Below, piece by piece: positions 1 through 64,000 of a stretch of 64,000 nt of DNA (position 1 is the first letter of the stretch; each line of letters starts with the position of its first letter). A program made the position numbers and the translations under genes. The DNA is from Octopus vulgaris. Lineage: Eukaryota. Location: assembly GCA_951406725.2 (NCBI GenBank), contig OX597820.1:42098001-42162000 (forward strand). The letters run 5' to 3'. The notes beneath the pieces are model-generated. The model was not told the DNA's origin, ran no database searches, and worked only from the letters and a program-made list of their open reading frames with translations.

Positions 1-380
1 GTGTTTTTCATTTCAATAAACGCAGAAACTCTTCAGGAAAAATCGATTTCAGGGTGAAAATAAGTTCAGAACAAAATGAAACAGAAGAAAACTATAAAAA
101 GAAAGGAAAAATATAATAAAAAAATAAACTATTATTGTTATTATAAAGAGCAAATAAATAAATGAATAAATAAAGGTTAAATCTTTAAATTCAAAATCCA
201 ATAAAAGTCTTTAGAATTCGAAGATTAACCTTTCGGCTTTGATTTCTTGTTTTGAGGATCTTTGTAGGTAGATTCTCTTCGAAATATAAGACCATTTCTT
301 TCTATATTTACTGTCTGAAGTGAGAACGCATAAAGCAGAAGCACGTGCATCCACAAATACGTATATATAGCTACATATAG

Positions 381-409
381 ATACACACACACACACATAC
401 ACACACACA

Positions 410-450
<41 letters not shown>

Positions 451-620
451 ACAAACACACACACAACACATATCAGTAGAAACACTGAATCTTCTGGGAA
501 ATTTACCTGTGATAGAGTGCTTTATGTCTTTGGAGATTCAGTTTTCACTCTCCCTACCTCTCCATCCGTCTGTTTCTCTCTCTGTGTGACTCTCACTCCC
601 CTTATGACTCTCTCTCTCTC

Positions 621-660
<40 letters not shown>

Positions 661-680
661 TCACTCTCTCACTCTGATGT
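381..680. repeat. microsatellites (CA)n/(CT)n; representative of dozens of arrays, e.g. 1691-1818, 8341-8540, 12530-12730, 17600-17750, 20090-20420, 38520-38712, 41690-43560, 57280-57620, 63030-63155
   Basis: Direct reading; these arrays produce most ORF-track entries. Confidence 0.97.
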
Positions 681-1339
681 ATATAATGTTTCGGAGGCTA
701 GTTATGTGCTAGAAGTCACTGAAATAAGGAACTCAGGACAAGAATAACGCTATAAACATATACATGGAGAGAATAACGCTTTCTCTACGAATGGTTAGAT
801 GATACGTTTATACAGACCCAAAACTTGCAGCCTTTTGTAACATGTGTGTGTGTGTGCGTGTATAGTAGAAGTAGAAGTAAAAATGTCCTTGGTACAGTAC
901 ATATTTTGGTACATATTTTGGTACATATTTTGAAAGATACATAGAAATGGGTTTTCTGATGATTTTTCAACTTTAATAATTAGATGTTTACAAATTAAAC
1001 ACCTAATAATTTATAAACATCAAATTGATAAAGTGAAAAAATTATCGGAAAATCCATTTCCATTTATTTTTTTCAAATGTATATATAAATTTATAAAATT
1101 ATAAAACAAGAAGATAGAATGAACAGGTTTTAGTCACAAATATCAACTATTGTTTCTATGGCTTGTTAACAGTTGTTAGTTACTGAGGCTTCCATATCAT
1201 ACCATGTAGATATTATATAAATACATATGATCAAGCAGTAGGTGTCTACTCGCACGCCATCGGGTGAGTGTCTTTGAGAGCACAACTGGATCGCAACCGA
1301 TTTCCATTATTTTATACCTATTATGGCAAACGATAATCG

Positions 1340-1819
<480 letters not shown>

Positions 1820-3684
1820 TTTGTGTGCACAAGCGTACCCGTTCTTATCTGAAGAGTAGGGACAATTAGATAGTGAACAAGACTAACTCTCGACAGTTTT
1901 TGCTGTAAGTGAGTGTTACAGATATTAGAGGAATTAAACTCCATAATGTAAGTAAATTATTTAATTAAATGTTGTTGTATGTGCCAGCCTCTGAATTTTT
2001 ATGTAAGAGTACTTTTAATTATATTCTACTAAATTCAGGATTCTTGCATCCCATTCTGAAAACCAGCCTCGCCCTTTTTAAATCGTGATTTGACTAGGAA
2101 AAATTTTGCTTCAATCATTTGGATGGTTTGCTCTAAATAAGATATTATTAGCCATTCTACAGAAGGTCATTTATTTAGATTTGTAGAGACGCCATTCATT
2201 GATCTGCAACGACATTTACATTTTGACCTTTCTATTGAAATAGGTCTCGCTGCTGCGTTTCAAAATCTCATCGCTGATGCACGAGGTATCCTGTCAGTTG
2301 GTGTTCGTTCTTGAATGCGGTGTACAGAGGGATACAGTGCGTCATAAGTTCATTGTTTTCATTTTCTCCTAAAATTCATTTCTTTTCCTCAACTTTCTTT
2401 ACTTTTATTTTCAAAATTAATTTCCGTCGCATCTCGTCTGCGATGTCAATAGGTTATTCAAACTTAGATTTTTCTGTGATTGTTTTTGTTTTATATGATA
2501 AATCTGAATAAATATTAACTTCAGTAATTTATGAAAGAAAACAGAAGAAAAAAAATGAATAGTAAATTTTCTTTAATTTAGAGAGTAATACGAAATAATC
2601 ACAATGCGTAAAAGAATATGATTTGCAGTTGTTGAGCCAAATATGAAGTTATTTTGGGAAGAAATATCGCAAGTGGCCGAGTGTAAAGAATCAGGTTGCA
2701 AGCCGATTTTCTGAATTTTCAATTTAGTCATGAATGTCTTTACTGTATCTTTAAAGTTAACAATATATTTCGAAGGCTGGTTAAGAAATGTTGGATTAGA
2801 AATGATGGTCCAGCATTCATCTTCAGATTGTTACTTTCTGAGATAGAATCCTGTCGCGGTTACTTTCACCAAGTGTGTTTGATATAATAAATTACATTTT
2901 ATGTACAAGTGACACTTCAAGTAACTGCATACCATTGATCCATATGAAGTTGATATAGTAAGTGTGTATTGTAGTTAAGTTGGAAAATTTAGTGAAGATG
3001 AAGCTAAGTATTAATCAGTGAAATCAGATTTTCGGCAATGGAAATAGAAAAAAAAAATTAACGAGTTTTAAATTGAGTGGAAATCGAAAACTCGGAAGTT
3101 AGGTGCAAGATATGCAGAAGACGGCAACTGGCGAAAGCTATAAGATATGGAAGGAAGAGAAACCAAGAGAAATGTCAGCCGTTTTCTCATCAGTCTTGCT
3201 ATCACTTAGTCTTTCTTAGCTCATCAATCTTATTGCACATCTTATATAATTTTACTACGATAAATGTAACAACCGGGTTAAGTCTTCAAATTAATTGGAA
3301 CAGACAGCTTCCGATCATTACTAATTGGGAATCCAAACGATAAAAAAGAATTCAACATAGTAATAATACAATCAAACATTTATCAAATTGAGTCACCTGA
3401 CAGTGCCTAATCGATTACAAGTTGGGTTGAAAAAACGGTACAAAGCTAAGTCATATTTAACATCTAAAGAACTTAAATTAAATAAATTCAACTTGTATAT
3501 TATATTTGTATGCGAGTCTTTCTTTATCCATATTATCCATGTGCACACGCACACACACATACATACAAGCACACCCCCACACACAAACACACACACATAC
3601 ACACCACACATAAATATGCCTATATATATGCCAATATATATGCCAATATATATGCCAATATATATATATATATATATATTTTCC

Positions 3685-3789
3685 TAACCGATCAGACCAT
3701 CAGATGTTGTTACACATCGCTGGTCACAATGCGTTCGCATTGTTTTAGCCTTCGAATGACGCCACCCCGCTGGCTAAGCGAGCAGGCCA

Positions 3790-3790
<1 letters not shown>
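3685..3790 (+). mobile_element. short GC-rich retroposon (SINE/LINE 3' tail) fragment embedded in (TA)n
   Basis: CCGATCAGACCATCAGATG...GACGCCACCCCGCTGGCTAAGCGAGCAGGCCAA is a CpG-rich island flanked by TA repeats on both sides; family assignment is by recognition only. Confidence 0.45.
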
Positions 3791-3826
<36 letters not shown>

Positions 3827-3839
3827 AATGTATATATGT

Positions 3840-4306
3840 AGTTCAAATTTACAGAAAACAAAAGATGAAGACAGGCGAAGGAGTAACAAGCAGGTATATT
3901 AGTTTAACGCCCGGGAAGAATGGAAATGTCTTTGACGTTTCGGCAGAAAGGATAGAGAGAAAAAATGGAAAGGGAATAAATAAAAAGAAAACGGAGAGAG
4001 ACAAAAAGAGTAGGGGATAACGGTTCACCCTGATGAAATGGCCGGAAGAAAGCGGCTGTGTAAAAGGGAGATAATAACGGTGACCCGGCCGAGCTAGGGT
4101 GTGCAAGCACCTTTGTGTATGTGAGAACGGTGTGTATGAATGTGTATTTGTGAATGGGGCCGAGCGTGTGTGAATGAATGTGTAGGTGAACTTAAAATAA
4201 TGTGGGCTTATGTGTATGTATATGTATAAGTAACCTAGTCCGTACATTTTGTGGAGTGATGTGCGTCTCATGTACAGGTGTGTATGTGTATGCGTATGAA
4301 CGTGTG

Positions 4307-4343
<37 letters not shown>

Positions 4344-4490
4344 TTGCCGTGTGTGTGTGTGAATGTGTACAAGTAACCTAGTGCGGGTGTTGTGTGGAGT
4401 GATGTGCGTTTTGTGTATTTCTGGTGTGTGTGTGTGCGTGTATGTACGTATATTTGAGTGTTTGCGTGTGTGTAGATTACCTAAAACTAA
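3840..4490 (-). mobile_element. Penelope-like element 3' fragment (Neptune-like family)
   Basis: Collinear with 9545-9900 (GTTCAAATTT.CAGAAAAC.AAGA.GAA.ACAGG..AGG..AACAAGCAGGTATA..AGTTTAACGC.CGGGA; GGGTGCACAAGC..TTTGT). The HHR is internally deleted (CTTTCTGCCGAAACGTCAAAG). Abuts (TA)n. Confidence 0.7.
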
Positions 4491-5046
4491 CAAGAAAAAG
4501 ATAAAGGAAGTAAAAAGATGCATATTATAGAATTAAGTTTCATAACATAATAGAAAATTGATGTCAGAAAACAGAGTTGGCGAGAGAGAAAGATAGAACG
4601 GTAGAAACATTGAGAATGTGGTACAACGGATACAAAAGAAGAATTCTTGTGTTGACAACAAAAATCCGTTGCTTTTCATTGAGCTATTGAAGAGGGTAAA
4701 TTGAAAATAAAATATCACATCCATGATAAATGTTTAATTACTTAGATGACAGTTACCGTTATTTGTGCCGTTTAAGCCGTCACTAAGGGCAACAATACTT
4801 TCTACAATTCAGCGAAAGTTATAAAATGAATTCTATATAATTGGTGAAAATACCGATGGTAAGACGATTGTTATTTTTTGTTTATGATACCAGACGAAAC
4901 AGATGACTGAGATATATGCATTAAAGGTGGTTTATAACCGTCAAGTAGACTACCTGCATTCCACTTTCTACCGAGAGCAATACAGTCCAAAAAAGCAAGG
5001 AGAATGGTGTAAGTGAATATTTGTCAAGCGAGAGAAACCGAAAAAT

Positions 5047-5087
<41 letters not shown>

Positions 5088-5283
5088 AGGAGGAACGAGA
5101 AGTATTGTAGTGAGTGATCGATGATATACAGGAAGAGAGAAAGTGAGAGAGAAAGAGAGAGAAGTTATTCATAAATAAAAATTTAAAGTCACATAGAACG
5201 AAAGGGAAAATATATATGATCTTTATATATATATATACATATATATACATACATACATGCATACATATATATGTGTGTGTCTC

Positions 5284-5333
<50 letters not shown>

Positions 5334-5907
5334 CGTGTGTGTATGTATGTATATATGTATATGCATTTCTGTTTCCCACCGTTTCTATTTATGCATATAC
5401 TTAACACCTTTAATAAATGAATGAAAGTCACAAATCGTTCTTTCTTCAAATCAGTAAGACCAATTATAAACTGATGGATATCTCTCATTATGAAAATCCT
5501 GGCAAGATATATAAAATGTGTTTGAAATCTCGACCGAAAAGCGTATAGCCTTTTAACTCACGACAAATGATATACTATCGACCTAGCATGTTACCGCTTT
5601 GTAGTTTATTGACTTCGTAGTAATGAAAATCAAACTTGATTCCAGACACACGATATAGTGAGGCTGAAACAACCTTATATCCAGTACGACTCTTTAATCT
5701 TAACTTCACCTTTACAAATCTAAAATAATAAAGAAGATTATTTCATAACCGTGACTACGTAGTTTCTTGGCAAATATAATTCGCTTATTTGTTGTTAGCT
5801 GTGTGATAAAATGGCTCCAACAAATATTAGAAAATGATTCATAAATTATTTTATTGTCCCAAACTTGAAATGAAATCTGAAAATGATAGCGATCTTATAC
5901 TCGCATA

Positions 5908-5956
<49 letters not shown>

Positions 5957-7008
5957 ATGATTGCTACACTTTCTAGAGCCAGTCTGCAAATTGTCTATAA
6001 TCAAATGTAGAAAGAGCGCACGATTGAAACAATCTAAGAAACGGCAGTGCTGTCTTTTTTTTTTCTTTTTTTTTTGAGTACTGCATCAAGTTATTAAAAG
6101 GACAATATCAGGAAATCTGAATGGTTTTAAATCTATTAATCTATTTCATCTCATGTAGGGTACGATCATATGTAGGGCATAAAAATTATAATGCTGCTAA
6201 TGTTATTTGTAATGAAACGAACTTTTGAAACGTAAATAAGTAGTTGATAAAGTAGAGAGAATACAATACGTCACAGATTAATTATAAAATCGTTGTCTCT
6301 ACAAAGTGCACCCTAAAAATCAAGGAATATAAAGGAATTTGTGCATACAAAAGCTTACAATAAATTACACTAAAAGCCATCACTTTCATCTTTGTAGGCA
6401 CCTGTACACGATGTATATTCAATGTATTTTGACAAAACAGTGGAAGAGATTACGACTAGTCAATCGAAATATTCAATTTTGGTGCCATCAGAAAGCTCTG
6501 CTATTCTTACTTTAAAGGGAAGCACCGTGATGTAAATCTCCAATATTTAGATAACATCGTCCATCCCCGCAATATATACATATATATATAAACTTTAATC
6601 AAATCACCTTTTTTTTTCGGATATCATACAGCTTATAAATAAGAAAAGTCTATAAATAAACATTTTCTTGAAGTCCTTAAGCACTATAAAGTCATTAGCA
6701 GGACTTTATGCAATTAATATGACTTTTCATAACTTCTATTGTCAAGATAACGAGAAGAATCTCTCGTTTATACATTCTTTTCTATGTTCGACTACAACCG
6801 TGAAAAAATATTCTCATATGTAATTGTCTTCTAAATCGTCTATATTTTTCTATAGCAAGATTGACAAACATACGGCCCACATATTTCGCGTCTGATTCGT
6901 GGCAATGATTAATCTATCCCCTCGTCCACATAATATATATATAATTTTATTATTTTTTAAGTTTGAATTATTCTTCAGAATATGTTTATTTTGTAAGAGT
7001 TCAGAATC

Positions 7009-7062
7009 GGGCGGTCGGCTGGAATCGCTTTAAATACCTGTTTCGATTAGTCAAATCAGTGA
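7009..7062 (+). promoter_or_regulatory. candidate Pol II core promoter (GC box + TATA-like + Inr)
   Basis: GGGCGG at 7009-7014, TTTAAATA at 7029-7036, TCAGT Inr at 7056-7060 (A about 29 nt after the TATA start). Confidence 0.3.
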
Positions 7063-7133
7063 ATCTTTCATTATCTTAAACAATTAAAAGAGCGCGTTTC
7101 AATCTTAAAGATGTGAACTTTTTTCCGTTCACC

Positions 7134-7161
7134 ATGTGTATGCACGTCGAGCAAAACGAAA
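7134..7161 (+). CDS. candidate first coding exon (MCMHVEQNE, phase 1), gene unknown
   Basis: CACC-ATG Kozak-like start about 75 nt after the Inr, open to an A|GTATGT donor. No homology is recognisable. Confidence 0.2.
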
Positions 7162-8339
7162 GTATGTTTCCTTGTTCTCAAATTCACGTTCATGTTCGTC
7201 CATATAGAAATATTTTGAAACTAAAAATAGTGCAATCTCTCTATCAAGAATTGGTTTTCTGAAGAAATGTGTGCATTCATTTGAAAAATTATGTTCGTTC
7301 ACTCTCTTAGGACTGTATATGTGGCAAGCAAATCAATCTTTCCAATACGTTTCTACATATCATTATTTTTTTTTTTACTTGTAATAAAGTGTTTATAATG
7401 CGAATTGAACATTGGTTCAGTCACTTCGGTCTTTATTATAAGATCTAGTTTACACTTCAATCTGTTCTGCAAACAAGTTTGATACCATGTTCTAAAGCGA
7501 TAGTTACCCGAAGTAAGGTCTTCCTAGCACATCCAATAAAGCAAAATCTATATACGGTTTAAATCTATTTTACAGTTGTACTATGACATTTGAATATATG
7601 AACGTGTTATGTATTTTCTTTTGCCTTTTATGGGCAACTAACATATCGATGATTAATAATATTTCGATGTTTTCACGATAATTTCTGGTCATACAATATT
7701 ACGCAACTTGCCTAATTCGATTGCGAGAAACACAGAGAAATGACTGGATCAGTTTCGGTTTACAACAGATGATACATGGCGATGGTTTGAACACTTTTCC
7801 TTCGTTTTCCAAAATACAAACACTCATCAGTATGAGCGCACACGTATCCATGAATATATTTTAAGCTAACATTTATACGGGCCAACGAGAGAACACCATG
7901 AGTACTCTCTTGGAGTGCTAAAATTCCTAACAAAATTTCCTTAGATAACACTGTCTTTCTTTAACAGAAGAATGGCACATTAGATAATGTACTTATGAAG
8001 ATAAAGTGATATAGCCAGAGAGAATAATAGCTGTGCTTAATCACTGTTAACACGAGGACAGTCCATAACAAACATTACACACGCGTGCCTCACACAGACT
8101 ATACTGTATATGTGGAATGAGCACAGAAAACAGAATATGGTGACAATTGCTTTGATACCTAAAAGTCAATATCTCTTACCCGTATTTCCTACTATTCTGA
8201 TACATCCGTACAGAAAGTTACAACACAGAGGGGGAACGGCAAATAGTAAACATCAAATAATTTGCTTATATTGATTTCTCTTTCCCTTCTTATATCGTTA
8301 TTACCCCACTCGCGATGAACACGCACAGAGTATTAAAAG

Positions 8340-8442
<103 letters not shown>

Positions 8443-8480
8443 CATATATATATATATATATACATACATACATACATACA

Positions 8481-8512
<32 letters not shown>

Positions 8513-9091
8513 CATACATACATACATACATACATACATAGACAGACAGCTAGACAAATGCACAATGAACATTCGTACAAAAACATATAAGTATAGATAA
8601 ATATTTTCTCATCTTATTTTCCCACTGTATTTCTTTGCCTCCTTTTTGTATCTAAAACTTAATTATCGGAGACTGAGTTGACTAAAGAGAATATTACCGT
8701 AGGGTATGAAACGATCCATTCATCCATCCATCCATCAATCCATCCATACGTATGAACGTATATACATATAATATGATTCCTATACACATATCTTGTATAT
8801 CTACCTATTAACTACATACACTGAATACATCAGGCACTGTAGAACAGTGAATATACTCAGCGCTACATCATTGCAGCAGAATCATAATCCACATCACCTC
8901 TGTCTGCAATAGGGACATCAGTTACACATATGTAATATAGATGAAGAATTTGCGATGTGTTCAGTGAAATGGTACTTTTATGAACTATTCTGAAAACGAG
9001 ATTATAACACGTGGTTCTGCAAGAAAAAATGAATGAAAAGTTTTCATAACATTAAAGAACATTTTATAAATCATCTGTATGCGCTCTACAT

Positions 9092-9124
<33 letters not shown>

Positions 9125-9133
9125 ATACACACT

Positions 9134-9176
<43 letters not shown>

Positions 9177-9544
9177 CGCTCTATACACACACACTCATAC
9201 AGATGTTTGCAGATTCTGTGAAACACAGGTGAAACTCAGAGTAGCAAAAAACTGACTCGACCAAATTAACCTCTTTCTCTCTCTCTCTCTCCCCATCTCT
9301 CTCTCTCTCTCTCCCATCTCTCTCTCTCTTTCTCTCTCTCTCTCATATACATATTGTGTTCTCATTGCAAAATAATTCTGTGTCCCATGTATACCCGTGT
9401 GATATTGTCTATAACTCATTGCGGAAGATGAAACATCTAGTCATAAGGAAATAATTTTGTTTCAGGACATACAACTGTATAAATACACGTATGCGTGTGT
9501 ATGCATATATGGTTATTAATATTGATATTCCTTTATATATACAT

Positions 9545-10740
9545 ATAGTTCAAATTTGCAGAAAACGAAAGACGAACACAGGTGTAGGATCAACAAGCAG
9601 GTATATAAGTTTAACGCTCGGGACAAATGGAAGAGTCTTATAGGTTTCGAGCCTACGTTCTTCGACAGAAAGAAGTAAGATAAAAATTGGACAGAGAATG
9701 AAAAGAAGCGGAGAGAGAAAAACTGTGCAGAGTGCATTGATCCAACATGGCGATATGACTGTAAAAGAAGAGGTTGAATAAAAGGGAGACAATAATAAAA
9801 ACGGTAATTGTGCCCCCGACAACCCAGGGTGCACAAGCGTTTGTTTGTGTATATGAGAATGGTATGTGAGTGTGTATGTGTGAATTGGGTGAGTGAGTCT
9901 AACGTCTGTGTGTGTGTGTGTGTGTGTGCATGTGTGTTGCGCGTGTGTGCGTATATATTGTCTGTGTTCAGCTTTTATGTGCTTGTGAGTGTCTGGGAAT
10001 GTGCATGATGGTGTGCAGTGTCTGTACTGAGTTAAACAGTGTATGTGGCTGCTTGTATAGTTATATGTGTGTAACGATATTGAAGATTGTGTGTGGGCAT
10101 GCGGATAATGGTGTGTGGTGTGGGTGCTGAAAAGCGGTCGGTGCTAGTGTGGGTGGAGTGGGAAGGTGTTGTGGGTATGTGTGCGTAATGGTGTGTGAAG
10201 TGAGTAATGTCTTGAACAGTGTGTATGGGTGTTTGCTTAGTGGTGTGAGTGTGGTGAGGGTACCAAGGTAGGCGGGATGCAGGTCGGTAGGGGAATGGGG
10301 GAAGTTGAATGTGGGAGGTTTGTGGGAGTTCGGGTGGCACCTGTGCAGAAACACTCCGCATACAGACAGCTGATGTAGCAAATGACCGGTAGAATAGGAG
10401 TAGCGCGAACCGGGGTGTCATTGCTGAGTCTGATGTCTCGGTGGTGCTCCACGAACCGGTCAGCCAAACGGCGTCCCGTTTCACTAAAGTACAGGGAAGG
10501 ACACTGAAAGCAGGAGGAAGTAAATAACATTACTAGAGGTGCAGGTAAAGGATTCGTTGACGTGATAGGGATGGTGATGGATGCCAGAGAAAGGTGGTGT
10601 TGGAGCGGTAGGAGCAGGTGCGACAGCGTGGGCGGCAGCAGGGGAAGGATCCAGGCTGGGAAACAGAGGTAGGGAAGAAACTGTGGACCAGGAAATCACG
10701 CAGGTTATGGGCTCGTTTGAAGGAGGGAATGGGTAGCTTT
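9545..10740 (-). mobile_element. 5'-truncated Penelope-like retroelement (Neptune-like GIY-YIG endonuclease, frameshifted) with pseudo-LTR
   Basis: Minus-strand frames give PSFKRAHNLRDFLVHS...PGSFPCCRPRCRTC...ESFTCTSSNVIY...CQCPSLYFSETGRRLADRFVEHHRDIR...TPV, i.e. VIY...Y-GET-R-L--RF-EH of PLE GIY-YIG with an upstream Cys motif. This is followed by a CA-rich UTR and an HHR-bearing terminus. Confidence 0.85.
9637..9672 (-). ncRNA. minimal type I hammerhead-like motif (core variant CUGUCGA)
   Basis: Minus strand CTTT-CTGTCGA-A-GAAC-GTAG-GCTC-GAAAC-CTA-TAAG; same architecture as the canonical HHR at 50665-50700. Confidence 0.5.
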
Positions 10741-11714
10741 TTATATTATTAACCCTGGAGGGATGAAGCGTTAATTTGACCTTAGCGAGGTCTTATGCAG
10801 GGGGCTAATACACGGTCCTTCAGCCCGCCAGAAAAATAATGTATCTAAATCTCCCTAAAATCAGACACCACTTACATTATTACGTAAAAAGATTCTGCAT
10901 ACCCTGAAAACACGGGACAGTGGTAGCTGGTATGTCTTCGTTCATATGCCTGCTACGTTGGGATTGATCTGTAGCTACACATCGGCAACAGCAACAATGA
11001 TAAAGTGCTTTGAGTATATTTTTTTTTCTGATTACAAATAGCAAAACAATCACACCCTACATTTAAAACAAAAGGTAAAACATTAAGCAATATAGTCCCT
11101 GACATAAAAAAAAAAAAGAACTGTGATGGTCCCGACAGCAATGCCTCTTCTCATATGTCTGCTAAATCAGGACTGAGGTGGGATTACTGAAGAACAACAA
11201 ATATTACATTATCAACAGCAGTAATAATCACTATACTGTAAAGCGGTTTATTTACAAATGAACTAGGGAAATTCTATTCGCCAGCTCTACCTGTTAGAAA
11301 GAGTAACCAAATTTCGTTCAGATTGCATGAAGGAAGCAACACATTTTAAAGATATATAGTTTACAAGAGACTGCTAAAAAAAAAAAAAAGAGGAAATGGT
11401 CATGGCTGGATTATCTCAAATCACACATCTACTCGGACAGGGTTGGTACAGGGTAGAGGAACTATGACAAATATGCTGTATCTTTAAATAAAGGAAATAC
11501 AAAAGTAACCAAAGTAAAACTAAACAAAGTCTACCAATTACACCAGTACTGTTATCTCCAGTACCGTTATTAACAACAACTATAACAACAATTCCAAAAC
11601 TAACATCGCAACAAACACAAATACTGCTACTGCTGCCGGATATCATACTGTGCAGTTCCTCCTGTTTCTACTGCATGGCTGCCACCTGTGTTAATGCTGA
11701 TACTTCTACAACTA

Positions 11715-11925
11715 CTGCAGCCAGCAGCAGCAGCAGCAGCAACAACCGAAGCAGCAGCAGCAGCAGCAGCAGCAGCAACTGACAATGATAGTATCAATAC
11801 TTCTACGACGAATTTTACTATTACTACCTCTACTACTGCTGCACAACCTCTCCTACTCAGATTTTACTATTGCTGTTGTTGTCGTTATAGTTGCCACTGC
11901 TGCTTCTGCTGCTGCTGCTGCTGCT
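11715..11925. repeat. (CAG)n/(CTG)n/(ACT)n trinucleotide low-complexity block
   Basis: Runs of GCA, CTA and CTG; poly-Ala/Thr/Cys translations are repeat-derived. Confidence 0.8.
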
Positions 11926-12529
11926 AATGTAAATATTACAGTTACTAATTTCCAAACCCCAAATCGCTCATTTCTATCCGATTCGGACTGAGAAATTTAT
12001 TGTGCTGAAATAGTAATTCTATAGAACTACTGTTTGTATTCAGACCATTATAAACTAATGCAGTGCAACCTGGCATCTCTATGTCTCAAGGGATCTGTGA
12101 ACTGTCCCCTAAGTCATCGTGCCACGATACAATAAACTGTTATATGTTCATTAAGACAGACACTGAGAGAGAATAAAAGAAAAGCTTTAACACTTATATA
12201 TATATATGGTAAAAGAATATCTTGTACAAAATATTATATTGTTTTGTTTTACTTTGGTTGAATAAGAAGATCCTCAGAGTGGCAAAATAAAGGGATTCTG
12301 GTGCCTAAAAACCTTGTTGTGCAGGATGACCTCCCTCTACGTAAGGATTTTTCTATCCACACAATGTGTAAACATTAACTCGTAAACGCAGATATATGAA
12401 TGTTTGTATAAGTGTAGGTACATGCAGGTACAACTAATAACAAAATACACACAAATACAGATACAGGCACATATATATGCTTTCGCTCTCTTAATATTTA
12501 TTTTAGATGCCTTTTATATATGAGTATGT

Positions 12530-12589
<60 letters not shown>

Positions 12590-12630
12590 CTGTATATCTA
12601 CGTATGCATGTTTATATATATGTGTGTGTG

Positions 12631-12721
<91 letters not shown>

Positions 12722-13512
12722 TATATACACACGCTCATGCATAGGCCTTGTTGTAATTGTTTAACTCCGGCTTACGTTGATTAGCAAGACGTATCATAAA
12801 AAGTGGTCCAAATATGATTATTCTGACCTTGTTCATACAAAATGAAAGTAGGACTACTTGACTAAACGCCGACTATTTTTATGTTACTAGTGTGGTTTAC
12901 GGGGAATACATTCGGCAGCGACATTTACCACATCGAGCGAATGCTAAGTGTAAGCGTCATAGTATGTGTATGTCTGTGTGTAAATGTTTACATATGTGGG
13001 AGTGTGTTTACTGTTCGCAAAATGTCACTCTAGTGGACTTTATTATAGACTCCATCGCATCGGGTGGAGGAAAGAGGAATAAAGAAAAATAAAGAATAGA
13101 AACACGGTGACAAAATGCTGAATACTAAAATAGTATGTGATTTTAGTGTTATAACGTGAAACTAAATTACCAAGCCAAAATAATTTGCTGAAAATTATTT
13201 TCCTCTTCTTTACATTTCACTGTACTTATATATTTGCATTTATTTACACCCAAGATGACCTGGGACAAAAAGTACTTTATCTGACGTATAATAATTAGAG
13301 TGAAGTAATTCAAAGCATCAGATACAAAAATGAGTTTGACCCAGTGAAACATAACCAGATAAGTCACGTTAATTGGGGTTGTTATTGTTCTTTAGCACTG
13401 ATTGAACAAAGAAGTTTTGTCTGTGACTAAATCATCATTCACCATACATTTTGCATTACATTATCCGTAGTGTTCGGATATCTTAGAAGACAGCAGCTTA
13501 TGATTTGAGTTA

Positions 13513-13723
13513 GAAGGGTTGCTGAAAAGTTCGTGGCTTTGGGTAAAAGAAAATATAGGAGGATCAGTTAATTATTATTTTATTCAATATATTCCCCTCT
13601 CAGATTGACACAGTAATTGCAGCGGTCCTACAATTTTTCTAAGCTTTGTAAAAGAACTCGGAATGTTGAGCCTCCACCCAAGACGCGATACACTTAAGCC
13701 AGGAACTTTCCAGCAGCACCTTG
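13513..13723. mobile_element. mariner-type MITE (~210 bp)
   Basis: Imperfect TIRs GAAGGGTTGCTGAAAAGTTCGTGGCTT / AAGCCAGGAACTTTCCAGCAGCACCTTG, flanked by TA on both sides; no coding capacity. Confidence 0.7.
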
Positions 13724-14233
13724 TAGACATGAATGATATTTCTAACAAGCTAAGTGGCCAAGTAAAAATCTCTTAGCTCATGGTTATCTGTAAACATTGG
13801 ACCTGTGTATTAGTATTTGCGCTATGAGTTCGTCGAATGTATGTCTGTATGTAAATGTATGTATGTATGTATGTATGTATGTATGTATGTATGTATGTAT
13901 GTATGTATGTATGTATGTATGTATGTATGTATGTATGTATGTATATACTGACACGTTGCAGTTCCTGATCCTCTGAAGATGAAGGCTCTTGACTGGTGCA
14001 TAAATTTTCATCCACCATTCACTTCTTGGGATGTTCATGAATGCTTTTTTCTACGTAAAACTGACAAGTGCTGAATCAGAGCCAATCGCACCAGTTTTTG
14101 AAAACACGATTGCTATTTCTTCAGTACTTTCTCTCTCTTACTCTCTCTCTCTCTCTCTCTCACACACTTACACTTTCTGTGTCTCTCTCTCTTTCTCTCT
14201 GTCTTTCTCGACAATCGCACACGCACACACACA

Positions 14234-14275
<42 letters not shown>

Positions 14276-14408
14276 TTCCTCTTTTTCCCTCATCTCTATA
14301 CTTTTCTTCCTCTATCTTTCGTCTTGATCTCTCAGTCTGTCTGTTCGTTACTGTCTTTGTCATTGTCTCTCTGTTTCAGTCTCTATCTCTCCCATTCTTT
14401 CTCTCACC

Positions 14409-14443
<35 letters not shown>

Positions 14444-17400
14444 ATAGTTATTTAGATTGATGTGTAGTATTAAATCAAATGTAGACCAAGGAAACCGTAA
14501 TGATATTCAAAGTGCTTAAAGAAACGCCACGTCCTATTTTTTATTTATATTAATTATTAATTCTGACGCAATCAAAATATCAACGGCCACCTCTACAGGA
14601 TATTATATATATAAAAAATTATTGGTATCGATGATCTATCATTTTCTTTGGAAACAGAGTGGGAACATTTTTTGACCTGTTAATTAAGGCGTTAAATTAG
14701 GGTTTATATTCAAGCCTGACACAATGGGTATTTTTTTAATGTTCCTATCCGAGCGTAGGTATTTTTTTATTTTTTTCAATAACTTTCACATATTCGATAC
14801 AATGACTTATAATTCGACGCAGGCATAATGAAATAGTCGTCTGTTGCCATCTACAGTATATTTTCTTATCTATTACTTAATGTAAGGCAAGCTGCAGTCT
14901 ATGGGTACAAGAAATTGTAAAAGATTCTAAATGTGAATTATAGATTGAGGTTTACACTGTCAATATGATGAATTTACAAATTATTTATAAATTGAATTTT
15001 AAAAAATGGGTTAGAAAAATAACATTATAATTTGAATAATTTCCCAAGTTTCATGAAAAAACTGGCAAAAAGTCATGTGCATGATTGGACCTTCTTCAGT
15101 TTCTTCTCGAGGACATCATGTAAAAATTGCTACTTTGATTTCAGGGTCATCAAAGCTAAGTTGAGCATCTCAATGATGCTGTGGTTTAAGTTTTTATATC
15201 GAAGTATTTCTTTATGAGTAAGCTTTTTCATCATTGTAAAAGGGATTCAAACTCCATAGTATATATACATATATATATGTGTGTGTGTGTGTGTGCGTGT
15301 GTGTTATATAAAGAGTTCATCATCGTCATTATCATAGTTGTGATTGCTATTTTTTTCCTGATTTCATTTTCTTCACCTGAAACATCCCAGCTTTGTTCAA
15401 TTTTCATTTGGTTTCAATCTGTATTTGTACCGTTTTCTCTTTCGCTTGTTCTCTTTCGAATGTCTCCATCCCTCTGTGTCGCGCTCTCTCTATCTCCTCT
15501 CCTCTTTCTCTCTCTCTCTCTCTCTCTCACTTTCTCTCTCTCCCTCTTCTGATTCTTTCTCTTTCCACATACTTTTTAATATACATGTTTTCTATATATT
15601 TTTGCTGCTTGTCATCTCTGACATTATAAACATCACTTCCTATTTTTTAGCCTCTCTTTCTCTTCACATTTCCCCCCCCTTCCCTCTCTCTCTCTATTTT
15701 TTAATCCTTTCATTCTATTTCTTTTAAACTATCGCTTCACCTCCTTCCTCTCTGTTCTTTATCTCTTCTCTTTGCTCGCTTTCTCAATATTTTTTTCCAC
15801 TTTTTAATTATTGTCATTTCATCTTTTTTTTGTCTTAATGTTATTATAATTTTTTCTTCACTCCTTTCCAACTTTTACTTTTATCTTCAATTGATGTTTA
15901 GTTTTCTATGCCAATTCCGTTGTTATATGTATTTATTTATTTATTTATCTATTTATTGTAACGTATTATTTATTTTCGTTCTAAGTCCATGCTTACTCCT
16001 TTCTGGTTCAGTCTTCCCTTCTCCTCTCCTATATCCTCACTGTCTGCTAAGGCTGTCAATGCAGACACTATTTCTCCATTGTCTCCTGGTACCTGTTCTT
16101 TAATGCTGTCTGTCTGTTTGGTTGTCTGACGGAATATCTCTTTCGCTGTTACACTCCATACCCTAAAATTATTTCACTTACTTTGCCTGTCTTCCCTGTA
16201 TCCAGTTATTGATTTCTTGCATAGATATAGGCCACCACATTATCAGACAAGGGGCATGTGTAGTATTCATGCCTTTCTGAAATGTATTATTGACATGAAG
16301 TTAAGTGAGATTACAACAAACGGGAATCGAAACCTCGTCCCATATTGTCCCATATGCAAGTTGTAATTTGTCTAATCTCGTGTAATGGAACTATACACCC
16401 TGTAATATATTCGACTATTTGTTCATGGTATACTAAAAAGAGCATGATTTTCATGCCTAAGTGGAGTGAGTTGGTTTTAATGGTAAGTGGAAACAGGTTT
16501 ATGAATGCAGCTTGTCAGCAACTTATAAATCTCAACGTACACAGTGTGCTGTACACTGTCCAGGTTGGTGACTAATAGCTCTAGTCTTAAAGCGTTCAGT
16601 GACGAGTTTGCTTTTTATTTTCCTGTGTCTACTGCTGTTTGTTTCAATGCGAAATGGGTGAAACAACAACATATTTGGCTTTATAGGTATACTCTAACAT
16701 ATACTTTATAGGTATCCTGTACTATATTATAGGTATACTTTATAGGTATTTCATATAATGACAGCCGATATAATTATTGGTCGATTGGTTAATTTCACTA
16801 GTCACATCTTAGAGATAGGATGAGAGTGTAAAGGAGCAATACATAGAAATTCAATATAAGAGGTGTATGGTGAGTACGCATACTAGGCTTTATGGCAGGG
16901 AATGACTAAAATAATGCTACGTACCCACTAGACGACTCAAAAAAAATCATAGAAAAAGATAGTAGCTATCCGAGGAGTTATTAATGAGAATTTTAAAATT
17001 CAATTTCATTTTAAGTTAATAAATATCTTTATTTATTAAAATTTGTATACATTTCTTTGTTCTGTATCAGCATTAAAATCTTAGAAAAGTTCAATTATGT
17101 ATGCTTTGCAGTAGAGATAAATGTTAAAAGATGTTAAAAACATCTGGTTTCGCAATCAAAGGGTCCGAGGCTCTACGAAGCTATTTCACCGTCTGATGAG
17201 ACGTCGACTGCTGCATTTGAAGACATAATTCAACAAACAGTTCTTTTTGCACAGGAGTATTTTCTCTAAATGGAGGGCTGAATGGAAGACTTAATGGGGG
17301 ACTTAACCAGAATGTCCTGCATCTAAACAAATACGTCCAAGTGAGGATTTTATTCTTTCTAAAATCCGCCATGAAAAGATTTCATGTCCCAATATCTCGT

Positions 17401-17613
17401 TTAAATCGGGAGCCCAATAAATAATTCATGTTCTTTGTATCTACCTCTCATTCACTCTCCATCTCACCATTCACAATTTCCTTTTAACTCTTCGTTTCAT
17501 TTATAAGTTCATTCTTTCACATTTTGAATTTTTCCTTCATTTCTTTCACTCATTTGACATTTATTTCTACTTTGTTCTCCGCTGCCGACAAAATCTCTCT
17601 TTCTCTTTCTCTC

Positions 17614-17688
<75 letters not shown>

Positions 17689-17702
17689 ACTCTCTCTCTC
17701 TA

Positions 17703-17750
<48 letters not shown>

Positions 17751-17994
17751 ACACATTCTTACTCACACTTCGTATACAGTTATCCGATATGGATTTTGTT
17801 CTGGTCCTGTAAAGTTTCTATGGTCCCTTTTATACCTCAATATAATCGATCGGTGCTATTTTTTCTTCTATAACTGTATTGTCAACTAATGCTGACATAG
17901 TACACTTTTCGGTCTCTTAATGTGTGCCATTACTGCTTTCAATGACTCTAGTAAATACGTATGCACAGTTTTCATTTTCATCTATCTATCTATC

Positions 17995-18065
<71 letters not shown>

Positions 18066-18514
18066 AATTTTTCTAGCAAGCTATTTTCTTTTATTCCTCT
18101 CGGATTACATCTATTTACTAATGCTTTACTTTGTCCATTTCTTGCTTCCGTTCATCCTCCATTTGTCTGGTCATCATATGACCTTCCTGTCACGTTACTG
18201 ACCTGCAGGTAGTCTATTTCAAATTCACTGTATTTTCTTTAACCCCATATCATTCCTAATTACCCTTGCACACACACACACATGTGCTTTCCCCACAGTC
18301 CCTTTATCTGTTTTCTCTCTCCTTCGTTCCACCCCTTCAAACAAACAGGACTTTCAGATACATACATACAGACATGCACACACGCACACACACACATATG
18401 TACATGCACACATAAGTAAGTACATACATACATACACATATATACATTCATACATACGCAGATGTATACACGGCTCTTTCTGTTTTCCTCTCTGTGTCAC
18501 TCTCGCTCTATCTC

Positions 18515-18625
18515 TCTAACTCTCTTAGGCAACACTGTCGTGGTTGCACGCTCCCTTTGCAACCAAGTGGTTGCGCATTCAGTCCCACTGCGCGCAGTAT
18601 GGGCAAGTATCACAATGTCCTGTGA
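18515..18625 (+). mobile_element. decayed SINE head (family of 52874-53298)
   Basis: CAACCAAGTGGTTGCGCATTCAGTCCCACTGCGCGCAGTATGGGCAAGT resembles AACCACATGGTTCCAGGTTCAGTCCCACTGCGTGGTACCTTGGGCAA. Confidence 0.55.
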
Positions 18626-18709
18626 ATGAATTTTGCTGATGGAAACGGTGTGGAAGACTATCGTATGTATATGTTGTGCGCATGTGTGACTGTGTGTGTG
18701 TTCTTGTGT

Positions 18710-18829
<120 letters not shown>

Positions 18830-19114
18830 TGCGTGTGTTTGAGTTTGTCCCCAATCACCGTTTGGCAAGCGGTGTTGATTTGTTTACGTCTCTGTAATTG
18901 AGTTATTCGGCACAAGCGACAAATTAAAGTCTGTCTTCTTTCCGTTTTCACCTTCATTTCTTTCTTTCACGTTCCTCCTCTCTTTGTACTTTATTCTCCC
19001 GTCCTGTATCCTTTCAACTTAAAAGTTTCGATGCAAGTCCTTAATACTTTCTTCCTTTCTCTCTCCGTTTCACTCTATCCTCCAACTCGATATTCACACA
19101 CAGACACACTCACG

Positions 19115-19172
<58 letters not shown>

Positions 19173-20099
19173 TCATAAAATGTACAGTCTCGCAACTCTT
19201 ATTCAACTGCCCTTAGCTTACATCTACCTCTCTTTCTTCCACGCTTTCTCGTTCTCTCTTCTACATAATATTCCGTGCTTTTGTTCTCACTGACTCTACA
19301 GATTCTTCTCACCTTTATTCCTCAACCACATTCCTCTCGCTGTGAGTTCTTTGCAGCAAATATATCTACAGTCACTGACTTTAAAATCGCTCTCTTCGCT
19401 TCAGTATTAGTTCCGTGCTCTAACTCACTCTCTATCTGTCCATCTACACATCTCACCTACATCTGCTATTCTAACCCCTCTATCTTGCGTGTCAGTTATT
19501 GACGCTCCCATTCTTTCCGTCTCTAGCTTATTTTCTCTGTCTCGCACATATGTACATACTGAATGTATATATTATAATAAATAAATAGAATATAATATAT
19601 ATATCGCGCACAACACACACACACACACATAAATGTGTGTGTGCGTGTGTATATTTCCAAACATCTCTTCCTTTCTCAACTTTCTCCTCCAGTTCAAAAT
19701 TCATTCCCTCCGTTTCTAGCTCTCTTTGAATACGCCACGTTCAGTCACTGCAACTCTATCTACACTCTCCCGTCTAACCTAAATAACCGAACGTTCTTCG
19801 AACTGCCAGTACGGAGCTGCCAACATACCTATACAGACATGTAGTCCTGTTCCGCTTCCTCTCTCTACAATCTATTCAAGCACTCCTTCCTGAACACAAA
19901 CCGAACTCGCCTCCATTGTTCAGCTGCTGTTGTTCATTTTACCCTTCCGTTCAGTTGTACTTCTCTCCACCTTTCAGTTCCTGCAGTTTCATTCAATTTT
20001 TAAAAATAAATGTATGCACTAACATATAGATTACTACCTGCAATGAGTAGCACATTAACACTTGTATTTATTCATGAACTTAACAAATATCTATCTATA

Positions 20100-20161
<62 letters not shown>

Positions 20162-20250
20162 CCTATCTGTATGTAATATATCTCAATTTGTGTGCGTGTA
20201 TGTATACGAGTGCATGTTTGCACACACATACAAGAATGTATGTGTGTATG

Positions 20251-20311
<61 letters not shown>

Positions 20312-20375
20312 CACACACTCACACAGATTTATATATATATATGTATATACATACATAATATAAATACATATATAT

Positions 20376-20412
<37 letters not shown>

Positions 20413-20831
20413 CATGCCCGCACACACACATGTTTATACACACAGATAGAATAGAGTATTCCAATACTAAGTATAACTTGTTCTCTTTCCTTTTACTTCT
20501 TCGTTCCCTCTGTGCAATGTCTCTCTATAACGTTCTCTCAGTATGTACATATACGCAGCAACACATACCTACAAACATATTACTATATAATTACACTTGA
20601 TCGGACGCTGTTCATTAAATCTATTACTTATACATTTTCCTCCCTTAATCCTAGCTTTATACCTGTAATAATTATTTTGCCTATTCTTTTTTTTTTTCTG
20701 TTTTCTTTTTTTTTTTTTTTTGTTTTGTTTTGAAACAGGCATTTTGTCGTTAACTTGAGCGTATTTTTTCGATTCCTCTATTAGTACGTACATTCATCCA
20801 TCCCGCTCTCCATCCATCATCTATCTATCTG

Positions 20832-20874
<43 letters not shown>

Positions 20875-21182
20875 CACTCCTTCCACACACATTCACACAA
20901 ATATTTCCCCACACATAAGCATACCCACCGATGCAATAATACATACAGACAGATTTTTTCCATCATTTTCTGCCGTTTTTCTTCATTGAATGGAACCTAG
21001 TCCCCATTCTTTTCATGTATTTTTTTTACACTTGCTTATATATTTTCGACTTACCTCTATCCACTTTCCACTCTTCGCTCTCTATATTCACATCTATCAT
21101 TTCCTATCCTCAAACATTCTTGCTCCAGTTTTTCACCTCATTCCCAGATTAGACTCCATCCATTCGAACGTTCTCTTTCTCC

Positions 21183-21235
<53 letters not shown>

Positions 21236-21919
21236 TTTCTGTAACTCCCCCTCTCTCATTTCCGTCAAAGTGTCCTATGTAATAATTACGGTCCATACTA
21301 CACTAATATTTCTGTTTTCTCTCTCTTTACTTACTATTAAATGATGCATCACACCCATACGTTCTACCATACCTATTGCTGTATCCCTTCTTTCGTTCCT
21401 ACACCAGATTTAACCACTCACCTTAAGTGCTTCAAGAAGGATTCGGCTCCAAACTTTGTACGTACACATTAATCTAGCGAATATTTCTCTGGATGCAAGC
21501 AAAATAATAAAAAGAAAAAGAATAAAAAAAGGCTCTACTTAATTCTTCTAGATATCTTTTCTTTATTTTCTTATACGCTTTATTCGTTCATTTAGCAATT
21601 TTTCCGTTTTATTATTTTATTTTTTGAATTTTTCTCTCCGCTTTTTCTTTTTCTCCTTTCTCCGTCATTCCGCCTATTTCCTACATCTATTCTTATTTCA
21701 TCTAACTATTCCTTTTCTTTTCAATATTTACCAATTTCTCGTTATTATTTATTTATTTATTTACTTCGACTTTTTGCTTTTGTAGTTTATTCGGTCACTT
21801 TCCCCTCTTTACTCCTTCCCAGTTTCTTCCGTTTCTCTGCTAAATCTTTCTGTTAATTCCGTCAACCACTATCACAGCCACCATCACCATCGCCCATATG
21901 TATTTTTCTTTCTTTCACA

Positions 21920-21958
<39 letters not shown>

Positions 21959-22176
21959 TCTCTCTCTCTTCCTCTCTCTCTCGATTGTCGTTCATTTTCT
22001 TATTTATTTTTCTCTTTTTACCCAACTACTTTCCTAAACCTTCCCATGTTAAACTTGACTTGCGTGAAATATCGATTGGGAGAATACTTTCATGTAGTAG
22101 GTCCAGCAATAGCATTTACAGTTTCGACGGCTCTGCACTGGAATCAGTAGATTTTGTTTCGTTGCTTATGTCCCAG

Positions 22177-22275
22177 ACAGAAACAAAGAATGCCAAAGCC
22201 AAACGAACGGTGTACTGGAATACAGAACAGATATATATCGGAGTAGATCGGTACTTTGGATGGTTAGCAATTGTT
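22177..22275 (+). CDS. candidate internal 99-nt exon; phase-1 reading ends ...RSRSVLWMVSNC (GT10 alpha-1,3-fucosyltransferase-like motif)
   Basis: Pyrimidine-rich acceptor TTTTGTTTCGTTGCTTATGTCCCAG and consensus donor GTT|GTGAGT; length divisible by 3; open in phases 0 and 1. Family assignment rests on one short motif. Confidence 0.3.
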
Positions 22276-22365
22276 GTGAGTGCGTGAATGCCCAATTTTT
22301 GTTCAACAACTCATATTTAGGCGGTAGCAATCCCAACATTTATTTCTTATATGCAAGACACTAGA

Positions 22366-22435
<70 letters not shown>

Positions 22436-22559
22436 TTATGATCCTCATCATATTGGTGTTGTTGTTGTTGTTGTCGTCGCCGTCGTCGTCGTGGTACTGA
22501 TTCTGAATCTAGTTGTGTTAACAATAGTAACAACAAAGATTATTACGATTTATAATAAA

Positions 22560-23345
22560 TACCACGAGGTATTTACGACGGATTTATTAGATTGAATTGA
22601 TCATAGTATATTACTGGTAATTGTCCTTTGACTGCCGATAGACTGTAATGCAAAATAAATACGTGAATCTTGGACTCAAAATATACATGTTCAGAACGTA
22701 TATTCGACTTTTTTTTTTCATTTCTGTCACCCTGCATTATTAACAAGTTACATTCTGATGATAATAATTGTTTTTAATTTAGGCAGAAGGTCGCTAAATT
22801 TGAAGGAAGGGATTCAGTCGATACAATCGACACTAGTACGTTATTGGTACTTAAGGTATCGAGTTCAGAGGGATGATTGTTTAATTTGACCAAGGTAGGG
22901 TTTTTGACTGCGTAACATAACCGGAACACAAAGAAACATGCATTTCTCTGACACTCTAACGATTCTTACATTCTACTACACTTAAATACTTCTATTTTAA
23001 GCAGACGACCAGCAATTTATTGGGTTGGTAGGTTAACCGATATCATCGTAATCAGTTTTTGGCAGGTGGATTTAACAAGTGCATTTTTAAAAGTATATTC
23101 CAAATTGACGAAAGAGAAAGTTGACTTCGACAGTGTCTCATCATAGAACCGTATATAAATACTGCCAGACATCATAGAACCACATTTAAATACTACCAGA
23201 CATTTTGTACTAATTTGAGCACCAGGTCAGCAATTTTGAGTGATATGGGATTAAGCGAATACATATACACCATTCTTAAATTTTACCTTATGGTATCAAT
23301 CCCGGAGGGATGAAAGACGAATTTCGGGTTTCATGTTAGAACAGT
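22560..23345 (-). mobile_element. cluster of several highly decayed SINE copies (family of 34391-34768)
   Basis: Repeated degenerate versions of TCGA...CAGTA...TGGTACTT..TATCGA....GA.GGATGA...AAAGTTGAC.TCG.C.G.ATTTGAAC. Confidence 0.55.
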
Positions 23346-23405
23346 GGTTCCCAACACTTTTATTTAGATGAGCTTCCCCACGGATCCCTTTTAATATTCT
23401 TATCC

Positions 23406-23436
<31 letters not shown>

Positions 23437-23439
23437 TAA

Positions 23440-23580
23440 ATGTAATACGTGACAATTCGGTAGCTACGATAAAACTCCGAGTTTCGGATGTCGGGGTGGA
23501 AATCCACGCCGTCCTCTCTTCAGTTATCCGGCCACCGGAAAAAACAGCCGTCGGGAAAAATGGCCATCGGAAAACATATC
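23440..23580 (-). mobile_element. short hammerhead-carrying pseudo-LTR fragment abutting (TA)n
   Basis: GC-rich island holding the HHR at 23459-23536, with its 3' end running into (TA)n at 23406-23438. Confidence 0.55.
23459..23536 (-). ncRNA. type I hammerhead ribozyme
   Basis: Minus strand GGTGGC-CG-GATAA CTGAAGA G..CGGCGTGGA-TT-TCCACCCCG..CC GAAAC TC-G-GA GTT TTATC-GTA-GCTACC. Intact CUGANGA/GAAA core, stem I GATAA/TTATC extended by GGTGGC/GCTACC, near-palindromic stem III ACTC-G-GAGT, GUU cleavage triplet. Confidence 0.75.
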
Positions 23581-23589
23581 ATTTTTTTT

Positions 23590-23813
23590 ATGGCTTTAAC
23601 TCGTTTCAGTCATTTGACTGTGGCCATGCTGGGAGACTGCCTTTAGTCGAAGAAATCGGCCCCAGGACTTATTCTTCGTAAGCCTAGTACTTATTGTATT
23701 GGTCTCTATTGCCGAACATTAGTAGAAGATACTTGCCCAAGGTGCCACGTAGTGAGACTGAATCCGAAACCATATGGTTGAAAAGCTTCTTACCACACAG
23801 CCACACTGGCACC
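23590..23813 (-). mobile_element. tRNA-derived CORE-type SINE (internally deleted)
   Basis: Reverse complement of the head and tail of 52874-53298 (GTTTCAGTCATTTGACTGTGGCCATGCTGG...ACTTGCCCAAGGTGCCACG..GTG.GACTGAA...ACCACACAGCCAC). Confidence 0.8.
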
Positions 23814-25489
23814 ATAATCATTTTCTATTAGAAACGTTTATAAAGCTCTATGACAGAGTATCATGTGTCAACAAAATGTAAGAGCAAAATGTAAGGTTTA
23901 CATCAATACCATATCAACAGGCAATTCAATTAAAATTTATATCGAAGTAGTGTGTACTTTGAATCTAATACATAAAAATACGAAGAATGATGTGAGCAAT
24001 AGAAGTATGTGGTAGACACTTCATTGTCACCGATAAATCAGAAAAGACATAAATAGACCAATGGGTAAGATATCTTAATTCTATATGTATACTGTACAAT
24101 TACACTCCACTCTACACACAAAGAAACAAAAGAAAAAAACCCAAGTACGTTTCTACTTGTAAAACATTGAATGAACTAAGCCTAGATTTAAAGTTAACAC
24201 ATGGTCCAGACAGACAATCTAACTTGAGATATATTTGCAATCACAAAATAATATGAGAACTATAAATGGAACACCAAACGACGGTTGCGTAATGCAACTC
24301 AAAAGTAACGAATCTAAACAGGAACATAATCACATTGAGAAAGTACACTGTAAAGACACACTCAGCACTTAAAAAAACAAACTAAATATCAAAACAGTGT
24401 AAAACAAAACACTTGAATCCTTTAAGACTCCTGGCCAGCAAATGCCAAATCTGAACATAAGAAAAACAAATTAAATAAAGAAAATATACGGAAGATCTAA
24501 TAATAGGAAATTCTAAAGATGGAAATCATACTTTTGATAGTCTGGATGTAGGAATCATTAAAGAACTATAGCAACAGATTTTCTTACAAATACCTCAGAA
24601 GGATAAAATTCACCAATAAAATAGCAACGGCAATAAAATATAATGCATATCTGTCCATCATAGACTTAATGCAAACAAATGCGAAAATCAATATGACCAG
24701 GTTAACGAAATAATATACGAGGTGCCGTTGTTGGATAGGACACTGAGTACTCTTTGAGATCTATTCATGTAGGAATGCAGACACCCACCCCACAAAAAAA
24801 CAAAATAAATAAAAAATAAAGCGTGGGACATAAACTTACAGAAAATTATAAGAGATAAGATTTCTAGATCTGTAATGAAATCAATAAAGAATTGCGCTAA
24901 TGAAAAAGTACTACAGAAATATATGTAATGTAGAAAATATCTGAAATCCACTAGAACCGGAAACAAGGAATCGGGAGCTGTTAAAACGAGAGCGATTCTT
25001 TGAATAAAGGAAAAGAAATATAAGCAAATAATATATGCAAATATATGTAAGCAATTTTATTAAGATCTAAGTTGAAGTAAAACAAAAATTAGTGCAACAT
25101 CAAGAGCATGATAAAGATGAGAGTTCTGGGCAGAGATGGATTAAAACTGGATACGACTGACGACTGTTTGAAAATACCAGTACAACATTGAATTAACTTT
25201 GGAAGCCATAACAACACTACAATAGCCAAGATACTACAACAACTAAACGGCAACATGAAAGAAAGACCTGGCGAAAACGTACATTTCTGATTGAAAAATG
25301 TAGCAGGAACGCATAAAGTTAGCAGTGACATTTAATAAGATATCGATGGAGTAGGTGGTGGTGGAAGAGGAGAAGAAGTGAAGGAGAAGGAATAGGTGGA
25401 AGAAAAGGAGATGAAGTGAAAGAGAAGGAAGAAAACAACAACAATAGCTACAGCTGCAACAACGAAAGAAAGAAGAAATGCATATCTAT

Positions 25490-25850
25490 AGAGATAGAGT
25501 ATCTCTATTTCGTTTCAAGTTGGTAGAAAATTAATATTTGTCATGTTTACCGTCATTTAGTATGGTATCTATACTTTTCATGATAGTCACTAATTAGCTG
25601 TCTATTTGTCACTTTACTCACTAGATAGTACATCTGTATTTATTATGTTACCCCACATTAATTTTTAAAGTATTCGACATTAGTCATCTATATTTGTCAA
25701 GGTAGTTTGTAGTTAGTAGAGTACCTTTATTTGTCATGGTAGTAGAGTATCTAAATTTGACTTCTTAATCTATTTCAGTGGAGTGTTTATATTTCTCATC
25801 TTAGTACAAAGTCTATATCTATATTTGTCATGCTAGTAGTCACTTGTAAA
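25490..25850. repeat. degenerate minisatellite (unit about AGTATCTATATTTGTCATGGT)
   Basis: About ten imperfect recurrences of TATCTATATTTGTCA / TATTTGTCATG.TAGT. Confidence 0.55.
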
Positions 25851-28248
25851 TCGATAGTTCAGAAATATTCTGACGACTAAAAGTTAATCTGTTGATTTAA
25901 CTTCATCAAATTCTTTGTCAGTTATAGAGAAAAGGAAATCCAACCGTTAATTAACTAAGGTAACAATTCCTCTATTGTGTCTTGGTTGATTGTTTGATAT
26001 ACTGCATTCATTGAATTACATACAAATGTAGGATAAAGGTTTAGTCTTACTGTTACTTATACTAGGGACAGATTTATTGAGCAGTCCTGTGATGAAAGAC
26101 ATTTCAGTCATCACTATTTTACCTTTTCGTATAAATTAGACTAGATTGGGTAATATTCCCTTCCTTTTTATAGGAAGGAAATATTGTGACTTGAAGAAAT
26201 TTGGCTGCTATTTCCAGCACTGCACTAAGTGTTGGACTGCACGAAAGCTTCTTCAATGATGAAACAGTATGTGCCGTAAACACATACATTTACTCATACA
26301 TGTGCGCATACATGTATCATATATATAGTTATAAAAGTCACATGTTCTCAACACACAATTTTCCCATTTAATCAAAGGTAGAGCAGATGCGTTCATGATC
26401 TTTGAATCCTTCTCGGTCTATTAAGATTGATGCGGCTGATATTCAGTTTGAACAACGGTAGACTGATTCAGTGGTAGATTAGGAGACTTTGGTGTAAATT
26501 CAACAGTGTCATAGGTTTCGATATATCTGATACATGATCAGAAATTATAATCCAGCCACAATTTCATGCTATAATCTATTATAACAGTATGGTCAGTATG
26601 AAAATGACGAGTTTCTAGAAAATTTATGTTTTTGATACTTTACCAGTTTTACTGACGAAAACGGAAACAGATTCCCCATATGCTGCGTCTGGACGATGGT
26701 ACATGAGAATAGATAATTGTCAACTTCTCCAGAAGATAGGAAACCGCGGGAGAGGGATGCTGGGAGTATGAAAAACATGTTTTACATGTTTCCCTTTTGA
26801 CGTGAGAACTTTAACTAGGTTTTAAGTCCCATTCATTGATATGTTTCAGCTAATTTGTTCTATTAAGTCTAATGTGCATACAGTTATAGAAAAGTACAAG
26901 TACACAAGTAATAGTTGTTTCAAATTTTGGCACAAACCAGCAACTTTAGAACATACCAGTGCTCAAATGGTACTCATATTATTGATGACAGAATACAGGA
27001 CAAAGGCGACTTCGACGAGATTTGAACTCTTAAAGCGCGTAAAGAGCCTGGAGACATACTGCTAAACATTTTCTCCGACGCGTAACAATTCGAACTTGTA
27101 CAATAATGGTTTAGCACCTTAATATACAAGTAGTTATTGGAACAACTTTCAAGTGCTCAGATGTGTCCTTTAATTTGTATAAAAACTGAAAATATTTATT
27201 AGTTTCCAAATAATGATAAATATTTATATTACTCTTTGATAAAGACTAAAGTATATTAAATACAAATGAAAATAAATTATCTCCTTGTATGAATTTGCGA
27301 TTAATTAAAAACATATAATTATATTACTTCATGAATTTATAATGAGATCAAGAAAGAACGGCAGTCAATAATCCTACTAAATAAAAGGAAACCTTAAAAG
27401 AAACTTAATCACGGTGTTATTGATGATTCATTTCATAAAACACAAGTAACTTTCCAAATAGTAACACGTGAACTTAGATGAAGGTCAATGAGACGGTTAT
27501 AAATTCTTAGTAATATTAATTAAAATGAAGCATCCCTACCCTTAAAATGTTTGTATATGAAACTAAATAAATAATTAGCTAGAATAATATAGTCTATACT
27601 TAATGAGTATATTTCAGACATGTGAAGTGAATGTGCAAGTAAATGGAAAGTGTTCTACTTTATGGTTACTCGGTTGCTACTTGTGCATCATATAAGAAAA
27701 AGGAGGCCGCTGTTATTACTGATTCTCCCTAAAACATCCCATTTCATCCATGTCCATACTATCATTTTGAGTATCTAGGATTGCATTAAATAATGTGTCT
27801 TCTTTCCTACAGAGAGAAATAGGAGAGAATTGCTATTTCCAACACCATCTAATAACTGGGTAAAAATCTCCTGGCTGGTAGACGCAACATATCCATGTGC
27901 TTACCTTAAAATGGAAATATCCTCAGCACTAGGCGTTCCTTGCCATAATCAGGGGTGAAACGGTCGCGTTCATATATTTTGCAACACTTCTGATATTGTT
28001 GCGATTGGTGCAGTTAATTTTCAGGTTCAGCAATGTTAATTTTGGTGACTGAAGGACACTTTAAACAAGTGCAGAATAAAGACAACCTGAACAGTAAAGC
28101 TAAGTACAACCATTAGACTGTATCTGCGCAAATAGCAATCATCTTTCTTCACCAATAAGTCATCCTCTCGATGCTCTGCACACAACAGTCAAATTTTCTC
28201 AATTCTCAGTACTCTTTATAGCATGAAGGACATATTGTCCAATGTAGC

Positions 28249-28567
28249 TGGCACTCCGTCGGTTACAATGACGAGGGTTCTATTCGATCCGATGAATGGA
28301 ACAGCTTGCTTGTGAAATTAATGTGCAAGTGGCTGAACACTTCACAAACACGTGTACCCTTTATGTAGTTCTCAGAGAGATTCAACGTGACACAGAATGT
28401 AACAAGGCTGGCCCTTTGAATTACAAGTACTAATCATTTTTCTCATCTGAATGGACTGGAGCAACGTGAAATAAAGTGTCTTGCTTAAGGACACAACGTG
28501 TCTCTAGGAATTGAAATCACAACCTTACGGTCATGAGTCTGATGACTTAAACACTAAGCCACGCACC
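28249..28567 (-). mobile_element. tRNA-derived SINE, third family (CORE-like GTGTCCTTAAGCAAGACACTT plus conserved central domain)
   Basis: Full-length alignment with 51231-51570; tRNA-like head on the minus strand. Confidence 0.8.
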
Positions 28568-28949
28568 TTCACTATCAGCAGATGAAAGACATTTGAATGT
28601 ATTTCAGCATAAGACTTCTACTTCAGAGCTGTGCTGGAGCTAAACAATATAATGTATCATTTAGAGGCCCTTTTAGAAAAGCTCCCATATCTAGGATAGT
28701 AGCGTTTCTTTATTGATTTTAGGTTAGAAGCTAATATACTGTAATTACATAAATTTAACTGTCAAGAACTTGCATTTACTTTCTTATGTAGAATTTATTT
28801 ATTAAGTATTCTAAATACATAAACCTACGTACACATACACAAATACACACACGCACAAACACAGACACACACACACCCAAACACACATAGATATATATAT
28901 GTATGTATATATATATATATGTATGTATATATATATATATATATATATA

Positions 28950-29000
28950 TACTAATGGTTTCATGTGTTGAGAAATACCTCAGACACGCTCATCAGGCAC
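28950..29000 (-). ncRNA. type I hammerhead ribozyme truncated at its cleavage site
   Basis: Minus strand GTGC CTGATGA GCGTGT-C-TGAG-GTATTT-CTCA-ACACAT GAAAC CATTA GTA then (TA)n. Core intact, long stem II, 3' strand of stem I missing. Confidence 0.65.
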
Positions 29001-29190
29001 AAGCCACATATAACGAACTAAAAATTGAATGAGAGAAGAAACACGAACAGTTGGGGAAAGGGAGTATATAGAAAACGTTGAAGCTTAAGAAAACGGAAAC
29101 CGAAAAAGTAAAACTTAAAAATCAAAAAAAGTAAAGGGTTATACTAACCACACACCTTCGCTGTCGGACGACGAAGTTCGATGCACAAAG

Positions 29191-29247
29191 GCAGCTGAGT
29201 GTGATATAAATGTATTTCAGCATAAAACTTCTCATTCAGAGCTGTGC
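29191..29247 (-). ncRNA. degenerate hammerhead-like motif (second copy at about 28578-28637)
   Basis: CAGCT CTGAATGA G...CT GAAA TACATT...TC AGCTG with stem I CAGCT/AGCTG. The paralog reads CAGCT CTGAAGTA G...CT GAAA TACATT-CA-AATGT. Confidence 0.4.
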
Positions 29248-29268
29248 AAAATAATATAATATATAACC

Positions 29269-29733
29269 CACAGGTACAGGAAAATATTTGATGGGCGTTC
29301 TGTGAAATTTTCACATTGCTACCGTCCCAGTATGAAAAGTATCATTACACGAGGTCAATAACAGGAGCCTAAATCCAGTTGTAACTGTGGGGTCCCATGA
29401 TCCTGTCCACGTGACTAACGATGCACGATTGAATCTGTCATATATGTGGCTGAAATTATTGCAGCGCTTGGTGACAAAACAGATAAGAAGACTTATATTG
29501 GGTTATATGAAGGGGAATTTAAGAATTAAGATACAAATCACATAGCCTCCTTCCGACATAAGAACAAAAGAAAAAATACTAAGTTGGCTAGCCATGTATG
29601 GAATTTGAACTCTAACGCAACACCACACGTGATTAACTGGAAAATATTTGAAAAATCCACATGTTATGTTAATGGATCAAAGAAAAGTAAGCCATGTTTA
29701 GCTGAAATAGATCATATCCTTTTCAGATCTAAG
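29269..29733 (+). pseudogene. Naiad-like Penelope retroelement C-terminus (RT end, Cys knuckle, GIY-YIG endonuclease) with stops
   Basis: One frame reads HRYRKIFDGRSVKFSHCYRPSMKSII...SSCNCGVP*SCPRD*RCTIESVIYVAEI...KKTYIGLYEGEFKN*DTNHIASFRHK...TKLASHVWNL...INWKIF...YVNGSKKSKPCLAE. Matches KIFN-N-VK-SYSC-PN, CNC..CP..C, VIY...YIG and C-LCL-E motifs. Confidence 0.85.
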
Positions 29734-29771
<38 letters not shown>

Positions 29772-32700
29772 TTGTTTGTACGTACATACACACATATACA
29801 TGGACACATCCACATACATGTATATATGGAAACTGATTCCACTTAACTACGCGTGATTGGCAAAATTTTCCTCGTGTGTAAGATAGCAGTAAGTTGCAGT
29901 AGAACATATCAGGGGAAAAACTAACATTACCAAATACTTTCTAAAATATCTCGGTCAATACATTTTATCATCACATGTAGACTTTGACAATACGTCGAAA
30001 TATGATTCTTACCTACTTGTAACACCTATCAATACAGGCTTCATAAATGTATATATAAATGACTGCAAAAATAATTGTTCGAAATAGTATTATATCGTTC
30101 GAAATAGTATTATAATTGTATTTACTACAAGAACACGAAAGACTTGGCATTTTCTTAAGGTTAGACATTTACCATCATAATCTCACTATAATCGTATCTA
30201 TATTTCAGATGAACGCCAAATAAGATTAAATTTTGAAATAGTTGAATAATTACAAGTTTTGCATAGTAAAATTAACATATAACATCTGAGGAAATGAATT
30301 GAAGTAACATTTCCCAGATATTCAAGAAACTTCACAGTCAGAATTTATATGTAAAGCATCAAAAATTACAATGGAATGAAAATTAACATAGCGCAACGTC
30401 AACAATAACACACAAGTTGTCAATCTTTCGTCAACTTTTCTAACGTCAAATGCGTGTAGAAAATGTGTTGAAGGAAGGGTTGAGACTTCCAAAAATCTTC
30501 AATTATAGGAAGAAAATTGGAGAACAGTCTAATACGAGCTGTGAATTTGAAGCAATGTCTAGAGGAGGAAAATATAACATACAAGTACATCATGTTATTA
30601 TTTAAGCCCAGTTAAAACCTGATCGAGCTTAATTATTGTGAAAGGTCTCATGGAGATGGGCTAGCCATTTTTCCTGCTTCCTTTTTATATCTATGAATAA
30701 TTTGATGGCATGCTTCTGACATACAGCAAGTAGGTATAGGGTTTCTCACAACGTATATGTAAGCCATGCAAGAGTAAAAGACAGAAGAGAAATATAATTT
30801 GGAAATGCAGGGTAGCAAAACACTTGTCATATTTGCTGTTACTATCAAGAGACACCTTAGATTGTGTTTATTTCGCCAACCATCGATACCCAGAGTTTGG
30901 TGTGTTTGGTCATTGGAAGTTAAACGTTTTGGTCACATGCAAAATTCAGCAGCGGTAATTTGATACGAACTGCCATCATCTACCTTAGTTTTTCGATCAT
31001 TATTTATTGTTTGTGAGCGTATATGTATGCATGTACTTATGCATGTGTCTCTCGCGCTCTCTCCCACTCTCTATCTCTCGCACTCTCACTTTCTGTATAT
31101 AGATATATATATATATATGAACGTATAAGTATATATTTTCACAAATGCTCGTGTATTTACACACATACACACACACGCACACACGCACACACACACACGC
31201 ACACATATAGCTTCGTTCGTACAAAGAGCTGAGTGTATTCAAGTAAAATGATACACCACAAGGTATGACCAGGTAAAAGTATTTAATTAACACCCGAGTT
31301 TACATTTATAAAACCACAAGCTCGTACAAGCGGGTCCCTGTAGAACTGTCCTAAGATTAAACACCTGCACACTGAACGGTATTGGCGAAATGTCTTCTGG
31401 TTATTCGGTTTGGAAGTAAATATAATTAAATATGTCTGTGCATATGCTACTACTCTGCGAAGGTGAAACTGTTGGATGAATATTAATATGTATTAGGTTA
31501 TGTATGCAATAGTAAATACATAGAAGTGTATCGGGTGTTAAATGTAAACATATGATTTTACAATTATATAGACAATTACATATATCTCTTGTATTCACCT
31601 ACACTTGAGTCTTTATAATTCCATCACTTTTCATGTGTATACGGACAAAATTAAAATTATACATTTTGGCGCAAAGTTACATATCAGTATGTGAAGAGAC
31701 ATATGCATATAATTTGAAATATGTATAAACAGGCGTTCCCAAGATAAATCTGTTTTAATTTAAATTTAACAAATCACACACACTAACACACACGCGCGCG
31801 TGTGAACACTCTTATTAACTTGCCTTGGCTCTTCAAATACTGAATGGAGACAAAGTGGTATTGGCATTCTTTATAGCGTCATTTAAACCTAGCACCATCC
31901 TTCCCTATGTACTTGCACCCACTGCCGGTTTGTTCTACAAAAATGGTGAACTCAAAGACAGACAGAACGAAAGAAACAGAAAAATTGGCTCAGTACACAA
32001 ATGGCGCTTTATTTTTCGATTGTGAATGGAAGAATGGCAAAGTTGAGAACTCTGGGTTTAAAAGAATATTCTACTATACAGTGAAAAATGTTAACTACAC
32101 TTCTTGAGAAAAAAAGATGTGATTAACAAAATATATTATCTCCCTTTGGGAGAGAGTTTCGTCGCTTCTGCTGATACAATCAAAACATTTAATGTAACTG
32201 TGGTCGACCCAAGCTGGAGCGTCAACGTCATAAATTAAATCGATGTGACCTTCAGGATTCTTACAACATGCCAGTTATGAGAAAAGTAACGACAGCATGC
32301 TTAATTCTTTGCCTTACCTCGTTCTCACAGTAGGTGAAAGTTATTTTTCCTATATCAAACAAAACGCGAAAAGTGAAACATACCTGAGGCCAGGTATGTG
32401 AGGCTATGATTATATGAGTCGTCACGAAAGTTTAAATTCTATTCTCCCCTACGCTGCCTTGATCCCTATATCATTGGTACGATGCATGCAGAAAATATTC
32501 CATCAGTACTGCCCAAACAATGTGGCAAGTTTGCAAACAAAGGAACACTGGCCTCTTTTAACTTTTAGCCTGTACGAAACTTGGGCTCAAATCATATAGC
32601 AAAATTTGTAGCTGAACGGAATTAGTTTTATTCAATATTCCTGTCGAAAAGAAGATATCTAGTATTAAAACGTCACCTCAGGTAAATTGTTCTAAATATA

Positions 32701-32904
32701 GCAAGAAGAAACAATAACATTTGGATAAATTTCCCCTAACAATTGATCCCTACTCTAGTGGTTGAGCGAATTCCCGAAATATTGCTTAAAAACTTCACCA
32801 GAATGATTTTAGACGGGGTCGACCAATTCTGGCATCAAAATAAGTTTATAAATAAGTATATCAAGAATATCAAGATTATCAAGAAACACACTGACACGTA
32901 TATA

Positions 32905-33247
32905 AAGACTTTCTATTATCTTTTACTTCCATGGTCGAGAAGCATATTGAAAAATGCTAATCGAATAAATCGACCATAGTGCTCATTCTTTCGGTCTATA
33001 GTGCCGAACTGCTAAGTTACAGAGTCGTAAGCACACAAACAACGGTTGTCAAACGGGGTGGAGGACTAACGCAGATAAAAAACACACTCACATATGTCTT
33101 CTTTTTTAGTTTCCGCCTGCCAAATACGCTCACCAAGTTTGGTCAGTCCCAGGCTATAGTAGAAGACAGCTTCCCTGGGTGCTATGTAGTGGGCATGATC
33201 CATAACCATGAGGTCGGGAAGGAAGCTTCTTACCACAGAGTTACGCT
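32905..33247 (-). mobile_element. CORE-type SINE (decayed)
   Basis: Reverse complement of the 52874-53298 family (TTTCGGTCT..TGCCGAACTGCTAAGTTAC...AGTTTCCGCCTGCCAAAT...AGGCTATAGTAGAAGACA). Confidence 0.75.
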
Positions 33248-34286
33248 TGTATGTGTATGTGCGCACGCGTGTGTACGTGCGTGCATGCGCGCATAATTGG
33301 GTATGTGCTAGGAATCTGTTGGCGACAACTGAGATAGTATGAAAATCTCGATACAAGATTGATGTGTTAATGTAGATTGAAAGGGGAGGGGGTTATGTGA
33401 TAAAATAGGCACACTGGATGATCAAGGTGTTTCGTAAATATACATCGGTATATACCAGTATTCAAATATTCAGATATGTGGTTAAAATGGTAACTAAACC
33501 AAAGTCAAGACAAAAGATAAGACACAGTCATACTCAGGAATTCAGGCTTAGAGTTGATGGATCTGCAAGTATTAATTATGGTTGGAATAATGGCAACGAT
33601 ATTGAGTAAAAACAATAGCTGACAGATGCATATATACACTTATATAGACGTTTATTAATGATCTGTGAACCCTTTTGTGAATGCATTGCGGAAACTTTTC
33701 TGAACGAGATCTGAGTAATAACATCTTTGTATGGAAGGAATGTGACAAACCGGACATGGTGCAATGAATGATTAGAAGGAAAACTTTTCTAGGCATATGC
33801 TATCGATCTGCAAAATATGACCTATTTAAAATATGATATTCATTTCACTTTAAAGAGGTAAATGGACATATATGTGTGTGAGCATATGCGTGTACATATA
33901 CAGTCTCTCACAGAAGTTTGTATACTCCTAAAAATGTTCAGTAAAATTACCATTACTCTGACAATATCGAAGGAAATCAAACGAAATTTATACTGAATAA
34001 AATATATTATACATGCAATCATTATACAAATATGGAACACAAAGTAATAAACATTTTCAAAAATATTAATTTTCAAACATTACAACAATTTGTACACCCT
34101 AAAGGAAATCTGCTATATTCAATATTTTATTCACATTTTTTTTGGTACTAAATTCAGATATTGCTGATAATTTCAATTCTAATAATTTATTTCAACTGGT
34201 ATTTTTGCACCGGTCATTGTTATTGCATCTGCAGGAATTCTGATTTGTGTACCGTGGTAAAAAAAATTTTCTACATTTTGATTAAA

Positions 34287-35699
34287 ACGGCACCAAATAG
34301 AAAAGAATTGTCTGAGGATTTGAAGAAAATTATTTTTAATTTGCACAAGAATGGTTTACGATATAAGTTAATTAGCAAACGAATATATATATTTGTTTAC
34401 TACCCACAAGGGGCTAAACATAGAGGGGACAAACAAGGACAAACAAACGGATTAAGACGATTACATCGACCCCAGTGCGAAACTGGTACTTAATTTATCG
34501 ACCCCGAAAGGATTAAAAGGCAAAGTCGACCTCGGCGGAATTTGAACTCAGAACGTAACGGCATACGAAATATAGCAAACGAATATATATATTTCTTTAC
34601 TACCCACAAGGGGCTAAACACAGACGGGACAAATAAGGACAGACAAACGGATTAAGTCGATTACATCGACCCCAGTGAACTGGTACTTAATTTATCGACC
34701 CCGAAAGGATGAAAGGCAAAGTCGACCTCGGCGGAATTTGAACTCAGAACGTAACGGCATACGAAATATAGCAAACGAATATATATTAGCGTAAACACAG
34801 TTGCTAGAGTAATTCAGAGGTGCAAAGCTACTGGACGGCTAAGCAATGAACATCATCTAGGTCGTCCTATTTTAATTGCGCGAGATATTCGCCACAACCA
34901 ACGTTGCGTGATGGACGAGAGGCATCGTACCGCTTCATCTTTGGCCCAAGAAATGTCTTCTGTTAGTGGAAATAGTGTTTCCGCCCAAACAGTTGCCGAA
35001 GTTTGACCCAGTGTGGTCTTCAGGGATGTATTCCTCGTAGGAAGCCTCTCCTCACTACCAGGCATAAGTCAAGTCATCTTTCTTTTGCTGAAACCTATGT
35101 GAGTAAGGGAAAGGATTTTGAGAATGAAATTATTTTATCTGACGAGACTAAAATCAACTTGTTTGGGTCAGATTGTATTAAGCGAATATGGCGACGACCA
35201 GGAGAAGATAATAGCGACAAATGTAATGTGCCTACCGTGAAACACCGTGGTGGAAGTGTTATGCTTTGGGGATGCATGAGTACAGCTGGTATGGGGAAAC
35301 TCACATTTATTGAGAGAACAATGGATTCAAGGCTTTATTGTGACATATTGCAGAAAACAATGCTGAAAAGTATCAAGGGACTAGAAAACAATTCCATGTT
35401 CCAGCATATTAATGACCCTAAACACACTTCAATGATGACGCTAAGTTTTTATTATATAAAAATTTTAAAGTAATAAATTGGCCTACCATGTCACCTGATT
35501 TAAACCCAATACAACATCTGTGGGGTGTTTTGAAAAAGAAGGTTGAGGAGAAAAAACCTGCAATGTAACACGGTTGAAAGACATCATTCAGAATGAATGG
35601 AGGTCGATTTTATTGGAGATATGCGGGAATTTAGTTGATTCTATGGCCAGAAGACTTAATGCAGTCATTGAAAGCAAGGGCGGTCACACCAAGTATTGA
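34287..35699 (+). pseudogene. Tc1-like DD34E transposase pseudogene (ATG to ACG, SINE insertion, frameshifts)
   Basis: APNRKELSEDLKKII..HKNG..YKLISKR / SVNTVARVIQR..GRP / PRRKPLL..LSFA..ILSDETKINLFGSD..IWRRPGE..PTVKHRGGSVMLWGCM / FQHINDPKHTS / WPTMSPDLNPIQHLW / LVDSMARRLNAVIESKGGHTKY*. Confidence 0.92.
34391..34768 (-). mobile_element. two tandem 5'-truncated SINE copies inserted in the Tc1 transposase
   Basis: Copies at 34391-34572 and 34591-34768 (TTCTGAGTTCAAATTCCGCCGAGGTCGACTTTGCCTTTCATCCTTTCGGGGTCGATAAATTAAGTACCAG on minus), separated and flanked by TAGCAAACGAATATATAT x3. Confidence 0.92.
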
Positions 35700-36094
35700 A
35701 TATAGTAAATAATACTTAAGGGTGTACATATTTTTGTATCGTTTGAAAATTAATATTTCGTTCATATCTTTGAAAATGTTTAATGCTTTGTGCTCCAAAT
35801 TAATTTGTATAATGTTTGAATGCTTGAATATATTTTATTCAGTATAAATTCCGTTTGAGTTCCTTTGATATCAAAGTAATGGTAATATTATTGAAATTTT
35901 TTAGGGCGTACATACTTCTGTGAGATACTCTAAATGTAGCCATTTAGGGATAATTCAATATCGCAATATCTTAAATGGGTCATATTTTCCAGTTGAAGCA
36001 TATCAGATAAATAACAGTCCATGTGGTCGTTTACCAATATAGATCTTTTTTGTACATATGTATATCAGTAGATATATATACATATATACATAAA

Positions 36095-36265
36095 GGTGTG
36101 TCCTAGGTATGATTCTAAACTTAGTTGGGCTTTCGTATTAACTGAATCCCATGATGGGCCTTTGAGGACTGTGGCATCACCTTTTCGCTATGATTGTTCC
36201 CAGGTCTAATCTGACGCCCAGTAGGATCACCTATCAAGGTGCTAGCCATTGATTAACTAGCATAC
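36095..36265 (+). mobile_element. possible decayed SINE-like repeat
   Basis: GTGTCCTAGGTATGA.TCTAAAC...CCCAGGTC.A.TCTGAC.CCCAGTAG...CACCT.T.A.GGT pattern; recognition only. Confidence 0.35.
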
Positions 36266-37219
36266 GTGCGCGGATGCAGATATACACTGTTAGTGTCAGG
36301 GCACGCAATGAATCCACCGTCAGTGAGTAACTCCCAGCTGTTGCAACAGCGAGTGGCAGAAACTACTAAGCGTGAGACATACTGATGTTTCATGTAATTC
36401 CTGGTCACCTCACTTCGATCCCTCACTAGCTACTAATCACGGATATTCAGTGTGGTCTTCTTGTTGTATAAGTGATCATCGCTATTATCCAATAAAGTAC
36501 AGATGTCTCTTTAGGGTGACAATATTTGCCATTTCATCAATGGAAAGTGCTGACACAACCAGTTGGTTACAACATTTTAGTTGTCACGTATACTTCAAAC
36601 CACGCGGATCTGCAACGGGTCTTTAATTGTGCTCAACAGTTATTTCAAATATTTAATAATATACTGCTGATACATCATTAAATTAAATTTATTTTAACTA
36701 AATTAAATTGAAATATGTGCTTCTTCAATTTATCAAGAAAGCTGTTATGTTAAGTAGAATACTGTCACTTGTTTAAATACACCAATACTTAGGGAAACTG
36801 ATGGTGTTGTCTCGGTGTCGATGTGTTTAAACCAGAAACTGTTTTCTAAACAATATAATACATCCTTGCCGATTTGGGTAAACACTGTTTCTCAAATAAT
36901 TTAACTTAATTAATATATCACAGTTATGTTTTTTTACATATGATAGCGTTAACAAAATAGATGGGCACAAGAAACTTATAAGCGACATTTATGATTTTGT
37001 ATTTATACAAAACAGGATACTCTAAAGATAGTTTTAGTCATTTCTGTATTTGCATAGTAGATTGTCACACATCTATTTCCTGCTATGTAAGGATGAGTTG
37101 TATTATAACGACTGGTTTTTCATTGAGATTTTAATTACCGTGGATGTATTCTTTTTACACATCACCTATACACACACACACACACCCACACATATACAGA
37201 CACACACACACAAATCTAT

Positions 37220-37572
37220 ATATTCTTTTATTTGTTTTAAGTCATTTGACTGCAGCCATGCTGGAGCACCAACCTAAGGGGTTTTAGTTGCATAAATCGA
37301 ATCTAGGTCTTATTCTTTGTAAGCCTAGTACATATCACTGTATTGGGACGTAAACACACCAACATTGGTTGTCAAGTGAAGGAGGAAGGACAAACGCAGT
37401 CACAAAGACACACACAAATATATATATATATATATATATATACACTACGGGCTTCTTTCAGTTTCCGTCTACTAAATCTACTCACAATGCTTTGGTCGGC
37501 CCGAAGCTTTAGTCGAACCCGAGACCATGTGATTGGGAAGCAAGCTTCTTACAACGCACCCATGCCTGCTCC
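37220..37572 (-). mobile_element. CORE-type SINE
   Basis: Reverse complement of the 52874-53298 family, including its internal (TA)n. Confidence 0.8.
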
Positions 37573-37622
37573 TATATATATGCATATATTTATATATACA
37601 GGTCTATGTAAGTACATATATA

Positions 37623-38345
37623 CGAGGGTTTGCCCAAAAGTAATCTGAAACGTTCTCTGTGGGACAAGCCTGTTATAGTTCTGGCTACCACCGCTAGAAG
37701 CCATTTGATGCGAACCCCAGCCATTAGTCTGCCGACTAGCGTCGTCGGTTGGTATTGTACTGCCACGTAATGCGTCTTTGCTTTGTAGTGCTTCTCCCCT
37801 ATTCATTGATTTTTACGATGGGCTGAAATGGCAGAACGCTGTATTTCCATGAAATTCTGTTTTCTGCTGGGGAAAACGGCAGCCGAAACAGTTATTATAA
37901 TTTAGACAAGTTGCTTGTAGGCTGCCATGATCAAAATACAATTTTACGAGTGGTTTCCATGCTTTAGCAATGGTAACTTGTCGCTTGAGGAACAACCTGC
38001 GGCACGAATGACAGCATCATGAAAATTCATGAACTGATCTTGGATGACCGTCACTGAGCATTTGACGAACCTATTGGTATGTCATGGAGCTCCTACAAAC
38101 AATTTTTGAGCGAGGAATTACGAATGAAAAGAATTGCAGCAAAATTTGTGCCTCGCTTCTTCACGGAAGATCGAAAGCATTCTCGACTGAATGCATGTCG
38201 TGAACTAAAAGAACACTTGGAAGTCAGTATGGATCTTTTTTCAAGGATCATCACTGGTGAAGAAAGCTGGTCCTAGAAAATTTGAAGATGTTGAAGAGGT
38301 GGAGAAAAAAAAAGGCGTAAAAATGAGGAACTTCGCAACAGTTCC
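37623..38345 (+). mobile_element. mariner transposon fragment (internally deleted transposase pseudogene)
   Basis: Begins TA|CGAGGGT (mariner-type end). Encodes MKFCFLLGKTAAET..FYEWF..F.NGNLSLEE..ILDDR..LSEELRMKRIAAKFVPRFFTEDRK..RL..C..FSRIITGEESW, then RKFEDVEEV. Confidence 0.85.
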
Positions 38346-38522
38346 AGCACTGATTTCAAACATTGTCCTGCTCATTGACAATTTTTGATATCTCGGCATC
38401 TGAAGCAGTTGAAGATATGATAGTCTGACCAAAAGTATCGGCTAATGCAAGCAAAAAGGAATATTGGAAAAAACGCATTTCACCAAATTTGGAAAATTAT
38501 ATTATATATATACATGTACATA

Positions 38523-38714
<192 letters not shown>

Positions 38715-38774
38715 AGCGAGAGAGTGATTAAGAGAGAGGGAGAGGGATCCAAATAGATTGATAGAGAGACAAAT

Positions 38775-39143
38775 CTCTTTTCTGTTTCTCGCATGCGGTC
38801 ATGTCGGAGCACGGCCTTGGAGTGTTTAGTTGAGTCAAACTGACCCAATTTATTTCTAAATATGTTAATTTTTCTACATGCAATTATGCCGAACCGCTAT
38901 GTTATAGCGATGTGAAATATCCAACGGCATTTCTCAAGGTGTGGCGAGGAATATAAACTAACGCACACTTAGATACACAGAGGCTCTAGCACACACACAC
39001 ATATTTGCGATAGGCTTCTACAAAGTTTGCTCCTATCAAATTTTCTAATTTATTATTTGGTTACTAGGCTACAGGACTAGACCCACAGCCCCAAAACGAA
39101 ATTGTCTGCAAGCAAGCTTCTTAACCATACAGCCATGCCTGCA
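38775..39143 (-). mobile_element. CORE-type SINE (decayed)
   Basis: TGCGGTCATG..GGAGCAC.GCCTT..TGCCGAACCGCTA.GTTA...AAGCTTCTTAACCATACAGCCATGCCTGC. Confidence 0.7.
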
Positions 39144-39247
39144 TTTGTATATTATGTTTGGAATATTTTTACATCACTGCCATGCATCTGAATATTTCTG
39201 ACTTGCATAATTAGATATATATATACATACATATGTACACACATATG

Positions 39248-39333
<86 letters not shown>

Positions 39334-39454
39334 AGAAGATAGACAGATTGATAGATGGAGATATATATTCATAGATATATAGATACATTTTTATACATAC
39401 CGCTAGAAATGGAAATTAGACCTATATCTATCTATCTATCTTTCTATTCCCCTA

Positions 39455-39636
39455 TCTATTTCTTTACTACCCATACGGGGCTAAACACAGAGAGGACAAA
39501 CATGTACAGACAAGCGGATAAAGTCGATTATATCGACCCCAGAGCGTAACTGGTACTTATTTAATCGACCCTGAAAGGATAAAAGGCAAAGGCGACCTTG
39601 GCGGAATTTGAACTCGGAACGCAGCGGCAGACGAAT
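39455..39636 (-). mobile_element. 5'-truncated SINE (family of 34391-34768)
   Basis: High similarity to both Tc1-embedded copies. Confidence 0.85.
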
Positions 39637-40922
39637 CAATCAAGCTATAGACATATGTATGTATGTATGTCGTAATTATAGCTCTCACATACAATATAGT
39701 AATTCACAATAAATCTATTATATATTGTGCAATATCATCAAATATAGTGGTCACAATATCATATGGGACGGATACGTTAATATTTTCATTTCCAGAGGTA
39801 GTTCTCTTTCTCTCTCATTCTCTTTGCTGTTTTTTTTTCTCTCTTGTAAGAAACTTTAACGGTGCTTCTGTGAAATCACTCATTTTTACAATTCTTTGAA
39901 CATCTATACTGAAAGTATCTTAAACTTATACATTTGGTTATTTAGCCATGTATGCATGCATGTTTGTAGATAACACAGTTCTTGAGACCTGGTGGAATTT
40001 TAACAGAACTAACCCTAAATGAGCTTTTAGAATATATCTTTCACTATTTTTATTCATCCTTCACATGAAGATAAAAAGTGAAATTGTGTAAGGTCATAGG
40101 ATATATATTAAAAAATCTTGTTAGAATTTCTGCAAAAAGTTATGTAACTTTAGGGAACTTGCGCAAGTAATATTCTAAATATCATTTTTAAACCAACATC
40201 TCACCTTGAAATATGCTCACGATAAGCGAAAAATATTCACATTACGCTTTTTTTTTTTCAAAGCAACGAAAGTCGTTTACAAAATTTTTCGGAAAATAAA
40301 TTATTCAGATCCATCTTGATGAACATTATGGCCGACCCATAAAATGCTTTCAATACAACTTTCATATTCATACTGGTAGTTATAATGCAAATAAAAATAC
40401 TTATAAAGAAGAATACATGGGGAAAATTAATATAGCGATAAATCTTACGCAGATGAGCAAAAGCGAATGAATTTTAAATTCTAGAATATGATGTGCATAA
40501 ATGTTTATAAACTCCTCACTTCTTCCACTTCGTGCATGTTAAAGTTTACATATAATTTAATGTATATGTAAAATAGACAGTAACTCTGTGTGCGTATATG
40601 TGTGTACGTGTGGTTGGGTGTGTGAGCTTACGCAAATCATACCCTCACACACTTATATTTAAACATATATGATGCATCTATATATATTATGCTTGTATAT
40701 GCGAAAGCTGAATATTTCTAGGTATCGTACGTTAGCAATTTGAAACAAACACAGGTCTATTTAATATTCATTATCGGTGCTAATAGGTGTTGTTTCAAGG
40801 TACATAATACAATATATTTACTAGTGGCTTATTTTCCGTATTACATGTATCTTTGTGTGTGTGTGTGTGTGTGTGTGAATGTGTGTGGATACATATATAC
40901 ATATACATACATATACATACAT

Positions 40923-40954
<32 letters not shown>

Positions 40955-42161
40955 TGTAAAATAAAAGGAAATAAATTAAATAAATTTTGACGATATATTA
41001 GTCTACGCATTCTCTCTCGCTATACATACTAGCGATATACATTTATATGTGTGTGCATTTGTATCTATGTGTGTATCTAGAAATATATATATGTATATAT
41101 GTATACATATGCATATATATACATATCAATATATAATATATATATGTATACTTATATATGTATGCTTATATAAATGTGTGTATGTGCGAGTGTGTGTATG
41201 TGTGTGTGTGCGTGTGTGTACACCTTTCTCTGTATGTGTATGTAAACAAATAATATACATACATATGTGTTTATCTGTGGGTATAATGTGCATGAATAGG
41301 TATAAAAATACAAAATATATAAACCTACATACGTAATGTTTTTTTGTATTTATTGTTGATATATGGGCATTGGTCATTATCATAAGGATACCCAAATTAA
41401 TATATCTCCGATTGTCCAATCAATAACTCAACAGGTTTTATTCGGTAACATGGATTCTATATACTCATGTATGAGATTTTGTTTGCAGAGTTTGCGGAGC
41501 ACTACTGTTTGTAACAAATATATGTTGTTGAAATCTAAAGAAAAAAAGTTTTGTCCGAATAAAAATATTACTTAAAAGTTGATATAAAATATTTCGAGGG
41601 GGAAATTTTATTTCACAAAATGTTCTCATACACACTTATACTAATACAAAAAGTGTACTTAAATTCCCCCATTGTAACCACAGTATATGTACGTATATGT
41701 ATATATATATATATATACATTTACATCTATATATACATTTATATATATATTTATTTATATATCTGTATGTGTGTATATATATATATATATAAATACATGT
41801 GTGTATATATATATATATATAAATACATTCATATGGACAGGTATATGTATATTATCTATATACACACAAACATTTATATAAATATAAATAGATATATATA
41901 TATATGTATTTGCATATACATATGTATATATGTGTGTATATATATATATACAAATATATACATATTTGTGTGTGTGTGTACATATGTGTATATACATATG
42001 TAAGTAGATATATACGTATATAGATATATAAATATGTATGAATTTATATATATATATACAGGTATATATGAAAGAAGGTTTGAAAATGCAATTTTCAAGA
42101 TGTCTATTCACTTTTATATATAACTATATATATATATACATGTATATATGTAGATATATTG

Positions 42162-42205
<44 letters not shown>

Positions 42206-42397
42206 CATACGTATGTTGATAGACAAGTAGAAAGATAGATTGATTGATAGATATAATCCTTATAAACATGAAAATATGTGTAAACACATGTATGCCCACA
42301 ATATATATATACATAACCTATATATATATATATATATTTATATATATACATATGCATGTATGTATGTATGTGTGAGTATGCGTGTGGGTGTGGGTGC

Positions 42398-42433
<36 letters not shown>

Positions 42434-42929
42434 TTACATGTGTGTGTATACATATCTATACGTATGTATACTTGCATGTGTGTATGTATGTATATATCTT
42501 CTAAATTTTTCTTTCAGAACATGGGTCACTACTTTCAACGGTTATGTCCGTTGTATTGAACTCATTTTATCGGAGCTTTTCTCCGAAACGCTACACCTGA
42601 TAGTGGTGGGGTGTAATCAAATCACCACTAATACTGTTAAATGGCCAAACATAAACACAATCTCACTGTGTAAAAACCACATACATACATTTATATATAC
42701 ATGCACATACATCTTGGTTAATATGAATAAACATATGCATATATGAATATATGCCCATGTATATATGCCTCTATATGCATGCACAATCACAGACTCACGT
42801 AAGCACATATACATACACATATTTAAACACACAAACACATACATATATATAGAGAGATTTATGACGTTTTTAAAACTTATACCCGCTTACACACATGGAG
42901 ATACATGTATACCTATTTATGGATATATA

Positions 42930-43020
<91 letters not shown>

Positions 43021-43022
<2 letters not shown>

Positions 43023-43099
43023 TTTATTTAAAGCAGCAGAAAATTCATCAAAACCTGTTACTCTAAGTTTCGCGTTGCCGTTCATCGTACAGTTTTTGC
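43021..43099 (-). ncRNA. ~80-bp mini-element consisting of a hammerhead-like motif (43055-43092) plus short tail, inside (TA)n
   Basis: Minus strand CTGT ACGATGA A-CG-GCAA-CG-C GAAAC T-TAG-A GTA ACAG: stem I CTGT/ACAG, stem III ACT/AGT, GUA triplet; core positions 3-4 deviate. Confidence 0.55.
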
Positions 43100-43137
<38 letters not shown>

Positions 43138-43184
43138 TACACACCCAAGTACACACACGCACATGTACATGTGTATATATATAG

Positions 43185-43331
<147 letters not shown>

Positions 43332-44039
43332 AGCATATACATGTATGTGCCTTAATTATTTCTTTCAAATATACAGGATATATAAGTAAATGTGTTTGTA
43401 TGTATGTGAATGTGTTTACACACACATATATATACTTATAAATATATAGATATATGTGCACATTCATATATACAATTATATATATACTTATATATATATA
43501 TTTGTGTGCGCATAAATTCATATGTGTATGTGCGTGTGTATATATATATGTGTGTGTGTGTGTGTGTCCATGTGTGTGTTTGCGTCTGTGCTGTTGCATG
43601 AGTGTGTGCTTGTATATGAAAGGCAATATTTATCAACAGTGTTTGTAAAAGTTAAATCGTGAAGTAAAAACATTTCTTAAGCATGTAGATGACCAGCTAT
43701 TTGAATATATATTTATTTGTGTATATTCATGCAGACACATCCTCATTCTGTTCAAAATGCAAACAAAGTGTGCGCAAATCAATTTGATAGCTACATATGT
43801 GCATGCATATATAGATATGTACGAATAGGTACATACATATATTAATATATATATATATACATATGTTTGCATGCTCCAACTTATCCATATGTATATACAT
43901 ATATATATATATATACATGCATATATATATATGCATACATATATATGTATATGTATATATATATATGGGTGGGTGGGTGTGTGTGTGTACGTGTGTGTGT
44001 GTGCTTGTGTGTATGTGTGTAAGTGTAAAGTGTTGTATG

Positions 44040-44360
44040 TGTAAAATCTAGAATTAGTGAAGCTCCCTCTTGTTTCAACTCTCAAATGCGGACTTTCGGC
44101 TGTGGTAAGCTGGAAAGACTGAAATAAAACGTTTCCCCAACTACCTTTCTCCCATCCCGGTTCGACGCCCCATTCCTGCAAAACTCCCACTTTGAACGTA
44201 AGATCATACTGTTGAGGGAATATGTATTCAGAAGAATATTTAATTAACAGATATTTCCAAATTTTATTCACTTGTTAGTTACGCCTGAAGTAACACACAC
44301 CTTAAAAGAATAATGCCATGCCCTTGGGTTGGAGTGTGCTCCACATCTTAGGTACCAGTG
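44040..44360 (+). mobile_element. possible solo LTR (TG...CA, AATAAA, PBS-like tail)
   Basis: Complex island between microsatellites starting TGTAAA, containing AATAAA, ending CCACA followed by TCTTAGGTACCAGTG; weak. Confidence 0.25.
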
Positions 44361-44680
44361 TACGCATATATATATATATAAATACATGTATGTGTATATG
44401 TGTGTGTGAATTTGTGAGTTTGTGCGCGCGCACTTCGCTGACATACACATACCCACATAATCACAGACACACATACACACACACATATACAATATATGTT
44501 TCAGGGTGTGTACATTAACACATCATATATATCTAGGTATGTGCATATCAATATACATCCACACACAGAACAATGCATATGTTTTTAAATATATTTACAC
44601 ATTTCAACTAGTAAGTGTCACAAAATTTTCTCTCTCTCTCTCTCAGTCATTCATTCTCTCTCACTATCCATTATACACCC

Positions 44681-44712
<32 letters not shown>

Positions 44713-44957
44713 ACTTACGTGTTCCCTCGCTGTCTTTCTTTCCATCTATCGCTTTCTCTTTCTGTGAAGTTATCCTTATATAAAAATCTATAGCTATCAA
44801 CCTCTCTATGTACCTAGCTATATATCTTTCATTCTATCAACCATATCTGTATATATATATATGTGTGTGTTTGTGTACATATATATACATATAAACATAT
44901 ACATGCATATACACATATTTAAACACACGAGCACACACACACATATACACACACACT

Positions 44958-44993
<36 letters not shown>

Positions 44994-45204
44994 CATACAT
45001 ACACACTTGTTTTTGTGTGTTTTTTTATGTCGTATAAAGACCTTCCACGCTGCAATTGTTTTTACTTCAGAACACGATCTCAGATAAATGTCACTTGCTA
45101 TGCAAGTACATCTCCGTAATATGTATGTGTGTGTGAGTTAAATAAAATGAGACAACAAAGCCAAGGCTGTGTAGAATTTATAGGACATTTGTAAAGAGAA
45201 AGGT

Positions 45205-45252
45205 ATTCTACAGCTGTTTCGGGGATATTAGGTATATTCCTTCCTCAGAGAC
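45205..45252 (-). ncRNA. type I hammerhead ribozyme (left arm)
   Basis: GTCT CTGAGGA A-GGAATAT-ACCTA-ATATCCC-C GAAAC AGCT GTA GAAT; palindromic stem III ACAGCTGT; 3' side of stem I mutated. Confidence 0.65.
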
Positions 45253-45702
45253 GGTATGAGAGAGTTAACTAGAGTCCAATATTAGGAGTCATTTTGGAAA
45301 AGGATGGATATAGGAAGAGTAAACGGAGATAAGAGAATGAAAATAAAAATAAAATATATGTAGGATGCTACTGTTGCAGCTCCATTATCAAAGGAAATTG
45401 CTGAGTATAATGGGTAGAACTGCTTCTCGTCCATGTCACGTAGATTCCAACAGGAGTTCTTATTTTGTTATTACAAACGAATAGTGTAGAGACATAGATT
45501 CCATTTAATCCTTAGCACATGGAATTTATGTCTCCACACTATTCATTTGTACTAAAAAGATATGAACTCCTGTCGGAAACTACAAGCAAAGACAACAAGC
45601 ATTTTCCTCTTATTTCCATTTATACTTCCTATATCTATCCTTTTCCAAAATAACTCCTTATATTGAAGTCTACTGTTTCCTTCTAGTTAACTCTCTCGTA
45701 TC

Positions 45703-45750
45703 GTCTCTGATGAAGGGATATCCCTAATATCTCAGAAACAGTTGTAAGAC
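45703..45750 (+). ncRNA. type I hammerhead ribozyme (right arm)
   Basis: GTCT CTGATGA A-GGGATAT-CCCTA-ATATCTC-A GAAAC AGTT GTA AGAC: stem I GTCT/AGAC, intact core, 7-bp stem II, GUA triplet; the 10.1-11.1 pair is non-canonical. Confidence 0.75.
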
Positions 45751-47240
45751 TACCTTTCTCTTTATAAATATGTTTGGCGTTGTTATCTCATTTTATTCAC
45801 CATAGACATGCTCACACAAAATCCACATTATACTCCTCACTGGTATTATTATCAAACCGAAAGTCTAACTACGACCATCCTGTAGCACTTACATAGCCTT
45901 ACCTGCCATCTTCAGTCTTCTGGATACCAATATTATGTTTGAGGTGCTAAACTATTTGATAAACATGAGCATTATCGTGTAGTTCTGAATTTTGCTTCAT
46001 AGGTATGTGTGACTCTAGATTTAAAGCCGCTTCGCGTGACTTTGAGCAAAACCTTTGTGCCATTACGTCTGCTCTTTGAGGAGAATTTAGTAGATAGTGG
46101 AGCCTCGTTGTACATGCTTGTGAATGAATATTTAAAATAAAGGAAAAGAATTTACTATTCTACACGAAAAAATCTAAAGCTTTCGACAGAGATGAAATAA
46201 ATACAAAACAGAAATAAATACTGGGATTCGCATATTCAAATTAAAATGCTTTCATTTGATACATCAATGATTAAAAGCGTGTACTGATTTACTTGATCTG
46301 TAAGAAATGGCGGTCCAATGCTCTCCAAGACTTACTCAGCTGTCATAATAATAATTTTTTCGCAGAATCCACTACAAGAGGGGAAGATCAAGCTCGGATG
46401 CTGTTAATCATAGGTCTGCTCAAACAGGATACAGTAGGTAGCATATATAGTTGGTGAATCATTATCTGAGTATATTAATGTATGTATTTATCCAACCCAA
46501 TTAATCATCCACCACATTTCTATACGTCTAAAGTTGTATGCCATTAAATTTCGAATAAATTCATCATGGTAGTCAGTACCGGTTATTATGCAGACAGGCA
46601 CTTGCCTGGTTATGTAATGTTTTAGACATCTGGTAAATATCAGAATATGTCATTATGTAGTCGGCCATTCTAGCTATCGAATTTAATAGCCTGTCAGTTC
46701 AGAAACAACTATACTACTAATTATGTAACTTCAGATCTACTCGCATAACACGTATAAATCATGTCACGAAACGGAGGTAATTTTTGTGTCACACATTTCA
46801 ACAAGCCTTCTGGAAAGATTTGTCAGAAATATGTTGGGAGGAAAGATCGAATAAAGAAAACATTTAGTATTCATGCTTTTTTGATACGGAGTCATAGCAT
46901 AGAGATGGTCGAATAGAATATTCAAATTTTATAGGAAATCTCTAGAATATGCTGTCAATTAAGCAAATTTAAATAGATAATCAACGGTGTTGATAAGATA
47001 GCATTGTTGTGGTCGACTTCATCAACTAACCCCTTCCCTCGAGAATCTGGCTTTGTGAAAATGCTTGGCGGCATTTCATACACGTTTCCTTTCTGAGATC
47101 ATATTCGGATGAAGTTTTCTTTGTCTTTCATCCTTTTGAGTGGATAAATGAGAAATAGTCAAGCGCTAGATTCGTTGTAATCAATTAGCCCATACACCCA
47201 AAATTTCAGGTATTAACTTGTGCCCATGATAAAAAGGATT

Positions 47241-48360
47241 GTTGTTGTTATTATATACTTTTAATGTGTATGTCTATTACAATCACTTGCTGAGACACCC
47301 AGCGTCCTAGGGCGAGTGAACCATAACAGATGTTACGTATGACTGAAAGTTTGGGCAGGGTAAGTGGCAAGGGCAGCTATGAACTATCTACATGTAATAC
47401 AACACAGACATTTAAATGGATAGTTTTTTTCTAAAGATGTAGGCAGTACTTGTCAGCACAATCTTCTGGATTTCTCTGTGACAGAGCTCTCCTAGGATCT
47501 TATCTAGTTGTTTCCGACATCCATTTCTTATCATACCTAAGGCATTCACTATAACAGAAATGGTTTTCGTTTTAAGATGCCACATTTTTTTGTATTTCAG
47601 TTTCCAGGTCCTTATATTTACTTAATTTATCAAATTCCTTAACAGATATATTTTTTAATCGGTGGGGACACTTACATCTACAAGTATTTCCTTCCTTGTA
47701 ATGACTATGCCTGATCAAATTGCCTGCATTGTTCTGTTGCTGTTGACTGGAAAATCCCAGATGATAGTGACGTTTTTACCTTCAACGACTGGCTCAAGAT
47801 AATGTTCATCCCAGTAAGCAGGAGTGCTGATTTTGTAGTGTCTACATATTTTCTAATCTAAATACTGTCCTACCATATCGTGGCGATTTCTGTGTTCGTT
47901 TGGTGTCAGAACAGGACATCCCGAGACGAGATGGCCAATTGTTTCATCAAATGTATCGCAGAATCTGCATTTAGGGTAGAGCCGTTTTGAAGAACGTTAG
48001 CCTGTTAGCTTTTAGTAAGCAAGCTTTGGTTCTGTGCTGCTAATATGAAACTCTCAATCTCTGGATTCAATCCTGACCTTCTTAGCCACTGATGGGTTGT
48101 TGCTTGACCTACATCAGTATTGCGGCTACGAAGTATATACTGTCCCTGCAACCGCTTCTGGCTCCACCGCTCCAATTTGTTTCTGCCCGTTCTTTTTGGC
48201 GGTCTGTTTGATCCGTATTGCTTGTTTAGTGATAGTGGTTTAAGGTTCTTTATCTAATTCCGTATGCTGTCAGGTCCGTCTTCCAATTCGCTAGTCTACA
48301 TGTTCTTCAGCCATTTCCCCTTAAACATTAGTACTTTCATGAAGGGCGTACTCTGTATAT
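47241..48360 (-). mobile_element. Dong/R4-clade non-LTR retrotransposon 3' fragment (CCHC knuckle + restriction-like endonuclease), pseudogenised
   Basis: Minus frames: LQGQY..THQWLRRSGLNPEIESFILAAQNQSLLT..C.FCDTFDETIGHLVSGCPVL..RHDMVGQY..VTIIWDFPV...MWHLKTKTISVIVNALGMI..EIQKIVLTSTAYIFRK; ends in a TAA/CAA tail. Confidence 0.85.
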
Positions 48361-50560
48361 CATTACTCAACTGCTTACGACTGTTGAAAATCGTTGCAGT
48401 GCAGATCATCTTGCATATAAGCTTTAAACGAACTTAGTTGTTTGTCATCTTTCGTGAAATGCTTTATCATTATTGTTGCTGTTGCTGCTGTTATTGATTT
48501 TCTCTTCGTCGTCGTCGTCGGTTTTATTTATCTTATTATTATTAACGATTAATTAAAAGCCACACAAATCTGCTAGTCTTTTTCACACTAGTTAACATTT
48601 CCCAACTAGTTAACCCCAAAGCACCAGTCTGGACATCAACAAGTAGCATTTAGTCATCCGAATCGTATTAAGATTGAGTATTCTGTAGGACATTAGATGG
48701 GAACCACCTACGTTGTTAACAATTCAAAGTGGTCGGCTACAAACCACGAATTTGTGATTAGTGCGGTCAACCTTGATAGATTACGCAGGCTGGGGCCCCC
48801 AGTTACTGGAAGCTGAACTTGTCATTCCCAGCACGTCAGGTTTACAGAGCGCATTAACAAATCGGGCAGGGTTTGAGTGGGAAACTTTCAAGAGCCAATG
48901 GTGGTACACTTGAAAGGAAAAGGGGCTATTAGATTACAGTCGATACAGCTTCTTAATGAAATATTATTGGGAGAGTGTAGACTGAAATAAGATTAATATT
49001 TGTGTATGGATGTGGATGTGTGTGATGAGATAGAAAATGAGAGAAATATAAATAGAAAGAGACAAAAGTATTATATAGCAGAATCACAATGCGAATAAAC
49101 TCTGATTATCGACATGTAGCTTCGTGTTTAACACAGAAGCTGAAATACATGTGACACTTTTCACTTAAATTTTCTCTATACTGTCATAGTGATTTTCCGT
49201 TGCCTATAAATATAAACTATGGTGCCCGATTGACCGATTCTTGCCGTTATCGGTTTGTGAGACAAGTAATTTATTTTGAGCAGTAACCTATTTCATTTGG
49301 CATCAAGTCAGATTACCGAATTGGAGTTCTGTGATTTTTAATATGGCTATTTTTATCTAATGATAGAAAGTCTATAGAACTGATACACTAATAAATTCGT
49401 CTAGGTACTTGTTTAATCCATTTTTATTTCAACACGCATGTAAATTAAATAATAAAGAAAAAGTTCTTAAATTATCTCACTAAATGTTTAGACGCTATTT
49501 AGTGCAGAGTTTGGATTGAACGTTCGTACCACTTCGTACCACAATATAGAAAAAAGTATCTATCTACCACTCTCCCTCTTCTGCTGTCTCTCACTCTTTA
49601 TTTCCCTCCCCCTCTCTCTCTTTCGCTCTGTATACTCACTCACACACACATACACACGTGCGCACGCACAGACGCATACGCACACACAAACACACGCACA
49701 CACAAACACACGCACACACCTGTTTTCGACGGATTCTAACTCACCGTTACTGTACAACATTTTCCAGGAATAATTAATAAAAGGTTGAACTATATAACAG
49801 AATTATGTGTATGACGTTATGTGTTATGTGGACCATTCATTTTGAGAAAAAAAGAAGGGAATTAGTAAATTCTTACACACTTGATTAATTTCCAACTACA
49901 AAATGATAAAATAACAAACTTACCAGGTAATGGATCTGCGATACCCTCAAAGTTGAATGTCCTTTTAAAACAGAATTACGCATTTAATCATCCATGAACA
50001 CTAATTTTCATAAATAATCGGATTTGTGTATTTTACTCATGAAATATCACAACTTGCATGTAAGTGAATATATCACACTCTACTATAAAACTCGATTAGT
50101 GAGTCATATGTTAAAATTGTAAAATAAGCTTATCACTATGATTCACAATGTTCAGGAATATTTTGCTTATATATTATGATGTTGCCCGCGTAATTACATA
50201 ATCTGAAGTTTGGATTAAAAGTCAGATTCTGATGAATTATACAGCTTACATCGCGCACAGCTGTGAGGAAACCTGTAAACATTTGGAAAAGTCAAGAAAA
50301 CGGAATACTCGAATAAAAGAATGTTATAATTTCGGTATTCACCGGCCGATGAAAACAAACCATCTAAAAAGTGCATACCATGAGAATTAATAATCAGGGA
50401 ACAAGACCTGTAATTTCAGCATTAATTCATCATAAATGTTTTCCTTCACCTGGATCTCAGATTGCACATCTGCCGGACATCTTATTCATATCTGCTGGGC
50501 TGCTGATCGCTAGAAGAGTGCATGACATATGTTCCATGTATGTATATATGTATGTATGTA

Positions 50561-50737
50561 GTAAATCAAGGTAAAAAAAAAAAACGAAGAACAAACGCAA
50601 GGGAAAACAACGCGAGGACGTGGTACATGCAAAGTATTAGCAGACGCTCAGGGAAAGAGAGGTAGTTTTTACGTTTCGAGCAAGGCCCTTCGTCAGAAAC
50701 AGGAGACGGAGGAAAGTCCAAGAGAAAAGGAAGACAA
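50561..50737 (-). mobile_element. Penelope pseudo-LTR fragment flanked by a ~100-bp direct duplication
   Basis: Carries the HHR at 50665-50700 and the CCCTGAGCGTC..CTAATAC tail related to the Neptune-like termini; flanks 50454-50560 and 50738-50845 are direct repeats. Confidence 0.75.
50665..50700 (-). ncRNA. minimal type I hammerhead ribozyme (Penelope type)
   Basis: GTTT CTGACGA A-GGGC-CTT-GCTC GAAAC GTA AAAAC: canonical core, stem I, stem II, loop-less palindromic stem III (AC/GT), typical of PLE minimal HHRs. Confidence 0.8.
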
Positions 50738-51168
50738 ATCTCTGATTGTACATCTGCAGGACATCTGATTCATATCTACTGGGCAGCTGACCGCTACAAG
50801 AGTGCATGCCTTTTGGTCCATGTATGTATGTATGTATGTATGTATGTATGTATGTATGTTTGAATGTATTTAATTATGTATTTAATGCAGTTAGTTATAT
50901 TTAAATCAAACGTTGCTTACTTATATATATATCTAAGGAGAAATACGTATATATTTTAAAATAATTCGTAATACATAAAAAAAATAGCATTCTCATATTC
51001 ACAAGAATATATTACACGCACACGCACACATACACATACGCACATACACACACATAGACATCCACATTGATTTATAAAAATGTGGCTCGTTTCATCTTTC
51101 ACTTACAATATGGGTTTAAAAAAAAAGTGACTTTACTAGAAGGAGTGCTTTTAGTATTGTGTTGTTAC

Positions 51169-51204
51169 ATTCCAAGCAAGTGTATTGATACACTTGCTTG
51201 GAAT
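51169..51204. repeat. perfect 17-bp inverted repeat with 2-nt spacer
   Basis: ATTCCAAGCAAGTGTAT-TG-ATACACTTGCTTGGAAT. Confidence 0.95.
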
Positions 51205-51230
51205 TATTATACATACATATATACATAAAA

Positions 51231-51570
51231 GGGCACCCCGTCAGTTACGACGACTAGGGTTCCATTTGATCTGATAACGGGACAGCCTGCTCGTGAAGGT
51301 AACGTGCAAGTGGCTGAGCACTTCACAGACACGTGAATCCATAACTTACTTCTCGGGGAGATTCAGCATGACACAGAATGTAACAATTGTGGCTCTTTGA
51401 ATTACAGGTACAGCTCATTTTCCCAGTTGTCTGGACGAGAGCAACGTGAAATAAAGTGTCTTCTTCAAAGACACGTCGTACTACCTTGAATCGAACTCAT
51501 AGAACGTGTTGCCTGGAATTGAACTTACAATCGTGAGACGATTACCCTAACCACAAAACCACGTCCCCTC
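51231..51570 (-). mobile_element. tRNA-derived SINE, third family
   Basis: Collinear with 28249-28567. Confidence 0.8.
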
Positions 51571-52596
51571 AACTATGAGCTTACACACACACACACATCC
51601 AAACTTACCTACATACCCGTACACACACATAAGTGAGAGTGTGTTCAAGTGTATTTAAGTGTGTATATACATACGTGTACGTTGTACCAGTAGAATGATA
51701 ATAATGAAATTGAATAAAATGAAGATAAAAAATGACAGAAATACAGAAACAAAGATAGAACGGAAGAAATAAAGAAAGAAAATAGAGAGAGCGAATTAAT
51801 CCTGTGAAGCGAAAAGGAATACTGAAAAATTATTAAAGGGAAGGAAAAAGAATGACTAAAAATTTTTCTCATTTAATGACCAGTTAGCTTTGACAATAAA
51901 TGTAGCAGAATGAATATTGTAAAAACTGGCAATGGGAGTTCCTTGAAGCCAATATGCGTTTTCGACAAAGTATTGTGTCTAGTTTTGATATTCACTAATG
52001 TTTGCTAAATATAACAGTTCATTCCATATTTGAAATATTAGATAGAGTAATTGCGAGATGGGTTTTTACTATACGGTTAATTAGATCTACAGTTAGTGCA
52101 GTTTCTAATATTAATTATTCAGGTTGAGACGTTACTAATAGTGATAAATCTGAAGTGGTATTTGCAAATGAAGGGTGGACAGGCAAAGAAGAAAAACGGT
52201 TTCATACACATAGAAGAGATGACTAACGATGGTTATTCTCGTTGATTTAGCAATTAATGTATTCCTTTAGTCATTTTCAAAAGATATGCGAAAATTGTAT
52301 GAAATTCTGAAGATTTTAAAGCAGTAAACATTAATGAATGAAAATATTATAAATCCGTCATTTTTCTATCGGTTGCTGTTAAATGCAGAAGAAATACATA
52401 ATAGTATTTGTATCTGCGCAGCTGGTTTTATATAAAGATATCAACAAGGATGACAGTAAATATAAAAGGTCAAATATATGAATGGCTACAGTTGAAAAAT
52501 TAAATGCTTCATGTACACATACACGCACAAACACACACATACACATAAATATAATATATATCGACACACACACACATGATACATGCACACATACAC

Positions 52597-52705
<109 letters not shown>

Positions 52706-52873
52706 TATATGTATGTATAATATGCGTATATATATATAATCCAATGAAAAGAAGACGAAGAAAATTCTTTAACACATCTTTAATCATAACTTGCAAATGT
52801 TTCCGTACCATCTCCATTCGCAACGCCATTTTACGCGAAAATTATAAAAGAAAAATTACGTAATAGGCATATA

Positions 52874-53298
52874 GGCGTAGGAGTGGCTGTGTGATAAGTA
52901 GCTTGCTTACCAACCACATGGTTCCAGGTTCAGTCCCACTGCGTGGTACCTTGGGCAAATGTCATCTACTAGAGCCTCGGGCCGACCAAAGCCTTGTGAG
53001 TAGATTTGGTAGACGGAAACTGAAAGAAGCCTGTCGTTTATATGTATAAATATATATGTATGTATGTGTGTGTGTGTGTGTGTAAATGTTTGTGTGTCTA
53101 TGTTTGTCCTCCAAACATCGCTTGACAACCGATGCTGGTGTGTTTATGTCCCCGTAACTTAGCGGTTCGGCAAAAGAGACCGATAGAATAGGTACTAGGC
53201 TTACAAAGAATAAATCCTGGGGTCGATTTGCTCGACTAAAGGCGGTGCTCCAGCATGGCCACGGTCAAATGACTGAAACAAGTAAAAGAGTAAACGAG
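52874..53298 (+). mobile_element. full-length tRNA-derived CORE-type SINE with internal (TA)/(TG) microsatellite
   Basis: A-box-like GTGGCTGTGTGATAAG, B-box-like GGTTCAGTCCC, CORE-like ACCTTGGGCAA.TGTC, tail GACTGAAACAAGTAAAAGAGTAAA; eight or so copies in the window. Confidence 0.88.
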
Positions 53299-53494
53299 TT
53301 ATATTTGTAGTTTTAAGCATTGAAGAGGTACTTCTTCATATTTGTTTTTACATTGTGCGTCTATCAGATCTTGTTGTTAGGAAAGTATTGGGAGGAAATA
53401 AGAACGAAAAAAATTAAATGTGTGTATGCGGATGAGTTTGTGGAAAAGATATTATGTGTGGTGGCAAGAATCAAGAGGGTGGATACGCATAATG

Positions 53495-53720
53495 ATAGGA
53501 GAAAGGGAAGGAGGGGAAAGAAACCGAATAGAAGAAGGCAAAAGAGAAGTAGAAGAGAGAGAAGAAGAGTCGGAAGGAGAAGGAAATGAAGAAGAAGAAG
53601 AAGAAGAAGAAGAAGAAGAAGGAGAAGAACAAGAATGAAGAGGAGGAGGAAGATGAAGGGAGAAGAAGAAGTACAATGAGAAGAAAAAGTAGAAGAAGAA
53701 GAGGAAGAAGAAGAAGAAGA
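53495..53720. repeat. (GAA)n/(GGA)n purine-rich repeat
   Basis: Direct reading. Confidence 0.9.
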
Positions 53721-54252
53721 TACAACTGGCAATACTTCGTATAGCATAACGTTTTATCCAGTCCTATCGTGGCGGTGTATCAGCCAGTACAGCCAGGAAC
53801 ATTGTTACCAAAATTCGTCTGATGGAAGATCATGTATTTGACCACACAGCGGTATTGGTCTGCGACAACTTAAAGCGAAAAGATCTTTTAAATAGATAAC
53901 AAGACAATTGTCTGGAGTCAAAAGATGAGGGTATTGATTATGTATTTGCCTAAAACCGCAAATATTACGTAATTTTTCTTTTCGCGTAAATTGGCGTTGC
54001 CTATGCAGATGGTACAGAAACATTTGTAAGTTATAATTCAAGATGAGTTTAAATAATTTTCTTTGTCTTCTTTTCATTGGATTATTTACACTTCGCCAAA
54101 CCATATGACTGTATAATCGTCGGGAAATTTGGATTTTCTCCACCACAAGTATTCCAGCTTTGGCTTGGATCCCGATAGTGTTGATAGCCCAGTATTTAGG
54201 TCGAGTGCGTCTATAGAAATACCCCAACTTCACACCAAGATGACCTTAGCCA

Positions 54253-54301
<49 letters not shown>

Positions 54302-55096
54302 TTCCCTCTCTCTATATACATATACATGCATGTATATATACACATAAATATGAACAAACATATACATACACAAATATATAAAGAGGTGCAGAGGTAATTG
54401 TGTTTTTTTGGTGATTCAAAATTTGATGTTTGTTTTAAATAAAATTTCATTTAACCACACACATGTAATATAACATTTTGAAACACTGAATTTGCTCTAT
54501 TGATTTGTTCTCATGGTTTTAGTTTGGTTTTTAGTTAGTCTATTTTTTTTTCTTTCTTGTTTCATTTGAGACTATTAAATTAAAGACGATAAAAAGCAAA
54601 TTCTAACGATTTTATTTTATGAGTTGAAAACAAAAAAGCCAAGTGACGTAAAACAACTTGCACTGTCAACAAGCAACTCCATATTGGTTCCGAAAATTTC
54701 GTACTTGAATAGAGAAGCTTGCAGGAACAATGCATAAAATAGGGAGCCAAGTAGCTACAGCAACTCAAGTACTTGGGGTTTCATGCTAATGGGCCCATTA
54801 AAGTTTGCCCTGTGCATTTGATCTAAACTCTAAACCTGTGAACCACTTCAATTCCTCGGTTAATAATACACATTTATGTGTGTACGCAAGCTGGCGCATG
54901 TGCGCAATGTGCATTACACAAAAAATATAGCTACAGAGAAAACGGCATTTCTTCATAATATAATCGGCCCGTTAGAAATGGTAGCTAAATATACAGAAAT
55001 CATACCTGACCGTTTTAAAAGAGGTAGGATAATTGATAGCAAATTGTTAAGAACACAATTTCAATGTTTCCTACATATACTTCCTAACACAGCTAT

Positions 55097-55129
<33 letters not shown>

Positions 55130-55789
55130 CACACACATACACATAGAGTATAGAGATGGAAGACACATGATAATCCTTCATAAATAGTTTAAAATAGGTG
55201 ACATAGACATAGCCAAATCTTTAGAGTGAAAAGGCATGAATATTTGTAATGTTCATACCCACAAAGTTCAAGAAAAGAAACCTAAATGAAAGAAATCGAA
55301 AGGAGGAGCAGATATTGGACACTCCAGAAATTTGGCTCAATAAGTCGACAGCTGACAATATAATCGTGATTGCATTGACTGATTTTATTGATTTAATTGA
55401 TTGAAGTCTGTTGAAATAAAAGACGGTTGCAATCAATTAATTGAATCAAACCAGTGTATTATTAGTACTGTCTTTTCGACTACGGAATTATGAAAATCTA
55501 ACTCGAATGCAATGACGAATCTTAAGTTCAGAAAAGTATTTAGTCTAGCATTCAACAGTAGCTTTTTTTTATTTTTGTCAATTCATTGTTCTTGAAAATT
55601 TATGACATATTAATCCGTGCATTACCTCGTGCAATGCAATGTTCTTGTAGCTAACGACATGTTAATCCTGCGACTTCGAACGAAGACTAAACTAGCTGTT
55701 TTCTTAACCCCAAGTAAGTTCTAAATTTGCAGACCTAGAGTCAAGTGCATTTCCACCGTTATCATCCCGTCATTACTTCATGCAGTCAA

Positions 55790-55963
55790 GGCGGCGAGTT
55801 GGCAGAATCGTTAGCACACCGGGCGAAATGCTTAGTGGTATTTCGTATGTTACCATTTTTCTGAGTTCAAATTCCACCGAGGTTGACTTTGCCTTCATTC
55901 TTTCGGGGTCGAAGAATTAAGTACCAGTTGAGTACTGGGGTTGATGTGCCTATAGTAGAAAGG
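55790..55963 (+). mobile_element. SINE with intact head (family of 34391-34768), internally deleted, ~13-bp TSD
   Basis: GGCGGCGAGTTGGCAGAATCGTTAGCAC.CCGGGCGAAATGCTTAG...GAGTTCAAATTCC; flanked by ATTACTTCATGCA / ATTATTTCATGCA. Confidence 0.85.
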
Positions 55964-56280
55964 ATTATTTCATGCACTGTATCCAGTTTATGCTATAGAT
56001 TCTAGCCTTTTTCTTTCTATAGAGTGAATTGTATAATTTAAGGAATATTTGGTCCACATATTTTCGTGTATGTTCTATTATGCGTAGAGGCTCCTTTCGA
56101 CCAGCTGAGGAAAAGTTTGCATTTGACTAAACGAGGCCAGCCAGCTCTGATTGGAGAAGCTTATGAAAAAGTTATTCTAGCTTTGAGCAAGATATTTTTC
56201 TTAACACTACATATGAGCTACCCTTTTGTGTGTGTGTGTGTGTGTGTGAGTGTGTGTTTGTGTATGTGTGTGTGTGTGTA

Positions 56281-56438
56281 GGTGCAGGTGTGGGTGTGTG
56301 ATAAGAAGCTTCCTTCCCAAACACATTGTTCTGGGTTCAGTCCACGGCGTGGCACGTTTGGTATTTCCTACTATGAACTCGGGACGACCAAAGCCTTTTA
56401 AGTGGATTTGATAGTTGACGGAAACTGGAAACGTCGAG

Positions 56439-56479
<41 letters not shown>

Positions 56480-56675
56480 GTGTGTGTCTGTATTTGTCAC
56501 ACCACCATCCGATGTTGGTGTGTTTATGTCCACGTAACTTAGTGGTTCGGCAAACGAGATGGATCGAATAAATACTAGGCTTACAAAGAATAAGCCCTGG
56601 GGTCGATTTGTTCGATTGAAGGTGGTGTTCCAGCATGGCTGCAGGAAAGTGACTGAAACATGTAAAAGAATAGAA
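56281..56675 (+). mobile_element. full-length CORE-type SINE
   Basis: Collinear with 52874-53298. Confidence 0.85.
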
Positions 56676-56683
56676 AAATAACA

Positions 56684-56787
<104 letters not shown>

Positions 56788-57353
56788 ACTAATTATAAAC
56801 AATGGGACTTTTTCAGTTTCAATTATAGATTTCAAAGATTAACAGAATTAAGCATTCAATTGACTAAAATGTAGCCAAACCTTTACCAAACTTGAATACC
56901 ATTCTAAAATAACTTATTGCTTCTCTATTAAAAAAAAAAAAAAATTAAAATTAAGAGTCACACCTTCAATGTTATTGTTTGGTTTCCAACAATTTTCATT
57001 GCATTTTAAAATACTTTATGTACAGTCTTAACGATTTTAACAAGAAAAACAGCCAACATCAACGTACCGGAATGAAACGTTAATTAAATCTTACATGATT
57101 AAAGAAAAAGACATCTAGGAAATATTTTTACCGCAGATCTTTAAAGTCACCAGCGTTCGCAGGCTTCCTCAATGCCTTCTAAAAATGTTCTTCTCTGCTT
57201 TATTACCCATAAATCGCTAATAGCCAAATTTTACATAACCTAATCATAATACATCCATTCATCAATCGCTCCATCCAACCATCCATCCATCCATCCATCC
57301 ATCCATCCATCCATGTATCCATCCATCCATCCATGTATCCTTCCATCAATCTA

Positions 57354-57398
<45 letters not shown>

Positions 57399-57455
57399 AT
57401 GTATGTATGTATGTATGTATGTATGTATGTATGTATGTATGTATCTATCTATCTG

Positions 57456-57538
<83 letters not shown>

Positions 57539-57639
57539 GTCTGTCTGTCTTTCTGTCTATCTGTCATTCTGTCAGTCAGTCTGGCTGGCTGGCTGGCTGT
57601 TCTATCTGTCTGTCTATCTATATTCTTTTCTGTGCATTT

Positions 57640-57788
57640 GTGTATGGGTCTTTAGCTTTGTGAGTTGATTTAGTAGACGGAAACTGAAAGAATCCCGTCA
57701 TATATATACATAAATGTATGTATTTGTGTATGTGTTTGTCCCACTACCATCGCCTGACAACCGATGTTGGTGTGTTTCCGTCCCTGTA
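57640..57788 (+). mobile_element. CORE-type SINE internal fragment
   Basis: GCTTTGTGAGTTGATTTAGTAGACGGAAACTGAAAGAA...TGACAACCGATGTTGGTGTGTTT. Confidence 0.75.
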
Positions 57789-59381
57789 TTTATATGTGGG
57801 TATGTGTGTGTATGTGTGTGTGCGCGCGCAGATATATATATATATAGAATAACTTTTGATATGTCTACGAACTTAAGTTTACTAAACATGCATTGACTTA
57901 AAGTTTGATCTATTCTCGAAATTGGATCTATTATTGGATCTATTCTCGAAATAATCTTTTTTCACAATGGTTGCGAAATTTCGCAGACACCAGCTTCATT
58001 CTAAATGCCTTTTGAGAAGCCTGTACCAACTATATCTCCTAGTGAAATGTGGCCATTTAAAATGTGTGTGTGTGCGCGCGTGTATGTAAATTTCGTTCTT
58101 CTATTAGCTTGATTTGAATAACTGATGTTCTCCATCGTTATCTGTGAGCAAAAGATCACCGGGAACACTTACAACATATGGATATTAGATTGGAAAAAAT
58201 GATGTTAAATAACGGTGGCTAAGATACGAATTCAACACAATGAAGAAGAAATCTGTGAAGCAGTATGCTTTCTACATACAATTTTTCCACCTCTGTGAAA
58301 CTTAAAACAAATGATTATACATAATTGCGAATTTTATTCGCTACCTCAACTTTTCAGAAGGTTAACTGTAACATTGTTGCTCACAGGATAAATGCCTTGC
58401 CCTAGCTGTTGAAATATCTTTGTGTCGATGAAAATTTACATGTAATAAAATAGTATTGAATATCAGATAAGTTATAATAGGATTATTTTAAAAGAGACAT
58501 GTGATTGATTACATTTTGGGTATTCACAAATTTTGAAGTGCAAACATTTGTTTGATATAACAGAGCAGGTTTTAAAATCTTATAAAATCGAATAGAACGT
58601 AAAATAGTAATATGTCTATAATCTCTCAGAGACTGTTAAGATACTGTAATATTTCTAGTGACTTTAGGCAAACCAATGGATTAGGTCTGAAAACAAATTA
58701 TCAATTACAGTTATAAGTAATTCTTATTTGATTAAAGGTTTTCAGATGGTTAAATTACATTTTATGGTAGTTTAATTTTGAATATTAGCGAAGATAATGC
58801 TAAACAGTGTATCAATAGGACTACGCTGAGACAGAATTCATAGAGATTATTAGAAACTTTATGAAGAAAACTGCGTTTTAAAAACAAAGTTGTAGGATGC
58901 TCGTCGAATTTTGGAATTGGATGAAATGTTTAATAAGATTACAGATTAACGGCTCAGGTAAATTTCATATGCAAAATGTAGTAGTTTTTTAAATTACTGG
59001 AACTAGTACAACTAATAAAACTATAGGAGTTTTAAGAGTTCTATGATTGTATCAGAATAGAATTATAAATGGATTAACGGGATTATATAGATTAATGTTA
59101 CCGTTAATCGGATTATAAGGTCTGGGATAATATTAAGATTATAGTTTAAATAAAACTAGTACAGCTAATGAAATTTAAAAATAAAATAAATGAATAATAT
59201 CAGGTAATCATAAGAAGAAAAATTTCTATTATATCGATTGCAGAAGATTAAGAATTATTATGAAAATTAGAAATTGATAGATCTGTAAGGTCAATCACTA
59301 TTTATCGAGCGTTAAGTGCACTTTACGATTGCTGTGTTTATGTGCTTATTTGTGTGTCGGTGTTTTTATGAGTAGTAATAT

Positions 59382-59427
<46 letters not shown>

Positions 59428-60429
59428 AGAGAGAGCAGGGAAGGACATAGGAGTGAAACCCTTTTGTAGCATTTTTATGGTATGTAAATAATAAATTATT
59501 CGTTATAAAAACACTGCTTGTTAGTCTTCGAGCTTCACCATATATCAATGCATGAAGTGAACTACCAAAAATTGCAATGAACCTATTATGCATTGTGTCG
59601 GTTAAAAATCTGAACTTTAAATTCACCTAATAACTTGAAAGAATTATATTTTCTGTGTTTCTATTTATTTAAACATTTTTTTCCTTATTTGTCAGAGATC
59701 CTGATTATACGAACAGCTGTTTTTAATAGGATTACGTGCATTGTTATAATTGCTTGATTTGTTAATTTTTCTTTCTTCCTTACTTTCTTTCATTTTTTTC
59801 TCATTAAACTTTTCATTTCTATATTTTTACTATTGCTATGGATATGGCATTCTATATTTTTACCATTGCTATGGATATGGCATTCTCACTTTTACTTGAA
59901 CGATGTCTGAAGAATTTTCTGAAAAAATGTGATTGTTCTCTGAGACATCTATATTACTAGTACTAATATTGCATTATTATTTTTCTTTGACTTCTAAAGT
60001 TGCATTTGTATGAAGATGTAAGTTGTCAGATTATTGGCATTATCATATCTTTAAAATCAAAAGTGTCATGACATGTATATTACGCTGTTTATTATTGTTC
60101 AGCTATAGTATATTACTTAACTTTTAAAATAATTCGCTTTATTAAACATTATAAGTCGATCATTAGCGTGGTCGGTGGATAGACGGATTAAATGTCATGT
60201 AGGATTCAGTGAGATTCTTGCACTTTCTGGGTTTATGTAGCAACGAAATTCACTTAGCTTTGTATCTTTGTAAAATTTACAATATGAATAACATGCACAC
60301 ACGGTGAAGAGGGTCAATGAATTATACTCTCCGCTATAAATTTCTAGCTAAAGGGGGAAAGGGAAATAATCAATATTTCAGCACCTTTGAATAGTGGCGG
60401 TTAGGATGTACCCGACACGAGTAGAGATA

Positions 60430-61345
60430 ACGTTGGTTTACTCGCTGACGATTGCACAATTTTTGTCATCCTTCAGAACTATTCAATAATGAGAAAACTC
60501 TTCCTTATTGTTACTCTGACATACTAGATGTTGAATCACAGACTTTGGGAAATCTCTTGCGGTTTCCACCATTAATGGAACTACAGAAATTGAGACGCTT
60601 TCCAAGAGCATCTAGTAGGATTATTAGAACACGTAAGCTTATCCATTGTTTTGTAATTAACTCCGAAATACAGTAATTCAATACTGATGGATTCTGGATT
60701 TCAGTAAAGAAGCTAAATGTCCAAGAACACCTAGCAAGCAAAAAACCTTGCAGGTTTTAAATTCTGCCGTCACTCATCTGATTTTAACCAAGAAATCAAC
60801 AAAATAGGTTGAATGAAAATTACTACGAAATAAAACGATTCATTAAGTGCAAGAACAAAGGTTTCTTTGACTAGCAGAAAAAATCGACTGCAAGTCCAAA
60901 TGGCTATCTTTATTAAAAGCTGAACAATCAACTGGGTCAACAAGGCAAGGGAAATTCCCACATATATGACAGCTGTGGTTGCTTCCTTGCTCTTAAGGAC
61001 ATTCTCAATCCGTTCACTTGCAGCCGAATGCTTCTACGTAGCAGTGACACTTTAGTCTTACTTCGAACAAAAAAAATGGAAAGAAAACATCAAAAATCCC
61101 TCAAATCTTTATCACAACCTCAAAATCTAGTTGTCCTGGGTTATCTCTATGGTTTTGGAGCATGGACAACTTGTGTCTGGCATTTGAAAAACATTGGAAA
61201 GTTTTCATCATTTCTAGAATTGAAACAATTGAAACATTCTTGATATCAGCTGGCAGGACTATAGATCGAACATCGGTATTCTCAATGAAGACAAGACAAT
61301 AAACATTGATGTAATTATCAACAAAAACCAACTCAACTTAAAGGT
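60430..61345 (+). pseudogene. RTE/BovB-like LINE reverse-transcriptase C-terminal fragment, heavily decayed
   Basis: LLADDC (YADD motif) near 60437; VVLGYLYGFGAWTTCVWHLKNIGKF; ILDISWQDYRSNIGILNEDKTINIDVIINKNQL, matching RTE LLYG-E-WT...IL-I-WQD---N--VL...QLRW. Confidence 0.75.
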
Positions 61346-62426
61346 GCAGTTTCATTCATCCGAATGATTTATATTCTCAACTGAAAGGAAAGAAAATGTT
61401 GAAAAGCTGAACAAATGAAATATATAATTTTCTTTTTAATTCTGTATCTTCGACGGCGATATTCCACCTAAGGTGGAAAAGCTCAGATCCGCAGCGAGTT
61501 CAACATTTTGAAAAGAAACAATTGATCATTTTGAAAATAAAGAATTGTACACCTTAAAAGAAAAAAGGGCAAAGAAAAGAAAACTTTTCCAACAAGATGT
61601 ATAAATATGCTAAGTGGAAAGACATCTTTTTTTAATTTCACTCATAGAAGGAAATCACTTAAATAATATCTCCATAAAAGAAATTTATTGAAGGACTAGG
61701 TTAACTTTTTACGAGCTTCGAAGTACTTTGTTGGTACTTTTGGTACTTTTCTAACATTACTGTTCGCGACTGTCAACATATCCCTTTACTTATTTATTGT
61801 GGTTTGCAGTTCACTTACATATTCACAAAACCAGAGTGGTATCTGTGGTGGAGATGGGATAACGTAGATATTTTATATTTCGATGTATCACTGTAAAATG
61901 ACATTTCAAGGTTCAATTCACACCCCACACCACATTTCATTTTAAGGAACGGCTTTGTTTATATAGTGTATCAAGTTAGATAACTAACCGTTTCTCGTAT
62001 TCAATGAACTAACGTCTGCAAAGAAATGGTAGTGTTCCAACGAGTCGAATGTGTATTTTCGACTTATTGTTATCTTTATTCACTTTATCTATTAGTTAAA
62101 CTTATCTTGTTCTTGAAGAAGTTTTTATTCAATTCTAAAGATCAAAAAGATGTTTTCTTTTCATTCATTTTTTTTCTGTCTCTATCTTGATAAAATCGAA
62201 TTGTTTACGACAAAAACTTCGTTTCACCCATTTTGCAAACAAAATGTCGTGAATTCCGGTCAAATGTATCTTTCATCTGAAAGAATTCTTAAATATATAT
62301 CGTTATAGCTATCTAAACAGGTACGCACGGGATATCCACGCGTAACATATTTCAGTCATGATATAACATTTTAATCAAGAAAATACTTATCTCTCATAAC
62401 CGAAGACCATAATTATGAACATTTAC

Positions 62427-62462
<36 letters not shown>

Positions 62463-64000
62463 ATTGTTAGACACTATATTAGATACTATGTATAACAGTC
62501 GAACTTCCTTCAAACTACACTAAACATATATAAAAATGGATAAATTTCTCAATTCATCTCTAATATATAACAAAGCACAGATAAGTGTATCATGCTCCAA
62601 GACTCAATCAGAATTGACCCGGATCTAAGCAAGAAGAACCAGCAACAGAGCTATAAATTAATGTAAAGTTGAACATATTTTACGATCTTACAAACGCAAC
62701 AATAGCAAAACCCGGTGGTACCAAATTCAAGTCACTAGAAAATGAATCCAGTTTAAATGTACAACATACTCTACACTATAAGTTAAATATCACCGTTCTT
62801 TTTCGTGCATGAAATACAACGTTTCAATGTATGTATGTATGTATGATGACATATACAGATGTAATCATACTTGGATCAGATATAAAGTTAAGAGCTGAAA
62901 AATCACACACAAAAAGAAGTTGGATTCATGAATATTCGAGTGTGAGCTTGCATATGTCTACATGACACATACATACAGACAGAAACACGTATCTGTGTAT
63001 TGTACGCGTGAAATTAAATGCACACACAAATACATACATACATACATACATACATACATACATACATACATACATACATACATACATACATACATACATG
63101 CATACATACATACATACATACATACATACATGCATATATATATATATATATATATCAAATATTAGGAGATGAGCATTTCAAAGTGTGAAATATTTTCCAA
63201 TCATTTCAATACAAGATTGTTGCATATATCAGTTATACGTCTATACCGGATAAATTTTCTTCTGGAATAATTTCCAGTGTTAGATTTAATCCGTTCTGGT
63301 TTGATATATGAAGCTGAAGTGGGAATCTGAATTTAACGGCGTTAGATGAGTTGTATTCAAGAAGATTACAATATTATTCGAATCTCTCTTTATTGATTGG
63401 AATGTGTCCTGGTGTAAGTGTACACGTGAAAAAAAAATTTAATTAATTCCAAAAGAAGGAATATTTGAAACACCATACTGATGAATATAACACATCATGC
63501 AAATATATACACATACATACATACATACATAAATGCATAAACACAGAAACACACACATGCATGTATGTATACATATGTATAAACACATATATATTGATAG
63601 ATAGATACATACGTAGAAATGTTATACAACACTAAAAATAAATATATATATATATACACACACACTCACATATATGTGTGAGAATGTGTGTGTAGATAGA
63701 TACATATTTACATACATCCATAAATAATTATATACATATACAGATATATGAACGTACACACAGACATACATACTGATACAAAAATGGGAGTGAGAAAGAC
63801 CAAGAGATAGTGAGAGAGAGAAAAGAGACGAACGGTAACCAATATCCCAAGAATGGAATAGATTGTAAGTAAGGAATGAGATGTCGTGAGAGAAGGATAT
63901 GTGCATAATTTTTCGTCTGTGTGATTGGAACGTCACGCTGATTTTTGGCTAATATTCATGCTTCTTTATTATCTCTCAGTTAACGTCTTGTCCACTATTC

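Follow-up and report, generated by a model that had tools for sequence, protein, structure and literature searches.

The window analysed here, a stretch of 64,000 nucleotides from the microsatellite-rich 2.8-Gb genome of Octopus vulgaris, carries a foldback made of two head-to-head, 5'-truncated 3' ends (pseudo-LTRs, pLTRs) of a decayed Penelope-like retrotransposon (PLE) of ~4 kb. The reading that we hold to be probable is that this pair of truncated ends, from an element with Hydra-clade motifs, likely arose in one insertion with two primings and is now likely transcribed from the minus strand as a hairpin that is likely edited by ADAR.

Structure of the foldback

The inverted repeat is real: its arms meet at 45504/45519 around a 14-nt loop, the innermost stem is identical at 29 of 32 positions, and 251 of 286 columns agree when one arm is aligned to the other. 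The near-complete palindrome described in an earlier, sequence-only reading was recovered with its loop and inner-stem identity; the limits proposed there (45141..45797) cut off the tail of the right arm, the true span being 45137-45932. The features, some of which are taken up in later sections, are as follows.

45119..45136, no strand: AT/GT microsatellite abutting the short 3' end, likely a remnant of the target; (TA)n/(CA)n stands at both ends of other pairs of the family
45137..45504, minus: left arm, a 5'-truncated 3' end of the element that stops at the short 3' end beside the GT repeat; its sense strand is the edited minus strand
45205..45252, minus: left hammerhead, decayed; core boxes and palindromic helix III kept, helix I disrupted on its 3' strand by a substitution plus a 1-nt deletion; contains six edited sites
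45209..45765, minus: RNA-only T>C sites (A>G on the minus strand), 18 distinct, 8 common to both runs, all in the paired arms
45336..45439, minus: segment of the left arm lacking a partner, its counterpart being deleted in the right arm
45505..45518, no strand: 14-nt loop, made up of ~9 nt between the arms and of the right arm's first 5 nt; its junction was found nowhere else in the assembly search
45514..45800, plus: right arm up to the short-end position, with deletions of 81 nt and ~24 nt
45703..45750, plus: right hammerhead, nearly intact; 4-bp helix I, CUGAUGA, an additional A, 7-bp helix II containing one G-U, a further A, GAAA and a GUA triplet
45801..45932, plus: tail (~135 nt) on the right arm only, none on the left; stops ~7 nt before the usual tailed end; in the full-length family copy L260 it leads towards the start of the open reading frame (ORF)

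Folded as the minus strand, the foldback reaches -323 kcal/mol (z -37 against 20 shuffles). The loop is spanned, with more than 31 letters to either side of it, by contigs from one DNA run (X2, 45294-45648) and from one likely-RNA run (X4, 45143-45560); the foldback is therefore no assembly artefact, which had been judged unlikely from the outset. The left arm had been credited with an extra ~70-90 nt, and the mismatch in length is indeed there, but by comparison with the family majority it comes from the 81-nt deletion in the right arm. The left arm itself has 13-nt and 1-nt deletions relative to that majority.

Both arms have drifted about as far as other copies of the family, whose median distance from the majority is 10.7%: the left arm differs in 37 of 368 columns (10.1%) and the right arm in 26 of 286 (9.1%). 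On the scale given in PMC13282606, whose species may not match, the insertion would be roughly 15-30 My old (a JC distance of 0.09 corresponding to ~25 My). The 5' ends of the two arms lie only 5 nt apart. The right end of the locus has no microsatellite, and no clear target-site duplication was found; in microsatellite flanks such duplications are unreadable.

Unrelated self-palindromes of 200-570 nt occur within 1.5 kb of many family copies (L002:2742-3119, L012:2057-2621, L013:1961-2201, L016:828-1169, L030:241-521 and others), and foldbacks are thus common in this genome.

The parent family

A genome search returned 2,942 first-look candidates, 40 of which were scored. When the copies are aligned, each arm proves to be the 3' portion of a longer repeat that is truncated to varying extents at its 5' end and has two fixed 3' ends: a short one, and a tailed one ~140 nt further on. 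Upstream of an internal microsatellite, longer copies carry a broken GIY-YIG ORF, an Asn-rich insert and a reverse transcriptase (RT); in L258-L260 the broken ORF pieces follow the order RT, then C-terminal GIY-YIG. L260 runs pLTR, ORF, 3' region, pLTR over ~4,070 nt, with unit positions 302-521 before the ORF and -599..368 after it, a partial tandem present in this one copy of the four examined, and from this layout the tail is sequence leading towards the ORF start. Five near-identical copies 21-27 kb apart (L208, L209, L212, L214 and L222, C9:52.12-52.22 Mb) form a tandem segmental array with the same insertion.

The RT and endonuclease (EN) pieces match other C-terminal-EN elements of the genome with E-values of 3e-26 and 2e-15, and find no match among Neptune-like elements (best E 0.69). 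For the GIY-YIG part, the Pfam scores lie below the cut-off (E 0.003 and 0.075) and the Atlas gives a GIY-YIG cluster match of 0.95. The RT piece has no Pfam match, its Atlas match, below 0.9, is no more than a lead, and none of 334 candidates from a single protein-database search was homologous to it, which is weak evidence. The motifs of the Hydra clade are legible in the broken frames: RWK as RMRWK in L260, DKT as FSDKT in L259 and L260, the CxCx5C linker as CNCRPGSIC in L253, and the CxxC and CxH around E and N as CKLC..E..N..CNH. Taken in place of a tree, these motifs suggest that the family belongs with the Hydra-clade elements. The flanks of 25 other pairs are mostly TA/CA repeats, in keeping with a preference for (TA)n. 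Inverted, 5'-truncated copies that bear the tail at just one of their ends fit an EN+ PLE. The earlier proposal of a Penelope-like product with an inverted pLTR was right.

A further part of that proposal, by which the peptides NLCL and KRYELLS in the arms are what is left of the ORF's C-terminus, is not supported: the letters are present, in two different frames, but they lie ~950 nt downstream of the real end of the family's ORF, and against a profile of related C-termini they score 5.5 bits where shuffles score 4.7 (protein) and 3.5 where shuffles score 3.5 (DNA). A non-autonomous family mobilised by a Poseidon-type partner was also considered and rejected, since the longer copies carry an ORF of their own. 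No DNA homology with the arms was found in the 30 best GIY-YIG loci (Neptune- or Naiad-like), nor in 30 loci carrying a CNLCLxEK motif.

The Hydra clade, as described by Craig et al. (2021; PMC8557442), has in common with the family RWK, DKT, the CxCx5C linker, the CxxC/CxH around E and N, a hammerhead, (TA)n targets, copies that are partial tandems or inverted and 5'-truncated, and a tail on one of the ends. The family departs from it in length (~4 kb against <3 kb in the clade, which L260 exceeds, although this is a tendency and no rule), in an Asn-rich insert before the endonuclease, in a ~1.4-kb 3' region with a microsatellite, and in a tail of ~140 nt where the clade has 30-40. It also has a pLTR, whereas Hydra-1_Obim, a 2,507-bp (TA)n element of Octopus bimaculoides, appears in supplementary File S1 of that paper without one, a distinction drawn from the listing. 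Upstream of the GIY-YIG remnant, Asn/Thr-rich inserts between the RT thumb and the endonuclease linker are seen in L236, L237, L249, L252 and L254, resembling the N-rich inserts of rotifer Penelopes (PMC3846280).

Head-to-head pairs across the genome

A 29-nt hammerhead motif from the right arm has 122 exact matches in the genome (control, 0). With one hundred listed loci reduced by the window, one locus already in the set, one merged neighbour and three duplicates, 94 motif-chosen loci were tallied, and an automatic rule scored 41 of them as head-to-head pairs, 38 with a gap below 100 nt; since pairs with two motifs are over-sampled, the true share must be lower. Among the 53 non-paired loci, 28 end short, 14 are tailed and 11 truncated.

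The ends of the pairs follow a rule. Seven of the 41 could not be scored at both ends; of the remaining 34, all but one have one short and one tailed end (33/34, binomial p 2e-9 against 0.5), the exception being short/short. Each of the two 3' ends coincides with a C|ATA step in the element and in most cases borders on TA/CA repeats; the 5' breakpoints are scattered from -599 to +465 of the unit. In 19 of the 33 pairs the short arm outreaches the tailed arm by more than 30 nt on the 5' side, the tailed arm is the longer in 10, and the two agree within 30 nt in 4; for 6 of the 33, the tailed arm comes to its end at position 340 or beyond, close to the end of the short arm. Where the short arm reaches further 5' and yet lacks the tail (19/33), neither arm can have been copied from the other. 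Arms of a pair are slightly more alike than arms of different loci (identity 0.874, n=22, against 0.850, n=86; p 0.012), a difference too small to establish that a single RNA served as template for both.

Origin of the pairs

From these regularities we infer twin priming at two fixed RNA sites as the best fit. The GIY-YIG endonuclease of the element would cut both strands of a TA-rich target and, (TA)n being alike on both strands, each DNA end would start copying the RNA from one of its two internal C|AUA sites. The two cDNAs would stop early and be joined 5' to 5', often with an overlap of 0-4 nt. At the present locus the arms would afterwards have drifted to 12% apart, and a passing transcript would fold back, hide a hammerhead that was already broken and be edited as ordinary repeat dsRNA.

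LINE-1 elements undergo a twin priming in which the two target strands prime two cDNAs that are joined head-to-head, with a variable second site and pieces that hardly overlap; the two-strand priming proposed here is the same, whereas both sites are fixed and the arms mostly overlap. A further precedent is the in vitro work on Poseidon of Anolis (PAc; Frangieh et al. 2024, PMC11167929), in which both strands of AT-rich DNA are cleaved and extended and two internal RT start sites bound the tail, and which makes twin priming the simplest model. PAc belongs to another clade, the sites of the octopus family are 140 nt apart, and a rule of one end each was not found in the part of that text available. 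An inverted 5'-truncated copy with a tail at one end is standard for these elements (PMC8557442, PMC3846280), and how PLEs make inverted repeats and one-sided tails is described in PMC8557442 as undefined.

The main rival for the origin of the foldback, also put forward in the sequence-only reading, is a snap-back or template switch, in which one cDNA bent back on itself close to its 3' end and served as its own template, or in which self-priming by an antisense RNA, as has been proposed for rotifer Penelopes, gave the second arm. Adineta vaga Penelopes (Arkhipova et al. 2013, PMC3846280) have the same head-to-head inverted pLTRs with a tail on one, and Asn-rich RT-EN inserts, and there self-priming is argued from palindromes at the junctions; in the octopus, the arms of this locus start 5 nt apart around the 14-nt loop, and, of the 82 5' ends that were sampled, 7 lie in the interval from -26 to +14, next to a short inverted repeat in the family sequence. 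The 19 of 33 pairs in which each arm holds sequence absent from the other cannot, however, be self-copies, and a self-copy would not give the fixed short end 33 times in 34 pairs. Snap-back is thereby refuted as the general route and possible for this one locus, and as an account of the foldback we consider it unlikely. Twin priming at two fixed sites remains the preferred reading in what follows.

Hammerhead motifs

Each arm carries one hammerhead-like motif, recognised by pattern, and both read outward, as had been claimed from the letters; the inverted pair thus gives one sense motif per strand. At the gathering score, Rfam finds no hammerhead in the window, its only hits being sub-threshold hairpin families. 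The family motif combines a 4-bp helix I, CUGAUGA and an extra A with a 7-bp helix II that has a G-C closing pair, another extra A, GAAA, a helix III that is palindromic and a GUA site. Like the right arm, it fits the minimal type I, dimer-dependent hammerhead of PLEs; the left arm fails at helix I. The palindrome of helix III is weakened in the right hammerhead, with a self-dimer energy of -3.4 instead of -11.1 kcal/mol.

The minimal type I hammerheads of PLEs described by Cervera and de la Pena (2014, PMC4209133), who already reported opposite-strand motif pairs 100-700 bp apart, have the same 7-bp helix II and 4-bp helix I, the extra nucleotide between 9 and 10.1, G10.1-C11.1 and the palindromic helix III. 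The second extra A, between C11.1 and G12, is found in 92 of 98 motif copies of the octopus family (e.g. L006; window 45737, plus strand) and is not mentioned in the accessible text of that paper.

The prediction that the long hairpin sequesters the ribozyme held up in the computed fold, in which the pairing probability of helix II in a transcript of the whole locus is below 1e-12 on either strand.

Transcription and editing

Four of 24 listed runs, all in the form of contigs, were compared, two of DNA (X1, X2) and two likely of RNA (X4, X5); the RNA status of the latter is a guess, they come from one study and carry neither strand nor level, and the DNA controls are from other individuals. 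The likely-RNA runs show 16 and 15 T>C changes, 13 each once those also present in DNA are removed, and no RNA-only A>G changes. The changes are confined to the stems: 13 of 111 and 13 of 129 paired-arm T positions are affected, against 0 of 169 and 0 of 158 outside (Fisher p 4e-6 and 2e-5), and none of the 30 adenosines in the unpaired segment of the left arm is edited in either run (the X5 count taken from contig 45335-45542). On the minus strand, the 5' neighbours of the 18 sites are U in 10, A in 6, C in 2 and G in none (p 0.016 for the absence of G); no 3' G preference is seen (3/18), of which PMC5625713 gives a weak one in octopus. Where covered, the edited sites are absent from both DNA runs. 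The family majority has A at 13 of the 14 edited sites of the left arm, so that the edited letters do not come from a paralog. Inside the left hammerhead, the would-be cleavage nucleotide at 45209, next to helix III, is changed in both runs. This is the ADAR pattern as set out in PMC5625713, and editing by ADAR is likely; the suggestion that the hairpin might be an A-to-I substrate is thus borne out in two runs that are likely of RNA.

Could the hairpin have been kept for a function in the host, such as regulated editing, nuclear retention or a small-RNA source in an intron or UTR? Likely-RNA contigs cover the locus at a depth of 12-40 and reach at least 46200, and eight edited sites recur in both samples. 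On the other side, the arms, which contain large indels, stand as far from the family majority as other copies do, hairpins formed by repeats are commonly edited (PMC5625713, PMC9989829), and no host gene was identified, none exceeding the Pfam cut-off in 148 of the 153 filtered minus-strand frames that were scanned. We regard such a function as very unlikely; none is needed at the locus, which is most likely a dead scar.

The individuals do differ between runs, and the T>C changes might accordingly be alleles, or come from an edited genomic paralog, instead of RNA editing of the locus. The RNA-only changes, however, run in one direction (13 and 13 T>C, no A>G), keep to the stems and have an ADAR-like 5' context; only 8 of the 13 are shared, the X4 contig crosses the unique junction, and the DNA of the family has no fossil excess of A>G (0.025 against 0.036 per site for T>C). 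We therefore find this explanation most improbable and retain likely RNA editing of a minus-strand hairpin.

Clustered A-to-I changes with 5' G depletion are known from repeat dsRNA (Porath et al. 2017, PMC5625713; Zhang et al. 2023, PMC9989829), where octopus shows the highest editing signal and dsRNA potential, a lizard Penelope has more than 40,000 sites, and a palindromic Harbinger is edited in frog. The present hairpin differs from these in coming from an insertion mechanism and not from a palindromic consensus or chance neighbours; octopus repeats were left unannotated by Porath et al.

That the hairpin is a self-propagating palindromic family, MITE- or retrozyme-like and moving as a unit, is an idea of the earlier reading to which we give almost no credence: L002, L003 and L007 have both arms starting near the same place, and one of them matches the junction query over its length at 77%, but their loops differ, the window alone matches the loop junction in full among 37 candidates from a genome-wide search, and the junctions of other pairs are scattered, so that the many copies with one junction and both ends expected of a MITE-like family are not seen. 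Same-strand (tandem) neighbours occur at only 4 of the 94 loci, hence there are no retrozyme-like arrays, and these few neighbours, together with the family's own ORF, are at odds with a non-LTR retrozyme, which has tandem units of 170-400 nt, each bearing a hammerhead, and no protein-coding part.

Novelty and wider meaning

Inverted pLTRs with a one-sided tail, opposite-strand hammerhead pairs, Hydra elements in octopus and heavy editing of Penelope repeats in lizard are already published in the sources cited above, and the family or its hammerhead variant may already be contained in the supplements of PMC11167929, PMC4209133, PMC13282606 or bioRxiv 10.64898/2026.07.22.740005. For PLEs, the rule of one end each, twin priming and an edited hammerhead were all absent from the literature searched, in which coverage of subscription papers is limited.

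The 33/34 rule and the 19 pairs that are not self-copies amount to a countable prediction for an in vitro PLE system, namely that each target strand extends from a different RNA site. From the 122 exact motif matches and a divergence of ~10%, we estimate that the family has roughly 2,600 arms and hairpins numbering in the hundreds, and such insertions likely help to supply the abundant edited RNA of octopuses; the locus in this way links insertion geometry to likely ADAR editing in a group whose high dsRNA potential is unexplained. A more general proposition, which we offer only tentatively and think rather doubtful, is that PLEs insert by fixed two-site twin priming on (TA)n, that a large share of the insertions are born as perfect short-loop hairpins, and that in octopods these are a major source of ADAR hyper-editing with a built-in ribozyme silencer, the last element resting on a hairpin that blocks the hammerhead fold and on editing that strikes the cleavage-site adenosine at 45209.

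Other elements in the window and genome

For 16 of 150 scored GIY-YIG matches in the genome, the open frame is exactly 781 aa long and has a CxxxxCxxC finger ahead of the endonuclease (e.g. L037, L042); these represent a young Neptune-like family that is probably active and whose 3' region has tandem repeats. Within the window, a frame at 29530-29856 (plus) resembles, by eye, the C-terminal endonuclease of another Hydra-type element, and frames at 10237-10792 (minus) resemble a GIY-YIG fragment of a further Penelope-like element, with no Pfam match at 0.01. At 34976-35473 (plus) and 34373-34786, a Tc1/mariner-like transposase fragment, recognised by eye, stands beside a ~200-nt direct repeat that is 95% identical. 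A C-terminal fragment of a LINE-like RT at 47440-48300 (minus; zf-RVT E 0.009, below the cut-off) sits about where 1.5-kb contigs flanking the element would end. Finally, positions 14000-22000 show a strong plus-strand pyrimidine skew, with a GC skew to -0.52 and an AT skew to -0.27.
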